Virus record (IMG/VR): IMGVR_UViG_3300025138_000048
Coordinates: 1 to 56,054 of that record
Strand: one strand, 5' to 3'
Source of the DNA: a virus
Lineage: Duplodnaviria; Caudoviricetes
Length of the DNA: 56,054 nt
Shown: positions 1 through 56,054 of the stretch, piece by piece
How the letters are laid out: each line of letters opens with the position of its first letter
How positions within the stretch are numbered: the first letter of the stretch is position 1
Translations under genes and position numbers: made by a program
Notes under the pieces: model-generated
Databases searched by the model: none
What the model was told of the DNA's origin: nothing
The model's input: the letters and a program-made list of their open reading frames with translations, nothing else

Positions 1-149
1 AGGAGCAAAATGAACCGTGTCACTATGAAAAGGTTGGTAAATATTATATTGTCTATAGAACACGTGATAAAAAAGTAATGAAAAATATTAATTACTATAG
101 ACCAAATTTAAAGCAATTTTTTACAGAAGAAGAATTAAAAAATGTATAA
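1..149 (+). CDS. C-terminal fragment of upstream gene, possibly a MazG/PRA-PH-like nucleotide pyrophosphohydrolase
   Basis: Open frame from nt 3 to TAA at 147-149 (...YRTRDKKVMKNINYYRPNL...), resembling the R-x-D-x-K-V-x-K-x3-Y-x2-P-x-L tail of phage NTP-PPases; truncated by the window edge. Confidence 0.45.
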   Translation, partial: EQNEPCHYEKVGKYYIVYRTRDKKVMKNINYYRPNLKQFFTEEELKNV

Positions 150-1824
150 AAAGGCATTTGCACGACGTCTTAAAGATAATAAGTTTTTAATACATTTATG
201 GGAAGATAAAGGTTATTCTAAGATAGAATGGGATAATCAAGCTTACATAGAATGTCATGAAGCTGATGCTCAGTTTAATGGGTTAAATGGAGAACCTTTA
301 AAAAGAATTAAAAGTTGGAGGTCAGATAATCCAAAACTCCATTTTCACGATATGCCTGCTTATCAAAAATTCTTAGTTGAAAAATATGGGATTAATGATG
401 AACCCTCTACTACACATAGAGAAATATTTTTTGATATTGAAACTGAAATGGGGGACGCTCTTACTGAAGAATATATTAAATCAGCACCTAAAAAAGTAAC
501 ATCAATAGCATGGTATGATAAACAAGTAGATTTATGGGGTATTGTAATTCTTGATCCTAAAGGTCAATTAGAACATACTAAAGCTAAAAACAAAGAAATT
601 ATACCTTGTAAAACAGAAGAAGAACTATTAGGTAAGTTTTTAGAAAAATTTAGAGATATTGATCCTGATATTATTGTAGGATGGAATAGTGATTATTTTG
701 ATGTCCCTTATTTATATTACAGAATGTGTAATGTGTTAGGTGAAGATTTTGCCAAACATTTATCTCCTATAGGATATGTAAGAGAAACTCCATGGTTTAA
801 AGATCAATACATACAAATTTGTGGTGTTGAATCCTTAGATTATATGCGTTTACATAAGAAATTTAGTTGGGCAGATGAACCTTCAATGAGATTAGATGCT
901 ATTGGAGAAAAATATGTTGGGATGAATAAAATAGAATATGAAGGTAATCTTGATGCTTTATTTGAAACTGATATTCATAAGTTTATTAAGTATAATTTTG
1001 TTGATGTTGAAATTCTTAAAAAATTAGATGAAAAATTAGATTATTTAGCACTTGTAAAAAATCTATCTCATAAAGGAAAACATAATTATAGTGAAGTATA
1101 TGCTAATACTAAAACACAAGATGGAGCTATTTCAGCTTATTTATTAAGTAAAGGAATTATACCACCTGCTAAGGATAGAAATCCAATGTCTAAAAAAGGA
1201 TATGCTGGTGGTTATTTATTTTGTCCTAAAGCAGGAATTTATAATTATGTGTTTGATGAAGATTTAACTTCACTATACCCATCAATTATTATGACTGTTA
1301 ATATTGGTAAAGAAACTATGGTTGGTAGAATTATAGATGCTGATGATAGAAATAATCGTTTGGGGTTAAATGATTTAAAGTGTAGAGATTATGCTGAAGA
1401 AGTTATTGTTGAAAATATTAAAAGAAATAGAACTAAAGTTAGTATAGGTAGAATAGTTAAAATGGTAGAAGGAAATAATTTATCAATATCAGCAAATGGT
1501 GTTATGTTTAATACAGATCGTGAGTCAGTATTATCAACTATCTTAAAAAAATGGTTTGATGAAAGAGTTATATATAAGGGTAAAATGCAAAAAGCATTTA
1601 AATCAGGGGATAAAGAATTAGGTGCTGCTTATTATATGAAACAATATACTATGAAAATTTTACTTAATTCGTTATATGGTGCTACAGCATTGGGTAGTTT
1701 CAGGTATGGCAACGTTATATTATCTGAAGCTATAACGCTTAGTGGACAACGTATAATACAGGAATCCGCATTAACAGCAAACAGACATATGAATAAAGTA
1801 ATTAGAGAAGAAATTACATTATGA
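142..1824 (+). CDS. Family B DNA polymerase, N-terminal subunit (3'-5' exonuclease + motifs A and B)
   Basis: ExoI FFDIETE, ExoII WNSDYFDVPY, ExoIII YNFVDV, motif A DLTSLYPSII, motif B KILLNSLYG. Confidence 0.95.
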   Translation: MYKKAFARRLKDNKFLIHLWEDKGYSKIEWDNQAYIECHEADAQFNGLNGEPLKRIKSWRSDNPKLHFHDMPAYQKFLVEKYGINDEPSTTHREIFFDIETEMGDALTEEYIKSAPKKVTSIAWYDKQVDLWGIVILDPKGQLEHTKAKNKEIIPCKTEEELLGKFLEKFRDIDPDIIVGWNSDYFDVPYLYYRMCNVLGEDFAKHLSPIGYVRETPWFKDQYIQICGVESLDYMRLHKKFSWADEPSMRLDAIGEKYVGMNKIEYEGNLDALFETDIHKFIKYNFVDVEILKKLDEKLDYLALVKNLSHKGKHNYSEVYANTKTQDGAISAYLLSKGIIPPAKDRNPMSKKGYAGGYLFCPKAGIYNYVFDEDLTSLYPSIIMTVNIGKETMVGRIIDADDRNNRLGLNDLKCRDYAEEVIVENIKRNRTKVSIGRIVKMVEGNNLSISANGVMFNTDRESVLSTILKKWFDERVIYKGKMQKAFKSGDKELGAAYYMKQYTMKILLNSLYGATALGSFRYGNVILSEAITLSGQRIIQESALTANRHMNKVIREEITL

Positions 1825-2753
1825 AACATTTAGAAGATACTCCATGGTGGATTTGTGATCCTAAAGATAAAAATTATGTAGCATACTCTGATACAGATTC
1901 TATCTATATTCATGCTGAACCTTTACTTAGACATTTATACCCAACATTTGATGAAATGCCTAGTGAAGAAAGGGATGATAAATTAGAAGAAATTGCCTTA
2001 AAATATCAAGATATTATAACAGATTCTTATGGTACATTAGCAGCAGATTGTTTTAATGCTAAAGGAAAGCATAGATTAGAAATGAAAACAGAGTGTGTAA
2101 TTAGATCAGCCTATTTTAGAGCTACAAGACGTTATGCACAATGGATTACAAAACAAGAAGGTATAACAAAAGAAACACTAGATGTTAAAGGGTTAGAATT
2201 TAAAAAAGCTAATTTTCCTCCTGTATTAGGTGATTTTTTTAGAAAAGCATTAATTGATGTTTTAAAAGGAGCAGAACAAAGTGAAATTGATGATAGATTA
2301 AAATTATTTAAAACTCAAATACTAGATGGAACTATTCCATTAACAAAATTAGGAAATCCAACATCTGTAAAAAAATTAAACAAATATACAGAACGTAAAG
2401 CTAGAGCTGGAGAAATGTTTTCAATTATGGCTAAGGGTGCTCCAGCAGCAGTTAAAGCTACAGTGGTTTATAATGATTTATTAAAGTTTTGGGGGTTACA
2501 TAAAGAACATAGCTATATAACTCAAGGTAGTAAAGTAAAATGGATTTATATGAGATCAAATCCATACCAAATTGATGCTATTGCTTTTTTAGATTATGAT
2601 TTACCAGAAAAGATTCGTATATTCATTGAGCAATATGCAGATAGGAAAAAAATATTTGAGTCCATATTATTAAATAAATTAGAAGGATTTTATAATGATT
2701 TAGGTTGGACCCTAAATTTAAATCCATACCAAAAAATGTTTTTTAACATATGA
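1821..2753 (+). CDS. Family B DNA polymerase, C-terminal subunit (motif C + thumb)
   Basis: YSDTDS catalytic motif, RRYA, VKGLE; ATGA overlap with the upstream half. Confidence 0.93.
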   Translation: MKHLEDTPWWICDPKDKNYVAYSDTDSIYIHAEPLLRHLYPTFDEMPSEERDDKLEEIALKYQDIITDSYGTLAADCFNAKGKHRLEMKTECVIRSAYFRATRRYAQWITKQEGITKETLDVKGLEFKKANFPPVLGDFFRKALIDVLKGAEQSEIDDRLKLFKTQILDGTIPLTKLGNPTSVKKLNKYTERKARAGEMFSIMAKGAPAAVKATVVYNDLLKFWGLHKEHSYITQGSKVKWIYMRSNPYQIDAIAFLDYDLPEKIRIFIEQYADRKKIFESILLNKLEGFYNDLGWTLNLNPYQKMFFNI

Positions 2754-3484
2754 TAAATAAAGCAATAATACAATCAGTAATTAACAAATATTATTTAAAT
2801 GTTAATGAAGCCGTAAAATGGGTAATTGAAGACAATCAATTAAAAATTGATTTTATGTCCCCTACAAAAGATATTATCGGAAAATTAATATGTAATGATT
2901 TTCAATTAGAAGATAGTATATTAGCTATTTATGACACTAAAAAGTTAAATAGTTTAATTAGTATATGTAATGGTGACTTACTTCTAGAATTAGAAAAATC
3001 CAATAAAATATTTACTAAACTAAAAATATCAGATTTAAATTTTAATTTAACATATGCATTATCAGATGCATTATTAATTGGTAAAGTTGGTACAGTAAAT
3101 ATGCCTGAATTTGTAGTTAAATTAAATCTAACTACAGAAGATATTGATAATTTAATTAAAGCAAAAAGTGCATTATCCCAAATAGATAATATGTTAATAA
3201 CAACAACTACTAATTTAGATGGAGAAAATGTTTGTGAATTTATATTTGGTGATGAATCGGGTCATAATAATAAAATTACATACCAAATAATGGGGGAAAT
3301 TACAGAGCAAGATTTAAAAATACCATTTAATTCAGATACATTTAAAACAATTCTTCATGCTAATAAAGATATGGAAGAAGGTACTTTAAATATTAGTACT
3401 ATGGGATTAATTGAAATGAAGTTTAAAACAGACACAATTTCATCAGAATATTTTATGGTAAGAAAAGCAGAAACTGATTTTTAA
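2750..3484 (+). CDS. Putative DNA sliding clamp (T4 gp45/PCNA-like)
   Basis: 244 aa, beta-rich pattern, directly after the polymerase and close to clamp loader genes. Confidence 0.7.
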   Translation: MINKAIIQSVINKYYLNVNEAVKWVIEDNQLKIDFMSPTKDIIGKLICNDFQLEDSILAIYDTKKLNSLISICNGDLLLELEKSNKIFTKLKISDLNFNLTYALSDALLIGKVGTVNMPEFVVKLNLTTEDIDNLIKAKSALSQIDNMLITTTTNLDGENVCEFIFGDESGHNNKITYQIMGEITEQDLKIPFNSDTFKTILHANKDMEEGTLNISTMGLIEMKFKTDTISSEYFMVRKAETDF

Positions 3485-3485
3485 T

Positions 3486-3496
3486 ATATGTATAAC
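3486..3496 (+). promoter_or_regulatory. Candidate late-type promoter ATAT(G/T)TATA upstream of hsp20
   Basis: ATATGTATAAC; the motif recurs in about 10 intergenic positions just upstream of genes. Confidence 0.5.
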
Positions 3497-3575
3497 AAAA
3501 TAAACTGACCTAAGGGCGTAAGTTTTTTATTTATTTATTAACCGCTGATCTAACGACAGCATAAAACAAAGTGAT

Positions 3576-3995
3576 ATGAGTACACATTTTTTAGAGAGAT
3601 CATACCATCCATTTGATCTATTATTTCGAAACCTGTTTGAAGCAGGAACAACTTTCACACCGGCTACAGAAGCCAAACAACAATATCCAATCAATATATT
3701 TGAAGATGATTTAGGTCTAACTTTTGAGTTAGCTTGCACTGGCATCCCTAAAGATGCTATTGAAGTTAAGTTAGAAGGAGACATGATTACCTTTACTTAT
3801 GATAAGGATACAACACCAGATCCTAAAAGGAATTATATTCATAGAGGGATTGCAAAACGTTCTTTTAATTTAGCTTATAAATTAGGAACTAAATTTACAC
3901 CAAATAAAGCAAGTGCTAATTTTAATGATGGTTTGTTAATAGTAACAGTACCATTTGCTAAAGAAGCTGCGCCTAAAGTTTTGAAAATTAATTAA
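3576..3995 (+). CDS. Small heat shock protein (Hsp20/alpha-crystallin)
   Basis: YPINI, HRGIAKRSF, A-x-F-x-DGLL-x-V-x-VP and a C-terminal L-K-I (IxI-like) motif. Confidence 0.93.
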   Translation: MSTHFLERSYHPFDLLFRNLFEAGTTFTPATEAKQQYPINIFEDDLGLTFELACTGIPKDAIEVKLEGDMITFTYDKDTTPDPKRNYIHRGIAKRSFNLAYKLGTKFTPNKASANFNDGLLIVTVPFAKEAAPKVLKIN

Positions 3996-4023
3996 TTATT
4001 TTTAACCTAAGTTCGCCCTTTAG

Positions 4024-4053
4024 GTTGGATTATTTAATTAAATTTCGTATATT
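4024..4053 (+). promoter_or_regulatory. Bacteroidota sigma-A-type promoter (TTGG-N15-TTCGTATATT)
   Basis: GTTGG at 4024 and TTCGTATATT at 4044; same spacing as more than 10 other copies. Confidence 0.7.
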
Positions 4054-4078
4054 ACGGTAAACAAAAATAAAAAGTTAT

Positions 4079-4375
4079 ATGGCAAAGATTACAGACCCAC
4101 TCTTACACCCCTATTTTGTAGGGAAGGATACACATTGTTATACTGTGTATGAAATAGTAACCCCACAAGCTAAATATTTAGAAGAAGGTAGTGAAGGTAA
4201 GGATTATGAAAAACCTCAAGGACATTATTCTTCTTTTGGTGCTGCTTTACAAAAAATAGCAAAAGAAAAACTTCATAATGAAAAAGATCATTATACTAGT
4301 ATTAAACAATATGTAGAAAGATGGGAAGAATTATTAACCGAATTAAAAAAATTACAAAATTATAAAGGACTATGA
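4079..4375 (+). CDS. Hypothetical protein
   Basis: 98-aa ORF, overlaps the groES start. Confidence 0.7.
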   Translation: MAKITDPLLHPYFVGKDTHCYTVYEIVTPQAKYLEEGSEGKDYEKPQGHYSSFGAALQKIAKEKLHNEKDHYTSIKQYVERWEELLTELKKLQNYKGL

Positions 4376-4773
4376 ATTTAGAAGCACTATTTAACGCAGT
4401 TATTGTAAAACCTCTTGAAGTAGAGGAAGCAAAGTATGGATCAATTGTTGTACCAGATATTGGTAAAGACAAAAATGAACATGGAGAAGTTATAGCAGTA
4501 GGACCAGGTCAACATACAATATCAGGAACTTTTATTCATACTATTAGTAAAATAGGTGATATTGTTGTTTTACCTACACAAGGTTTTACAAAATTAGAAC
4601 ATGAAGGTGAAGATTATTATGTTGGGCCTGAAAATCAAATTTTAGCGAAAGTTAAAAAAGTAGTAGATGTTGAAGATATACTATCTGAAACAGACCCACT
4701 TACAGAATCAGAATTAATAAGTGAAGAAGAATTTAATAAGTTAGAAACTAAAGAAAAAACAGATAATGAATAA
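4372..4773 (+). CDS. groES: Co-chaperonin GroES with acidic C-terminal extension
   Basis: GSIVVPD mobile loop, GEVIAVGPG, KIGDIV, ENQILA; precedes groEL. Confidence 0.9.
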   Translation: MNLEALFNAVIVKPLEVEEAKYGSIVVPDIGKDKNEHGEVIAVGPGQHTISGTFIHTISKIGDIVVLPTQGFTKLEHEGEDYYVGPENQILAKVKKVVDVEDILSETDPLTESELISEEEFNKLETKEKTDNE

Positions 4774-6406
4774 AATTATAGAATTTGGCCCTGAAGGGAG
4801 AAAAAAATTAGTACAAGGTATTGATACTTTAGCTGATGCTGTTGTGTCAACGTTAGGACCTAATGGTAGAAATGTTGTTATTGAAAAAGAACATGGACAA
4901 GCACAATCTACTAAAGATGGTGTAACTGTAGCAAGACAAATTTCACTTAAAGACCCAGTTGAAAATTTAGGTGTAAATTTAGTTAAAGAAGCATCAATAA
5001 AAACAGCAGATAAAGCAGGTGATGGTACAACAACATCTACTTTATTAGCAAGAGAAATGATTAAAAGTGGTCTTAGTCATTTAAATAATGGGGCTAATGC
5101 TGTTGAAATTAAAAGAGAAATTGATAAAGCAGTCAAATCTATTGTTGGTGAGCTTCAAAGTAAAGTATCTGAAGATATATCAGAAGAGGGACAATTGGAA
5201 CAAGTAGCAACAATTTCAGCAAATAATGATCCTGAAGTTGGTAAACTTATAGCTACTGCAATTGAAAAGGTAGGTCATGAAGGAGTTGTTCATATTGAAG
5301 AAAGTAAATCAGGAGATACTTATCTTGAAACTGTGGAAGGTATGCAATTTGATAGAGGATATAAATCCCATTTCTTTGTAACTAATAATAGTACAATGAC
5401 TTCTACTTTAGAAGATGTTTCAATTCTTATTGTAGATCAAAAATTAACAGCAGTAAAAGAGTTACTTCCAATTTTAGAAAGTACAGCATCTCAAAATAAA
5501 TCATTATTAATTATAGCAGAAGATATTGATAATGAAGCATTAGCAACTTTAATTGTTAATAAGGGAAGAGGTACTATTAAAGCTTGTGCAGTAAAAGCAC
5601 CTGATTTTGGTGATAGAAGAAAATTAATATTAGAAGATATAGCTACTATTACTGGTGGTACTGTTTTTTCTAAAGAAAAAGGTCATAAATGGGATAAATT
5701 CCAACATGATTGGTTTGGTCAAGCTCGTACAGTTACAATTACTAAAGATAAAACAACTATTATTGATGGGAAAGGTAATGAAGATTTAGTAAATCAAAGA
5801 ATTGATGATCTAACAGCTCAAATTGAAGCAGCAGAAAGTGAGTTTGAAAGAGAACAATTACAAAGTAGGCTAGCTAGATTATGTGGTGGTGTTTCTATAA
5901 TTCATGTAGGTGGGTATACTGAAACTGAAATGAATGAAAAGAAAGATAGAGTAGATGATGCGTTACATGCAACTAAAGCAGCAATTGAAGAAGGAATTGT
6001 TCCTGGAGGTGGAGCTGCACTATTATATGCAAGAGAAATATTACCAGTTACAGATAAATGTAACCAAAATATAGGATCAGACATTGTATATAAAGCATGT
6101 GGGAAACCATTTGAACAAATACTTATAAATGCAGGGCATAATGCAGTTCAAGCCCAAATGGTAGGTAAGTATAGATTAGTTGATTCTGGAAATAATATGT
6201 GGGCAGGATATAATATTAAAACTGATGAAGTAGTTGATATGAAAGAAGCTGGAATTATTGATCCAACTAAAGTAACTAGGGTAGCATTAGAAAATGCAGC
6301 AGCTGTAGCTGGAACTGTATTACTTACAGAATGTATAGTAGTAAATGAACCTACAGATGAAAAACCACAACCACAAATAGATCCATCATCAATGATGGGA
6401 ATGTAA
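4766..6406 (+). CDS. groEL: Chaperonin GroEL
   Basis: TLGPNGRNV, TKDGVTVA, AGDGTTT, GMQFDRGY, KAPDFGDRRK, IVPGGG, IIDPTKV. Confidence 0.98.
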   Translation: MNKIIEFGPEGRKKLVQGIDTLADAVVSTLGPNGRNVVIEKEHGQAQSTKDGVTVARQISLKDPVENLGVNLVKEASIKTADKAGDGTTTSTLLAREMIKSGLSHLNNGANAVEIKREIDKAVKSIVGELQSKVSEDISEEGQLEQVATISANNDPEVGKLIATAIEKVGHEGVVHIEESKSGDTYLETVEGMQFDRGYKSHFFVTNNSTMTSTLEDVSILIVDQKLTAVKELLPILESTASQNKSLLIIAEDIDNEALATLIVNKGRGTIKACAVKAPDFGDRRKLILEDIATITGGTVFSKEKGHKWDKFQHDWFGQARTVTITKDKTTIIDGKGNEDLVNQRIDDLTAQIEAAESEFEREQLQSRLARLCGGVSIIHVGGYTETEMNEKKDRVDDALHATKAAIEEGIVPGGGAALLYAREILPVTDKCNQNIGSDIVYKACGKPFEQILINAGHNAVQAQMVGKYRLVDSGNNMWAGYNIKTDEVVDMKEAGIIDPTKVTRVALENAAAVAGTVLLTECIVVNEPTDEKPQPQIDPSSMMGM

Positions 6407-6407
6407 T

Positions 6408-6680
6408 ATGGAAACAGTAATTAATGAACATAATGAGTTGATCGCAACAAGAGTACCACCTGGAGACAGGTGGAAACTCGTTGTTGATCCTAAAAAACAA
6501 GTATATCCTACTTTAACAGAAACTTTAGAGGCATATTTGGGTAAAACAGGATTTAAAGGAGAGTATAGATTAGACCCTATGGGGAGTAAATTATATGCTA
6601 TTCATGCAACTGAGGAAGAAATAGCTCCAAAAGAAGAAAAAATGTATTCATTGTATGGTGAATTTAGACAGGGAGCTTAA
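6408..6680 (+). CDS. Hypothetical protein
   Basis: 90-aa ORF directly after groEL. Confidence 0.7.
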   Translation: METVINEHNELIATRVPPGDRWKLVVDPKKQVYPTLTETLEAYLGKTGFKGEYRLDPMGSKLYAIHATEEEIAPKEEKMYSLYGEFRQGA

Positions 6681-6681
6681 G

Positions 6682-6712
6682 CTTGGAGAATTAATAAAAG
6701 TTTTGTATATTT
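6682..6712 (+). promoter_or_regulatory. Sigma-A-type promoter variant upstream of clamp loader
   Basis: CTTGG(6682)...TTTGTATATTT(6702), conserved spacing. Confidence 0.55.
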
Positions 6713-6717
6713 AAGTT

Positions 6718-7626
6718 ATGAAAGATCACGGATTATTAGTAGAAAAATATCGCCCTACAAATATTGACAATTATGTGGGGAATGCAAATATTAAAAAATC
6801 AATATCAAATTATATAAACCAAAATGATATTCAAAATTTAATATTTTATGGACCAGCAGGAACTGGTAAAACTACATTAGCAAAATTAATTGTAAAAAAT
6901 ATAGAATGTGACCATTTATATATTAATGCCTCTGATGAAAGAGGTATAGAAACAATTAGAGATAAAGTATCTGGATTTGCCAGTACTATGTCTTTTAAAC
7001 CTCTTAAAGTTGTTATATTAGATGAAGCAGATTTTTTAACCATACAAGCCCAAGCATCTTTAAGAAATGTAATTGAAACTTTTTCAAGAACTACACGCTT
7101 TATATTAACTTGTAATTTTGTTGAACGTATTATAGATCCTTTACAATCAAGGTGTCAAACATTAAAAATAGTTCCACCTAGTAAATTAGACATTGTTAAT
7201 CATTTAAAGAAAATTACTGATAAGGAAAAAATTAAAGTTAATGTAAATGATTTAGCTATAACAGTTAATAATAATTACCCTGACGTTCGTAAAATGCTTA
7301 ATATTATACAGTTATCTACGCAAGATAACGTATTAAAATTAGATAATACTGTATTAGTATCAAATAATTATATGAAAAAAGTATTAGATGAGTTAACTAA
7401 TACAAAACCAAATTTTAATACAATTAGACAAATAATAGCTAATTCTAATGTTAAAGATTTTGAAGAATTATATAGGTATCTTTATGATAATTCTCATATA
7501 TTTGCTTTAAATAAAGAAGGAATGGTAGCATACCATATTAATGAGTATTCTTATCAATCTAATTTTAGAATAGACAAAGAAATTAACTGTATGGCTTTGA
7601 TCCATCAATTAATAACCAATAAATAA
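6718..7626 (+). CDS. Clamp loader AAA+ ATPase (RFC small subunit / T4 gp44-like)
   Basis: VEKYRP, Walker A GPAGTGKT, NASDERGI, Walker B ILDEAD, LQSRC. Confidence 0.95.
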   Translation: MKDHGLLVEKYRPTNIDNYVGNANIKKSISNYINQNDIQNLIFYGPAGTGKTTLAKLIVKNIECDHLYINASDERGIETIRDKVSGFASTMSFKPLKVVILDEADFLTIQAQASLRNVIETFSRTTRFILTCNFVERIIDPLQSRCQTLKIVPPSKLDIVNHLKKITDKEKIKVNVNDLAITVNNNYPDVRKMLNIIQLSTQDNVLKLDNTVLVSNNYMKKVLDELTNTKPNFNTIRQIIANSNVKDFEELYRYLYDNSHIFALNKEGMVAYHINEYSYQSNFRIDKEINCMALIHQLITNK

Positions 7627-7654
7627 ATAAATTAATCAATTAAACTAAACAAAA

Positions 7655-7897
7655 ATGAGTGAACAAGTACAACAACCACAAGTAGACTTAAAAAGCACTA
7701 CTGGATTTGAAGATGAAAACGGAAATAAAATTTTCCAACAAGGGTATATTCTTAGGAAAGTATCTAAATTTGTTGCAGGTACAAACGAAGACGCTATTAT
7801 GCCTATTCCAGTATTTTTTGAACCATCAACAAATAAAATTGTAGGATCTACATTACACCCGGATTTAAAAGAAGAATATAAGAATGACTGTATTTAA
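7655..7897 (+). CDS. Hypothetical protein
   Basis: 80-aa ORF in the replication cluster. Confidence 0.65.
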   Translation: MSEQVQQPQVDLKSTTGFEDENGNKIFQQGYILRKVSKFVAGTNEDAIMPIPVFFEPSTNKIVGSTLHPDLKEEYKNDCI

Positions 7898-8300
7898 TTG
7901 GTTAAATGAAATTACTGTTAAGAAATCTCCAACATCCTACTTTTCTCAAAAAGATTGGGATGATTGGAATTCTTATATGGTTCATAGATTTTTATCTATG
8001 AATATAAGTTATATTGACATAGTTAATATTGCTCAAAAATTTCACCCAACTGATAAAAAAGGTATTTATAATTTTTATAAAGAATATTTACCTAAGAAAA
8101 AAATATGGAATAAATATATTAAAAACCAAAATAAAAAAGATATAAAAGATTTATCTAAAATAATAGCTGATTATTTAAAAATTGGATTTAATGAAGCTGG
8201 TTCGTATATTCCCCTATTAGGGAAAAACGAAATTAAAGAAATATTAATTAGTATAGGATTAGAAGATAAAACTATTAAAAAACTATTAAAAACAATATGA
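7884..8300 (+). CDS. Putative clamp loader small subunit (T4 gp62-like)
   Basis: F-x-WLN-x-I, YMVHRFLSM, Y-x-FY-x3-LPKK pattern; near the gp44-like gene. Confidence 0.6.
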   Translation: MTVFNWLNEITVKKSPTSYFSQKDWDDWNSYMVHRFLSMNISYIDIVNIAQKFHPTDKKGIYNFYKEYLPKKKIWNKYIKNQNKKDIKDLSKIIADYLKIGFNEAGSYIPLLGKNEIKEILISIGLEDKTIKKLLKTI

Positions 8301-8524
8301 AACCAGAATTATTTAAAATGTTAAAAGATATGGCAGAAGCCCAAAAATCAAAAGCATTATTAACCTTAAACTTATTATCAGAACACCCTGCAGGAATTGG
8401 CGATCATTCAACAGAAGATTTTTATCAAAATGCTGATGAAGCTTTAACTATGCTAGTTGATGCTGATGATAAATTAGAAACATTAAAAAAATATTTTTCA
8501 CCAAAAAATAAAGTAGTAAAATGA
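8297..8524 (+). CDS. Hypothetical protein
   Basis: 75-aa ORF with HPAGIGDHS; ATGA-coupled. Confidence 0.7.
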   Translation: MKPELFKMLKDMAEAQKSKALLTLNLLSEHPAGIGDHSTEDFYQNADEALTMLVDADDKLETLKKYFSPKNKVVK

Positions 8525-8943
8525 GTGACATAATTAAAAAATATGAAGAGGAGATGAGTGATATTAATTCTACCACTGTAAAAAATATTAAGGGTAAATT
8601 ATCTAAAACTGATGTAGAAATAAAGTTTGAGGAAGAATATCCAATATTAGCAGAGGAATTTAAAAACATTCAAGATGAAATGTATAAAATGTTTGCAGCT
8701 AAACATATGGATTATGGCTTACAAAACATTTCATTAGGTGGTGATTTATCAAATAAAAATGATAAATTATATTCATTAACAGGTTTAGCTATTAGATTAA
8801 CAGATAAAATTTCAAGATTAAGAAATTTGTTAATAAATGGTAAAAATTATGTTAAAGGAGAAGGTATGGAAGATACATTTATTGATGTAGCTAATTACGG
8901 AATAATTGGTATGTTAGTAGGTCGTAATAAATGGAAAAAATAG
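8521..8943 (+). CDS. DUF1599-like (nucleotide-modification-associated) protein
   Basis: KHMDYG, IRLTDKISRL, EDTFIDVANYGII. Confidence 0.75.
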   Translation: MSDIIKKYEEEMSDINSTTVKNIKGKLSKTDVEIKFEEEYPILAEEFKNIQDEMYKMFAAKHMDYGLQNISLGGDLSNKNDKLYSLTGLAIRLTDKISRLRNLLINGKNYVKGEGMEDTFIDVANYGIIGMLVGRNKWKK

Positions 8944-8946
8944 ATC

Positions 8947-9903
8947 TTGGCTAAAAAAAAACTCCCTGTAATAGTTAGAGATATTAGGGAAAACCCACCT
9001 ACTCCACTTAATTTTGCAATTGAAAAAAATATATCTTATTCTCAATTGTCAATGTTTACTCAATGTCCTAAAAAATGGTCATTACAATATAGAGATGGTC
9101 ATAAGATAAGTGAGCAAAGTATTCATATGACATTTGGAACAGCTCTACATGAAGTATTACAACATTATTTAGATGTGATGTATGAAACAAGTGGTGCAGA
9201 AGCTGATAGAATTGATATAGAAGAATTATTTGAAAATACTTTAAGAGAATGTTATGCTAATGATTATAAAAAAAATAAAGGTAAACATTTTTCATCTCCT
9301 GAAGAATTAAGAGAATTCTTTGATGATGGTAAAGCAATTTTAAATAATTTTAAAAAGAAAAAAGGTGTCCATTTTAATAAAAAAGGATGGCATTTAGTCG
9401 GTTGTGAGATACCAATAGTTATCGCGCCTAATATGCGTATTAACCGCGTTAAATACATGGGTTACTTAGACATCGTAATGTACCATGAACCAACAAATAC
9501 ATTCAAGATAATCGACATAAAAACATCAACTAAAGGGTGGGGTTCTTATGCTAAAAAAGATGAGTCAAAACAATTCCAATTAGTACTTTATAAACATTTC
9601 TTCAGTAAACAATATAATATACCAATTGAAAATATTGATATTGAATTTTTTATTGTTAGACGTAAAGTATATTTAGATGGAGAGTATCCACAAAAAAGAA
9701 TCCAAACATTTGTTCCAGCTTCTGGAAGAAATAAAGTAAATAAAGCAACAAATAATTTAAATGAATTTATAAATAAAGCTTTTAATTTGGATGGTTCATA
9801 TAAGGATACTATATTCACCGCAAAACCAAGTAAGTGGAATTGTAATTTTTGCCCTTATAAAACAAATACAGAGTTATGCAATGCAGTTGGCAAGAATTTT
9901 TAA
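8947..9903 (+). CDS. PD-(D/E)XK nuclease, Cas4/AddB-like with putative Fe-S cluster
   Basis: SYSQL..QCP, FGTALHEVL, GYLD, IIDIKT, QLVLY, C-terminal CNFCPY...C; TTG start. Confidence 0.85.
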   Translation: MAKKKLPVIVRDIRENPPTPLNFAIEKNISYSQLSMFTQCPKKWSLQYRDGHKISEQSIHMTFGTALHEVLQHYLDVMYETSGAEADRIDIEELFENTLRECYANDYKKNKGKHFSSPEELREFFDDGKAILNNFKKKKGVHFNKKGWHLVGCEIPIVIAPNMRINRVKYMGYLDIVMYHEPTNTFKIIDIKTSTKGWGSYAKKDESKQFQLVLYKHFFSKQYNIPIENIDIEFFIVRRKVYLDGEYPQKRIQTFVPASGRNKVNKATNNLNEFINKAFNLDGSYKDTIFTAKPSKWNCNFCPYKTNTELCNAVGKNF

Positions 9904-9947
9904 TCTACATATATGTATAGACAAATATAACATATAAAACAAAAATT

Positions 9948-10139
9948 ATGGCACAAAAAGAAATGACACTAACTAGTGTAAAAGTAAAAAGTGATTTATT
10001 TGAAAATTTTAAAATTGAATGCGTTAAAAGAAAATTTAGTTTTCAAAAATTAGCAGATAGATCATTATTCTTATATCTTACAGATGAAGATTTTAGGAAA
10101 AAAATTAATTCTCAAGTAAATTTAGAATTAGATAAATAA
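9948..10139 (+). CDS. Small hypothetical protein, possibly ribbon-helix-helix
   Basis: 63 aa, TSVKV strand followed by two helices; ATATGTATA motif upstream at 9911. Confidence 0.6.
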   Translation: MAQKEMTLTSVKVKSDLFENFKIECVKRKFSFQKLADRSLFLYLTDEDFRKKINSQVNLELDK

Positions 10140-10164
10140 ATTATTAATAATAAAAGTTTTTTAA

Positions 10165-11595
10165 ATGATTGAAGGTTATATAAAAAAAGAAGATAGAAAA
10201 AAAATATTACTTCTAACAGATGATATTAGAGTACACTCTGGCGTTGCTCAAGTAGGTAGAGAAACAGTAACTAATACAGCCCATAGATATAATTGGGTTC
10301 AATTAGCAGGAGCTGTTAAACATCCCGAAAAAAATCAAATACAAGATTTAAGTGAAGCTACTAATAAAGAAATTGGTATTGAAGATGCATCTGTGGTATT
10401 ATATCCTTGTGATGGTTACGGAGATGAAAAACTTGTAAGGTTAGTTATAGAAAGGGAAAAACCAGATGCAATTCTTTTAATAACTGATCCTCGTTACTTT
10501 GAATGGTTATTTAATATTGAAGATGAAATTAGATCACAAATTCCGATTACATATTTAAATATTTGGGATGATTTACCAGCTCCAATGTATAATCAAGATT
10601 TTTATGACTCATGTGATGCTTTATTCGGAATTTCTAAACAAACTAAAAATATTAATGAAATGGTTTTAGGTGATAAAGCTAAAAATAAAGTAATTAAATA
10701 TATCCCACATGGTTTAAATCATAAAAAATTCTATCAATTAGAAGAAAATGATAAGGAACTAATAAATTTTAAAAAACAATTTCATAATTCAGAAGGTAAA
10801 GAATTTACAATATTATTTAATTCAAGAAATATTAGAAGAAAATCTATACCTGATACCATATTAGCATGGAAGTTATTTTTAGATAAATTACCAAAAAACC
10901 AAAGGAATAAATGTCAAATGGTTATGCATACACAACCTATTGACCAAGCTGGTACAGATTTACCTGCAGTAATTAGGTTTTTATTTCCTAAAGAAGATCA
11001 TAACATAATAATGTCTCATCAAAAACTTACAATAGAACAAATGAATTTATTGTATAATAATGCTGATGGAACTATTTTATTATCATCTGCTGAAGGGTGG
11101 GGTTTATCTTTAACAGAATCGTTATTAACAGGAACACCTATTATAGCTAATGTAACAGGTGGGATGCAAGATCAAATGAGATTTGTTGATGAAAATGATA
11201 ATTGGTACACACCAACTCCAGATGTTCCTTCAAATCATAGAAAAACTTATACTAAATGTGGTGAATGGGCATTACCCGTTTTTCCAACTAACTTATCATT
11301 AGTAGGTTCACCTAAAACTCCTTACATTTATGATGATAGATGTTCAGCTGAAGATGCTGCTGATCAAATAATGAATTTGTATAAAATGGGTGATAAAGAA
11401 AGAAAAAGAATTGGAAATTTAGGAAAAGAATGGGCATTAAGTGAAGAAGCTGGATTTACTGCAGAAACTATGGCTCAAAGAATTTCTGAAGGATTTGAAG
11501 AAACCTTTAAAAATTTCAAACCAAAGTCAAGATTCACATTTACAGGTGATAATGAAGTAAATAAAAAAGTTTTAAATCATAAATTAATATATTAA
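10165..11595 (+). CDS. Glycosyltransferase, GT-B fold (GT4-like)
   Basis: SGVAQV, YIPHG, RNIRRK, EGWGLSLTE (E-x7-E), TPII. Confidence 0.9.
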   Translation: MIEGYIKKEDRKKILLLTDDIRVHSGVAQVGRETVTNTAHRYNWVQLAGAVKHPEKNQIQDLSEATNKEIGIEDASVVLYPCDGYGDEKLVRLVIEREKPDAILLITDPRYFEWLFNIEDEIRSQIPITYLNIWDDLPAPMYNQDFYDSCDALFGISKQTKNINEMVLGDKAKNKVIKYIPHGLNHKKFYQLEENDKELINFKKQFHNSEGKEFTILFNSRNIRRKSIPDTILAWKLFLDKLPKNQRNKCQMVMHTQPIDQAGTDLPAVIRFLFPKEDHNIIMSHQKLTIEQMNLLYNNADGTILLSSAEGWGLSLTESLLTGTPIIANVTGGMQDQMRFVDENDNWYTPTPDVPSNHRKTYTKCGEWALPVFPTNLSLVGSPKTPYIYDDRCSAEDAADQIMNLYKMGDKERKRIGNLGKEWALSEEAGFTAETMAQRISEGFEETFKNFKPKSRFTFTGDNEVNKKVLNHKLIY

Positions 11596-11596
11596 T

Positions 11597-12892
11597 ATGA
11601 AAAATACATTTGTTGTAAGTTGTCCAATAGATACTTATAGTGGTTATGGTGCTAGAAGTAGAGATTTTGTAAAAGCTTTAATTGAATTAGATGAATATGA
11701 TGTACAAATACTATCTCAAAGATGGGGTAAATGTTCTGAAGGATTTATAAAAAATAATAAAGATTGGGAGTTTTTAAATAAACATATCATTCCACAGTTA
11801 ACATCTAAACCAGATTATTGGTGTCAGATAACAGTTCCGAATGAATTTCAAACAGTAGGAAAATATAATATAGGTTTAACAGCTGGTATGGAAACTACTA
11901 TTGTTGATGGAAGTTGGGTTGAAGGATGTAATAGAATGGATTTAATTATGACATCATCTAATCATTCTAAAAATACCTTTTTAAATTCTAAATTTCATAA
12001 AGGTGATGATAAAACTAATGTATTAGAAATTAATAAACCAATTGAAGTATTAATTGAAGGTTTAAATTTAGATGTTTATAAGGTAACAAAAGAATTTAAA
12101 AATAAAGAATTATATAATAAAATAAATTCAATTCCTGAAAAATTTGCTTATTTAACTGTTGGCCATTGGATGCAAGGTGAATTAGGAGAAGATAGAAAAA
12201 ATATTGGATTAACAATAAAAGCATTTTATGAACTTTTTAAAAATAGAAAAAACCCACCTGCATTAATCTTAAAATCTTGTATGATTAATAGTAGTATTTT
12301 AGATAAATCAGAAATTCAAAGAAGAATAGAAATTATTAAAAGTGGAATTCCAGATGCAAAAACATTACCTAAAGTATATCTATTGCATGGTAGTTTTACA
12401 GATCTAGAAATGAATGAAATATATAATCACCCTAAGGTTAAATCAATGATTAGTTTAACAAAAGGAGAGGGATATGGTAGACCTTTATTAGAATTTAGTG
12501 CTATTGATAAACCAATAATTGCAACAAATTGGTCAGGTCATATTGACTTTTTAAAGAAAGAATACTGCAGTTTTATAGAGGGTAAATTAGATAAAATCCA
12601 CCCATCAGCTGTAGTCCCAAATATGATTTTAGCAGAATCTGAATGGTTTAGACCTGAGTTAAAAGATATAGGATATTCTCTTAATAATGTATTTGAAGTA
12701 TATGATGAATGGTTAGAAAATGCAAAAAAACAAGGATCTCATTCTAGAAATAATTTTTCATTTAATTCAATGAAAGAACAAATAAAAGACATATTTAGCA
12801 AAAATTTAACAAAATTACCTAAAAAAATGGATTTAAATATAGGTAAAATTGAAATGCCTAAAAAACCAAAAACTAAATTAAAAAAAGTATAA
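11597..12892 (+). CDS. Glycosyltransferase, GT-B fold (GT4-like)
   Basis: SGYGARSR, DRKNI, GEGYGRPLLE, IATNWSGH. Confidence 0.9.
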   Translation: MKNTFVVSCPIDTYSGYGARSRDFVKALIELDEYDVQILSQRWGKCSEGFIKNNKDWEFLNKHIIPQLTSKPDYWCQITVPNEFQTVGKYNIGLTAGMETTIVDGSWVEGCNRMDLIMTSSNHSKNTFLNSKFHKGDDKTNVLEINKPIEVLIEGLNLDVYKVTKEFKNKELYNKINSIPEKFAYLTVGHWMQGELGEDRKNIGLTIKAFYELFKNRKNPPALILKSCMINSSILDKSEIQRRIEIIKSGIPDAKTLPKVYLLHGSFTDLEMNEIYNHPKVKSMISLTKGEGYGRPLLEFSAIDKPIIATNWSGHIDFLKKEYCSFIEGKLDKIHPSAVVPNMILAESEWFRPELKDIGYSLNNVFEVYDEWLENAKKQGSHSRNNFSFNSMKEQIKDIFSKNLTKLPKKMDLNIGKIEMPKKPKTKLKKV

Positions 12893-12894
12893 TT

Positions 12895-13398
12895 ATGGGA
12901 GTAGAAACAGACAAATTGATTAAATGTAATAGATGTGGAGGAGATGCCTGTTATGTACAAGAAATAAATAATATAAAATTATATTCATGTTATGGTTGTG
13001 GTTTTCAAACATCAACTGTAATGAAAAAAGGTGAAAAGTTTTTTGATGAACAGATGGAAATTCTACCAGAATTATATAAGGTGTTATTAGGAGAAGATGA
13101 TGAAGGGATGGTTTGGATGCCTCAAACTGTAAATTTACCACAACAAGGAATGGTATTTGCAGCTACAGCTAAAGAATTTGGTTCACCTGGTCAACCTGCA
13201 TCACAAGATAATTATGAATGGGCTGCAGTAAAAGCAATTAAAATTAAGGAAGAAGATAAGGAAAAATATCCAATTCCCTCTAAAAAAGGAGAATTTTATG
13301 AATGGAGAATGGATATGACTACTGAAAAAAGATTTGCCCATAACGATTTTGTAGAAGCATTAGATTATATTGATGTATTTAGTGGAGAAAAAAATTAA
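12895..13398 (+). CDS. Hypothetical Zn-ribbon protein
   Basis: CNRC...CYGC pairs at the N-terminus. Confidence 0.7.
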   Translation: MGVETDKLIKCNRCGGDACYVQEINNIKLYSCYGCGFQTSTVMKKGEKFFDEQMEILPELYKVLLGEDDEGMVWMPQTVNLPQQGMVFAATAKEFGSPGQPASQDNYEWAAVKAIKIKEEDKEKYPIPSKKGEFYEWRMDMTTEKRFAHNDFVEALDYIDVFSGEKN

Positions 13399-13402
13399 AA
13401 AT

Positions 13403-14284
13403 ATGAAAGCATTAGTAACAGGAGGAGCTGGTTTTATTGGATCTAATTTAGTAGATTCTCTTATAGAAAAAGGATGGGATGTGATAGTAATAGATAACTT
13501 ATCATCAGAAGCTCATGAACAGTTTTATTTCAATAATAAAGCTACTTATTATGAATATGATATTTGTGATTTTGAGTTAATTAAACCCTTATTTAAAGGA
13601 ATAGATTATGTATTTCATTTAGCGGCTGAGTCAAGGATCCAACCAGCTATATTAAACCCAACATATGCTATAACTGTAAATTCTGTGGGTACTTGCAATG
13701 TATTACAAGCAGCTAGAGAAGCAAAATGTGATAGAGTAATTTATTCTTCAACATCTGCGGCTTATGGTTTAAAAAATTCTCCTCCTTTAAAAGAAGATAT
13801 GCCTAAAGATTGTTTAAATCCATATTCTGTATCTAAAGTAAATGGGGAAGAATTATGTAAAATGTATAATGATTTATTTGGGTTAAAAACTATTTCATTT
13901 AGATATTTTAACGTTTATGGTAATAGACAGTGTACTAAAGGACAGTATGCTCCTGTTATTGGATTATTTTTAAAGCAAAAATCAGAAGGTAAACCTATGA
14001 CTGTAATTGGGGATGGACTTCAAACTAGAGATTATACTAATATTAAAGATGTAGTTAATGCTAATATTTTAGCTACTAAATGTGTAGAAGGATTTGGTGA
14101 AGTATACAATATAGGTACAGGCAAAGATTATAGTATTTTAGATTTATGTAATTTTATTGGGGGTAAATATGAACATATCCCAGAAAGAATAGGTGAATGT
14201 AGATTTACCTGCGCTGATAATTCTAAAGCAAAAAATATACTAAAGTGGGAACCACAAGTTAAATTAGAAGATTATTTTAAGTAG
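13403..14284 (+). CDS. NAD-dependent epimerase/dehydratase (extended SDR)
   Basis: VTGGAGFIGS, FHLAA, YSVSK (YxxxK), RYFNVYG; start moved to ATG 13403. Confidence 0.93.
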   Translation: MKALVTGGAGFIGSNLVDSLIEKGWDVIVIDNLSSEAHEQFYFNNKATYYEYDICDFELIKPLFKGIDYVFHLAAESRIQPAILNPTYAITVNSVGTCNVLQAAREAKCDRVIYSSTSAAYGLKNSPPLKEDMPKDCLNPYSVSKVNGEELCKMYNDLFGLKTISFRYFNVYGNRQCTKGQYAPVIGLFLKQKSEGKPMTVIGDGLQTRDYTNIKDVVNANILATKCVEGFGEVYNIGTGKDYSILDLCNFIGGKYEHIPERIGECRFTCADNSKAKNILKWEPQVKLEDYFK

Positions 14285-14311
14285 GATTTTACCAATAATT
14301 TTTGTATATTT
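14281..14311 (+). promoter_or_regulatory. Sigma-A-type promoter variant
   Basis: GTAGG(14281)...TTTGTATATTT(14301). Confidence 0.45.
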
Positions 14312-14330
14312 AATTAAACAATATTAAAAT

Positions 14331-14954
14331 ATGAAAATAAGTTATGCAGTAACAGTTTGTAATGAATTTGTAGAAATACAAAAATTAATCCCATTTTTAT
14401 TAAAACATAAACTACATGAAGATGAAATTGTAGTTCTTTTTGATACAAAAAATGGAAATAGTAAAGTTGAAGAATATCTAAGAGCAAAATCAGTAAATGG
14501 TGAATTTTCCTGGCATGGGAAGGAATTTAATGGACATTTTGCTGATTGGAAAAATTATCTAACAAGTTTATGTGATGGGGATTGGATATTTCAAATAGAT
14601 GCAGATGAAGTTCCACATATAGTTTTAATGGAAAACATTCATGAAATCGTTATATCAAACCCAGATAATGAAGTTATTAAGGTCCCAAGAGTAAATAAAG
14701 TATTTGGTCTAACTGAAGAATATGTTAGAAAATGGAGATGGAGAGTCAATGATAAAGATTGGGTTAATTGGCCTGATTATCAGTGGAGAATTTATAAAAA
14801 TCATCCAAAAATTAAATGGGTAAATAAAGTTCATGAAGTGTTAGAGGGATATAGTACATATGCTGAATTATCTGATGAAGAACATTTTGCATTATACCAC
14901 CCAAAAGATATAGAAAGACAAATAAAGCAAAATAATTATTATGAAAGTTTATAG
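14331..14954 (+). CDS. Glycosyltransferase family 2
   Basis: ISYAVTVCNE, WIFQIDADE (DxD), PDYQWR, VHE. Confidence 0.88.
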   Translation: MKISYAVTVCNEFVEIQKLIPFLLKHKLHEDEIVVLFDTKNGNSKVEEYLRAKSVNGEFSWHGKEFNGHFADWKNYLTSLCDGDWIFQIDADEVPHIVLMENIHEIVISNPDNEVIKVPRVNKVFGLTEEYVRKWRWRVNDKDWVNWPDYQWRIYKNHPKIKWVNKVHEVLEGYSTYAELSDEEHFALYHPKDIERQIKQNNYYESL

Positions 14955-15852
14955 TAGTTTTTTACCTATTGAAAGATATAATAAATTTATTTTAAGTAAA
15001 GAAAAATACAAGAATATTCCTATTACTATATTTAATGATTATTTTACTAAAAATAATTGGGATGAATTAACTGAAAACCCTATTAATATTATTATTTTAA
15101 ATGAACCTAATCAACTATTTGGTCACCATACTCAAATCCAAAAATTTTCCCAAAATTATAATTTAATTTTAACATGGGGTCAAGATGTTATAGATAATTG
15201 TTCTAATGCTCAATTATTTATTCATGGTGAGACTAATTTAGATAAAGAATATATTAATTCATTTAAAATAAACCCAAACAGAAAATTTGAAGTAACATTT
15301 TTAAGCGGTGTGTTAGAATTAATTGAAGGTCACAAATTAAGACAAAAAATATTATCTAAAGAAAAAGAATTAAATATTCCACTTAAATTTTGGAAAGTAT
15401 TAGATGATTTCAATCACAAAACAGGAAATAGACCAGGATATAGAGATCCTGGTTGTGATGTAGTTACTGAAAAAGGAACACCAATTGAAGGAGAAGGTAA
15501 AAAACAAGTATGGAATAGAAACTCTATGTTCCATATAGCTGTAGAAAATTCAAGAAATCTAAATTATTATACAGATAAAATAGTAGATTGTTTTGCAACT
15601 AAAACAATTCCTATATATTGGGGTGCTCCTAATATAGAAGATTATTTTAACAAAGAAGGTATAATTACATTTGAAAATGAAGATGATCTGGTTGAAATTT
15701 TAAACAATTTAACCGAAGAAGATTATAAAAATAGATTGGAAGCTATAGAAGAGAATCATATATTGGCGTTAGAAAATGGGTTCTTTTTTGATAGGTTAGA
15801 AAATACTTTAGATAAAATTATAGAACTTAATAATTTAAACAATGAAAAATAA
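14941..15852 (+). CDS. Glycosyltransferase family 10 (alpha-1,3-fucosyltransferase-like)
   Basis: IAVENS...YYTDKI.DCF...TIPIYWGAPNI GT10 motif. Confidence 0.8.
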   Translation: MKVYSSFLPIERYNKFILSKEKYKNIPITIFNDYFTKNNWDELTENPINIIILNEPNQLFGHHTQIQKFSQNYNLILTWGQDVIDNCSNAQLFIHGETNLDKEYINSFKINPNRKFEVTFLSGVLELIEGHKLRQKILSKEKELNIPLKFWKVLDDFNHKTGNRPGYRDPGCDVVTEKGTPIEGEGKKQVWNRNSMFHIAVENSRNLNYYTDKIVDCFATKTIPIYWGAPNIEDYFNKEGIITFENEDDLVEILNNLTEEDYKNRLEAIEENHILALENGFFFDRLENTLDKIIELNNLNNEK

Positions 15853-15982
15853 TCAAAATAATGGTAATCCTCATACCAATGAAACCCGAAATGATTTAAA
15901 TAATAAAATCAGTAAACTTAGTTTACTAGGTAAATCTAAAAAAATACAATGGTCTGATAAGAGACGATTTAGAAACATATAA
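15842..15982 (+). CDS. Small hypothetical protein (46 aa, not in ORF track)
   Basis: MKNNQNNGNPHTNETRNDL...RRFRNI fills the gap between two genes exactly. Confidence 0.55.
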   Translation: MKNNQNNGNPHTNETRNDLNNKISKLSLLGKSKKIQWSDKRRFRNI

Positions 15983-15983
15983 T

Positions 15984-16382
15984 ATGGGAAGAAAATATTT
16001 ACCAACATTATCAGAATTAGTAGATAGGTTATCTATTGTTCAATTAAAAGAAGTATTTATCACAGATCATAAAGAAGAGTATGCTAAAGAAATAGCAGAA
16101 ATAACTCATGATATAGAAGAAATACTAAAGGATGATAATATTAGATTAACAGGAAAAGATGTTAGAGCAATTGTAGTATTATCCCAAATGAATTTACATA
16201 TATGGCAGAATGAAACTAAATATCGTGCTGGAACCGGTGATGGTAATTTAGGATTAACTCATGGATTAAATGGAATAAGAAACACAGCAAAAAATATGAT
16301 TCAGGAAGATAGTGATGGTAGAAAAGATTATAAAATTGATTGTATAGCAGCTGAATTTAAAGATTGGGAAATATCATGGTAA
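15984..16382 (+). CDS. Hypothetical helical protein, paralog of 37981..38364 (DUF6165-like)
   Basis: ELVDRLSIVQLK / N-x2-IW / NGIR pattern shared with the 37981 ORF. Confidence 0.7.
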   Translation: MGRKYLPTLSELVDRLSIVQLKEVFITDHKEEYAKEIAEITHDIEEILKDDNIRLTGKDVRAIVVLSQMNLHIWQNETKYRAGTGDGNLGLTHGLNGIRNTAKNMIQEDSDGRKDYKIDCIAAEFKDWEISW

Positions 16383-17167
16383 AAGTATTAGTTATAGGGG
16401 ATAGTTGTTTAGACGAATATATTTATTGTACTACAGATAGATTTTGCCCAGATGCACCTGTACCAATTATAAAACCAAAATCATATGTTTCAACTAAAGG
16501 TATGGCTGGTAATGTAGCTGATAATTTAACATCATTAGGAGCTAAGGTTACTTTAATTACAAATGCTAATAGGATTAAAAAAACAAGATATGTTGATGAG
16601 AGAACAAATCATATGTTTGTTAGAATTGATGAGGGTGAAGATGATATATTTCCTGTAGCTAAAAAAACATTAGAAAATATTAAATGGGATGAATATGATG
16701 CTGTTGTTATAAGTGATTATTGTAAGGGATTCCTTACAGAAGATGAAATATCTTACATTTCTAACCAACATACAAATACTTTTTTAGATACTAAAAAATC
16801 TATTAATAATTGGGCTTCAAATATTAACTTTATAAAAATTAATGAAGTTGAATTAGATCATAGTATTGGTTTTTTACATGATAATGAAGGGGAATTTTCT
16901 AAAAAAGTAATTACAACATTGGGAAGTAAAGGAGCACAATATCAAGGAATTAAATATCCCGTAGATAAAGTAGATGTTAGAGATACCAGCGGAGCTGGTG
17001 ATACATTTATGGCTGGTTTAGTATACGCATATATAAAATGTAATATAAGTAATTCTGATACACGTATATGGGAATCAATTAAATTTGCTAATAGGTGTTC
17101 AACACAAATAGTACAGAAAAAAGGTACAGCAAAAGTTAACTTAAAAGAATTAAATAATGAAGTATAA
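16376..17167 (+). CDS. PfkB-family sugar kinase, HldE/RfaE domain I-like (heptose-7-phosphate kinase-like)
   Basis: VLVIGDSCLD, PDAPVP, GMAGNVA, SDYCKG, DTSGAGDTF; start moved to ATG 16376. Confidence 0.85.
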   Translation: MVKVLVIGDSCLDEYIYCTTDRFCPDAPVPIIKPKSYVSTKGMAGNVADNLTSLGAKVTLITNANRIKKTRYVDERTNHMFVRIDEGEDDIFPVAKKTLENIKWDEYDAVVISDYCKGFLTEDEISYISNQHTNTFLDTKKSINNWASNINFIKINEVELDHSIGFLHDNEGEFSKKVITTLGSKGAQYQGIKYPVDKVDVRDTSGAGDTFMAGLVYAYIKCNISNSDTRIWESIKFANRCSTQIVQKKGTAKVNLKELNNEV

Positions 17168-17693
17168 ATTTAGTAAAAAATTAAAAGAAGTAGCAATTAT
17201 TCAACCTGATATACATCATGATTATAGAGGTGAATATATTGAAACTTGGAATGTAGAAAATTATAAAATATTTGATCATTTAGTCAATAATAATAAACCT
17301 ATAACATTTAAACAAGATGATATTAGCACATCAGTAAAACACACATTAAGAGGATTACATGGTGATAATAAAACATGGAAATTAGTTTCATGTGTTTATG
17401 GTTCATTATTACAAGTAGTTGTTGATATGAGAGAATCGAGTAATACTTATTTAGAATATGATATGTTTAGTATTAATGATAAGAACAGAAACCAAATATT
17501 GGTACCACCTGGTTTTGCCAATGGTCATCTAGTAATGAGTGATTTTGGAATATTCAGTTATAAACAATCTACATTATATGGAGGGGCATCAGAACAATTT
17601 ACAGTAAAATGGAACGATCCGAAGTTAAGTATTCCTTGGCCTATTGATAATCCTATATTATCTTCCCGAGATAAAAATGCAGAGATTATATGA
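17157..17693 (+). CDS. rmlC: dTDP-4-dehydrorhamnose 3,5-epimerase-like
   Basis: DYRG, TLRGLH, KLVSC, VVDMR, VPPGFANG, WNDP...WP...LSSRD. Confidence 0.88.
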   Translation: MKYKFSKKLKEVAIIQPDIHHDYRGEYIETWNVENYKIFDHLVNNNKPITFKQDDISTSVKHTLRGLHGDNKTWKLVSCVYGSLLQVVVDMRESSNTYLEYDMFSINDKNRNQILVPPGFANGHLVMSDFGIFSYKQSTLYGGASEQFTVKWNDPKLSIPWPIDNPILSSRDKNAEII

Positions 17694-18631
17694 AAAAAAG
17701 TGTATTAATTACAGGAGGAGCTGGTTATCTAGGGTCAGTACTAGCAGAAGTTTTATTAGATAATGGTTATGATGTAACTGTATTTGATAATTTAATGTAT
17801 AAACAAACATCACTATTACATTTATGTGATAATAAAAGATTTAGATTTGTAAAAGGGGATGTTACTGATAAAGGTCGTTTTTTAAATTATATTGTAAGTC
17901 ATGATATTATAATACCTTTAGCAGCTATAGTAGGAGCTCCTGCTTGTGATGTAAATAAAGACTTAGCAACAGCGGTTAATTACACCCAAATAGAATTTAT
18001 AGTTGATAATTTAAGAAAAGACCAAAAATTATTAATGCCTAATACTAACAGTCAATATGGTAGTTCTACTGAGGTAATAACTGAAGATAGTCCATTTAAT
18101 CCTTTATCTCATTATGCTATTACTAAATGTAAAGCAGAAGAATATATTATAGATTGGGGTAATGGTATTTGTTTAAGATTAGCTACAGTATTTGGTTCAT
18201 CCCCTAGAATGCGTACTGATTTGTTAGTAAATGATTTTGTATATAAAGCAATAACGGAAGGTTGTTTAGTGTTGTTTCAGTCTAAATTTAAAAGAAATTA
18301 CATCCACGTAAGAGATATAGCATATACTTTTTTACACTGTATTGAAAACTATGATAAATTAAATGGTGAAGTATTTAATGTAGGATTATCTGATGCTAAT
18401 TTAAATAAAATGGAATTAGCAACTAAACTTAAAGCATATTTTTCATATTTAGTAATAATTGAAAATGAGTTTTCATCTGATATAGATAATAGAAATTATA
18501 TAGTGTCTAATGATAAGTTAGAAGCTACAGGATGGAAACCAAGATATAATATTAATGATGGTATTGAAGAATTAAAAAAAGCATATGAAATGGTTATAGC
18601 GGATAATAATAAAAAATATACTAACCTATGA
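17690..18631 (+). CDS. NAD-dependent epimerase/dehydratase
   Basis: ITGGAGYLGS, LAAIVG, YAITK, RLATVFG. Confidence 0.9.
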   Translation: MKKSVLITGGAGYLGSVLAEVLLDNGYDVTVFDNLMYKQTSLLHLCDNKRFRFVKGDVTDKGRFLNYIVSHDIIIPLAAIVGAPACDVNKDLATAVNYTQIEFIVDNLRKDQKLLMPNTNSQYGSSTEVITEDSPFNPLSHYAITKCKAEEYIIDWGNGICLRLATVFGSSPRMRTDLLVNDFVYKAITEGCLVLFQSKFKRNYIHVRDIAYTFLHCIENYDKLNGEVFNVGLSDANLNKMELATKLKAYFSYLVIIENEFSSDIDNRNYIVSNDKLEATGWKPRYNINDGIEELKKAYEMVIADNNKKYTNL

Positions 18632-19275
18632 TAACATTAGAAACATCTTATCCTATAGCTTATGAATCACCTGATCATATTTTTCCTTGGGGAACTAAAA
18701 ATGATAATTCTACAAATGAGGGATTTATTAATGAAACATTAGATTTTTGGGAACAAAGGGGTAAAAGTAAAGTTAATTTTTTAGATTTAGGATGTTCTGG
18801 TGGTCAACTTGTAGTTGATTATATCAATAAAGGACATTTAGGTGTAGGTTTAGAAGGAAGTGATTATAGTGTAGTACATAAAAGAGCTAATTGGCCTGAA
18901 TATTATAACAAAAATTTATTTACTTGTGATGTTACAAAACCTTATAAACTATTAAAAGATAATAAAGAAATAAAATTTGACGTAATATCAGCTTGGGAGG
19001 TAATAGAACACATTGCTGAAAATGATTTAATTCCATTTTTTAACCAAATTAATAAAAATTTATTATCTGGAGGGTTTTTCTGTGGTTCTATTTCTATGAA
19101 TATTGAAGTATTAGAAGGTCATGCTTTACACCAAACAGTGTGGAATGAGAAAAAATGGTATGAAAATTTTCCCCAAATATTAAAGGGAACTGATTTAGAA
19201 TTATATGATTATCCCTTTCAAAATAAGGTAAGACAAGATCATGGTTCGTTTCATGTTTTACTGTTAAAAAAATAA
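18628..19275 (+). CDS. Class I SAM-dependent methyltransferase
   Basis: FLDLGCSGG motif I; FDVISAWEVIEHI. Confidence 0.85.
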   Translation: MITLETSYPIAYESPDHIFPWGTKNDNSTNEGFINETLDFWEQRGKSKVNFLDLGCSGGQLVVDYINKGHLGVGLEGSDYSVVHKRANWPEYYNKNLFTCDVTKPYKLLKDNKEIKFDVISAWEVIEHIAENDLIPFFNQINKNLLSGGFFCGSISMNIEVLEGHALHQTVWNEKKWYENFPQILKGTDLELYDYPFQNKVRQDHGSFHVLLLKK

Positions 19276-19277
19276 TT

Positions 19278-20162
19278 ATGAAAATATTAATAACAGGTTC
19301 TACAGGGTTTGTAGGTAAACATTTAGTAAAAAGGCTAAAAAAAGAAAGTTGTGATATTACAGAAATAAATTCAACAAATTTCAGTAGTATGTGGTCGTTA
19401 GAAAAAAATAGTTATGATTATATTATACACTTAGCAGTTAAAACAGCAGCAGGAGGATATTGTCAAACACATCCAGGTGAACAATGGATAGTAAATAATA
19501 GTATTAATACTGATATGTTAGCTTACTTTCAACAATATCAACAAAGAGCTACTATGATTACATTTGGATCTTCATGTGGTTATAATGGAAGTGTTAGAAA
19601 GATAGAAGAAAATTATTTAAAAAATGAACCTGAGAGCGGATATGAAGTATACGGGATGGTTAAAAGAAATTTACTAACAGGACTTATAGCATTAAAAAAA
19701 GAATTTGGTATGGATTACAGGTACCTTATACCTTCAGTATTTTATGGTCCTGAATATGATTTAAAAGATAAACATTTTATATTTGATTTAATAAGGAAAA
19801 TAGTAGATGCTAAAAATGGAGGTGATGAAGTAATACTTTGGGGTGATGGAACTCAAACAAGAGAATTAATTTATATTGATGATGCTGTAGATATAATATT
19901 ACAATCAATTTCACCTAAAACCCCAAAAATATTTAACTTATCATCAGGTAAATCTTATAAATTAAAGGATTATGCTAAAACGATTTGTGATATAGTGGGG
20001 TATGATTATAATTTAATCAAATGGGATGTAAATGCTTTTGTAGGATCAAAAAATAAAAAATTAGTTAATACACACTTAAAAGGTTATAAATTTACTTCCT
20101 TAAAAAAGGGATTGAAAAATACAATTAAATATTATGAAAATAGCATCAGTAGTAGTAAATAG
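19278..20162 (+). CDS. GDP-L-fucose synthase-like epimerase/reductase
   Basis: ITGSTGFVG, GSSCGY, YGMVK, LWGDGTQTRELIYIDD. Confidence 0.75.
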   Translation: MKILITGSTGFVGKHLVKRLKKESCDITEINSTNFSSMWSLEKNSYDYIIHLAVKTAAGGYCQTHPGEQWIVNNSINTDMLAYFQQYQQRATMITFGSSCGYNGSVRKIEENYLKNEPESGYEVYGMVKRNLLTGLIALKKEFGMDYRYLIPSVFYGPEYDLKDKHFIFDLIRKIVDAKNGGDEVILWGDGTQTRELIYIDDAVDIILQSISPKTPKIFNLSSGKSYKLKDYAKTICDIVGYDYNLIKWDVNAFVGSKNKKLVNTHLKGYKFTSLKKGLKNTIKYYENSISSSK

Positions 20163-21006
20163 AAATGATGGATATAAAGACTTTAAAAGAGGAATAATAC
20201 ATTTTAGATTCATGACTGAGTCTTTTGATGAAGTTAATTATGTAGATTGGAATTCTCCTAATGGATCTTTTATATGGGAAATAGAAAATAAATTATCTAA
20301 TAAAGGTAAAATTAAACATTATTGTATCCCACCTGATATAGTTCAACAAATGATTATGGACAAAAATGCTCAGAAATGTAATGAGTCTTTAAGTAGAAAT
20401 ATTGCTATTAGAAGAAGCGATGCTGATTGGATTATTTCAACAAACATAGATATAATTCCACCAACAAGGAGAGAATTAAAAAATCTTATAAAGGGTTTAA
20501 ATAAAAATACATTTTATACAGTATCTAGAAGGGAAGCTCCTAAAGAGATTATATATAACAATTCTCACAATAATTTAAGAGGGTCACTAACAACAATTCC
20601 AGCAAGACATTTTCCAGCTAAAGTAACACCTAATGATAATTATAGTTTAATAAATTGTTGTGGGGATTTTCAAATAGCTCATAAAGATGTTTGGAATAAA
20701 TTAAAAGGATTTGAGGAAGAAATGATATATGCATGTTTTGTAGATACGAATGTTCAAAAGAAAGCAGTATTAAATGATTTTGATTTAAAAGTATTGTATG
20801 AACCTGCTTTGTATCATATGGAACATGGAGCTTATTTTACTAAAGAGGATGGTACTAGAGTAAGTGATGAAAATAATGTAGGAGCATTTAAGGGGGATAA
20901 TAAAGCATACAATGATGCTTATAAATGGGTTGAAAATTTTAATAAAACTAATAATGATAAAAATTGGGGCTTAGGAAATGTTGATATAGAAGTAGAGATT
21001 ATTTAA
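20134..21006 (+). CDS. Putative GT-A fold glycosyltransferase
   Basis: RNDGY, RNIAIRR..ADWIISTNID, GDFQ, GFEE. Confidence 0.7.
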   Translation: MKIASVVVNRNDGYKDFKRGIIHFRFMTESFDEVNYVDWNSPNGSFIWEIENKLSNKGKIKHYCIPPDIVQQMIMDKNAQKCNESLSRNIAIRRSDADWIISTNIDIIPPTRRELKNLIKGLNKNTFYTVSRREAPKEIIYNNSHNNLRGSLTTIPARHFPAKVTPNDNYSLINCCGDFQIAHKDVWNKLKGFEEEMIYACFVDTNVQKKAVLNDFDLKVLYEPALYHMEHGAYFTKEDGTRVSDENNVGAFKGDNKAYNDAYKWVENFNKTNNDKNWGLGNVDIEVEII

Positions 21007-21014
21007 TATTTATA

Positions 21015-21365
21015 ATGGAATCTCTTAAATACTATACTATGGAAAAGAAAATGGAATCTAAAAAAGTTGAAGCAACAAGTATAGAAATTATATATAATGA
21101 TAAAGAGGATTTAGTAGAATTATCTAATAAGGAAGAATTTAAACAATTTATATTAGAAGATAGTTTAACCTCAATCATATCAGCATTAGAAAAAAAATTA
21201 ACAAGTGTAGAACTATTCAATATATTTAATTTATCTTTAGTAATTGAGTTAGATAAATCTAAATATAAGGATGTACTTAATAATATAATACAACATTATA
21301 TTAATGAGGAAGATTATGAAAAATGTAAAGAAATACAAGACATAATAATTAAATATGAGATATAA
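21015..21365 (+). CDS. Hypothetical protein with C-terminal EDYEKC (UVR-like) motif
   Basis: HYINEEDYEKCKEIQ; ATATTTATAA upstream. Confidence 0.7.
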   Translation: MESLKYYTMEKKMESKKVEATSIEIIYNDKEDLVELSNKEEFKQFILEDSLTSIISALEKKLTSVELFNIFNLSLVIELDKSKYKDVLNNIIQHYINEEDYEKCKEIQDIIIKYEI

Positions 21366-21510
21366 ATACTATTCAAAACACAGTCAATTAAAAGATGCTT
21401 TAGGTTATATAAATGCATCTAATCAATCAGAAGCTGAATTATTAGCTTCTAAAATAAAGCAATTAAGGTTAGAACAATTTTTAGAATTGTTTAAAGTAGA
21501 ATTAGCATAA
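21355..21510 (+). CDS. Small hypothetical protein (51 aa, not in ORF track)
   Basis: MRYKYYSKH...FKVELA; its stop overlaps the next ATG. Confidence 0.6.
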   Translation: MRYKYYSKHSQLKDALGYINASNQSEAELLASKIKQLRLEQFLELFKVELA

Positions 21511-21908
21511 TGGGTGAGGAATTTTCTGATAAAGATGATGTAAAAAAATTATTTGAAAGTATATTAGGTTCTAATATTAACATAAAAGATACTATGGTAA
21601 TTAATGATGAATCTATATTTTGTTTAATTGTAAATAAATTAGATAAAGCACATAAAGATGATGAAGCTTTATATGAATTGTCTGGAATGGATTTGTCTAG
21701 ATGTAAAGAAGATTTATTATTTGTTATTGAGGCATTGTTAAAGATTTCATATGGCCAGGATGCCTTTGACATGATTATGTGGTACATTTTAGATAGATTT
21801 AACCCAGATGGTAAAATAGTTCCGTTTGAAGATGAAAAAGGCAAAGTATTTTCTTTATTAACAGCTAAAGATTTATATGCATTTGTTAAGCATCGTTTCC
21901 CTAAATAA
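21510..21908 (+). CDS. Hypothetical protein
   Basis: 132-aa ORF. Confidence 0.65.
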   Translation: MGEEFSDKDDVKKLFESILGSNINIKDTMVINDESIFCLIVNKLDKAHKDDEALYELSGMDLSRCKEDLLFVIEALLKISYGQDAFDMIMWYILDRFNPDGKIVPFEDEKGKVFSLLTAKDLYAFVKHRFPK

Positions 21909-21940
21909 TTTGGATATTTAATATATAGTTCGTATATTTG
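21909..21940 (+). promoter_or_regulatory. Bacteroidota sigma-A promoter
   Basis: TTTGG(21909)...TTCGTATATTTG; exact TTTG and TAnnTTTG consensus. Confidence 0.75.
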
Positions 21941-21974
21941 CGTAGAATTTTAAGAGTTGCGTATAATTATGACT

Positions 21975-22226
21975 ATGGAAAATATTAAAATGATAAAATG
22001 TATATCCTGCGGAGCAGATATGCCAGAATTAAGATTAACTAAGTATGGGTATAAGGTTTGTATAGACTGTTCAACAACAGGTGCGTATAGAGCTGTAACA
22101 ACTGTAAATGGGTCAGGAGACCATACATGGAATGATATACAAATCATGACACCAGAACAATATGACAATTATGAAAAAAATGATAAATCTTCATTAAAAG
22201 AACTAAAGTCATTAAATAAAGAATAA
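21975..22226 (+). CDS. DksA/TraR-type C4 zinc-finger protein
   Basis: CISCGADMPELRL...CIDC; start uncertain (21969/21975/21990). Confidence 0.7.
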   Translation: MENIKMIKCISCGADMPELRLTKYGYKVCIDCSTTGAYRAVTTVNGSGDHTWNDIQIMTPEQYDNYEKNDKSSLKELKSLNKE

Positions 22227-22227
22227 T

Positions 22228-22854
22228 ATGCCATTACCAAAACCTTTAAATAAGGAATTAATTGTAGCAGCTATGGGGAAAACAAAATCTAATAGAGCTG
22301 CTGCACGCTATTTAAATGTTTCTTATGTGCATTATAAAAAATGGGCTAAATTATATGAAAGTAAAACTCATGATAATTTATTTGAACAGCATAAAAATCA
22401 ATCTGGGAAAGGTATTCCTAAATTTTTAAGAAATAAAGGTAAAGAACCTGCATTAATAGATATAATTGAAGGGAGAATTGATGTTTCATCATTTTCACCT
22501 GAAAAATTAAAATATAGACTTATAACAGAAGGTCATTTATTAGAAGAATGTGCCTCTTGTGGTTTTCAAGAACGTAGAGTTTTAGATTATAAAATGCCAC
22601 TTCTTTTAAATTTTAAGGATAATAACAAAAAAAATTGGAGAAAAGAAAATATTGAATTACTTTGTTATAATCATTATTTTTTAACAGTAGGAAACATATT
22701 TTCAGATAAACAAATTAAAGGAATAGAAGATCATAAACCAGTTAATAAAGGTGATGTAGAATGGGAATTAGATGATTATCAAAGACAAAGATTAATTGAG
22801 TTAGGTTTAGAAAAAGAAGAAGATGATGGTTTAAATTTAGTATCATATACATAA
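22228..22854 (+). CDS. HTH + degenerate HNH-like protein
   Basis: SNRAAARYLNVS helix-turn-helix; CASC...ENIELLCYNH. Confidence 0.6.
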   Translation: MPLPKPLNKELIVAAMGKTKSNRAAARYLNVSYVHYKKWAKLYESKTHDNLFEQHKNQSGKGIPKFLRNKGKEPALIDIIEGRIDVSSFSPEKLKYRLITEGHLLEECASCGFQERRVLDYKMPLLLNFKDNNKKNWRKENIELLCYNHYFLTVGNIFSDKQIKGIEDHKPVNKGDVEWELDDYQRQRLIELGLEKEEDDGLNLVSYT

Positions 22855-22855
22855 A

Positions 22856-23032
22856 ATGGTAAAAAAAACAAGAAATATAAAAAAGAAAAAACATGATCAA
22901 ATAATTAATGATTATGATAAAATTAAATCAAGACATCTTGAAAAGTTAGCTAATAAAATGCTTAAAGATGAAGAAAAAAGAGATAATTTAAGAAGTAAAA
23001 ATATTAAAGGAGATTTTTTAAATAAATTTTAA
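22856..23032 (+). CDS. Small basic hypothetical protein (58 aa, not in ORF track)
   Basis: MVKKTRNIKKKKHDQ...FLNKF fills the gap exactly. Confidence 0.6.
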   Translation: MVKKTRNIKKKKHDQIINDYDKIKSRHLEKLANKMLKDEEKRDNLRSKNIKGDFLNKF

Positions 23033-23033
23033 A

Positions 23034-23330
23034 ATGGTGATGAAGATAAGTGTAGAGGATGTTAGTGAATTCGAACAGTTAATGAAGGATAAAGATTTAA
23101 ATATATCTAAAGGAATTGTAGAAGGAATTTTAAAAAATTTAATTGGTAAAAGAAAAAATATTCATGTACTAGAGGTTTATATTGAAGATGAAGATTCTAT
23201 AGTTGATATAACAGTACATAGAGATGATTTTATTATGACGTTAGAAGAAGGTTTAAAAACCCATATACATCATGAAGATTATGAATCATGCTCAGGAATA
23301 CAAAAAGCAATTAATTACTTAAAAGGATAA
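23034..23330 (+). CDS. Hypothetical protein with C-terminal EDYESC motif
   Basis: HHEDYESCSGIQKAI. Confidence 0.7.
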   Translation: MVMKISVEDVSEFEQLMKDKDLNISKGIVEGILKNLIGKRKNIHVLEVYIEDEDSIVDITVHRDDFIMTLEEGLKTHIHHEDYESCSGIQKAINYLKG

Positions 23331-23332
23331 AA

Positions 23333-23884
23333 ATGAGAAGAAAAATTAAAATTACATTATTTGCAGTATTAATAATAATAAATTATATCTACATATTTAA
23401 AATATGTAACCAAAATGATGAATTAAAGTCAATAACTATTGATTATAAAAACCAAATTGAAGATTATTATCATAAAGTAGATAGTTTAGAAAAAGAAATA
23501 GATACTATGGTATTTCATCAAGAAATGTCAAAATTTAATATTACTCAAGAAGATGTATTAAATGCTATTATGTTTATTGAATCCGCAAATAATGATAAAG
23601 CATATGTTGAAAGCGAAGATGCTGTGGGTTGTTTACAAATTAGAAAAGTAATGGTTGATGATGTAAATAGAATATTAAAAAGACAAGATTCACCTATAAG
23701 GTTTACATATAATGATAGGTGGGATAGAAAAAAATCAATATCAATATTTAATATATTTTGTACTTATTATGGATTAGACACACCAGAAGATATGGCTAGA
23801 GGATGGAATGGTGGTCCTAGAGGAATGAATCGATCAACAACTTTGTCATATTGGTCTAAAGTTAAAGACTATTTAGAAAGTTAA
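23333..23884 (+). CDS. Membrane-anchored lysozyme-like muramidase/lytic transglycosylase
   Basis: N-terminal TM helix and coiled coil; AIMFIES (catalytic Glu), GCLQI, ARGWNGGPRG. Confidence 0.75.
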   Translation: MRRKIKITLFAVLIIINYIYIFKICNQNDELKSITIDYKNQIEDYYHKVDSLEKEIDTMVFHQEMSKFNITQEDVLNAIMFIESANNDKAYVESEDAVGCLQIRKVMVDDVNRILKRQDSPIRFTYNDRWDRKKSISIFNIFCTYYGLDTPEDMARGWNGGPRGMNRSTTLSYWSKVKDYLES

Positions 23885-23901
23885 TATATTTATAACGAAA
23901 A

Positions 23902-24042
23902 ATGGCAAGATCATTAGTAGCATCTAACTATGCAAAACCCTCAAAGAAAAAAAGACCAGGTGTACATGCAAAAACAAAAACATCTAGGTCTAAAAATAGT
24001 GTAAATTATAAAAAAGCATATAGAGGACAAGGTAAAATTTAA
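23902..24042 (+). CDS. Small highly basic protein (46 aa, not in ORF track)
   Basis: MARSLVASNYAKPSKKKRPGVHAKTKTSRSKNSVNYKKAYRGQGKI; ATATTTATAAC upstream. Confidence 0.7.
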   Translation: MARSLVASNYAKPSKKKRPGVHAKTKTSRSKNSVNYKKAYRGQGKI

Positions 24043-24233
24043 TGGAAAAAACAGAATCAATATTTAAAGATTTAACATTTACAGACATTTTTGAAACATT
24101 TGAAGATGATTATTTGGTTCTATTAGCATCCACAAAACCAGAACAATTAACAAGAATGTGTGTGTTTTTAAGTATAGATCTCCAAATGAGAAAAGAAAAA
24201 TTAAAAGCAACACCAAGAGAAAAATTAAATTAA
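24042..24233 (+). CDS. Hypothetical protein
   Basis: 63-aa ORF. Confidence 0.6.
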   Translation: MEKTESIFKDLTFTDIFETFEDDYLVLLASTKPEQLTRMCVFLSIDLQMRKEKLKATPREKLN

Positions 24234-24234
24234 T

Positions 24235-25056
24235 ATGAAAAAGTTAAAAGAGTGGCATAAAAATTATTATTACGGTTTACTAGAGCAGTGGGACATTTCA
24301 TCATATCAAGCATCATGGTTATCTTGGTTTAAAGGATTTATTATTGGTCTTATAGTAGTAACACTATGTAGTTGTGGTACTTACAAAGCGGCTCCAGTAG
24401 ATAAGTGTTGTGAGACTGAAGTAGTTTATTTAGATGAGATCGAAGATGGAACAACTGTATTTACTAGTTATGATAGTGCTATTATACGTTTAGAATTTAA
24501 ACCTTTAAGACCAAATTTTTATTTTGGATTTAATAATAATTATGGACATTGGAGTTCAAGACCTTTATGGTTAGACTTTGATTTTTATCAAGGTAATTAT
24601 TATTCATATAATAGTCCATATTATTCATATTTCCACAGACCCTGGAATTTTTGGGATTATTATTTAAGACCTTGGACACCATCTAATAATTGGTATCAAG
24701 GACCTTTCAATAATCAAGAATACAATGTTGTTTATAATTCAAGTAGAAGAGAAAGTTTAATAGAGTCTAATAGAATGTCTATAGAAGATAGACAAGGTAT
24801 TGCTGCTATGGTAGAAACTTCTAAAAGAAATAATTTTTACAAACCTGTTACTAATGACAAACCTGTAATTATAAATAAACCAGTAGTTAATAATAATAAA
24901 CCTATTTGGAATAATACTAAACCTATTATTAGAAATAACAACAACCCTGTTAGAAATAACAACAAACCTGTATATAACAATTCAAGACCTAGTTATAACA
25001 TTAAACCGAATACCAATACCAAATCATCTTCTTCTCGTAAAGGTGGTAAAAATTAA
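24235..25056 (+). CDS. Putative lipoprotein with aromatic-rich core and N/K/P-rich repeat tail
   Basis: Hydrophobic stretch then LCSC lipobox; Y/W/F-rich middle; KP(V/I)xNN repeats. Confidence 0.65.
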   Translation: MKKLKEWHKNYYYGLLEQWDISSYQASWLSWFKGFIIGLIVVTLCSCGTYKAAPVDKCCETEVVYLDEIEDGTTVFTSYDSAIIRLEFKPLRPNFYFGFNNNYGHWSSRPLWLDFDFYQGNYYSYNSPYYSYFHRPWNFWDYYLRPWTPSNNWYQGPFNNQEYNVVYNSSRRESLIESNRMSIEDRQGIAAMVETSKRNNFYKPVTNDKPVIINKPVVNNNKPIWNNTKPIIRNNNNPVRNNNKPVYNNSRPSYNIKPNTNTKSSSSRKGGKN

Positions 25057-25064
25057 AAAATAAA

Positions 25065-25355
25065 ATGACACATACTTGGAAAATAACAGAGCTAGTAAGC
25101 AATGCTTCTACTGGGCTCGTGACGAAGGCTTACTATAAACATACAACAGAACATAATGGTGCTATATTTGATGGAGTAATTGGAGATTTCTTCCCAACTG
25201 GATCTGTTACAGACCCAGGATTTATCACATATAGTTCTTTAACTGAAAGTGATGTATTAACATGGTTAAATACATATGTAGATAAAACCATATCAGAAAC
25301 TAAATTAGAAAACAAAATTAATAATTTAGAAATTTTTAAAGGACTTCCTTGGTAA
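25065..25355 (+). CDS. Hypothetical phage protein
   Basis: TWKI...FITYSSLTESDVLTW...GLPW pattern, reminiscent of small tail-associated phage proteins. Confidence 0.6.
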   Translation: MTHTWKITELVSNASTGLVTKAYYKHTTEHNGAIFDGVIGDFFPTGSVTDPGFITYSSLTESDVLTWLNTYVDKTISETKLENKINNLEIFKGLPW

Positions 25356-25546
25356 TGACAGCATATATTGTTATAACATTATTTTTATTCAAAATTTCCA
25401 TTGGATTTATAGGATATAGAATATATAAAATAGAAAAAGGTTTTAAAAATTTAAAAAAAGAAAATGAGGAGTTTCAAAAATTAGAACAAACAAAAAGAGA
25501 AATTGGTTGGGATAGTGTTTGGAAAATGGTGAATGGAAGAAATTAA
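25349..25546 (+). CDS. Small membrane protein
   Basis: N-terminal TM helix and coiled coil; start probably ATG 25355. Confidence 0.55.
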   Translation: MVMTAYIVITLFLFKISIGFIGYRIYKIEKGFKNLKKENEEFQKLEQTKREIGWDSVWKMVNGRN

Positions 25547-25568
25547 TAATAATCAAAAACAAATTAAA

Positions 25569-26579
25569 ATGAAATTTATATTATCAATACTGCTGAGCAT
25601 ATTCTGCTTAGTTAGTACAGGACAGACTATTGTCTCAACAACCCCAGAAAATAAAAACGCTATACTAGAAGAATTCACAGGTATTTACTGTGTATATTGT
25701 CCAGATGGACATTTAATTGCAAATAATTTAAAATATTCCTACCCTAATGATTTATTTTTACTAAATTTACATACAGGAGGATACGCTAACCCAGGTCAAA
25801 GTGGTGATCCTGATTTTAGGGTTTTAGAAAATGATAGTATTGCTGATTTATCAAGTTTAGCTGGTTACCCAGCAGGAACGGTTAATAGATACCAATTTCC
25901 AATGTCTCAAGGTGGTGGTACTGCAATGAGTAGAGGAGATTGGGCAGATGCAGTTCAAGATATTATATCTCAACCTTCATATTTAAATGTTGGTATATTA
26001 GCTGAACATGATACTTTAAATGATTATATTAACATTACAGCTGAAGTTTATTATACAGATTCTTTAGAAATAGATGGTTTTGGGTTTCAAGATGTAAACT
26101 ATTTAAACATAGTATTAACACAAGACAGTGTATTAGGACCTCAAACAGGTGGTTCGCAATACAACCCAGGAGCTATTGTACCCGGTCCTTGGCAACCAAC
26201 TTATTCACATCAACATATGGTAAGAGAGTACATTACAGGACAATGGGGTGTACAGTTAAATAATATGAATACACTTGTATATCCTGGTGATCTTTTTACT
26301 AATACTTTTACATATTATATTCCAAATAATATTAATGATATTATATTTGACATTAATAATATAAAGGTAACTGCATATGTAACTGAAAACCCATTTGGAG
26401 AAATAGTAACAGGTACAGGTTGTAACATAACTTTACCAGCTCCTCCACCAGTATCTGTAGCAGAAGTACTATCTAACATAAATGATAATGAAATTTATGA
26501 TATTTTTGGAAGAATTATAAATAATACACAAAAAAATACACTTTATATTAAAAATGGTGCAAAGTTTATAATATTTTAA
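25569..26579 (+). CDS. Omp28-related secreted/outer-membrane protein with T9SS-like C-terminal signal
   Basis: Signal peptide MKFILSILL...; LEEFTGIYCVYCPDG thioredoxin-like motif; HQHMVR...GQWG; C-terminal IYDIFGR...LYIKNGAKFII. Confidence 0.8.
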   Translation: MKFILSILLSIFCLVSTGQTIVSTTPENKNAILEEFTGIYCVYCPDGHLIANNLKYSYPNDLFLLNLHTGGYANPGQSGDPDFRVLENDSIADLSSLAGYPAGTVNRYQFPMSQGGGTAMSRGDWADAVQDIISQPSYLNVGILAEHDTLNDYINITAEVYYTDSLEIDGFGFQDVNYLNIVLTQDSVLGPQTGGSQYNPGAIVPGPWQPTYSHQHMVREYITGQWGVQLNNMNTLVYPGDLFTNTFTYYIPNNINDIIFDINNIKVTAYVTENPFGEIVTGTGCNITLPAPPPVSVAEVLSNINDNEIYDIFGRIINNTQKNTLYIKNGAKFIIF

Positions 26580-26609
26580 AACATCTTCTTAAAAACTTAT
26601 GCGAAAGAA

Positions 26610-26661
26610 TTTGGTTCCCCAAAATACCTTTCGTATATTTATGTCATAAATAAAGGTTATG
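26610..26661 (+). promoter_or_regulatory. Early promoter and leader
   Basis: TTTGG(26610)-N15-TTCGTATATTT; AAATAAAGGTTATG at the start codon. Confidence 0.75.
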
Positions 26662-27099
26662 GCACTTTGGAAATTTACAAATAAGAATAAATACGGTACA
26701 TTACGTTCAAGAATCATGTATAGACCCAATGGAAAAGCATTTTCACATGGTCCTGGATTTGGTTCATTTGTTAATGTACAGATGTTTAGATACGAGTATA
26801 AACATGAAATATTACCACCACATTTAGTTGTATTTGGCGATAAAAAGTATATTGTACCTACATGGCAAGAAGTAGATATAAATACAACTGTGGATGATAT
26901 TACATGGATAAAACCAAAACCAGTAATTACAAGATCAGAAACAGTTATAAAAACATTTAAAAGTGGTAGTAGTGATACTACATATACTACAAAATATTAC
27001 CCAACATCAGGTAAATATTTTTGTGATTGTCCTGGGTCTTGGAGATCGTTAGGTAATTGTAAACATATAAAACAAATGAGAGATGATAAAAAACATTAA
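26659..27099 (+). CDS. SWIM zinc-finger protein
   Basis: C-terminal CDCPG...CKH. Confidence 0.75.
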   Translation: MALWKFTNKNKYGTLRSRIMYRPNGKAFSHGPGFGSFVNVQMFRYEYKHEILPPHLVVFGDKKYIVPTWQEVDINTTVDDITWIKPKPVITRSETVIKTFKSGSSDTTYTTKYYPTSGKYFCDCPGSWRSLGNCKHIKQMRDDKKH

Positions 27100-27259
27100 A
27101 AACCACTTATTAACATATCTATTTTCAGATTGGATGACAAATGAAAAGGATGTATCTAAGATTATTAGTTTGAAAGATACACTTCAAACTCAACAAAATG
27201 AATTAACAGGGCATAAACCAATAATTGGATTTAGCCAATCACGAAATAAAATCAATTAA
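27083..27259 (+). CDS. Small hypothetical protein (58 aa, not in ORF track)
   Basis: MIKNIKNHLL...RNKIN fills the gap. Confidence 0.5.
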   Translation: MIKNIKNHLLTYLFSDWMTNEKDVSKIISLKDTLQTQQNELTGHKPIIGFSQSRNKIN

Positions 27260-27260
27260 T

Positions 27261-27398
27261 ATGAATCAGCAAGAAGAAGATCGTCAATTTAGACAAGGTA
27301 GAAGTAAAGAACAAGTAAAATCCAGTTATATAGGAGCATCAATTGCCATGGTTGGGTTAATTATATTATCAATATTAGCAGTAATATTTTCACAATGA
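27261..27398 (+). CDS. Small membrane protein (45 aa, not in ORF track)
   Basis: MNQQEEDRQ...IGASIAMVGLIILSILAVIFSQ; ATGA overlap with the next gene. Confidence 0.6.
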   Translation: MNQQEEDRQFRQGRSKEQVKSSYIGASIAMVGLIILSILAVIFSQ

Positions 27399-27805
27399 GT
27401 AGAGGTAGACCAACAGAACAAGTAGAAGTAAGAACAAAATACGAACAAGTATTTTATGAATATCCTTCTAAACCAGAATTAGGTTATACTATGACTTGGT
27501 TTTATGATATATCAAAAGCACCTAATGGTCCTTATAAAACAGAATGTACATATCCTCGTAGTTTTAAATTTCCTAAAGTGAAAATAGAAAAAAATAAGGC
27601 ATATAGTAAAATGCCAGTTGTGTTAGTTTTCAAGACTTCTAATAGAAGTAACGCAAAAACTAAAATGAAAGTTTGGAGGAATACAAATATAGATTATATA
27701 GCATCTGCCGATAAACTTCCAGGTGTTCCTGAAAAAGCAATAATATTACATTTATCGATTGGTGAAGGTTTTATTAAAAAATATAAACAGGAATATAATC
27801 TTTAA
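27395..27805 (+). CDS. Hypothetical protein
   Basis: 136-aa ORF. Confidence 0.65.
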   Translation: MSRGRPTEQVEVRTKYEQVFYEYPSKPELGYTMTWFYDISKAPNGPYKTECTYPRSFKFPKVKIEKNKAYSKMPVVLVFKTSNRSNAKTKMKVWRNTNIDYIASADKLPGVPEKAIILHLSIGEGFIKKYKQEYNL

Positions 27806-27832
27806 TATGTATAATAAAAGAACAAAAAGATA

Positions 27833-28513
27833 ATGGCAACAAGAGCATTAATAGCATATTTAGATGATAGTAAGCAACTAACATCAACCTACAACCATTA
27901 CGATGGTTATCCTGAATATCTAGGTAAAATATTAAAGGAACACTACAATGGAGAAGCATTAGCCAAATCTGTAGCTAGTAAAGGTTATATTTCAAATATA
28001 GATGAAGATGGGACTATCAATTCAAAATTTAATGAACCAGCAGATATAATGGTACTTGATGAAGGAGCATTTACAGCAGGAATGCAAATTGGAGAAAAAG
28101 TAGTTGAATATGGTGGTGATTATGGGTATATTTGGTTTAATAGCACATGGAATGTTGTAAAAAATAATGGTGTTGAGAGTATGGCTAAGCAGTTAGACAC
28201 TGAATTAGGAGAATCAGGTATGTTTATGGTAGATGAAAATTTAAATAAATTAAAAGTAGAAAATATTATGGAAGAAGGTTACGAAGCAAAATGGGCTAAA
28301 TTTTTAAATGAAGCCAAAGAATTAGATTTTGATGTTATTAAAAATTATATTTCAAAAAACAAAAATATTGATGGAGATGATTTTGCACTAGATGCTTATA
28401 TCGATTCATTAAAAAATAGCTTTAGAATAAGCAAAGACGACTACGCAGATTACGAAATGGACGATTACATTGAGGATTTCGATAATTACGTCGCAGATAA
28501 AATGGACTCATAA
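27833..28513 (+). CDS. Hypothetical phage protein
   Basis: MATRALI...YNHYDGYP motif of a widespread phage family; acidic tail; ATATGTATAA upstream. Confidence 0.7.
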   Translation: MATRALIAYLDDSKQLTSTYNHYDGYPEYLGKILKEHYNGEALAKSVASKGYISNIDEDGTINSKFNEPADIMVLDEGAFTAGMQIGEKVVEYGGDYGYIWFNSTWNVVKNNGVESMAKQLDTELGESGMFMVDENLNKLKVENIMEEGYEAKWAKFLNEAKELDFDVIKNYISKNKNIDGDDFALDAYIDSLKNSFRISKDDYADYEMDDYIEDFDNYVADKMDS

Positions 28514-28527
28514 GTCTATTAAAAGAA

Positions 28528-28647
28528 CCAACCTTTATACTATAGGTTGGATAACACGGTCAAATTTATTATCGTTCCCGTTCGACATTTGAATAATGTA
28601 CAAGTCGGCTACGATAAGTTATCTTAAGTAGTAGGCCACTACGTTTT
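28528..28647 (+). ncRNA. Candidate structured cis-regulatory RNA leader
   Basis: Nested stems GATAAC/GTTATC, TTATCGT/ACGATAA, TCGAC/GTCGG; flanking hairpins CCAACCT/AGGTTGG and GTAGT/ACTAC+GTTTT. Confidence 0.5.
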
Positions 28648-28681
28648 CAAATTAAACTAATTATTAACAAAAATCAAAAAA

Positions 28682-29107
28682 ATGAAAAAAATGATTTTAA
28701 CATTAGCTCTATCTCTGCTTGTTGCAGTTGGGGTTAATGCACAAAATGTAAAAGGTGACTGGTACGTAGGTACAGGTGACATCGCAAATTTATCATGGAC
28801 TGAATGGTCTGTATCTCCTTCAATGGGTTATGCAGTATCAGACAAACTAATGGTAGGTTTAAATGTATCTCAAACTGATTCAAGTTCAGATTTAGAGTTA
28901 GATATACATGCAAGATATTTTATGACACTAGGTGGTCATGATTTATTCTTATATGGATCTGCTCCAAATTTAGATACTGACAATATAAGTTTGGGTTTAG
29001 GAAAAATGTTTACACTGCATAAAGGTGTATTTGTTGATCCTAAAATCGTTTATAATGTAGGAGAAAAAACGACTAACATGATGTTAGGGTTTGGACTTAA
29101 GTTTTAA
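28682..29107 (+). CDS. Small outer-membrane beta-barrel protein
   Basis: Sec signal peptide (..VNA-Q), alternating amphipathic strands, C-terminal GFGLKF beta-signal. Confidence 0.8.
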   Translation: MKKMILTLALSLLVAVGVNAQNVKGDWYVGTGDIANLSWTEWSVSPSMGYAVSDKLMVGLNVSQTDSSSDLELDIHARYFMTLGGHDLFLYGSAPNLDTDNISLGLGKMFTLHKGVFVDPKIVYNVGEKTTNMMLGFGLKF

Positions 29108-29133
29108 TTATTGTTTAACTTAAAATAAATAAA

Positions 29134-29361
29134 ATGGAAAATGTAATCAAGTATGTAACAGGATTTTTTAGTGGATTATTGTCAATTATGATGGCAGTGG
29201 TACCAGTAGCAATTCTGTGGAATGTATTAACTGGTGGAACGGTATTCGGAATGGATATTGTAGCTAATTTAACAGCACTACTAAACACTTTTGGTGATGG
29301 TGGATTTGTTGGATTAATAGCACTAGTTATTTTAACTAAATTTTTCGTAGATAGAAAATAA
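29134..29361 (+). CDS. Small membrane protein
   Basis: Two hydrophobic segments. Confidence 0.7.
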   Translation: MENVIKYVTGFFSGLLSIMMAVVPVAILWNVLTGGTVFGMDIVANLTALLNTFGDGGFVGLIALVILTKFFVDRK

Positions 29362-29387
29362 GTTAATTAAAACTACAAATAAAAGGA

Positions 29388-29420
29388 CCGGTGTATCCGT
29401 TTGGATACCCGGTTTTTTTT
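29388..29420 (+). terminator. Intrinsic terminator
   Basis: CCGG-T-GTATCC-GTTT-GGATAC-CCGG followed by T8. Confidence 0.85.
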
Positions 29421-29453
29421 ATGTATATTTACGTATATTTAAAAGCAAAAGTT

Positions 29454-29831
29454 ATGTGTAATGTTAGTTGGTGTAATAGAAAAACTGAATTTTATAACGC
29501 TTCACAGCGATATAAATACTGTTCTATTCATAATCAGTATAAAAAATATGCTGCTAATGCCCCATCTAGACCACATTTAATGTATAAAGTTGAAAAAATA
29601 TTAAATAATGAATTAAAATGTGAAGAATGTGGTTATGATGCTAAAAAATTTCACCCTAATAGACCCATAAAACAATTAGCAGGATTATTTGATGTTGATC
29701 ATATTATATCAGATACTAAACATACGATTGAAGGTGAACAACCATCAAATTATAAATTATTATGTAAACAGTGTCATATATTAAAATCATATGATAATGG
29801 TGATTTTATATCAAAAAATAATAGAAAGTAA
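29454..29831 (+). CDS. HNH endonuclease
   Basis: CEECG, DVDHI, NYKLLCKQCH; start moved to ATG 29454. Confidence 0.8.
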   Translation: MCNVSWCNRKTEFYNASQRYKYCSIHNQYKKYAANAPSRPHLMYKVEKILNNELKCEECGYDAKKFHPNRPIKQLAGLFDVDHIISDTKHTIEGEQPSNYKLLCKQCHILKSYDNGDFISKNNRK

Positions 29832-29842
29832 ATGCGAAAAAA

Positions 29843-29928
29843 TTTGGTTACCGCAAATAGGGTTCGTATATTTACAGGGTAAAACAGGTGAGAACCCAAA
29901 TAATATTAATTAAAAAATAAAGGTTATG
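29843..29928 (+). promoter_or_regulatory. Early promoter and leader with hairpin
   Basis: TTTGG(29843)-N15-TTCGTATATTT; GGT-GAGA-ACC hairpin; AAATAAAGGTTATG. Confidence 0.75.
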
Positions 29929-30720
29929 TTAAATCAAGAAAAAATAAGTTCGAAAAAAGTAGTTGAAACTCCAACATTAAAGATGAGTGTAAAAACTGTT
30001 AAAATGAATAATTTAAATTTTGATAAAAAATTATTTGAACCAATGGCAACTGGAACTAAAGTTGATGCATTTTTTAGTGCTGAAGGTGGTGTTATGCCTG
30101 GTACAAATGTTGTAGTTACTGGTGATCCTGGTGTTGGTAAAACAACAGTATTATTAGATATATTAGGTGATCTTCAAATGAAGGGTAAAAAATGTTTGTT
30201 TATAAGTGGAGAAATGAATGCTATCGATATGGTAGGATATGTTCGTAGATTTCCAAAATTTGGTGATTTAGATATATTATTTATGGGTGATTATGCTGAA
30301 GTAAATCCTGATGTAGTATTAAGAACAGCACTTAAAGAAGGATATGATTGTGTATTAATAGATTCATTAGCAGAAATAAGTGATAATTATGTTGATCATT
30401 TTGGAGGTACTGGTAAATCAAATACTAATAGAATACTTCAATTACTTGATGAGCATAATCAAGCTAGTAATGATGCTAAAATAAATAGTACATTTTTAAT
30501 AATACAACAAGTTACTAAAGGTGGAACGTTTGTTGGGTCAAATAAAATAAAGCATATGACAACAGCAATGGGTCATTTAAAATTTGATAGTGATGGAGGT
30601 AGATTTTTTCACTTTAGTAAAAATCGTAGAGGTGGAAATGGTAACAAATTATTTTTTAATTTAGATAGTAAAAATAAAGTAAATTGGTTATTTGATGAGC
30701 CTATAAACATGGGGGTATAA
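29926..30720 (+). CDS. RadA/Sms-like RecA-superfamily ATPase
   Basis: Walker A GDPGVGKT, ISGEM, VLIDS, QVTKGG..GS, SKNRRG (KNRFG-like). Confidence 0.8.
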   Translation: MLNQEKISSKKVVETPTLKMSVKTVKMNNLNFDKKLFEPMATGTKVDAFFSAEGGVMPGTNVVVTGDPGVGKTTVLLDILGDLQMKGKKCLFISGEMNAIDMVGYVRRFPKFGDLDILFMGDYAEVNPDVVLRTALKEGYDCVLIDSLAEISDNYVDHFGGTGKSNTNRILQLLDEHNQASNDAKINSTFLIIQQVTKGGTFVGSNKIKHMTTAMGHLKFDSDGGRFFHFSKNRRGGNGNKLFFNLDSKNKVNWLFDEPINMGV

Positions 30721-30908
30721 TGATAAATTATTTAATAGTGGGAATAGTATTTACTTTTATAATAGATACTATGAATAATAACTTAAAATCAAGATTAGAA
30801 TTTACTAATTTTGAAAGAATAATATGTGTTATGGTTTGGCCTATTGGATTATTTTCATTTATAGTAGGAATTATAGAAGAATTTTTAAATAATAAAAAAG
30901 ATGATTAA
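30720..30908 (+). CDS. Small membrane protein
   Basis: Two hydrophobic segments, WP motif. Confidence 0.6.
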   Translation: MINYLIVGIVFTFIIDTMNNNLKSRLEFTNFERIICVMVWPIGLFSFIVGIIEEFLNNKKDD

Positions 30909-31257
30909 AGTAGTAGATTTATTAATAGGAGGGGGAATGTTTTTAGTAGCCCATGTATTGACATTTTATCAATTAAATGGACAATTTTTAAAATCCACTG
31001 ATTGGTTTAGAAAAAATGAAATTATAGTAGCAGCTTGTGGTATGATATTATCGTTTTTTTATATTTGGGGAACTAAATATACGGTAGCAGGTGTAGGAGG
31101 TTTATTATGGCCTGCTAGATTTATTGGATTTGGAATTGGTATGATTATATATGCTATATTTGTTGGGTTTCATTTTAATGAAGGTATAACACCAAAAACA
31201 TTAGTTAGTTTAGTATTAGCATTATTGTTAGTATGCATTCAAGTATTATGGAAGTAA
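30901..31257 (+). CDS. Four-TM membrane protein (SMR/DMT-like topology)
   Basis: Four hydrophobic segments in 118 aa. Confidence 0.6.
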   Translation: MIKVVDLLIGGGMFLVAHVLTFYQLNGQFLKSTDWFRKNEIIVAACGMILSFFYIWGTKYTVAGVGGLLWPARFIGFGIGMIIYAIFVGFHFNEGITPKTLVSLVLALLLVCIQVLWK

Positions 31258-31307
31258 AATCGAAAAAGCTTTCTATACAATTATCCAGATTATAATATGT
31301 ATATACA

Positions 31308-31529
31308 ATGATAACAGATTACCTAAAATATGTAAATAATGAAGCCTATGTGGTTAAGCGTGAGACGCCTACCCATATGTTTTCCCAAAAGGGATCGAAT
31401 AAATTGAATATGGAGTTACTTCAAGCGTGGAGGGATTATTTAGGGTGTGATCATGTTTTGAGAACACCAACCCATTTTCTAATGTGTGAAACTATTAGCG
31501 AAGCTGAAATAGTAGAGGAAAATGAGTAA
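31308..31529 (+). CDS. Hypothetical protein
   Basis: 73-aa ORF; ATATGTATA upstream. Confidence 0.6.
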   Translation: MITDYLKYVNNEAYVVKRETPTHMFSQKGSNKLNMELLQAWRDYLGCDHVLRTPTHFLMCETISEAEIVEENE

Positions 31530-31734
31530 AATTAAGTATGATGAGTTTGATGATGAGATGAATCCATTTCATCCTTGTTTGAAGTGTGGAGCGACTGAAT
31601 TTAGCATGAATTGGGACACTGGATTGTATCAATGCGATAGTTGTGGGCAAACTTTGCAAGCCGAGTATGAAAAGAAAACAAAGAAAACAGTAAAACGTTT
31701 TCGTAATTTAAAAGATGATAATGAAATTTATTAA
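31522..31734 (+). CDS. Small Zn-ribbon protein
   Basis: CLKCG...CDSCG. Confidence 0.65.
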   Translation: MSKIKYDEFDDEMNPFHPCLKCGATEFSMNWDTGLYQCDSCGQTLQAEYEKKTKKTVKRFRNLKDDNEIY

Positions 31735-32035
31735 GTATTTAATTGTATGGATTAGCCAACAGTTAGCAATGCCATTTTGGATTGTGGGGCACGTTCATCT
31801 ATCGATGAATATGTCTATTTATGATGATGTAAAAATCCTTTTCGCTTCGCTTGGAATGCATTTAATTGTTGCTGTTGGGTTTTGGTTTGATTGGTTGGAA
31901 TATAAAAAAACTAAGATAGATCATATAAAGAACTTAACCCAAATGATTAATAACAATACTAAGAAGGTGAACGATGCCCACGTTAAAACAAGTCGCATAG
32001 TGGATGAAATAAGTAAAATGAAAATATATAAATAA
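31715..32035 (+). CDS. Hypothetical membrane protein
   Basis: Hydrophobic N-terminal half. Confidence 0.6.
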   Translation: MIMKFIKYLIVWISQQLAMPFWIVGHVHLSMNMSIYDDVKILFASLGMHLIVAVGFWFDWLEYKKTKIDHIKNLTQMINNNTKKVNDAHVKTSRIVDEISKMKIYK

Positions 32036-32036
32036 T

Positions 32037-32738
32037 ATGAGAAAAATTAAAAACTTTAAGTGGGGATGGATGGAAACATCTGAGCTTGGTGAATTCCACA
32101 AAAAACAAATTAAAGAAGAAATATTTACACAAGGCGCTTATGAAAGGTTTTTTAAAGTAAATAAAGGAGATGTTGTATTAGATGTAGGTGCTTCAACTGG
32201 ACCTTTTACCTATTCTATATTAGATAAAGAACCATCGCGTGTTATTTGTATTGAACCTTCAGATAAAGAATATGATTTATTAGAAGAAAATACTCAATCT
32301 GATAGTAGTGAAGTTATTATAGTTAAAAAAGCAATAGGTCCAGACGATAGTAAAATTACTACAAAGGAAATATTTGGTTCTAATGGAATTTCTGTTGAAG
32401 TACCTTCAATATCATTTCCAACATTTATAAAAGAATATAATATTGATTATATCAATTTTTTAAAAACTGACTGTGAGGGTGGGGAATATAATATTTTTAA
32501 TGAAGAAAATATTGAGTGGATTAAGAAAAATGTTGATGTAATTGTAGGTGAGTGGCATCTTAAGGTACAAGATGGGGATTTAAGAGAAAAATTTAGAGAA
32601 TTTAGAGAGAGATATTTGAAATCATTTCCTAATTTTAAAATATATTCACTTAATGGGGTTGATATTACATGGGATATTTGGAATGAACATTTTATTAAAT
32701 ATTATAATCAAGTAATAATTTATATAGATAATAGATGA
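32037..32738 (+). CDS. FkbM-family methyltransferase
   Basis: VLDVGASTG, IEP, LKTDCEGGE, GEWH. Confidence 0.85.
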   Translation: MRKIKNFKWGWMETSELGEFHKKQIKEEIFTQGAYERFFKVNKGDVVLDVGASTGPFTYSILDKEPSRVICIEPSDKEYDLLEENTQSDSSEVIIVKKAIGPDDSKITTKEIFGSNGISVEVPSISFPTFIKEYNIDYINFLKTDCEGGEYNIFNEENIEWIKKNVDVIVGEWHLKVQDGDLREKFREFRERYLKSFPNFKIYSLNGVDITWDIWNEHFIKYYNQVIIYIDNR

Positions 32739-33295
32739 AAAATTTAATACAAACTGAAGATGGGCAGGATTATAGCCGAGTAGACATTAGATGTTTTAGA
32801 CATGATGGGGTTATTGTAGATGTAGGGTGTTTAGATTGGAATTGGTCAAAAATGTTTATAGGAAAAAAACGAGTTATTGGTATAGATCCTCAAGAAAAAC
32901 CTATTAAAGGTGTTGAATTATTTAAAGGGTTTTTAGGACCTTGTGATGGAATATCTCGTCTTTATGGTAGTGGTCAAGGGGCTGGAATGGCAAATGTAAG
33001 TTCTGAAAGTAACTTATATGATATGATTTCATTTAAAACATTGTGTAAAAAATTTGAAATAGATAAAATATCTGTATTAAAAATAAATATTGAAGGAGCG
33101 GAATACCCATTACTTCATAGTATGACTGTTAGTGATTTTGATAAAATAGATCAAATAGCTGTAAGCTTCCATGATTGGTTAGATAATGATCAATCTGCTT
33201 TAAAATATGCTTCTATAAAATTACTAGAAAAAGTAGGATTTAAAGTAGAATCCATTTTCCCTCAGTGGGGCTGGTATTTAGCTATTAAAAAATAA
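32735..33295 (+). CDS. FkbM-like methyltransferase
   Basis: IVDVGC, LKINIEGAEY, QIAVSFH. Confidence 0.75.
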   Translation: MKNLIQTEDGQDYSRVDIRCFRHDGVIVDVGCLDWNWSKMFIGKKRVIGIDPQEKPIKGVELFKGFLGPCDGISRLYGSGQGAGMANVSSESNLYDMISFKTLCKKFEIDKISVLKINIEGAEYPLLHSMTVSDFDKIDQIAVSFHDWLDNDQSALKYASIKLLEKVGFKVESIFPQWGWYLAIKK

Positions 33296-33306
33296 TTGCG
33301 AAAATA

Positions 33307-33390
33307 TTTGGTTACCGCAGAGAGGGTTCGTATATTTACAACGTAAATAAGGCAAGAAGCCGGAAAACAAAATTAAAAATAAAGGTTATG
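33307..33390 (+). promoter_or_regulatory. Early promoter and leader with hairpin
   Basis: TTTGG(33307)-N15-TTCGTATATTT; GGC-AAGAA-GCC; AAATAAAGGTTATG. Confidence 0.75.
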
Positions 33391-33702
33391 CAAAAAGATA
33401 AAGTAAAATATCAAGAGTTATTAAATAGTGAGTGGAATATGTTTAGTGGTCATAATGATGGTTTGATTACATTTAATGAATATCTTGGATTCAATAAAGT
33501 TGCTTCAGCAATTGAAGAAATTTTTGCCAACAAATATAGTGAAGATACAGTTAGAGAGTGGAGAGAAGATAATGTTCAAAATGATAAAGATGATATTTGT
33601 GCATATTCAGGATTGCCTTCACCATTAAGTTATGCAAATGAGGAAATTGAAGTTCCTTGTTCTGCTGATTTAGATTTACAAATGTATAACGAAAGTATTT
33701 AA
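33388..33702 (+). CDS. Hypothetical acidic protein
   Basis: 104-aa ORF after the promoter. Confidence 0.65.
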   Translation: MQKDKVKYQELLNSEWNMFSGHNDGLITFNEYLGFNKVASAIEEIFANKYSEDTVREWREDNVQNDKDDICAYSGLPSPLSYANEEIEVPCSADLDLQMYNESI

Positions 33703-33703
33703 T

Positions 33704-34987
33704 ATGACTGAATTACAAGAATTTATTGAAGAAATGAGGAGCACTAGTAGTGCTACCGATAAAATTGCGATTATAGCGCGTAGTTCTGCGTTTATACATG
33801 ATGTACTTGAAGCGACATATAATCCTTACAAACAATATCATGTTACAGGTAAAACGTGCAAGAAAAATGGAGAAAAAGTTGCAATGGGATCAGTAGTTCC
33901 ATTACTTCAACTTTTAAATATGCTTTCTACAAGAGAAGTTACAGGACATGATGCAATTAAATTAGTAAATAGATTTGCTCAAGCTCATATAGATTGGGAT
34001 TTAATTTATAAAATTATTGATAAAGATTTAGGTATTAGAGCTGGAGCTAAAGTTATTAATAAAGCAGTACCTGGTCTTATTCCTGAATTTAATGTAGTGT
34101 TAGCTCAAGAGTATAAAGGTAAATGTGATTGGAATGATGAGTGGTATGTCTCCAGAAAATTAGATGGTGTTAGATGTATAGCTAGAGTTGATAGTGAGGG
34201 CAATTGCTCATTATTTAGTAGAACAGGTAAAGAATTTACTACATTAAATAAAGTTAAAGAAGCTATTGAAAATACTGGTATTATTAGTACTACATTTGAT
34301 GGTGAGATTTGTTTAGTTGATGAAGATGGTAATGAAGATTTTCAAGGTGTAATGAAGCAATTGAGACGTAAAGATCATCAAATTAAAAATCCAGCATATA
34401 TGGTATTTGATATGTTGAGAAATGATGAATTTGATAGTGGTAAAGGTACAGAGACATTACTAACACGTTTGCTTAAATGTAGGTCTTGGGTTAGAAATAA
34501 TTTAGATACGCCGATGGTAGAAAGTAAAAATGATATTTTGCGTTTTACAGATCAAACATTAATTACAGGTGAAGATCATTTTGAACATTGGAGAAATATT
34601 GAATGTAAAGATAATTGGGAAGGATTAATGTTACGTAAGAATTGTGGTTATGAAGGTAAGCGTACTAAAAACTTGGTTAAGGTGAAGAAATTCCATGATG
34701 CTGAGTATGAGGTATTAGGGTGGGATAATGATACACATGAGGTAGTTAGGAATGGTAAGTCTGAATCAATGACGATGTTAGCTCAGGTTTGGATCGAGCA
34801 TAAAGGACACATTGTAAAGGTGGGTAGTGGATTTACTCAAGAGCAACGTTTGGAGTATATGGATGGATCAATTTTAGGTAAAATAATTACTGTTCAATAT
34901 TTTGAAGAAACCAAAAATGATAAAGGTGGTATTAGTTTAAGATTCCCAACTGTAAAGGTAATACATGGGAATGAACGTGAAATGTAA
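33704..34987 (+). CDS. ATP-dependent DNA ligase
   Basis: KLDGVR, FDGEI, VFD, EGLMLR, KVKK, VGSGF, SLRFP. Confidence 0.95.
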   Translation: MTELQEFIEEMRSTSSATDKIAIIARSSAFIHDVLEATYNPYKQYHVTGKTCKKNGEKVAMGSVVPLLQLLNMLSTREVTGHDAIKLVNRFAQAHIDWDLIYKIIDKDLGIRAGAKVINKAVPGLIPEFNVVLAQEYKGKCDWNDEWYVSRKLDGVRCIARVDSEGNCSLFSRTGKEFTTLNKVKEAIENTGIISTTFDGEICLVDEDGNEDFQGVMKQLRRKDHQIKNPAYMVFDMLRNDEFDSGKGTETLLTRLLKCRSWVRNNLDTPMVESKNDILRFTDQTLITGEDHFEHWRNIECKDNWEGLMLRKNCGYEGKRTKNLVKVKKFHDAEYEVLGWDNDTHEVVRNGKSESMTMLAQVWIEHKGHIVKVGSGFTQEQRLEYMDGSILGKIITVQYFEETKNDKGGISLRFPTVKVIHGNEREM

Positions 34988-35001
34988 ATTAAATAATAAT
35001 A

Positions 35002-35814
35002 ATGATAAACAATGATAATTTTATAATTTGGTTAGAAGGGTATATGGATGCTCTTGAATCTAAAGGAGTTGAAAAGATTGAAACTAGTATAATAAGAAAT
35101 AAACTTAAAACTATAAATCTTCAACACTTTGCTAGAAAGCTTTATAGTCAAAATAGTGAAGATGGTATAACTATAAAGTTAATTGAGATGTTATATGATA
35201 ATCCTGAAAATAAAAATTATGTTGAGTTTGGGGTTGAAGATGGTATGCAATGTAATACAAAAGTATTAAGGAAAAACTATGGTTGGAATGGATTAATGAT
35301 GGATGGGACTTATTATAATTCTTTTATAAATTTACAATCAGAATTTGTAACTAGAGAAAATGTTTGTAGTTTATTTGAAAAATATAATATACCTAAAAAT
35401 ATTAATTTATTATGTGTTGATATAGATATGAATGACTATTGGGTTTTAAAAGAAATAATCAAAGAATATACTGCAGATATTATAATTACTGAATATAATG
35501 GTCATCTAGCAGCAACAGAATCTAAAACTGTTCCCTATAAACCCGAAAATATGTGGGATGGAACCAATTATTATGGAGCCTCTTTATTAGCATTTAACAA
35601 ATTATTAGAACCTGCAGGGTATACTTTAGTATGTTGTGATCCTAATGGAGTTAATGCTTTTTTTGTAAAAACAACACTATTAAAAGAAAGAAATATCAAT
35701 ATTAAAAATGCTGGTAATGTTGGAGAATTATTTACACCCATGAATCAAAGTGGTAGTGGAAGAGCAAAAGAACACCCAGCTGATAAAAAGAATAGAAAAT
35801 ATATTAATGTATAA
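35002..35814 (+). CDS. FkbM-like methyltransferase
   Basis: YSQNSEDG, YVEFGVEDG, VDIDMNDY, YGASL, NAFFV. Confidence 0.7.
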   Translation: MINNDNFIIWLEGYMDALESKGVEKIETSIIRNKLKTINLQHFARKLYSQNSEDGITIKLIEMLYDNPENKNYVEFGVEDGMQCNTKVLRKNYGWNGLMMDGTYYNSFINLQSEFVTRENVCSLFEKYNIPKNINLLCVDIDMNDYWVLKEIIKEYTADIIITEYNGHLAATESKTVPYKPENMWDGTNYYGASLLAFNKLLEPAGYTLVCCDPNGVNAFFVKTTLLKERNINIKNAGNVGELFTPMNQSGSGRAKEHPADKKNRKYINV

Positions 35815-36276
35815 AAAGGTATTAGATTATATTGAAAACGTATTAGAAGTACCAAGAGATGAATATAATGGTATGCCTACTTGTCCTTTTGCTAAAAAAG
35901 AACGTGAAAATGATAAAATTTACATAGATACTTTAAGTAGTGATAATGGTTTTATAGTTTGTATGAATAATTTTATAAAATCTAGTAAGAATTCAGCTGT
36001 TTTTATAAATAGTGTTAATTTAAGTGAAAGAGACACTAAAAGATACCAACATTTTTTAAATAATACATTAAAAACATTAGATTTAAGTAATTGGAAGGCA
36101 TTATGTATAAATCCTAATGATAATTTAGAAGTAGATGGATTTAATGCTAGATCATTAGCACCTTGTTTTTTAGTTTTGATAAATGACAAAAAGGACATAT
36201 ATTATGCACATAAGAGTATGAAAGACACAAAATATTACGATAAGATGGATCTAAAATACAAAAAATATTTAGGAGT

Positions 36277-36280
<4 letters not shown>
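35807..36280 (+). CDS. Hypothetical protein (DUF1415-like CPFA motif)
   Basis: PTCPFAK; start moved to ATG 35807. Confidence 0.6.
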
Positions 36281-36825
<545 letters not shown>

Positions 36826-36838
36826 CAATTTTTTTATA

Positions 36839-37756
36839 ATGGATAGAAAACCAGCTATTAAAATAGATACTAGAGCATTAGGTGATACTATATGTTCTAT
36901 TCCTGTTCTAAATAAGTTAGCAAAAGCTTACGAACAACCCCTTACAGTATTTACTGCTCATCCTATTTTATTTAAGAATCATCCTTCTGTATTAGAAACT
37001 AAAGGTATTGATGATAATACTGAAGGCTACACACTACATAAAACTTGCATATTTGATAACATTAAAATGCATAATAATATAGATATTAGACAATTTAATG
37101 CTTGGGATATTGGAATTTCATTAACAACTGATGAACTAGAATGTGATATGTATTGTGAAGATGCATTAGAAATTGATGTTACTAAGTATGTTATAATTCA
37201 TCCTTCAAAAACTTGGGAGAGTAGAACATGGAGTGAAGATAATTGGCAAAAATTAACTAATAAATTAATTGATAATAATATTCCTGTTGTTATTGTAGGT
37301 AGTAGTTTAAATCAAAAGGAATGGTGTACTAATGAATTAAAATGGGTTAATAAAGATATATGTAATATTGAAGGAGGTATTAGTTTAATTAACTCTACTT
37401 CTATACCAGAATTAAGATATATAATGAATAATCATGCTTTGTGTGTTGTTACTGCTGATAGTGGAATATTACACGTAGCTGGATCAACTGATTGTGAAAT
37501 AATACAATTAGGTAGTTCATTTAATCATAAATTAAGAGCTCCTTGGAGAAAATCAAGTCAAGATTATAAGTATCAATATATTAAAGGTGAGTGTGAAATT
37601 GCTTGTGGGAGTAATATGAAATATGGATTAAAAGAATGGAATGCTATAAATGGTATTCCACCTCTTGCAAATTGTTTAGAAGGATACACTGAATTTAAAT
37701 GTCATTCTAAAGTTGATGATGTTTTTAATAGTATATTAAAGTTAAAAAATAGTTAG
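36839..37756 (+). CDS. Glycosyltransferase family 9 (heptosyltransferase-like)
   Basis: ALGDTI, IIHP..W.SR.W, VVTADSGILHVAG; start moved to ATG 36839, after the tRNA. Confidence 0.85.
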   Translation: MDRKPAIKIDTRALGDTICSIPVLNKLAKAYEQPLTVFTAHPILFKNHPSVLETKGIDDNTEGYTLHKTCIFDNIKMHNNIDIRQFNAWDIGISLTTDELECDMYCEDALEIDVTKYVIIHPSKTWESRTWSEDNWQKLTNKLIDNNIPVVIVGSSLNQKEWCTNELKWVNKDICNIEGGISLINSTSIPELRYIMNNHALCVVTADSGILHVAGSTDCEIIQLGSSFNHKLRAPWRKSSQDYKYQYIKGECEIACGSNMKYGLKEWNAINGIPPLANCLEGYTEFKCHSKVDDVFNSILKLKNS

Positions 37757-37789
37757 GATTATTAATAAATTTATTGTATATTTACAGAT

Positions 37790-37969
37790 ATGAAAGCAAC
37801 ATATAAGAAAGATTATTTTATTATCCCTATTAAAGTAGGAGATACTATATTAACAGGAAGATTTAGAAATAAACCAGTTAAAGTAAAAGAAATTGGTATA
37901 GATGATTTGGGTCAACCAACAGTTAATGGAACAGCTATTTTAAAATTTAGGTTACCTAAATTAATGTAA
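37790..37969 (+). CDS. Small hypothetical protein (59 aa, not in ORF track)
   Basis: IKVGDTILTGRFRNKPVKVKEIG...; promoter-like TTAGG...TTGTATATTT upstream. Confidence 0.65.
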   Translation: MKATYKKDYFIIPIKVGDTILTGRFRNKPVKVKEIGIDDLGQPTVNGTAILKFRLPKLM

Positions 37970-37980
37970 AAAATTAAACT

Positions 37981-38364
37981 ATGAAAGTAGAAGTATCAAA
38001 TGGAGAATTACTAGATAAATTATCAATTTTAGAAATTAAATTAAAAAATATTACTGATGAAGAAAAGTTAGTAAATATTCAAAATGAATTTGATGTATTA
38101 AATCCTCTAGCTGAAGACATTTTTGATAATAATGATTCAGATTTGCAAAACCATTATTTGGAATTAGAAAATATTAATTCTCAATTATGGAAAATTGAAG
38201 ATGATATTAGAGAATGTGAAAGGAATAAAGATTTTGGAGAGAAATTTGTAGAATTAGCTAGAGATGTTTATATTACTAATGATAAACGTTGTGAAGTTAA
38301 AAAAATTATAAACATTTCAACAGGATCTGAATTAGTTGAAGAAAAAGGATATGAAGAATATTGA
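37981..38364 (+). CDS. DUF6165-like hypothetical protein
   Basis: SNGELLDKLSILEIK, LWKIEDDIR, ARDVYITNDKR, SELVEEK. Confidence 0.75.
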   Translation: MKVEVSNGELLDKLSILEIKLKNITDEEKLVNIQNEFDVLNPLAEDIFDNNDSDLQNHYLELENINSQLWKIEDDIRECERNKDFGEKFVELARDVYITNDKRCEVKKIINISTGSELVEEKGYEEY

Positions 38365-39094
38365 TAAAACAAAAATAGGTTTACAAGTATTAGCTTATAA
38401 TTGTGCTACCACGTTTCAAAAAGTCATAGACCCCTGGATAAGTTTAAAAAAGGAATATGATATTAAAATTTGGGTTGGAAGTGGACAATTTAAGGAATAT
38501 GCTGAATTAGGTTATGAAAATTTAAATTATACTACTGAAGTTGTTTTAAACATTTATAAAGAATGTAATAAGATAGATTATCTTTTTAGTACTAGTGGTA
38601 AAGAATTATTAACAGATGCTGAAACAAGAGATAAATGCATCCCTTGGATGAAGGAAAATGATATTGAATTAATGATTCAAGTAGATGCTGATGAATATTA
38701 TTCATCTAAAGAGGCTAAAAATTTAATTGAATACGCAATAAACAATCCAGATTATACTTGTTATAATACTATTTTTAATAATATTATTGGAGATGGGGAT
38801 ATTGATGAATGGAGTAGGTTTAGTGCAGGGTGGATAAAAAAACATGGTGGGATTAGAAATTACTATTTTGATTGCCATTGGTGTTTTAATGATGATACTG
38901 ATTATAGATCGAAAAAAATGATTGATATTCCAAAAGAATTAGTTAACCCAAACCATTATACTTGGACTAATAATGAAAATACAACAGGTCCAGCTCATAT
39001 TAAAGATAAAATTGAATATCAAAAACGTATTTATAATGATGGGTGTGGATATGAATGGGATGAAGTAAATCAAAAAATTAAATTGAATGGGTGA
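38351..39094 (+). CDS. Putative GT-A glycosyltransferase
   Basis: LAYNC, QVDADEY (DxD); start moved to ATG 38351. Confidence 0.65.
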   Translation: MKNIDKTKIGLQVLAYNCATTFQKVIDPWISLKKEYDIKIWVGSGQFKEYAELGYENLNYTTEVVLNIYKECNKIDYLFSTSGKELLTDAETRDKCIPWMKENDIELMIQVDADEYYSSKEAKNLIEYAINNPDYTCYNTIFNNIIGDGDIDEWSRFSAGWIKKHGGIRNYYFDCHWCFNDDTDYRSKKMIDIPKELVNPNHYTWTNNENTTGPAHIKDKIEYQKRIYNDGCGYEWDEVNQKIKLNG

Positions 39095-39254
39095 TAAAAG
39101 TGAAGATATGTTATTTGAAGCTTATAACTTAGGGATTCAAGATGAGGTATTAGAAGAAGCTAAAGTAATTGAAACAAAATATCCTAATATGGAAATTGGA
39201 GATAGATTTGAAAAAGCATTAAGGAAAATTAAAAATAAAATAAAAAATGATTAA
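39087..39254 (+). CDS. Small hypothetical protein (55 aa, not in ORF track)
   Basis: MGDKSEDMLFEAY... overlaps both neighbours. Confidence 0.55.
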   Translation: MGDKSEDMLFEAYNLGIQDEVLEEAKVIETKYPNMEIGDRFEKALRKIKNKIKND

Positions 39255-39441
39255 AACGTATTTAGTAGAGTTTATAGAGTATGATAAAGATGAAGGACAA
39301 AAATTAACAGTTCAAACTAAAGATATAAAACATACTGTAGAACAAATAGGTAGAAATAGGAATATTGAAAAGTTATCATATAAAGAAATGAATCAAAGAA
39401 ATTTTGATGAAGATTTAGAACAAGAAATGCTAAGTATATGA
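39247..39441 (+). CDS. Hypothetical protein
   Basis: 64-aa ORF. Confidence 0.6.
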   Translation: MIKTYLVEFIEYDKDEGQKLTVQTKDIKHTVEQIGRNRNIEKLSYKEMNQRNFDEDLEQEMLSI

Positions 39442-39506
39442 GATGTTTTAGAAGTCTAAGACATAGATGGTGGAGATATAAACGTAAAAGTGTATGGGAT
39501 TTATGA
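39438..39506 (+). CDS. Candidate 22-aa Arg/Trp-rich micropeptide
   Basis: MRCFRSLRHRWWRYKRKSVWDL; ATGA overlap at both ends. Confidence 0.45.
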   Translation: MRCFRSLRHRWWRYKRKSVWDL

Positions 39507-39898
39507 AACATATAACTCAACATCCTATTAAAAAATCCGATTTAGGGTTTCATGGTAATTTATTTGGTGGTAAATTATTAGCTTGGTTAGATGCTGCTGC
39601 TGCTTCATTTGCAGCTGAGTATTGTGATACACCTCGTATGGTAACTAAGGCTATAGATAAGTGTGTTTTTAATAAACCAGCTCGTGAAGGTCAACTACTT
39701 AAAATTTATGGGAGTGTTGAAAATGTTGGTGAGACCTCAATAAAGTTATACATGGAAGCGCGATCTCACAACGTATATAACGGTAAACAAAACGTTATAC
39801 TCGCAACAAATATTATATTCGTCAGAGTCGATGAAATGGGAGATGCTATACCTATAAGCGATAGAGTTAGAAATAAATTTATGGAAAATAATGAGTAA
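39503..39898 (+). CDS. Acyl-CoA thioesterase (hotdog fold, YciA-like)
   Basis: HGNLFGGKLLAWLD, VTK, F.KP..G, VGETS, FVRVD. Confidence 0.85.
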   Translation: MKHITQHPIKKSDLGFHGNLFGGKLLAWLDAAAASFAAEYCDTPRMVTKAIDKCVFNKPAREGQLLKIYGSVENVGETSIKLYMEARSHNVYNGKQNVILATNIIFVRVDEMGDAIPISDRVRNKFMENNE

Positions 39899-40412
39899 AA
39901 AAATTATTTTATCACCAGTAGCTACTGGAAAGACAACGTTTATTAATAATAACCCATTAATAGCTTGTGGTGAGTGGCTTTCTACTTTTAATTATTATAA
40001 AAAAGGAATTCATATGGGTAGTACTGGAGCTGAAGTTCCTTCATCTCACCCCTTATATAAAAATTGGGAAAATCTATATAAAATAGGTGTTGAAAAATTT
40101 TATAATAGTGATAGTAAAATTATGATATATAATTGTCCTAATCATATTCCATGGTTAAAAAATGTTTATAATGATATTAAACTAGAGATAGTAATGGTTG
40201 ATGAGGATGAAAATTATAAAAGATACATTAAAAGATTAGATAATCATAAAGATAGTAAATTAACATTTAAAGAATTAATTAATATTAATTCATCACTGCT
40301 TAATAATAAATGGAGTTGGCAATGGATTTTGAATGAAAGAACAGAATATCAAAGATTATCTGACATATTTGATGTAAAAATTTATAAAACATTTGAAGAA
40401 GCCTGCGGATAA
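39891..40412 (+). CDS. P-loop NTPase/kinase-like protein
   Basis: IILSPVATGKTT. Confidence 0.55.
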   Translation: MSKKIILSPVATGKTTFINNNPLIACGEWLSTFNYYKKGIHMGSTGAEVPSSHPLYKNWENLYKIGVEKFYNSDSKIMIYNCPNHIPWLKNVYNDIKLEIVMVDEDENYKRYIKRLDNHKDSKLTFKELININSSLLNNKWSWQWILNERTEYQRLSDIFDVKIYKTFEEACG

Positions 40413-40413
40413 A

Positions 40414-40501
40414 TTTGGAGAAGCCAAAAATTGTTCGTATATTTACGGGGTAAATGAGGCATGAAGCCAATAGAACATAAGTAAAATAAATAAAGGTTAT
40501 G
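40414..40501 (+). promoter_or_regulatory. Early promoter and leader with hairpin
   Basis: TTTGG(40414)-N15-TTCGTATATTT; GGC-ATGAA-GCC; AAATAAAGGTTATG. Confidence 0.75.
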
Positions 40502-40687
40502 AAAAAAGTAAATTTAAATCCAACAAATTCAAAAGTGATTAATGGTGTAGTATTTGTTACTGCATTAAAAGTACAAGCAATGTCTAAATTATTATTAGAA
40601 CTTGTTGAGTATGGTAATAACATTATGCATCCTACATTAGGTAAAATGTATCAATATAATGGTAAATTTTCAAGAACAAATTCGTAA
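40499..40687 (+). CDS. Hypothetical protein
   Basis: 62-aa ORF after the promoter. Confidence 0.65.
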   Translation: MKKVNLNPTNSKVINGVVFVTALKVQAMSKLLLELVEYGNNIMHPTLGKMYQYNGKFSRTNS

Positions 40688-40689
40688 TC

Positions 40690-41331
40690 ATGAAAAATAT
40701 ATTATATACATTATCTACTATTTTAGCTCTTTCTTCATGTACTAAAGAAGCTATAGTTCAAACACCTTGTATGGGTGATTGTGAAACTTCTTATGAAGTT
40801 ATTTATAAAAACCAATTAATGACTACTAATAGTAATGGTTATTATGAAGTTGAATGGGATGAATTAAATTACTTTCAAGTATCAGGATATCTTACACCAC
40901 TTAATGATGATTATGTTGTGAATGGTGTTCCTTTAGTTGAAGCAAGGTTTGATTCTGATTATTGGGTTGTTTTAGATAGTTTAACATTTAATATACCAAT
41001 GTATTCTTACTTAGGTTGGTTTAATGATCAAGGATTAAGTACTCCAATTTCAATTGGAAATTATACTTATACTTTAACAGATTTAATTCAACTAATGCCA
41101 CCTCTTAATATTGTAGGTTATCAAATACCTAAATATTTTGATGTTGATCATCCAGCTGCTCATACTATATTAGGAACTTATTCAAAATATAATTATAGAC
41201 CTACTCAAAATATATTTTTGGATAATGAAATGATTGGGGATACAATAAATATTTTTATTGAAACTCAATTTAATACTGATATGGGTCCAAGTGAATTAGT
41301 AGAAAATAATATTAAAGTAATAATAAAATAA
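40690..41331 (+). CDS. Putative lipoprotein
   Basis: MKNILYTLSTILALSSC lipobox. Confidence 0.75.
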   Translation: MKNILYTLSTILALSSCTKEAIVQTPCMGDCETSYEVIYKNQLMTTNSNGYYEVEWDELNYFQVSGYLTPLNDDYVVNGVPLVEARFDSDYWVVLDSLTFNIPMYSYLGWFNDQGLSTPISIGNYTYTLTDLIQLMPPLNIVGYQIPKYFDVDHPAAHTILGTYSKYNYRPTQNIFLDNEMIGDTINIFIETQFNTDMGPSELVENNIKVIIK

Positions 41332-41336
41332 AAGTT

Positions 41337-41666
41337 ATGTTTATAGGAAATAAAAGTAAAGGTTTTTGTATGACATTTGATAATGGGTTTGAAATATCTG
41401 TTCAATGGGGTACTATGAATTACTGTTCAAATAAAGGTCAAGGTGGTGTTGATGAGCATGAAATAACAGATAAATGGAAATCACCAACTGCTGAAATTAT
41501 GATATCACATGCAACACCAAATAATAATGATAATATAGACTTAGGTAATGGTGATAGAGTTGCTGGTTGGCTTAGCACTGATACAGTTGCTAAGTTAATT
41601 GGTGTGGTAAGCAGTGTTAAAAATGTAGATGAATTAAATTTATACTTAAAACAAATAAAATTATAA
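41337..41666 (+). CDS. Hypothetical phage protein
   Basis: F.NG..ISVQW...YC motif. Confidence 0.65.
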   Translation: MFIGNKSKGFCMTFDNGFEISVQWGTMNYCSNKGQGGVDEHEITDKWKSPTAEIMISHATPNNNDNIDLGNGDRVAGWLSTDTVAKLIGVVSSVKNVDELNLYLKQIKL

Positions 41667-41800
41667 TGGATAAGCGTATTAAAGAAGTATTATATAATGA
41701 ATTACATACTATACTTCAGTATGTTGAAGATGGTGGCAGAGATGAAGCTGTTGCTAAATTAGTTGATTTAATTAACAGGTTAAGTTTCGATAAAATATGA
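41666..41800 (+). CDS. Small hypothetical protein (44 aa, not in ORF track)
   Basis: MDKRIKEVLY...; coupled at both ends. Confidence 0.55.
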   Translation: MDKRIKEVLYNELHTILQYVEDGGRDEAVAKLVDLINRLSFDKI

Positions 41801-41964
41801 AAAAATTAGCAATAATAGGTGGTTTAAGTATGATGACAATGGGTGGTGGTTATATGATTCATCACAAACAGTCAATTACACCTAAATTTAATTTAAACCC
41901 AAACACATTAGCAATTGCTAGTGGTGGGTTTTTTGTAGCATTAGGTTTAACGTATAAATTTTAA
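41797..41964 (+). CDS. Small exported/membrane protein ending in a beta-signal-like LGLTYKF (55 aa, not in ORF track)
   Basis: MKKLAIIGG...FFVALGLTYKF. Confidence 0.55.
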   Translation: MKKLAIIGGLSMMTMGGGYMIHHKQSITPKFNLNPNTLAIASGGFFVALGLTYKF

Positions 41965-41965
41965 T

Positions 41966-42142
41966 ATGAGACGATCTTATCTTAATGCATATAATTTATT
42001 TGTAGGTAAAACTACAATTGATGAATTAGCAAATAAAGGTGAATTTTATTTACCTGTGGATCATGATAACAAAGATATGTTATTAGATTATTTTGAAGGT
42101 ACTGAAGAGTATGAAAAGTGTAGTGAATTAGTTAAAATATAA
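41966..42142 (+). CDS. Small protein with C-terminal EEYEKC motif (58 aa, not in ORF track)
   Basis: ...DYFEGTEEYEKCSELVKI. Confidence 0.65.
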   Translation: MRRSYLNAYNLFVGKTTIDELANKGEFYLPVDHDNKDMLLDYFEGTEEYEKCSELVKI

Positions 42143-42145
42143 ATA

Positions 42146-42229
42146 ATGAGTAAAGAATTAAAACAATCTATCGCCATAGTATTAGTTGGGATGATTTCCT
42201 TAATTGGTTTAATATTAATCTTTTTATAA
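42146..42229 (+). CDS. 27-aa single-TM micropeptide
   Basis: MSKELKQSIAIVLVGMISLIGLILIFL. Confidence 0.45.
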   Translation: MSKELKQSIAIVLVGMISLIGLILIFL

Positions 42230-42230
42230 A

Positions 42231-42383
42231 ATGAAGCGTAGATATAGAGGGTGTGAATTAGATTCACCAACATATAGACAAGTGGCAGCTGAAATGGCTA
42301 AAGAGCGTGCTAAACAGGGATTACATTCCACAATGAGCATGCCAATTAATGAGTATAAACCAAAACGTGGTAAACATAAATAA
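42231..42383 (+). CDS. Small basic protein (50 aa)
   Basis: MKRRYRGCELDS...KPKRGKHK tiles between its neighbours. Confidence 0.5.
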   Translation: MKRRYRGCELDSPTYRQVAAEMAKERAKQGLHSTMSMPINEYKPKRGKHK

Positions 42384-42384
42384 T

Positions 42385-42633
42385 ATGGCTAAACAATTAG
42401 ACAAAGACATGATGAGAATGATGTCTATAACCGAGCGATTTAAATATCAAAACGATCTCAAGCGTATGAGATTTAATATGAGTGAAATTAAAAAAGAGCA
42501 AGAAGAAGTTAAATCAAAATATACTCAATCAAACGAACCATGGATAGATGAGGATAGAAGTGAGTATGATGATTTCAGTGACGGTGGAGATAGGAATGAC
42601 AGTGGTAATGGGGATGATTCAAACGAATATTAA
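42385..42633 (+). CDS. Hypothetical protein with acidic tail
   Basis: ORF track 42349; ATG 42385 is the more likely start. Confidence 0.55.
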   Translation: MAKQLDKDMMRMMSITERFKYQNDLKRMRFNMSEIKKEQEEVKSKYTQSNEPWIDEDRSEYDDFSDGGDRNDSGNGDDSNEY

Positions 42634-42649
42634 TTAAAACTAAACGACG

Positions 42650-42808
42650 GTGGAGATATATTATGGTTTATTAGGTGTTCCGCTTTTATTCGCTTTTGCC
42701 TTTGCATGGTGTTGGATTGAAGAGCGTTCTAGGGCGAAGGCTAAACGTAAGTATGACAAACAGATGGCTAAGTATGACACGTGGCGAAGAATAAACAATG
42801 GTGTGTAA
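42650..42808 (+). CDS. Small membrane protein (52 aa, GTG start)
   Basis: YGLLGVPLLFAFAFAWCW TM segment followed by a basic tail. Confidence 0.45.
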   Translation: MEIYYGLLGVPLLFAFAFAWCWIEERSRAKAKRKYDKQMAKYDTWRRINNGV

Positions 42809-42974
42809 CAAACATACAATGGGGAATATAAACCGGAACTACACTCCCATTAACCCCTTGCCTGTGCGCATCCAACCCTTACACTAGGTAACGAATATAT
42901 ACTTATGAACCGCAAATCGCGACGCATGTTCACAAATGGTCACAAATAATGCGTGGAAAGCGTTGTGAACAATG

Positions 42975-43004
42975 CTTGGATACCGCAAAAATTGTTCGTA
43001 TATT
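42975..43004 (+). promoter_or_regulatory. Sigma-A-type promoter with no convincing downstream ORF
   Basis: CTTGG(42975)-N15-TTCGTATATT; preceded by the inverted repeat TGTTCACAA(42927)/TTGTGAACA(42963). Confidence 0.7.
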
Positions 43005-43009
43005 GGGGT

Positions 43010-43520
43010 ATAAGCAAAAAAGACGCGCATTATGTGGTGAATGGTGATGGACTATGTGGTAATGAGCGCGACGGTGGAGCAGACTACGACGGTGGACATT
43101 ACTATACCAGCACCTTAGCCGTACCTTATACTTACAATTACATATCCTTATTATACATTAATAGCTACTTACGTAGCACCTAGGTATACCTTGGTGGGTA
43201 CCTTATCGGTAATAATGCTCACCGCGGTATGAACTGGATTATATATCATCACCATAATATCCCCTACACACATATATAGAATAGCAGCCGCCGTACCGCG
43301 TACGTACATAATAATACCCACGGTGCGCGGATATCCATCGACGCGTGTATGTGCGTAAAAAGGTTGTAGCGGGCTTCATAGATCGTACACTAAAATAGAG
43401 CATCGATGGTATATACAAATATATGCTCATGCAAGCCCCGTAGTAAATAAAGGAATCAAAAAATCGTAGTGGCGCATTCGTAGAGTACTAAAAAATTTCA
43501 CTATCGACAATGTATATACT
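43010..43520 (+). other. GC-richer, palindrome-dense non-coding element (candidate ncRNA, origin or packaging region)
   Basis: Clear compositional shift, many perfect 6-10 bp palindromes, long-range complementary segments, no credible ORF. Confidence 0.6.
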
Positions 43521-43693
43521 TATATAAAACGGTTAATAGCAGAGTCATATGTAAATTGCTAGTAACAGCAGTTAAACACATATCTATCAATATGAAACAT
43601 AAAACAGACATCAGCCCTTTAATATATTTAATTATAATGGTTGTCGTATTTGCAACAGCACTTTAAAAGCTTTTGAAGGCTTCCGGTAAAGTA

Positions 43694-43761
43694 CTTGGTT
43701 CCCCGAAATATCTTTCGTATATTCACGGCATATTAATAATTAAAAACAAATAAAAGTTATG
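43694..43761 (+). promoter_or_regulatory. Early promoter and leader
   Basis: CTTGG(43694)-N15-TTCGTATATT; AAATAAAAGTTATG. Confidence 0.75.
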
Positions 43762-44574
43762 ATTAATTCAGATGATTTACAAACAGCAAAGTATTTAACT
43801 AAAGAAAATATTGCTTCACTTGCACCAGCAGTGTTTGCAACTAAACCAAGTAGTGATGTTTCGGAGAAATACACACACATTCCAACAGAAAGAGTTATTG
43901 ATGATATGGAATTATTAGGTTGGAAGCCAATTGAAGCAAAAGAGGTAAAAGCAAGAAAGAAATCAACTATGGGATTTCAAAAGCATTTATTAGTATTCAG
44001 AAATGATGATGTAGTAATTAATGGAGAAGATGGTGATACAGTATTTCCACAAATACTAATGACTAACTCTCATGATGGTAAAAATTCATTTACATTTGCC
44101 GCAGGTTTATATAGATTAATATGTTCAAATGGTCTTGTAATTGCAGATACAAAATTTGAAGACATTAAAATGCGTCATATGGGTTATACGTTTGAAGATC
44201 TTCAAGCATTAATTAAAGATATGGTTGAAAAATTACCTCTAACCGTAGAGTCAATGAATAGAATGAAAGCTACAGAAATGGAGGAACTTGCAATTTTAGA
44301 TTTTGCTAAAGAAGCTTTAAATACAAGGTTTACAAAGAAAGAAATGAATAGAATTCAAATCGATCTTAAAGAACTTACAAAGCCAGTTAGAAACGAAGAT
44401 AAAGGATCAGATCTTTGGTCAGTATTTAATGTAGTTCAAGAAAAAATCGTTACAGGTGATTTTGATTACACAATAGGTACTAAACATAGAAAAGCTCGTG
44501 AAATTAAAAACTTCAAGCAAGATATGAAGATTAATAAAGAGTTGTTTAAAGTAGCCTTAGAATATGCAGCATAA
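43759..44574 (+). CDS. DUF932/DUF945-family phage/plasmid protein
   Basis: KYTHIPT, NSHDG, GLYRLICSNGL, LWSVFNVVQE. Confidence 0.85.
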   Translation: MINSDDLQTAKYLTKENIASLAPAVFATKPSSDVSEKYTHIPTERVIDDMELLGWKPIEAKEVKARKKSTMGFQKHLLVFRNDDVVINGEDGDTVFPQILMTNSHDGKNSFTFAAGLYRLICSNGLVIADTKFEDIKMRHMGYTFEDLQALIKDMVEKLPLTVESMNRMKATEMEELAILDFAKEALNTRFTKKEMNRIQIDLKELTKPVRNEDKGSDLWSVFNVVQEKIVTGDFDYTIGTKHRKAREIKNFKQDMKINKELFKVALEYAA

Positions 44575-44992
44575 GGATATTATTTGGGTTAATGGAACGT
44601 TTGATGTGCTCCACATGGGGCATGTCAAACTCTTCCAAAAAGCACATGAAATAGCATGTGAAGAATTTAGAAGTTTTAGTTGGAAGATAGTAGTTGGAAT
44701 TGATACGGATGAGAGAATAAGAGAAGCAAAAGGAGTAGGTAGGCCAGTTAATACATTGAAAAATAGAATGGAATTTCTCCACGCGATAAGATATGTGGAT
44801 GAAGTTCATGCATTTTATAGTGATGGAATGTTAGATGAATTAATAAGAATAAATGCCCCTAAATTTATGGTTATAGGAGATGATTATATTGGAAAACCAA
44901 TTATAGGAAGTGAGCATATAGGTGAAATAGTTTACGTACCTCGCTATGAAGGTTTGAGCTCTTCGGCTATTATAAATGGAGCCCACAACTAG
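44564..44992 (+). CDS. Cytidylyltransferase-family nucleotidyltransferase (HldE/RfaE domain II-like)
   Basis: NGTFDVLHMGH (HxGH), VVGIDTD, KGVGRPVN, GDDY, SSSAII. Confidence 0.88.
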   Translation: MQHKDIIWVNGTFDVLHMGHVKLFQKAHEIACEEFRSFSWKIVVGIDTDERIREAKGVGRPVNTLKNRMEFLHAIRYVDEVHAFYSDGMLDELIRINAPKFMVIGDDYIGKPIIGSEHIGEIVYVPRYEGLSSSAIINGAHN

Positions 44993-45017
44993 CATATATT
45001 TATAACAAAATTTCAGC

Positions 45018-45713
45018 ATGGCAACATATTCATCAGGATCAATGAGCGGAGGAGGAACACCAGGAGAGGTATTAACCGCGGCTACTACTTATACATTCGC
45101 GTTACAAAATAGAGACGGTCAATACTCACAAGTAGGAACGTCATATCTTGCTTTAGATGGCGACGGAATCGCTACTCAACAAGCTGGAGGTACAATTATT
45201 AAATCCGGACCACTTAATTTAGGATCAATTCCACTTTCCAACACTGTTTCTGGAATAACTGGCGGCCCCTACACATTTACTTTTGATGTTGAGGGAGATT
45301 TATTTGGAGGTGGAGCTATTATATCTCTTACATCGGCTGGAGGTGCTATTGTAAGTGCTATGGTTACAAACGGAGGATTAGCTTTTCAAACCGGTGATGG
45401 TATTACAATTAGTCAAAATGATTTGCAAGCTGCTGGCTTTGCTAATGCCAATGCTTCTCAACAAATAGATATTTTTGCCAACTTCATCAATGACAACATT
45501 GGTGATCCCCAATCTATTACTGGCTCATTTGGTGGATTCTTAAACTCCATCAATCAATCATCATTAGTTGAAGAACCTACTAAATTTTCAATTATGATGC
45601 CTAACTCTGGCTCAATTGGTGGTGCATTTGAATTTACCCCTACTACAACCGTACCTGCTAATAGCTACGCTATTCGCGCAACTGGTAATTTTGAATTGAG
45701 TATAACGGCGTAA
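45018..45713 (+). CDS. Gly/Ser/Thr-rich hypothetical protein, possibly virion structural
   Basis: Beta-rich, low-charge composition; ATATTTATAAC upstream. Confidence 0.6.
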   Translation: MATYSSGSMSGGGTPGEVLTAATTYTFALQNRDGQYSQVGTSYLALDGDGIATQQAGGTIIKSGPLNLGSIPLSNTVSGITGGPYTFTFDVEGDLFGGGAIISLTSAGGAIVSAMVTNGGLAFQTGDGITISQNDLQAAGFANANASQQIDIFANFINDNIGDPQSITGSFGGFLNSINQSSLVEEPTKFSIMMPNSGSIGGAFEFTPTTTVPANSYAIRATGNFELSITA

Positions 45714-45792
45714 TTGCGATATATACGTATGTAAGTATTAATATATGTAGAAGGGAGACCTTTTTAGAAGATTGAAAGCTTATGCAAAAAAA

Positions 45793-45877
45793 TTTGGTTC
45801 CCCGAGATATCTTTCGTATATTTACGGAGTAAATAAGGTGCAAAAAGCACAAGTATTAATTAAAAATAAAGGTTATG
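45793..45877 (+). promoter_or_regulatory. Early promoter and leader with hairpin
   Basis: TTTGG(45793)-N15-TTCGTATATTT; GTGC-AAAAA-GCAC; AAATAAAGGTTATG. Confidence 0.75.
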
Positions 45878-46207
45878 TTAAATAAACAAAAAGTTAAATC
45901 ATTTAGAGGTGATTTCGAAAAAACAGTAGCACAATTAGAAAAAGAGTATGGTGTTACTATTTCATTAGGTACAATTAGATTTGATTCTCAAGAATTAAGA
46001 GCAAAAATGACAGTTAAAGTGGGTGATGCACCTGTTAAATCATCAAAAGATGATTTTAATGTTGGTGATGTGGTATTTATTATGCATAAAAAAATAGATC
46101 CTATTAAAACTTTTGAAATTATTAAAATTAATAATAAAAACATTAAGGTTAGAGACAGAGATAATAACCAAATGATTAATGTTTCACCTTCACTATTAAA
46201 AAAATAA
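45875..46207 (+). CDS. Hypothetical protein with SH3-like C-terminal domain
   Basis: FNVGDVV...IIKINNKNIKV...VSPSLL. Confidence 0.65.
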   Translation: MLNKQKVKSFRGDFEKTVAQLEKEYGVTISLGTIRFDSQELRAKMTVKVGDAPVKSSKDDFNVGDVVFIMHKKIDPIKTFEIIKINNKNIKVRDRDNNQMINVSPSLLKK

Positions 46208-46211
46208 ATTT

Positions 46212-46673
46212 ATGAAAAAAGAAGATTATAAAGAAAATTTAGATACCTTAGTTACATTTGGAGAAGAAGGTCTTACTATGCGTAAAGATGATCCTAAAAC
46301 TAAGGAATTTAAAGAAAGTGTTGAAAAGCATAAAGAGAAAAAAAGAAAAGAATTGATTAAAAATAAAAAAGCTTCATTGTGGGAAGATATGAATTTATCT
46401 AATGCTAGAGCAGAAGGTGAAGAATTCCCAGCTTATAAAGAAAGAATGAAGATTAATAAAATCTTTATGAAAATTTATAAACAAATGGGTGATGAAAAGT
46501 GTAGGGAATTATACCCACAGGGGTTTAAATACGCTATAATTCAGGCTATGGAAGCAGAAGCTAAGGAAAAAGGGTATACAACCGTTGATAGTGGGCTTAG
46601 TAAAGAAGAACAAATAGCTCAAGCTAGTGAGAAAAATGGAGGAATAAAATTAGTAGAAGATGGAAATGAATAG
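46212..46673 (+). CDS. Hypothetical protein
   Basis: 153-aa charged ORF. Confidence 0.65.
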   Translation: MKKEDYKENLDTLVTFGEEGLTMRKDDPKTKEFKESVEKHKEKKRKELIKNKKASLWEDMNLSNARAEGEEFPAYKERMKINKIFMKIYKQMGDEKCRELYPQGFKYAIIQAMEAEAKEKGYTTVDSGLSKEEQIAQASEKNGGIKLVEDGNE

Positions 46674-46863
46674 CCAGCAAAAACGTTTTTTAGAAAAAGT
46701 AACATCTGAAGAGATTTTAGATTTTGCTAGTTGCCTTGATCAAGCTAATAGAGCAGGCAAAACTGTTGAAGTAGTATATTCAGCATTAGAAACAATTAAC
46801 TCAATACCCAGTATATCTCCATTACTAGCTATACAAATAGCATGTGGAGATTGGGATGTCTAA
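46660..46863 (+). CDS. Hypothetical protein
   Basis: 67-aa ORF. Confidence 0.6.
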   Translation: MEMNSQQKRFLEKVTSEEILDFASCLDQANRAGKTVEVVYSALETINSIPSISPLLAIQIACGDWDV

Positions 46864-46877
46864 TTAAAAATTAATAT

Positions 46878-47042
46878 ATGTCAGAAAATAAAAATAATGA
46901 ATCTGTTACATTAGAAGAAATGAATGCTAATCATAATGATTGGTGGAATAGTTTATCAAATGCAGATAAAGAAAAATTATATAACGATCAAAAAGAAGCA
47001 GAAGATCATTTCTACAACCAAAAGCAACAATCCGTAGAATAG
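46878..47042 (+). CDS. Small hypothetical protein (54 aa, not in ORF track)
   Basis: MSENKNNESV...WWNSLS..EKLY. Confidence 0.55.
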   Translation: MSENKNNESVTLEEMNANHNDWWNSLSNADKEKLYNDQKEAEDHFYNQKQQSVE

Positions 47043-47084
47043 GATTACTTGGATTGGTAATATTTATAACATATATTACTAATC

Positions 47085-47582
47085 ATGGTAAATTTAGACA
47101 ACATATTCGGATTATTTTCACACAATAATGATGACCTATCCCCAAAGGGGACTACTAGTTATGACGATTTAAAGTCATCTCCAGTATACTATGTAGGAAT
47201 GTATAAAAAACTTATCCTTAACCACATAAATTTTAATAAAAAAGTACTTACATTCTTCAAAAAATCAAATAAAGAATTTAATATTGAAGACATTAAGGAA
47301 GCTGGGGAGTTTGTTACATACAGCAGAGCATGGTCATTCATACAGAACATCGACCTCAACGAGGCATCGCATATAGACGCAGTTAAATACTATTCAGACG
47401 AATATTTAGACACATCACTGGAGTTAGGGATCAATTTCTTTACCCAACAAGAAGAATATGAAAGATGTGCGTTCTTGTTAAAAATCCTAAAAAAATCAAG
47501 AAGTTTTGAATCTAAGGTTGGAGGCGAAGATTATATGTCGTATATTGGAGGTACAGGGATTAAGGGAAAGAGAGATAATTAG
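47085..47582 (+). CDS. Hypothetical protein with EEYERC motif
   Basis: FFTQQEEYERCAFLLKIL; ATATTTATAAC upstream. Confidence 0.7.
   Translation: MVNLDNIFGLFSHNNDDLSPKGTTSYDDLKSSPVYYVGMYKKLILNHINFNKKVLTFFKKSNKEFNIEDIKEAGEFVTYSRAWSFIQNIDLNEASHIDAVKYYSDEYLDTSLELGINFFTQQEEYERCAFLLKILKKSRSFESKVGGEDYMSYIGGTGIKGKRDN
47517..47546 (+). promoter_or_regulatory. Sigma-A-type promoter inside the 3' end of the preceding ORF
   Basis: GTTGG(47517)...GTCGTATATT(47537). Confidence 0.55.
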
Positions 47583-47655
47583 ATAATAGAATAAATGAAA
47601 CAGGGTACCGGGGTATAAGGTACACCAAATTAATAAACACTAAAACAATCAAGTC

Positions 47656-47850
47656 ATGCCATTACGCAACCCAGAAACAATTGTTCGCCTAACAAATAAA
47701 ATACAAGGTAATTTAACAAACTTAAAAATGATGGTTAAATCACAACAACCAGTAGATAGTTTTGTTAAAAAGATCGAAGAAACAGAAAATGTTCTTAGAG
47801 ATTTAGAATCTCAAATAGAAAGAGAACATGCACAATTAAGAAACGGATAA
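47656..47850 (+). CDS. Hypothetical coiled-coil protein
   Basis: 64-aa ORF. Confidence 0.6.
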   Translation: MPLRNPETIVRLTNKIQGNLTNLKMMVKSQQPVDSFVKKIEETENVLRDLESQIEREHAQLRNG

Positions 47851-47867
47851 ATTAAAAAATAAAAGTT

Positions 47868-48638
47868 ATGAAATTATCAGCAGAGGAAATCCAAAACAAT
47901 TGGAATAATTTTCTAAATAATATTAAAATGTATATTACAGGTGATCGTAAAGATCAACTAATAAAGTTTTATAAAAAATACGAAGATCGTCTTATGATGA
48001 TGCCTGCTTCGCATAAAAAAGAATACCATAATGCTTTTCCAGGTGGGTATATTGATCATGTAAATAGAGTAGTTAGATGTGCTCTTAAACAATCTAATCT
48101 TTGGAAAGATGAAGGGTGTGATATGACTACATTTACAGAAGAAGAATTAGTATTTTCAGCAATCAATCATGATTTAGGTAAAATGGGAGATGATACTCAT
48201 GAATCCTATTTACCCCAAACTGATAAATGGAGAAAAGATAAGTTAGGTGAGGATTACATGCATAATAAAGAAATTGCATTTGCTGCAGTCCCAGATAGAG
48301 GTTTATTCTTACTTCAACAACATGACGTTAAATATACATTTAATGAAATGGTAGCTATACAAACTCATGATGGTTTATATGACTCAGCAAATGATAAGTA
48401 TTTAAAGGGTTATATGCCTGAAACAAAACCAAGAACTTCATTACCGTTTATCCTACATCAAGCAGATATGATGGCGGCCAGAATTGAATTTGAAATTGAA
48501 TGGTTACCTAAATTTAAAAATAACTTGGATACCAGCAAAAAGAATTATACATTGGGGGTCAATAACAAGTCGGTAAAAAATAAAGCTTTAGGAACAATAA
48601 AAAGTGAAGGACTTAAAAATATGTTAGATAACCTATGA
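47868..48638 (+). CDS. HD-domain phosphohydrolase (YhaM-like HD region)
   Basis: HNAFPGGYIDH, HDLGK, THDG, HQAD. Confidence 0.85.
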   Translation: MKLSAEEIQNNWNNFLNNIKMYITGDRKDQLIKFYKKYEDRLMMMPASHKKEYHNAFPGGYIDHVNRVVRCALKQSNLWKDEGCDMTTFTEEELVFSAINHDLGKMGDDTHESYLPQTDKWRKDKLGEDYMHNKEIAFAAVPDRGLFLLQQHDVKYTFNEMVAIQTHDGLYDSANDKYLKGYMPETKPRTSLPFILHQADMMAARIEFEIEWLPKFKNNLDTSKKNYTLGVNNKSVKNKALGTIKSEGLKNMLDNL

Positions 48639-48910
48639 TAACAACAATAATAATACTTTCAATAATAGTCGTAGCTTTAGGGTTTACGACTATTAATCTA
48701 CTACGTAAGAACGAAAAACAAGAAGATATTCTATTAGGATATTTAAAATATTTAGATAATATATCTAGAGCAATTGAGGTATCCGAAGAAAAAATGAAAA
48801 AAGTAGATATTAAGGGTTCATTTGAGGGTGATGATGAAGTAGGTTTCTTTTTTAAAACTATAAAACAAATTCAAGAAATTCTTAATGATTTTAACATCAA
48901 AAAGATTTAA
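48635..48910 (+). CDS. Small membrane-anchored protein
   Basis: N-terminal TM helix; DDEVGFFF. Confidence 0.65.
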   Translation: MITTIIILSIIVVALGFTTINLLRKNEKQEDILLGYLKYLDNISRAIEVSEEKMKKVDIKGSFEGDDEVGFFFKTIKQIQEILNDFNIKKI

Positions 48911-48915
48911 GAATA

Positions 48916-49725
48916 ATGGATCACATAATAGAGAAGAATAAAAAGATAAGAAAAGGAAGAGTATATTTTACTAAAGATACAGAAGCAGCTATTGTAAAGT
49001 ATAACAATTCTAAAGATAAAGAAGAAAGAAGTAATCTTTATCAAGATCATATTCATTGGCCTTTTTATAAACTTACTCAAAATATAATTCACACATTTAA
49101 ATTTTACTATACTGAAGTTGAAAATTTAGAAGATCTTCAACATGAATTAATGGTTTTTCTTTTATCTAAAATCCATTTATTTAATCCCGAAAATGGAGCT
49201 AAAGCATATTCGTATTTTGGTACTATTGTAAAACGTTGGTTGATTGTATATAATACAAAAAATTATGGAAATAAAATACAAAATATTCCTATTGGAGATT
49301 TAACTAACTATTCTAATTTAGATCAATTAAATCCAGGATTTATTACGTCCCAAAAAATGGAAGATGGAATAAGTAAAGTTACAGAAGAAGAATTTGAAGG
49401 TGATGATTTAGCTTTACAGGGGTATAAACATGAGGACAAGTTATCTTTATTTATAGATAAATTTGTAAATGAATGTACTGAAAGAATATATACTATTTTC
49501 CCTAAAAGTAATGATGCACAAATAGCAGATGCAATTTTAGAATTATTTAGAAAAAGAGATTCTATAGATGTTTTTAATAAAAAAGCACTTTATATTTATA
49601 TTCGTGAGATGGTAGATGTTAAAACACCAAAAATTACCAAAATCGCTAATGTTTTGTATAAAATATTTAAAGAAAAATATTTATTTTATTTAGAACATGG
49701 GTATTATCTTCCCTCAAAAGACTAA
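48916..49725 (+). CDS. Putative phage sigma factor (T4 gp55-like)
   Basis: YFT...AIVKYN, EDLQHE, FNPENG..AYSYFGTIVKR resembles sigma region 2; precedes structural genes. Confidence 0.6.
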   Translation: MDHIIEKNKKIRKGRVYFTKDTEAAIVKYNNSKDKEERSNLYQDHIHWPFYKLTQNIIHTFKFYYTEVENLEDLQHELMVFLLSKIHLFNPENGAKAYSYFGTIVKRWLIVYNTKNYGNKIQNIPIGDLTNYSNLDQLNPGFITSQKMEDGISKVTEEEFEGDDLALQGYKHEDKLSLFIDKFVNECTERIYTIFPKSNDAQIADAILELFRKRDSIDVFNKKALYIYIREMVDVKTPKITKIANVLYKIFKEKYLFYLEHGYYLPSKD

Positions 49726-49751
49726 TTTAGTTATATTTATAACCAAAAATT

Positions 49752-50096
49752 ATGAGCCAATTAGATTCAATCATATTTGGGGATAAAAAATTTTCGGATA
49801 TACTAGAAGAAATATATAATAACCAAAAGAAAAAATCAGAACAAGTATCTTCTTTAATTTCAGAACTAAAACCTTTAGTTCAAGAAATTGGAGATGCTAC
49901 ATTAATAGTTCCTTTAATAAAGGAATATATGGAAATCGGAGTAAAGAATGATGATGCTTTAATTAAAATGGCTACTATTATTCAAAGAGCAGTAAATACT
50001 GCTACTGATGATGGTGGGTTTGGAATTACTGATGAAGAAAAAGATGCACTTATGGCCGAGATGGAAAAACTTCAAATAAAAGATAAAGAAAAATAA
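49752..50096 (+). CDS. Hypothetical helical protein
   Basis: 114-aa ORF; ATATTTATAAC upstream. Confidence 0.7.
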   Translation: MSQLDSIIFGDKKFSDILEEIYNNQKKKSEQVSSLISELKPLVQEIGDATLIVPLIKEYMEIGVKNDDALIKMATIIQRAVNTATDDGGFGITDEEKDALMAEMEKLQIKDKEK

Positions 50097-51338
50097 ATGG
50101 CAGTTAAACCTACAATTGGATTAAGTTCATTATCATCTTCAAAACAATCATTTGGGGGTCAGTCTAATGTATTCTCAGGTAGGGTTAAATATGCTATGCT
50201 TGATGATGAAACTCAACCTAAAGCATTTAAAAAATTTGGGGAATGGTCTTCAATAGGGTGTATATTTTTTGATAAAATAAACCAACCAAACCCAAATCCT
50301 CAATTTTCTACAGATAACTTTGCAAGACCTTTATTTCCAAATCAATCTATAATTCCATTAGAAAATGAAATAGTATATATAATGGCATTACCTAATAGTA
50401 AAATACAAAGTAATGTAAATAATTTAAGTTATTATTATTTTCAACCTATTAATATATGGAATAGTGTACACCATAATGCAATACCTGATCCAATTCTTTC
50501 AGATCTTTTACCTCCTTCTCAACAACAAGATTATGAAGAAACACAAGGAGGAGCTGTTAGAAGAGTAACAGATGGAGGTACTGAAATTGATTTAGGTGAT
50601 ACTTTTAATGAAAAATTAAGTATAAGAAATTTATTACCTTATGAAGGTGATAACTTAATACAAGGTAGATGGGGAAATACTTTTAGATTAGGTTCTACTG
50701 TAACAGAAGCTGTAATCCCTAATCCTTGGTCTAGAGAAGGAACTGGTGAAAGTGGTGATCCAATTATTATAATAAAAAACGGACAACATGAAGAAGATAC
50801 AGATCCTTGGGTACCACAAGTAGAAGATATAAATTTAGATTTATCAAATATATATTTAACTTCAACACAAGCTATTCCAATTGGAGTAGCTAGTAGAAAT
50901 TATAGTTCTTATTTTCAACCACCTATTGCCCCTGATAAATTTACAGACCCTCAAATTATTTTATCATCTGGAAGATTACTATTTAATGCTTATAGTGATT
51001 CAATTTTATTATCATCCCAAGATACAATAAATTTAAATTCAGAAAATAGTTTAAATATAGATACAAAAACTACAATAATAAAATCAGATAAAGTATTATT
51101 GGGTGATAAAAATGCAAGAGAATCAATAATATTAGGAGATAAATTTTTAGCTGATTTTCAATCTTTATTATCAACAGTTATGTCTTTATCAGGAGCATTA
51201 CAAACTCCTATAGGAACTGGAATACCTTTTATAATAAATCCTTTAATACCTGTTCCTGCTGTACAAGTACAAAATGCGGCTCAAAAGATGTTAAATAAGA
51301 TTCAACAATATAAATCCCAAGTAAGTAAAAGTAAATAA
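50097..51338 (+). CDS. Putative baseplate hub/spike protein (gp5/VgrG-like)
   Basis: OB-fold-like N-terminus (IPLENEIV), EGDNLIQGRWGNTFRLG, beta-repeat C-terminal region; upstream of gp25/gp6-like genes. Confidence 0.6.
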   Translation: MAVKPTIGLSSLSSSKQSFGGQSNVFSGRVKYAMLDDETQPKAFKKFGEWSSIGCIFFDKINQPNPNPQFSTDNFARPLFPNQSIIPLENEIVYIMALPNSKIQSNVNNLSYYYFQPINIWNSVHHNAIPDPILSDLLPPSQQQDYEETQGGAVRRVTDGGTEIDLGDTFNEKLSIRNLLPYEGDNLIQGRWGNTFRLGSTVTEAVIPNPWSREGTGESGDPIIIIKNGQHEEDTDPWVPQVEDINLDLSNIYLTSTQAIPIGVASRNYSSYFQPPIAPDKFTDPQIILSSGRLLFNAYSDSILLSSQDTINLNSENSLNIDTKTTIIKSDKVLLGDKNARESIILGDKFLADFQSLLSTVMSLSGALQTPIGTGIPFIINPLIPVPAVQVQNAAQKMLNKIQQYKSQVSKSK

Positions 51339-52990
51339 TGGGTTTAGAAACAGTCATAGTAAAACAAGTAGTTAATGTAGCAAAAGATACTGCTAAAATA
51401 CAAGATTCTTTATCTGTTATGGAGGAGAAACTTATAAATGAAACACTTAAAACAGTTGAAAGATCAGGAATAAATCCTCAATTTTTACAATTTGATGTAG
51501 TTGCTTTAGCTAGAGGAGAAAATGATATTGGACTTGAAGAGATATTAACCCCAGAAAGTATATGTAGTACTCCTTCACTAACTACGGCTCAAAAAGAAAA
51601 TACAAGAAAACAAGTTGAATTACTTCAAAATAATATTTCTAAATTAATTGATAATACTAATAAATTAAAAGAAGCACTAATTACAGTTCAAAGACCATTA
51701 CAAACTTTAGAAGTAACAGCTAATACTTTAAATGTTATAATAACTTCTGTAAAAGTGGGGGTAAAAGTTATTAAAGCTATACCTATCCCAGTAGCTTTTG
51801 GTGCTCCTGCTATAGCAATTCCTTTAAATGTAATAACTATTCTTTCGGATGCTTTAGATCAATTAGATAAATTATTAACTATGGGTAAAGGGGTAGTATC
51901 TTTAATACCTAAACTAATATCAGGAATAATAGGTTTAATATCCCAAGCTATAATAGCAATGGATAAAACCTTATCAATGGTTCAACCATCTTTAGCAATT
52001 TTAGCATTTTTATCAGCTAAAATAGAATTAGGAGATTCTTGCCCTGCTGTTATAGGATCACCTGTTACAGATATTAGTCAATTAGAAATAGATGTAATTG
52101 AAAAAACTCTAAATAATGAAATAAGAAAAGATTTATTAGCAGCAGGAGATTCATCTATACCAGAAATTAATATAGCAAATGAAGAAGATTTAATCAAACA
52201 ATTACAAGCAAATTCTCGAGATCCTTTAATTTACAAGGGATTTGTAATGGTAATTGATTATGATCCTAAAAATAAATTTGCTTTTGACTCTAGAAGAATT
52301 ATATCAACTAGAAATTTTTCTTTATCAAGAGGAGAAAAGTTTTTTACATCAACCGATAAATTTGCTACTCCTTTAACAGGTAATATAGTATTATATAATG
52401 ATCCTCAAAATAAAGCTAGATATTCTTTTAGTTCATCAGTACAAGTATTAGTAGAAGAAATGAAATATAATATAGATCAATATGTAGCAGGATTAACTAT
52501 ACAAATAACAGAAAATGATTTAAATATAGTAAGGGGAGATGGTATTGGTGGTATAGCAGGATCAACAGGTGTTTCTATTACTGGTTTAAATTATTCTGGT
52601 AGTAGTATTAATAATCCTACAGGTTCTTCCTCAGGAATTATAGCTGATTGGACTATAATTGGTAATGATCCTTCTAATGTAGATAATATTTTAACTCCTA
52701 CAACTGGTAATGTATCTGGAACCATTACTACTACAATTCCAAATACAAAAGTAGTAATGAGTGCATTTGGTGGAACTGGAACACAAGGATCTTTTACTAA
52801 TGCTATTTTCAGACTCCAGTTAAATGGTAATCCAATTGCCCGACAAAAAGAAGTATATGCTCAAGAGTTAGAAATTAAAGAATCCCTACCAATATTTCTG
52901 CAGTCAACCGGAATTTGGGATTTTGAAATGATAATGGTAGACAGTGTAGGTTACGGAAATCAAGTAGGTTTTGTAGTTTCCGCAATTTAA
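51338..52990 (+). CDS. Hypothetical virion/baseplate-associated protein
   Basis: Coiled-coil and hydrophobic N-terminal half, beta-rich C-terminus; lies in the structural module. Confidence 0.6.
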   Translation: MGLETVIVKQVVNVAKDTAKIQDSLSVMEEKLINETLKTVERSGINPQFLQFDVVALARGENDIGLEEILTPESICSTPSLTTAQKENTRKQVELLQNNISKLIDNTNKLKEALITVQRPLQTLEVTANTLNVIITSVKVGVKVIKAIPIPVAFGAPAIAIPLNVITILSDALDQLDKLLTMGKGVVSLIPKLISGIIGLISQAIIAMDKTLSMVQPSLAILAFLSAKIELGDSCPAVIGSPVTDISQLEIDVIEKTLNNEIRKDLLAAGDSSIPEINIANEEDLIKQLQANSRDPLIYKGFVMVIDYDPKNKFAFDSRRIISTRNFSLSRGEKFFTSTDKFATPLTGNIVLYNDPQNKARYSFSSSVQVLVEEMKYNIDQYVAGLTIQITENDLNIVRGDGIGGIAGSTGVSITGLNYSGSSINNPTGSSSGIIADWTIIGNDPSNVDNILTPTTGNVSGTITTTIPNTKVVMSAFGGTGTQGSFTNAIFRLQLNGNPIARQKEVYAQELEIKESLPIFLQSTGIWDFEMIMVDSVGYGNQVGFVVSAI

Positions 52991-53028
52991 CATTAAATAA
53001 GTTTAATAATATAATATTTATAAATAAA

Positions 53029-53376
53029 ATGAAGACGTCAGCCTTAAAATTAATAATAAAAGAAGCAGTAAAAGAAGCAATTCAAGAAGAATTGAAAGAA
53101 ATTTTATTGGAAGCAGTTAAAACTCCAAGAGTTATAACCCAAGCACCAATAACAGAAAATATTAATGCTCCATCACCTATTATACCTCAATCTCCTACAA
53201 TGTCTTCACAAGATAAAAGAGATGCATATAAAAATATATTAGGAGATACAGCTGCATCCTTTACAAGTAATAATGCTCAATCCTTTCAACCTCAAGCAGG
53301 GATGGATACAGCAAATGGAACATTACCTGCTGGTGAAGTTGATATGAATCAAATATTAGGTTTAATGAATAAATAA
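53029..53376 (+). CDS. Hypothetical protein with (I/L/V)xE repeats, possibly head-internal
   Basis: IIKEAVKEAIQEELKEILLEA; late motif upstream. Confidence 0.6.
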   Translation: MKTSALKLIIKEAVKEAIQEELKEILLEAVKTPRVITQAPITENINAPSPIIPQSPTMSSQDKRDAYKNILGDTAASFTSNNAQSFQPQAGMDTANGTLPAGEVDMNQILGLMNK

Positions 53377-53378
53377 TA

Positions 53379-53786
53379 ATGGCAAGAATAATACAAAGTA
53401 AGTTTCCAATAGACCTTCAACCTAGTAGAGCGGTTGGTTTTGGTTTTCCTTTAAATGGGGATGCTGTCTTTGTACCTACTTATTTTACAAGAGATCAAAT
53501 AAAAGCTAATATGGTTAATTATTTATTAACTAATAAAGGAGAAAGAGTATTTAGACCTCAATTTGGAGCTGATTTAAGAAATTTATTATTCGAAAATATC
53601 TTAGATTCAACCACAGAAGATTTAAAATCTACAATACAGAGCGATATAAATATATTTTTTCCAAATGTAGAAGTAAAAGAAATAAAATTTAATAACCAAC
53701 CAGACGAAAATACTGTTAACTTTACTTTAATTTACCAAATAGTAAATTTTGGAATAGAAGATAGTATAAACATATTACTACAATAA
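53379..53786 (+). CDS. Baseplate wedge protein, GPW/gp25 family
   Basis: LLTNKGERVFRPQFGADL...LLFE. Confidence 0.88.
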   Translation: MARIIQSKFPIDLQPSRAVGFGFPLNGDAVFVPTYFTRDQIKANMVNYLLTNKGERVFRPQFGADLRNLLFENILDSTTEDLKSTIQSDINIFFPNVEVKEIKFNNQPDENTVNFTLIYQIVNFGIEDSINILLQ

Positions 53787-55648
53787 TGGCTAAATTAGAA
53801 AGAGACATAAGATATATTGATAGAGATTTTAATACAATTAGAAATTCTCTAATACAATATTCTAAAACATATTTTCCAAACACATTTAATGATTTTACGG
53901 ATACTTCTACAGGTATGCTATTTATGGAAATGGCAGCCTATGTAGGAGATGTTCTATCTTTTTATTTAGATAATCAGATACAAGAAACATTTATTCAAAA
54001 AGCAAGACAAACAGAAAATTTATATGCTTTAGCTTATTCTTTAGGATATGTTCCTAAAGTAACAACTGTAGCATCTGTAAAGTTAGACTTTTACCAACAA
54101 GTCCCTGCAAAACAAGTACTTGGAGAATATGTTCCTGATTATGATTATTCACTAATAATACCAGAAAATACTCAAGTTTCATCAAATTTAGACTCAACGC
54201 AAAAATTTATAATTGAAGATGTAATTGATTTTTCTGCATCAAGTTCACTAGATCCAACTACATCAACTGTATACCAAATATCAGGAATTAATCCAACATA
54301 TTTTTTACTTAAAAAAACAAGAAAAGCCATATCTGCTACAGTTACTACACAACAGTTTACATTTAATGCTGCTGTTAAATTTGATACAAGAACAATAAAT
54401 AATAATAATATTATAGGCGTATTAGACGTGATTGACAGTGATGGTAATACTTGGTATGAAGTTCCTAATTTAGCGCAAGAAAACGTATTTAATTCTATTA
54501 GAAACACAAATACTAATGATCCTAATTATGCAATGGATCCTGAAGTACCCTATTTATTAGAATTAAAAACAGTACAAAGAAGATTTGCTACACGTTTTAT
54601 ATCTTCAGGATCATTACAATTACAGTTTGGAGCAGGTAATACTAGATCAACAACAGAACAACTTATACCTAACCCAGATAATGTAGGTTTAGGTTTACCT
54701 TTTGAAAAAACAAAACTTACAACTGCTTTTTCCCCTACAAATTTTGTATTTACAAATACTTATGGGATTGCACCTTATAATACAACTCTAACAGTAAGAT
54801 ATTTAACTGGAGGAGGAGCATCTGCAAATGTTGAAGCTGGAACTTTAACAGGAATTGATGATACTAATATTGTATTTGTAAATCCTGATTTATCAAATAC
54901 TTCTTTAGCAAATACTATTTTTAATTCTGTATCATCAAATAATGAATTAGCAGCTGATGGTGGAATGGATGGAGATACAGTAGAAGAACTTAGACAAAAC
55001 TCATTAGGTAATTTCCAAAATCAATTAAGAACAGTTACAACACAAGATTATTTAGTTAGATCATTATCAATGCCTGCTAATTTAGGTGTTATAGCAAAAG
55101 CACATGCTGAACCCTGTAAAATAGGTGATTACCAAGCAGGAGAATTACCAACAGTATTAGATTTATATGTTTTATCATATAATATAAATAAACAATTAAG
55201 AACAGCTTCTAATGTGTTAAAAAGAAATTTACAAACTTATTTATCTGAATATAGAATGATAAATGATTCTATTACTATTAAAGATGCCTATATAGTTAAT
55301 ATTGAAGTATTATTTGATATAATTGTTTTGCCAAATTACAATAATAGTGAAGTAATAACTAAGTGTGTAGATTCAGTAACAAATTTCTTTAATATAGATA
55401 AATGGCAAATTAATGAACCTATTTTATTAAAAGATATAAATATACTTTTAGATAAAGTAGAAGGAGTACAAACTGTACAAGATGTAACTATAAATAATCT
55501 AGCAGGTGAAGCGTTAGGATATAGTAAATTTTCATATGATATAACAGCTGCAACAATAAAGGGAGTTATTTATCCATCTATAGATCCTATGGTTTTTGAA
55601 GTAAAAAATCCAACACAAGATATTAAAGGTAGAGTGGTACCATTATAA
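53786..55648 (+). CDS. Baseplate wedge subunit (T4 gp6 / baseplate J-like)
   Basis: RDFNTIR, YVGDVLSFYLD, LGY.P, LQFG, YLTGGG...N, QLRTVTTQDY, VEGV. Confidence 0.85.
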   Translation: MAKLERDIRYIDRDFNTIRNSLIQYSKTYFPNTFNDFTDTSTGMLFMEMAAYVGDVLSFYLDNQIQETFIQKARQTENLYALAYSLGYVPKVTTVASVKLDFYQQVPAKQVLGEYVPDYDYSLIIPENTQVSSNLDSTQKFIIEDVIDFSASSSLDPTTSTVYQISGINPTYFLLKKTRKAISATVTTQQFTFNAAVKFDTRTINNNNIIGVLDVIDSDGNTWYEVPNLAQENVFNSIRNTNTNDPNYAMDPEVPYLLELKTVQRRFATRFISSGSLQLQFGAGNTRSTTEQLIPNPDNVGLGLPFEKTKLTTAFSPTNFVFTNTYGIAPYNTTLTVRYLTGGGASANVEAGTLTGIDDTNIVFVNPDLSNTSLANTIFNSVSSNNELAADGGMDGDTVEELRQNSLGNFQNQLRTVTTQDYLVRSLSMPANLGVIAKAHAEPCKIGDYQAGELPTVLDLYVLSYNINKQLRTASNVLKRNLQTYLSEYRMINDSITIKDAYIVNIEVLFDIIVLPNYNNSEVITKCVDSVTNFFNIDKWQINEPILLKDINILLDKVEGVQTVQDVTINNLAGEALGYSKFSYDITAATIKGVIYPSIDPMVFEVKNPTQDIKGRVVPL

Positions 55649-55657
55649 AAATAAACT

Positions 55658-56054
55658 ATGGCAATATATAAAATTTTCCCTACAAAAGATACTTCATTAT
55701 ATTCAATTTCATCTAGTATGAATACTGGGTTAGATGAAATCTTAGAAGCATCTACCAATATACAAAATACCTTACCTCAAGTTAGCAGATATTTATTACA
55801 ATTTTCACAAACAGAAATAAATAATTGGATCACAACTTACATTTCAGGTTCAGGAGTAACAGTACTTAATACAGATATAGGTGGATCTGATTTTCTATAT
55901 GACCAAACAATGACATCATCTGCTAATTACCCAACACAATCAGATGGTGTAGGATATATAACACCTTCATGGGATTTAATACCATCTTCCTCAACAGGAA
56001 ATGGAAGAGGACAACATTTTAATGTTCAAACACATGGAACTTACTTTATACCTA
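55658..56054 (+). CDS. Partial structural protein (runs off the window)
   Basis: MAIYKIFPTKDTSLYS...NTGLDEILE; open to the window end. Confidence 0.7.
   Translation, partial: MAIYKIFPTKDTSLYSISSSMNTGLDEILEASTNIQNTLPQVSRYLLQFSQTEINNWITTYISGSGVTVLNTDIGGSDFLYDQTMTSSANYPTQSDGVGYITPSWDLIPSSSTGNGRGQHFNVQTHGTYFIP

Follow-up and report, generated by a model that had tools for sequence, protein, structure and literature searches.

What does a large phage keep in a stretch of about 780 bases that is GC-rich and contains no gene? The question is raised by a 56,054-base viral record, referred to here in full as the window (completeness 35% by CheckV). The GC content of the window is ~28%, and almost all of its ORFs are on the + strand. 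The set of genes for a DNA polymerase, a GroEL-like chaperonin, a DNA ligase, glycosyltransferases, and baseplate wedge proteins identifies it as a large T4-like myophage. It belongs to a clade of marine T4-like myophages that are uncultured; the closest relative in culture has Flavobacterium as its host. The gene-free stretch, at 42809-43592, is real and is common to many related phages. A preliminary description, made from the letters alone, regarded it as a promoter-driven segment encoding a large structured RNA, or else containing an origin or a packaging locus.

The left border of the stretch is the stop (42808) of a gene for a 52-aa membrane protein. On the right is a mini-gene on the + strand (43593-43667), which encodes a 24-aa single-pass membrane peptide (MKHKTDISPLIYLIIMVVVFATAL). 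A 24-27-aa homologue is found in 13 of the 16 aligned sequences (window included), and the changes among them are conservative and synonymous. In the preliminary description the DNA up to 43590 was taken as plainly non-coding, which is correct as far as 43592 but overlooks this conserved 24-aa ORF directly behind it. The next sigma-A-type promoter cassette (43694-43723, + strand) is placed to drive the DUF932 gene at 43759-44574, the right neighbor of the segment (Pfam E-value 4.5e-32). The best cultured-phage match of the DUF932 protein is in Flavobacterium phage vB_FspM_immuto (45.9% identity). Apart from DUF932, the genes neighboring the segment have no Pfam or PHROG function, and no recognizable initiator gene is adjacent.

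Coding DNA is ruled out for the segment by stops in six frames (13-26 per frame in 42800-43770) and by the absence of codon periodicity in its most widely conserved block, the core. Column entropy per codon position is 0.90/0.91/0.97 in the core and 0.54/0.29/1.03 in the DUF932 gene used as a control. The longest mechanical ORF in the segment (76 aa, GTG start, 42953-43183) is broken in relatives by stops and indels. A 25-aa ORF at 43041 was rejected as a gene because relatives do not preserve it. When the genes found at this locus in relatives were used as tblastn queries, no protein-level remnant turned up in the window (best E-value 0.93). One spurious ORF, which overlaps the core in locus L021, is an exception in this search; the window copy has a stop. 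The earlier claim of an ORF-free segment therefore stands, for 42809-43592. The claim that it is the longest non-coding stretch of the window holds if small conserved genes count as coding. It does not hold under an ORF filter of at least 60 aa, which splits the region and puts 41667-42348 first, a stretch that is itself full of 44-58-aa ORFs.

The rise in GC and CpG that had been noticed is also confirmed. GC of 42810-43592 is 0.404, versus 0.282 in the remaining window, and CpG occurs 44 times there (observed/expected 1.38), versus 424 times in the other 55 kb (0.40). On a finer scale, GC is 0.39-0.45 across 42600-43499, versus 0.20-0.35 before, with 0.45 at 42900-43099 and 0.425 at 43000-43199. 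The GC-richest 783-nt frame of the window begins at 42698. The words CGCG, GCGC, GTAC, and TCGA are 7- to 57-fold denser in the segment than in the remaining window. A CpG excess of this size in a CpG-depleted genome points to selection on CG-containing words (CGTAC, CGCG, TCGA). An assembly chimera, which had been allowed for in the preliminary description, is rejected. The stretch is present in sequencing runs of 12 studies. DNA contigs from two independent studies cross the segment (43062-43925 and 43065-43922) with 0 differences and 30 of 30 depth bins covered, and the same order of elements is found in independent viral contigs.

Related loci were collected with the DUF932 protein (108 relatives, 80 loci kept), and a 17-base core pattern added 65 stretches. 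In the 145 loci, nhmmer with a profile of the region gives 84 matches, corresponding to 56 distinct sequences, from viral contigs. About 20 loci align over nearly all of 43017-43698, and the block shared by all is 43283-43430, the core. Searched with a sequence-only model of the core, four complete or nearly complete relatives each show exactly one copy (E-values 2.7e-27 to 3.6e-14), and phage immuto shows none. In one phage the DUF932 protein is down to 56% identity, and the core can still be recognized there (3.6e-14). In a complete relative of 164 kb (G001), the gap that contains the core (681 nt) is larger than any other ORF-free gap of the genome. Nine of the 12 loci with both flanking genes have extra genes of 92-94 aa and 166-172 aa between the core and an upstream conserved block (block A). 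These two genes, for which no informative family was found, are missing from the window, L017, L021, and L024. Since its immediate neighbors differ in distant relatives, the core behaves as a self-standing element. Outside these phages, blastn finds no match to 42650-43760 among GenBank phages. Among 185,579 bacterial species genomes, a 21-base core pattern matches only one MAG contig of 1016 bases. Literature searches on the cultured relative and on phage structured RNAs gave nothing on this locus (supplementary tables aside). The main text of a survey of >10,000 candidate viral structured RNAs (PMC10690425) does not contain DUF932, T4-like, or Flavobacter.

Does the segment encode a large structured RNA? 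A new class of such RNA at about 43010-43590, as proposed before, would have several features on its side. GC and CpG are enriched against the AT-rich genome, a trait of structural RNA genes, a promoter lies ahead of the segment, the segment is present in RNA-type libraries, and a few local helices show some covariation. Like GOLLD and ROOL, it is a long, non-coding, GC-richer phage stretch. Unlike GOLLD and ROOL, it has no Rfam match and no conserved structure. At the gathering score no Rfam family is found in the segment, and the only match in the window is a tRNA at 36752; the earlier statement that the segment contains no tRNA or tmRNA is correct. At E-values up to 10, the region 42600-43800 gives three chance matches (1.7-8.6), all on the - strand. 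The minimum free energy (MFE) of the 582-nt putative RNA (43011-43592) is close to that of shuffles (z -0.33 on the + strand, +1.19 on the - strand), and the mean z over 45 individual cores is -0.13.

The alignments agree with this. RNAalifold predicts 0 pairs for 45 core homologues (0.0 kcal/mol on match columns; 45 of the 46 eligible sequences, with L120 left out because it contains N). For 12 upstream homologues it predicts a single 5-bp helix (43089-43093 with 43118-43122; -3.28 kcal/mol over 397 columns). When every pair of columns is scanned, 21 stacked runs appear, versus 1.55 in column shuffles, and all of them lie in self-complementary TA-rich or ATCGAT motif columns. The nested 3' domain of the preliminary description (GGGCTT at 43371 with AAGCCC at 43433, enclosing GAGCAT at 43398 with ATGCTC at 43423) can be read in the sequence as stated. 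Its pairing is not conserved. Among the 22 sequences in which the 3' arm region is retained, the domain pairs in 55.7% of cells (shuffles 51.1%) and the inner helix in 41.8%. L017, L021, L024, L058, and L091, in which the 3' arms are deleted outright, were left out of this test. A large structured RNA is accordingly very unlikely here. GC and CpG enrichment, a promoter, and scattered complements are insufficient for calling a structured RNA, and at this locus homologue alignment and shuffle controls remove that reading.

The other inverted repeats and complements that had been listed are all present, and their numbers are no higher than chance. A 9-bp inverted repeat (TGTTCACAA / TTGTGAACA) at 42927-42971 is just upstream of the promoter, and its right arm (42963) belongs to the upstream element of the promoter cassette. 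The TAATGCG/CGCATTA bracket is found at 42943-42953 and 43026-43036 (11 nt, 91%), and the complements ATGGTGATG and CATCACCAT at 43041 and 43247. In total there are five exact 9-mer pairs and one exact 10-mer, versus 2-3 exact 9-mers expected by our own estimate (4^-9 x position pairs in 1.2 kb). Palindromes of 6 nt are not enriched (22, versus 16.2 +/- 4.2 in dinucleotide shuffles, 59 of 500 of which reach 22). The 120-nt piece 42930-43049 has an MFE z of -3.49 on the + strand and -2.66 on the - strand.

Two local hairpins deserve mention. A stem-loop on the + strand at 42822-42848, listed as a 10-pair hairpin on the - strand, lies ~15 nt past the stop of the gene for the 52-aa membrane protein. 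In relatives, a hairpin of differing sequence takes its place (alignment, by eye). It is probably a terminator or a 3'-end stabilizer of the upstream transcript. The second is part of a C-rich stretch on the + strand (43113-43264), with stems at 43164-43177 and 43180-43237. Within the transcribed part, 43130-43249 is the only clearly stable piece (z -2.67). The 81 nt of 43160-43240 have z -3.25 in the window, and the mean for 12 sequences is -2.04. The stems shift register among relatives, however, and z is above -0.1 in four of the 12. Where relatives carry the 166-172-aa gene, hairpins are found directly behind it, at the equivalent place. One of these pairs in 98.2% of cells, with pair types CG/UG/UA and GU/AU/GC (89 of 500 shuffles equal this; 10 of the 13 relatives carrying the gene, with the poorly aligned L005, L109, and L145 left out). 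The G-U pairs point to constraint at the RNA level. Hairpins of the 43164-43237 type look like gene-end hairpins with fast turnover and not like domains of one large RNA. No intrinsic terminator is predicted on the + strand of the segment, and there is no U-run.

A predicted host sigma-A-type early promoter cassette (CTTGG .. TTCGTATATT) is located at 42975-43004 on the + strand, and transcription would be expected to start near 43011. It had been called a consensus promoter without an ORF behind it. As a sigma-70 site it agrees with the consensus at only 9 of 12 positions, and sites of this 9/12 type in 42300-44000 number 7, versus 8.1 +/- 2.6 in shuffles. Its credibility comes instead from membership in a repeated family. 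The window has ~12 + strand cassettes of the form (T)TTGG .. TTCGTATATT(TAC), this one among them, and 50-57-nt cassette matches are found at 26604-26653 and 45772-45827. The -33 element of flavobacterial sigma-A promoters is TTTG. The -7-like box of the cassette resembles the flavobacterial sigma-A box TAnnTTTG as given in the part of PMC9723704 used here. Each cassette with a -33-like word has an ORF of at least 62 aa within 7-110 nt downstream, and the sole exception is the one at 42995, whose only downstream ORF has 25 aa and is not conserved. The part of the earlier claim that concerns the lack of a conserved gene downstream is therefore right. By this motif-level call, the promoter reads into ~580 nt without a conserved ORF. 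Its position is kept in 10 of the 12 window-type sequences (window included).

The first part of the putative transcript, 43011-43112 on the + strand, is G-rich and C-poor and includes two GACGGTGGA words. Counted per 30 nt from 43011, G/C is 9/4, 12/1, and 13/7, and past +90 nt it is 4/10, 0/6, and 5/7. The composition of this region is conserved, and its sequence is poorly conserved: G exceeds C in the first two 30-nt bins in 10 of the 10 sequences with a located promoter, despite sequence drift. The mean MFE z of 43011-43112 is -0.35 (12 sequences).

Conservation of sequence is concentrated in short words. Block A (TTAACCCC..GCGC..CCAACCC..TAGGTAACGA) at 42850-42912, on the + strand, shows invariant islands in an alignment of 20 distinct sequences. 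The core (~150 nt, non-coding and unstructured) has the islands TACCCAC, GTCCAT, GCGTGTATATG, and CATCGATTGTATATAC..ATAT, and the spacers between the islands vary in length. Of 125 window positions of the core, 18 are invariant and 18 nearly invariant among 45 sequences, and the invariant words are 5-6 nt long. Averaged over all columns, the core is about as variable as third codon positions of the neighboring gene, in two alignments that differ in their sequence sets.

A motif of 20-26 nt, CGA-N(1-4)-TATATAC-WW-AT, is repeated in direct copies that are built around the palindrome GTATATAC. Copy 1 (CGA-TATATAC-TT, 42889-42910) is the end of block A, copy 2 (CATCGAT-GG-TATATAC-AAATATAT, 43401-43424) is at the 3' end of the core, and copy 3 (TATCGAC-AATG-TATATAC-TTATATAA) is at 43502-43527, all on the + strand, with spacings of about 510 and about 100 nt. 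A scan of the 56-kb window finds four copies, these three at the locus and a fourth at 45717. In G001, two copies are at the core locus, and a third regex match (74309) is inside an ORF and has TATATAT for TATATAC. Because the motif is specific to the locus to this extent, it was rejected as a general promoter class. Tandem Repeats Finder sees no tandem iteron array, the three copies being dispersed. The core has no complementarity of at least 12 nt to the rest of the window, where only chance 11-mers are found.

Taken together, the segment looks like a composite single-copy intergenic control region with a promoter, hairpins, and sequence-specific sites. Words are conserved without a fold and without coding, they occur once per genome and together with repeats of the locus, and an early promoter is present; the simplest explanation for this combination is a DNA-level site for a sequence-specific protein. 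We therefore favor a DNA-level cis element that is possibly a transcription-activated origin. The probability we give to the DNA-site reading as a whole is a little under 0.4. Several observations argue for it. The 56 distinct homologues are conserved without structure or coding. Invariant islands are separated by variable spacers, and each of four relatives has one copy of the core, which in G001 occupies the largest ORF-free gap. The motif copies are specific to the locus. The layout of a promoter reading into non-coding DNA is kept in 10 of 12 sequences, and all ten with a located promoter have more G than C over the first 60 nt. The local CpG excess and the self-standing behavior of the core are also in its favor. 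The average variability of core columns, which equals that of third codon positions, speaks against it.

In the proposed mechanism, what counts in the core and the motif copies would be their sequence, most likely recognized in double-stranded DNA by a protein specific for it. The locus may be a lytic replication origin, or a control site linked to an origin, and transcription from the early promoter would activate or prime it. With its G-rich non-template strand, the DNA would favor an RNA-DNA hybrid, and the RNA itself would be a primer, an activator, or a by-product and not a folded machine. The origin part of this proposal draws on the precedent of promoter/R-loop origins in T4 and on phage immuto. 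In immuto, an ACCCGT repeat array with a 12-bp period is found in a non-coding gap 2.4 kb from the DUF932 gene, which hints that origin-like elements occupy the DUF932 neighborhood. The preliminary description had named GC skew as a check on an origin. The skew has no polarity switch in the window or in G001, where the ORFs are nearly all on one strand and the skew is positive in 41 of 42 bins. Since nearly all genes are on one strand, the skew is uninformative. The lack of a tandem iteron array and of a recognizable adjacent initiator gene would count against an origin. In distant relatives, the equivalent of motif copy 3 sits 1-24 nt ahead of an ORF start, which fits a specialized promoter or operator as well as an origin.

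Comparison with known origins gives a mixed picture. In the portion of PMC3016281 that we cite here, T4 origins depend on a promoter and an R-loop; the promoter is of the middle mode in oriF and oriG and of the early mode in oriE, and in oriF and oriG an A+T-rich unwinding element is directly downstream of it. The same portion of that source states that T4 origins share little homology and that T4 R-loops need no specific sequence, so that invariant islands are not predicted by the T4 model as given there. The segment resembles the T4 origins in being an intergenic site of a T4-like phage with a promoter (motif level only) into untranslated DNA, and its G-rich non-template strand could stabilize an RNA-DNA hybrid. 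It differs from oriF and oriG in that no A+T-rich unwinding element lies behind the promoter, where the DNA is instead at its GC peak, the GC-richest of the window. It also differs from T4 origins in that what is conserved is a sequence-specific core lying 270-420 nt past the promoter, and in that it exists in one copy per genome, while T4 has several origins. The segment does not fit the anatomy of oriF and oriG; a transcription-primed origin is possible. Iteron origins are resembled in the direct motif copies of 20-26 nt, confined to a single-copy non-coding region, and in the ACCCGT array of the relative immuto in the same genomic neighborhood. Unlike iteron origins, the locus has three dispersed copies, no tandem array, and no initiator gene recognized next to it.

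The DNA-site reading has to be weighed against one in which the product matters. In this alternative the segment encodes a regulatory RNA with little fold. It may be a small RNA of ~230-260 nt, with a G-rich single-stranded 5' part and the 3' stem-loop domain 43164-43237, or a long 5' leader that precedes the mini-gene/DUF932 unit and is under the control of termination or processing, for which the C-rich, G-poor 43100-43330 would suit Rho loading. The promoter, a family member kept in relatives, the stable pieces at 43130-43249 and 43160-43240, the shift to C after +90 nt, and the well-paired gene-end hairpin with its G-U pairs would all suit such an RNA. So would the RNA-type contigs of two libraries from two studies, which cover 43113-43264/5 with 0 and 1 differences while DNA contigs from two further studies continue across their ends (from ~43062 to ~43925). 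The contig of library X20 is 43113-43264 (0 differences). That of X19, a library whose RNA type is only guessed, is 43116-43265 with an 11-nt loose end at 43265, and one of the two libraries also covers 42865-43022. These contigs are a weak hint that 43113-43264/5 accumulates as RNA, and no stronger, because neither strand nor ends nor level can be read from contigs, the runs were selected for the presence of the stretch, the two DNA runs likewise share contig ends with each other, and X19 has the loose end. No cover of the flanking genes is seen in X19 and X20, from which nothing follows, as the runs were selected for the stretch. Compared with a terminator-ended bacterial small RNA, the segment has the promoter and a stable hairpin domain but no terminator-like site on the + strand and no U-run. 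The differing stem registers, with z above -0.1 in four of 12 sequences, and the lack of complementarity of at least 12 nt elsewhere in the window are further points against a regulatory RNA, which also leaves the invariant unstructured core and the locus-specific motif copies unexplained. We consider a regulatory RNA, in its two forms jointly, the main rival, possible though doubtful.

The locus may also hold only ordinary gene-boundary signals in a hyperplastic region, whose flanks are kept as recombination anchors for the swapping of small gene cassettes. This is in line with the ~12 near-identical promoter cassettes and their 50-57-nt matches, with the 92-94-aa and 166-172-aa gene cassettes between block A and the core in nine of 12 loci, and with the PeSL cassettes described in T4-like phages, which in the passages concerned (PMC2839356, PMC4122927) are likewise repeated early-promoter cassettes bordering small variable genes. 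The core and motif copies differ from PeSL cassettes in being locus-specific and single-copy, and near-identical copies exist only for the promoters. The core is no repeated cassette, it can be found at 3.6e-14 next to a DUF932 protein only 56% identical, and its 5-6-nt words are invariant in 45 sequences. Gene borders and anchors account for the cassettes and not for the single-copy core, and this explanation is rather unlikely. Still less can be said for a packaging (pac) site or genome terminus, which the preliminary description had listed. A non-coding, sequence-specific element with one copy per genome would be suitable for it. In a relative with direct terminal repeats (IMG/VR class; 171,684 bases), however, the core is at 136,083-136,200, 35 kb from the nearest end. 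T4-like phages, moreover, use headful packaging and are not known to need a specific pac site. Packaging is thus highly improbable.

The locus is best classified as a conserved intergenic region of phages with a putative control or origin-like role. A further step, which we take tentatively and think somewhat improbable, is that the core and its three motif copies are an undescribed kind of sequence-read single-copy element that marks the marine T4-like flavobacterial phage clade. It would be either the lytic origin of the clade, opened or primed by the early G-rich transcript, or the gene for an unstructured protein-binding RNA. If this is true, the element would be a first handle on replication or early control in a large uncultured phage group. 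Should the core prove to be the origin, or a master site of early control, it would give attempts to map origins in non-model T4-like phages a concrete target. It would also provide a compact and easily recognizable marker for a widespread group of uncultured marine phages.

Early-promoter cassettes, near-identical and each with an A-rich upstream element, occur about 12 times on the + strand of the window (e.g., at 4044, 21929, 26630, 29863, 33327, 40434, 42995, 43714, and 45813). They recall the promoter-terminator cassettes (PeSL) of T4-like phages as well as the -7 box of flavobacterial sigma-A. The putative transcript from the cassette at 42995 would begin with a G-rich leader (43011-43112). 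Within the window, GACGGTGGA is found only four times, at 42580, 42646, 43070, and 43088, and GTGGTAATG is found at 42602 and 43056. The shared words suggest that the leader arose long ago as a partial copy of the stretch where the acidic-protein gene meets the membrane-protein gene.

On the right side of the gene-free control region, the alignment of relatives includes a conserved ORF, a mini-gene of 24 amino acids (MKHKTDISPLIYLIIMVVVFATAL; 43593-43667, + strand). A homologous ORF of 24-27 amino acids is present in 13 of the 16 aligned sequences (including the window). Its product is predicted to be a single-pass membrane peptide. Farther downstream, within 45018-45875, is an ORF of 231 amino acids (45018-45713), for which no family was found. 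Its GC content (~0.41) is far higher than that of the genome. The intergenic stretch that follows includes a fourth CGA..TATATAC motif, at 45717, and a promoter cassette.

Among otherwise collinear relatives, a two-gene cassette (92-94 and 166-172 amino acids) is variably present between block A (42850-42912), the conserved block upstream, and the conserved core of the control region (43283-43430). It is located at 1964-2248 and 2360-2860 in the related locus L013, with equivalents in L005, L016, L019, L029, and L032. The longer gene belongs to phrog_3754, a family without a function label. In the complete 164-kb relative (G001, pieces L157-L165), almost all ORFs are on one strand. An exceptional island at 132-144 kb, with minus-strand ORFs and a GC content of 0.38-0.45, looks foreign.

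Outside the control region, CpG is strongly depleted in the window (observed/expected 0.40). The cultured relative, Flavobacterium phage immuto, figures in a study of 7-deazaguanine DNA modifications (PMC10516641). The core is absent from immuto (L150, NC_055915). In this phage, an ACCCGT repeat with a 12-bp period forms two clusters (locus positions 8096-8174 and ~8517-8700), and the gap between them is A/G-rich, non-coding, and 2.4 kb downstream of the immuto DUF932 gene. Together, the clusters and the gap are iteron-like and origin-like in anatomy.

Follow-up and report, generated by a model that had tools for sequence, protein, structure and literature searches.

A conserved single-copy non-coding element in an alternating, CpG-rich island of an uncultured marine T4-like phage

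The locus and its neighbourhood

The window studied here is the whole 56,054-nt stretch of DNA in IMG/VR record IMGVR_UViG_3300025138_000048 (Duplodnaviria; Caudoviricetes), whose carrier is an uncultured T4-like myovirus of ~160 kb with marine hosts of the Flavobacteriia type. A gene-free tract, an island of unusual composition and a conserved core with short bipartite sites precede a DUF932 gene in the window. The features are listed below by position.

42650-42808: 52-aa ORF, the upstream border of the gene-free tract
42750..43550, no strand: island in which purines and pyrimidines alternate and GC and CpG are raised, holding the palindrome cluster at 43157-43520
42810..43592, no strand: tract without a credible gene, from ORF lists and six-frame translations
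42953-43183: 76-aa ORF with no family match, its frame not conserved in relatives
43118-43136 and 43290-43308, plus strand: 19-nt repeat (repeat D6)
43121, 43198 and 43293 (43121..43297), plus strand: GTACC with a pyrimidine-rich step, three same-strand copies (repeat D6)
43164..43177, plus strand: hairpin-capable dyad GCTAC-TTAC-GTAGC, holding the previously noted palindromes TAGCTA and TACGTA
43281..43426, plus strand: conserved non-coding core of ~146 nt, one copy per genome
43337..43354, plus strand: P0, the first bipartite copy (ATCGACGCGTGTATGTGC), and also the window's longest alternating run (17 nt from 43341)
43402..43424, plus strand: P1, the best-conserved site (ATCGAT-GG-GTATATAC-AAATATAT), including the previously noted CATCGATG and GTATATAC
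43503..43527, plus strand: P2, the second full copy (ATCGACAAT-GTATATAC-TTATATAA), 101 nt after P1
43540..43758, plus strand: AT-rich tract past the last of the sites (GC 0.25-0.33), containing a small ORF
43593-43667: 24-aa hydrophobic small ORF, preceding the DUF932 gene
43694-43725, plus strand: host-type promoter for the DUF932 gene, of the family TTTGG-N-TTCGTATATTTA
43759..44574, plus strand: DUF932 gene (Pfam PF06067, E 4.5e-32), the downstream neighbour

Next to the element lie genes for DUF932 and for a cytidylyltransferase-like protein, along with unknown small ORFs, and none of these matched a Rep or initiator family. In viral contigs, 108 relatives of DUF932 were found. A PDB profile search gave no solved relative and the ESM Atlas returned only DUF932 itself. 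The core and DUF932 are not adjacent in distant relatives, where other genes fill the 1-3 kb between them. The phage has T4-like replisome and recombination genes, along with a recurrent ~55-nt promoter cassette. In G001, a near-complete ~160-kb relative, a ligase gene precedes the locus by 3 kb and UvdE follows it by 2 kb, placing the locus in the replication/repair half of the genome. Because all genes lie on one strand, skew carries no origin signal. The AT-rich tract is not distinctive, given that the genome averages about 0.28 GC. A scan for sigma-70-type promoters and terminators stayed at chance level. None of the window's 19 one-mismatch matches to DnaA boxes (TTATCCACA-like) fell in 42810-43760, and their total was below chance.

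Searches beyond the related contigs returned little. Nucleotide similarity against 50,697 phage records gave no match in near or distant mode. The P1 pattern had 74 matches in 185,579 species genomes, which is about chance by a rough estimate, and one of these carried the whole core; this contig, 1016 nt long, had been binned into a Desulfobulbaceae MAG and is probably stray phage DNA. DNA runs of seven studies each contain at least half of the stretch's sampled words. Flavobacterium phage immuto, a cultured relative, has neither the core nor the motif and shows no comparable alternation peak (maximum 0.603); since the element is missing from the nearest cultured phage, the wider group can do without it. 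Our literature search returned no relevant paper on DUF932, nor on purine-pyrimidine alternation, Z-DNA or origins in phages. Three near-complete relatives have genes of the 7-deazaguanine pathway (QueC, with QueD-, QueE- and FolE-type domains), and the nearest cultured phage replaces all of its G with a 7-deazaguanine derivative, as described in a preprint (bioRxiv 10.1101/2023.04.13.536721).

Palindromes and composition of the island

An earlier note on this DNA had described 43157-43520 as a natural polylinker of differing perfect palindromes, and all 18 palindromes that it named were found where it placed them. Several occur only once in the 56-kb window, namely ACCTAGGT, AGGTATACCT, ACCGCGGT, CGTACG, GTACGTAC, GGATATCC, ACGCGT, CATCGATG, TGCGCA, TCGCGA, and AAAAGCTTTT. 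The 364-nt interval holds 21 six-base palindromes (15 different ones), where 364 nt of the window have 7.5 +/- 2.9 on average, and it ranks second in the window; an AT-rich coding stretch at 39951-40314 also has 21. No mononucleotide shuffle of the interval reached this count (0/2000, mean 6.1), while 15 of 2000 dinucleotide-preserving shuffles did (mean 11.6), and these figures are uncorrected for the post hoc choice of the interval. In the shuffle tests, eight-base palindromes numbered 8 against 3.4 expected (80/2000) and four-base palindromes 44 against 40.8 (605/2000), while the single ten-base palindrome was at chance level (0.96 expected). The coding stretch gave a comparable result, with 21 against 11.7 and 14 of 2000 shuffles reaching the count. 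Self-complementary dinucleotides are enriched at the cluster, with observed/expected ratios of 1.68 for TA, 1.59 for CG, 1.47 for AT, and 1.33 for GC. Given the shuffle results and the equal score of the coding stretch, most of the palindrome excess can be attributed to local dinucleotide content. The dense cluster is thus real against mononucleotide expectation, but dinucleotide composition largely accounts for it. The longest perfect palindrome is 10 nt, and no long inverted repeat of the protelomerase-target or cruciform type was found. The rest of the genome is mildly palindrome-poor, at 0.88-0.91 of Markov expectation.

The homologous 364 nt of 25 related sequences contained 8-28 palindromes, against a dinucleotide expectation of 8-17. 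Counts were above expectation in 22 of the 25, equal in one, and below in two, and in only six was the count matched by at most 2% of 300 shuffles. Some individual sites were kept (CGTACG in 20/26, GTATATAC in 22/26, and ACCGCGGT in 5/8), but most were not, including ACCTAGGT and AGGTATACCT (1/8 each), GGATATCC (0/26), and ATTAAT and GGTACC (0/8 each). We consider the palindromes to be mostly a by-product of an unusual conserved non-coding DNA tract. A "polylinker" of differing palindromes can arise from dinucleotide composition alone, which calls for caution in scans of this kind.

The surrounding composition is itself unusual. Purine/pyrimidine alternation is 0.60-0.67 over the ~800-nt island compared to 0.477 +/- 0.038 elsewhere in the window, and the 13 top-scoring 300-nt windows for alternation all fall within 42750-43550. 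The CpG observed/expected ratio is 1.59 in the island against 0.43, GC is 0.37-0.48 against about 0.28, and the fraction of self-complementary dinucleotides likewise peaks here. The locus is also the genome-wide alternation maximum in two near-complete ~160-kb relatives, G001 (0.657 against 0.470 +/- 0.034, top 11 windows) and G002 (0.637), the only further peak in G002 being a coding tandem repeat. The region's three longest alternating runs measure 17, 14, and 14 nt, which makes them numbers one, four, and five of the whole window; they fall within conserved blocks and hold several TA steps. In 14 of 14 diverse representatives, core alternation was 0.59-0.70 and the CpG ratio 1.55-2.32, and in 11 of these 14 alternation was at least 0.58 over the poorly alignable 200 nt upstream of the core. 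No 10-11-nt rhythm was observed in TA, YR, AA/TT, CG, or GC steps, nor in conservation. A pooled period-3 signal in YR steps (z 5.9) was traced to coding flanks in some relatives. Because alternation removes stop triplets, it also produces spurious open frames.

The conserved core and its bipartite sites

The core was found by nhmmer in 31 of the 81 sequences searched (80 related loci), always on the plus strand and upstream of DUF932, with a single match in each of G001 and G002. It is kept in single copy and in the same orientation across lineages with differing flanks, and its identity exceeded that of DUF932 third codon positions in 21 of 22 pairs. Three same-strand sites of the form ATCGR-N-GTRTRTRC, with a gap of N2-6, lie in tandem at 43337, 43402, and 43503, spaced 66 and 101 nt apart. 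The halves of each site are a near-palindromic ATCGAT and a GTATATAC-type sequence. Only 0.01 such sites would be expected by chance, an optimistic estimate given that the pattern was written after seeing the data. The motif was confined to this locus in three near-complete genomes, and a reversed control pattern gave no matches. Strict P1 is present in 26 of 29 distinct relatives and strict P0 in eight, with TCGC... at the same place in most of the others. P2 is present in 22 of the 29, at 72-139 nt beyond P1, and absent from seven. The two sites P1 and P2 stay in tandem even in distant relatives, and their variable spacing argues against fixed helical phasing. Pooled over 14 diverse relatives, some words of the locus are also strand-biased, CGTACC occurring nine times and its reverse complement once, and GTACCT 11 times against one.

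Neither a protein nor a structured RNA was indicated at the core. No consistent open frame was found in any of six frames, column conservation had no period-3 pattern, entropy by codon phase was flat, and +1/-1 indels occur within the core among relatives. A TAG-recoded gene was rejected, since in-frame stops include TAA and TGA besides TAG in some members. RNAalifold on the alignments gave -2.6, -0.6, and -9.4 kcal/mol, with double changes in 2 of 32 pairs and no covariation signal, and fold z-scores of 0.01, -0.47, and -0.04 gave no RNA folding signal. Folding with DNA parameters gave z-scores of +0.65 on the plus strand and +1.90 on the minus strand, which argues against intrastrand pairing of the Frpo/ssi type. 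The dyad at 43164-43177 was the only helix with two-sided changes, and its GC-to-AU swap in 2 of 9 sequences points weakly to pairing. A search of Rfam found nothing in 41500-45000 at E <= 1 and, at gathering thresholds over the whole window, only tRNA-Ala; a tRNA/tmRNA scan likewise found a single tRNA-Ala, at 36752. With no fold or covariation signal on either strand, the self-complementary RNA kissing sites proposed in the earlier note found no support.

Possible roles and known counterparts

The uniqueness, conservation, and repeat architecture of the element, and its lack of coding and folding signals, are directly established, and on these we infer that it most probably serves as an origin of replication or as a master control site. 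Judged from sequence, it would be a single-copy element acting as duplex DNA, a landing pad for proteins, and we tentatively favour replication initiation as its role. The island is made up of alternating, CpG-rich words that are rare elsewhere in this AT-rich genome; its core has two or three same-strand bipartite sites, and AT-rich DNA follows. At least one protein, sequence-specific and probably dimeric, may assemble on the sites, and phage DNA replication would then start as at an origin of the iteron or tandem-site type, where an easily melted tract adjoins. Binding sites for dimeric proteins and an origin-type structure were among the options raised in the earlier note, and both are in line with this account.

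We counted several features against an origin. No initiator was recognised, and DUF932 is without known function. DnaA boxes are lacking, the AT tract is not distinctive, strict P0 is found in few relatives, and the spacing of the sites is irregular.

A possible but less probable role is that of a transcriptional control region. The tandem sites would then be operators, or promoters of a special kind, read by a phage regulator or a sigma-like factor, and would switch expression where the replication module borders the DUF932 block, past which lie the structural genes. The element does sit at a module boundary of a genome whose transcription runs one way only, its sites are dyad-like and in tandem, and the TCG...TATAT part resembles the TTCGTATATTTA box of the recurrent host-type promoters. 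However, the motif matches neither the early type (TTTGG-N-TTCGTATATTTA) nor the late-type box before structural genes (ATATTTATA), it is present at a single locus, and DUF932 has an ordinary promoter of its own downstream of the element. Such a control region would also leave 800 nt of alternating composition unexplained.

It is doubtful that the tract has no dedicated function and consists of decayed genes and a recombination joint between conserved and hypervariable segments, its composition inherited from lost genes with many Tyr, Gly, Val, and Arg codons. Possible traces of such genes lie in the flank: L017 and L020 have an intact small ORF whose counterpart here, at 42810-42952, is similar but interrupted by stops, and 42953-43290 has a base period-3 signal (z 3.0 and 3.8). 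A gene of 166-172 aa occupies this place in one group of relatives and is missing from the window. A joint would also fit the ends of the contigs carrying P1, of which 14 of 30 end less than 1200 nt upstream and none of 30 less than 1200 nt downstream, and the differing histories of core and DUF932 (L056 has 0.78 identity in the core and 0.61 in the DUF932 protein). Yet the core has neither a frame nor a period-3 signal (z -0.7) and is better kept than third codon positions, and it stays single-copy and in one orientation despite differing flanks.

An unstructured or long leader RNA that acts by its sequence, as a primer, antisense RNA, or sponge, is an improbable reading. It would agree with the strand-consistent conservation and strand-biased words, and the neighbouring genes are all transcribed the same way. 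In three RNA runs (metatranscriptome contigs), the neighbouring genes were covered at a depth of 2-6, together with 42656-42972, just upstream of the core, where the coverage came from one library; 42974-43643 was uncovered, at a depth too low to argue either way. Against such an RNA stand the missing fold, covariation, and Rfam signals, and neither recognisable promoter class precedes the core.

We also consider it unlikely, though it would make the element a new kind of cis-element, that selection acts on how the duplex behaves physically and not on a particular sequence. The alternation would act in combination with a high density of CpG and TA steps and a scarcity of A-tracts; with G probably present as a 7-deazaguanine derivative, the island would be the stretch densest in modified bases. 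It might then serve as a supercoil- or modification-sensitive switch that licenses the start of replication or the switching of gene modules. This would account for the alternation kept in flanks that can no longer be aligned.

A still less probable proposal is a non-B DNA device, in which alternating runs flip to Z-type or otherwise altered DNA under negative supercoiling and so sense or absorb torsion in a genome with unidirectional transcription. The runs of 17, 14, and 14 nt in conserved blocks and an alternation that outlasts the sequence would suit it, but the runs are short and TA-rich, TA steps favour Z-DNA poorly, and palindromes of at most 10 nt are too short for cruciforms.

A packaging start or physical genome end is very unlikely. 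The site is unique, GC-rich, and dyad-rich, and 8 of 30 P1 contigs begin 4-184 nt upstream of P1, but these starts are scattered and not fixed, and junctions between conserved and variable DNA break metagenome assemblies anyway. In a complete relative, 48 kb separate the site from the large terminase gene (TerL), and the element lies at differing positions in near-identical ~164-kb contigs that are circular permutations of one another, as expected from circular or permuted assemblies; T4-like phages generally package by the headful without a unique site. The terminase structure raised in the earlier note is accordingly unlikely.

Least probable of all is that note's lead idea, a decoy or sensing array for host restriction-modification enzymes. 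Many different type II-like palindromes within 364 nt of an otherwise mildly palindrome-poor genome would be its signature, but the excess over dinucleotide expectation is small (~1.8-fold here and ~1.4-fold on the relatives' average) and is equalled by the coding stretch, most sites are not conserved, relatives carry the 7-deazaguanine pathway, and we know of no mechanism by which cis decoy sites, cleaved or uncleaved, protect a genome. If this phage also replaces G, restriction enzymes would act poorly on its sites that contain G.

Hardly any uncultured marine phage has had its origins or master control sites mapped, and this widespread group is no exception. A single-copy conserved landmark with short sites is a target for bench work, and the core profile marks the locus in fragmentary contigs.

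As a candidate origin, the element is most readily compared to those of the iteron type (lambda ori, P1 oriR, T4 oriE), which are likewise single-copy non-coding regions with several same-strand ~17-20-bp sites of internal dyad symmetry and an AT-rich tract alongside. Here, in contrast, there are two or three copies at irregular spacing, no recognisable initiator gene adjoins, DnaA boxes are absent, and the element sits inside ~800 nt of alternating, high-CpG DNA; to our knowledge, no origin has been described with such alternation of purines and pyrimidines and high CpG. In the primary origin of T7, a pair of tandem promoters precedes AT-rich DNA, and T4 oriF and oriG consist of a promoter and an unwinding element that forms an R-loop primer. 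The tandem P1 and P2 followed by an AT-rich tract resemble both, although P1 and P2 are unlike the early and late promoters of this phage and occur nowhere else in the genome. The radC RNA motif (RF01754) differs from this locus, which has neither a fold signal nor an Rfam match. Promoter-stem-loop (PeSL) cassettes of the T4 type are also conserved non-coding DNA edging variable gene cassettes, but they are multicopy, whereas the core is single-copy and has no recognisable promoter or stem-loop. Finally, the P1 pac site and GATC clusters of the oriC type are likewise unique places in cis where short palindromes crowd together; they repeat a single site read by a known methylase, while the palindromes here are nearly all different and most are not conserved.

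Composition and palindrome content of the island

The alternating tract at ~42750–43550 of the window is a single-copy, conserved, CpG-rich island with tandem bipartite sites, and it is genuine and compositionally unusual. Across 300-nt windows, its purine/pyrimidine switch fraction was 0.60–0.67 vs 0.477 ± 0.038 elsewhere, and the 13 top alternation windows of the whole record all fell within it. The self-complementary dinucleotides were all enriched (TA 1.68, CG 1.59, AT 1.47, GC 1.33), GA (0.47) and TT (0.44) were depleted, and the CpG ratio was 1.59 vs 0.43 for the genome. The homologous locus of G001, a complete 164-kb relative, supplied the top 11 of all 300-nt alternation windows (0.657 vs 0.470 ± 0.034), and the CpG ratio of that genome also peaked there. 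The alternation maximum of G002 (0.637), another near-complete relative, also lay at the homologous locus, the sole competing peak being a coding tandem repeat. That repeat belongs to a 994-aa protein (reverse complement, 55499–58483) with many tandem ~35-aa units (...FNYDPNANTDD.SCIP.VYGCTD...), and its alternation was the second highest in G002. A window of at least 0.62 alternation was found in 27 of the 55 related loci with sufficient upstream sequence, always upstream of the DUF932 gene.

An earlier note had called 43157–43520 a "natural polylinker" of differing palindromes. All 18 palindromes it listed are present at the positions given, 11 of them as words that occur once in the window, so the observation is real, although the term overstates it. 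The stretch holds 21 six-base palindromes, compared to 7.5 ± 2.9 per 364 nt window-wide; mononucleotide shuffles averaged 6.1 and never reached 21 (0/2000), while dinucleotide shuffles averaged 11.6 and reached it in 15/2000, a modest excess only. Short palindromes become more numerous as a direct consequence of purine/pyrimidine alternation. Four-base palindromes were fully accounted for by dinucleotides (44 vs 40.8), ten-mer palindromes were at chance level, and a coding stretch at 39951–40314 showed an equal count and excess (21 vs 11.7; 14/2000 dinucleotide shuffles). The palindrome density is therefore real, yet neither unique nor far above local dinucleotide expectation.

Palindrome counts over the corresponding 364 nt were above dinucleotide expectation in 22 of 25 relatives, equal in one, and below in two, with a clear excess in only 6/25. 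Conservation of the palindromes held for a few words, namely CGTACG (20/26), GTATATAC (22/26), ACCGCGGT (5/8), and the nearly invariant ATCGAT; most were lineage-specific, including ACCTAGGT and AGGTATACCT (1/8 each), GGATATCC (0/26), and ATTAAT and GGTACC (0/8 each).

Conserved core, bipartite sites, and flanks

The features at and around the island are as follows.

43281–43426, + strand: conserved core, ~146 nt
43337: P0, a looser copy of the P1 block, 65 nt upstream of P1
43402: P1, the block CATCGAT-N-GTATATAC-N-ATAT
43503: P2, the same block repeated 101 nt downstream of P1
43593–43667: small hydrophobic ORF of 24 aa (MKHKTDISPLIYLIIMVVVFATAL), after the element and ahead of the DUF932 promoter
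43694–43725, + strand: promoter cassette before the DUF932 gene, one change from TTTGG-N19-20-TTCGTATATTTA
43759–44574, + strand: DUF932 gene, immediately downstream of the island
21909, 26610, 29400, 29843, 33307, 40414, 45793, + strand: strict promoter cassettes TTTGG-N19-20-TTCGTATATTTA, ~32–55 nt

An nhmmer profile of the core, run against 81 sequences, matched 31; every match was on the + strand, ~0.35 to 3.7 kb upstream of DUF932, and G001 and G002 had one copy each. Identity to the window was 0.52–0.78, which exceeded DUF932 third-codon-position identity in 21/22 pairs and fell under first-plus-second-position identity in 21/22 pairs; this points to moderate purifying selection on the core. 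The locus is mosaic, since identity to one relative (L056) drops from 0.78 across the core to 0.61 for the DUF932 protein. The best-conserved blocks were GTAC-GCGTACG, CCCAC, TCCAT, GCGTG, ATCG, and foremost the P1 block. Among 29 distinct relatives, strict P1 was found in 26, P2 in 22 (72–139 nt after P1), and strict P0 in 8. The pattern ATCGR-N2-6-GTRTRTRC, composed after the data had been seen, has three same-strand matches vs 0.01 expected, and the bipartite motif is confined to the island locus in three near-complete genomes. The entire core also turned up on a 1016-nt contig assigned to a Desulfobulbaceae MAG; this is most likely phage DNA that strayed into the bacterial bin.

No credible gene was found in the tract 42810–43592. 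Stop-triplet density is lower in alternating DNA on both strands (0.117 vs 0.159), and open frames in the tract are misleading for this reason. The left end, 42810–42952, looks like what is left of a small ORF: two relatives, L017 and L020, have this ORF intact (67–80 aa, ...GNINQN..NPFIPR.QPLPIGTSIYYEPQSKR...), whereas TAG and TGA interrupt it in the window. A 76-aa ORF at 42953–43183 matched no family, and its frame is not kept in relatives. The word CGACGGTGGAG, in frame Asp-Gly-Gly, occurs four times (42579, 42645, 43069, 43087); two copies fall at the beginning of, or inside, small upstream ORFs, and the other two inside the doubtful 76-aa ORF. Upstream of the core, lineages barely align (median 41% matches). 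Alternation in this poorly aligning flank was nonetheless at least 0.58 in 11 of the 14 representatives (the other three have coding sequence there), and some of its words are strand-biased, such as CGTACC (9 vs 1).

Downstream of the core come an AT-rich tract, the 24-aa ORF, which may encode a small membrane peptide, and an ordinary host-type promoter. The cassettes, similar copies of which recur in relatives, fit the Bacteroidetes −33/−7 promoter type and are probably the early promoter family of the phage. One group of relatives carries a gene of 166–172 aa (MLKNFK...) immediately upstream of the element, which is absent from the window:

L005, 2841–3359
L012, 2360–2860
L016, 1593–2099
L018, 2834–3334
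L027, 2818–3336

Its product, with a conserved Cys early and a conserved His late, appears peptidase-like at a glance and had no Pfam or NCBIfam match.

Gene content and 7-deazaguanine pathway

All sizeable ORFs of the window are on the + strand, and they include a family B DNA polymerase, a GroEL-like chaperonin (4766–6406; Cpn60_TCP1, E 7e-67), glycosyltransferases, an ATP-dependent ligase, and baseplate wedge proteins. The sole tRNA, tRNA-Ala(TGC) at 36752–36826, is squeezed in between ORFs. The DUF932 protein has 108 confirmed relatives among viral contigs, some of 158–164 kb, and the closest cultured phage is Flavobacterium phage vB_FspM_immuto (46% aa identity over this protein). A Pfam map of G001 covered 107 of its 115 ORFs of at least 150 aa, omitting seven that span chunk borders and one giant ORF. 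It contained a T4-like gene set (gp32, RecA/UvsX-like, DnaB-type helicase, gp44 clamp loader, gp17-type terminase, gp20 portal, gp23 capsid, and tail sheath), with all of these genes in one orientation. Essentially all genes of G001, G002, and the window share one strand, with a monotonic climb in cumulative GC skew.

The same map identified QueD, QueE, and FolE domains, and QueC was found in three of the four records searched; no Pfam TGT/DpdA domain was matched in any of the four. Genes for QueC, QueD (PTPS), QueE-like radical SAM, and GTP cyclohydrolase I are grouped in G001 (17–26 kb), G002, and G003, a third near-complete relative. The window record (IMG/VR, 56,054 bases, estimated 35% complete, ~28% GC) is without the genome part that bears them. 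A bioRxiv preprint states that all G in immuto is replaced by a formylated preQ1 derivative (10.1101/2023.04.13.536721). Judged from pathway genes only, the window's clade probably makes a similar 7-deazaguanine DNA modification. The proposal of a restriction decoy is unsupported, given mostly unconserved sites, a small excess, and a clade that probably modifies its G.

Function of the element

What appears to remain is a unique, conserved element acting as duplex DNA, and we rate the island as a putative phage cis-acting control or origin region. Its sites are built from words that this AT-rich, CpG-poor genome hardly uses elsewhere, which would be a natural means of giving a site its uniqueness. 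They are dyad-like in character, stand in tandem on the same strand, and lie beside an AT-rich tract among replication and repair genes. On these grounds we tentatively favor a protein-assembly site for replication initiation. Of the earlier suggestions, dimeric-protein sites and an origin structure are still viable, and this reading is a sharper version of both. Against it stand the irregular site spacing and the absence of an identified initiator, of DnaA boxes in the region, of a helical rhythm, and of the element itself from immuto. The main rival, a transcriptional control region, is improbable by our estimate.

A genome end or pac site is probably not the explanation. Of 30 contigs holding P1, 8 begin 4–184 nt upstream of it, and 14 end at most 1200 nt upstream compared to none within 1200 nt downstream. 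However, near-identical ~164-kb contigs carry the element at differing positions, and 48 kb separate it from the terminase gene. The break points are scattered and fall where conserved core meets hypervariable flank, a kind of junction at which metagenome assemblies break regardless.

A coding gene was rejected on the lack of a shared frame, conservation without a period of three, and compensated +1/−1 indels in the core; TAA and TGA in-frame stops besides TAG rule out simple TAG recoding. A folded RNA was likewise rejected, with no Rfam match and consensus folds of −2.6, −0.6, and −9.4 kcal/mol; double changes occurred in just one small hairpin (43164–43177), and fold energies equaled those of shuffles on both strands. 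The suggested RNA kissing sites were unsupported. Neither a single-stranded DNA element rich in hairpins (z +0.65 and +1.90) nor host-derived sequence was retained, the core occurring in only one of 74 pattern matches across bacterial genomes, itself a 1-kb contig.

For the element, the systems for comparison are the iterons of lambda, P1, and T4 oriE, the promoter-type origins of T7 and T4, and the P1 pac site.
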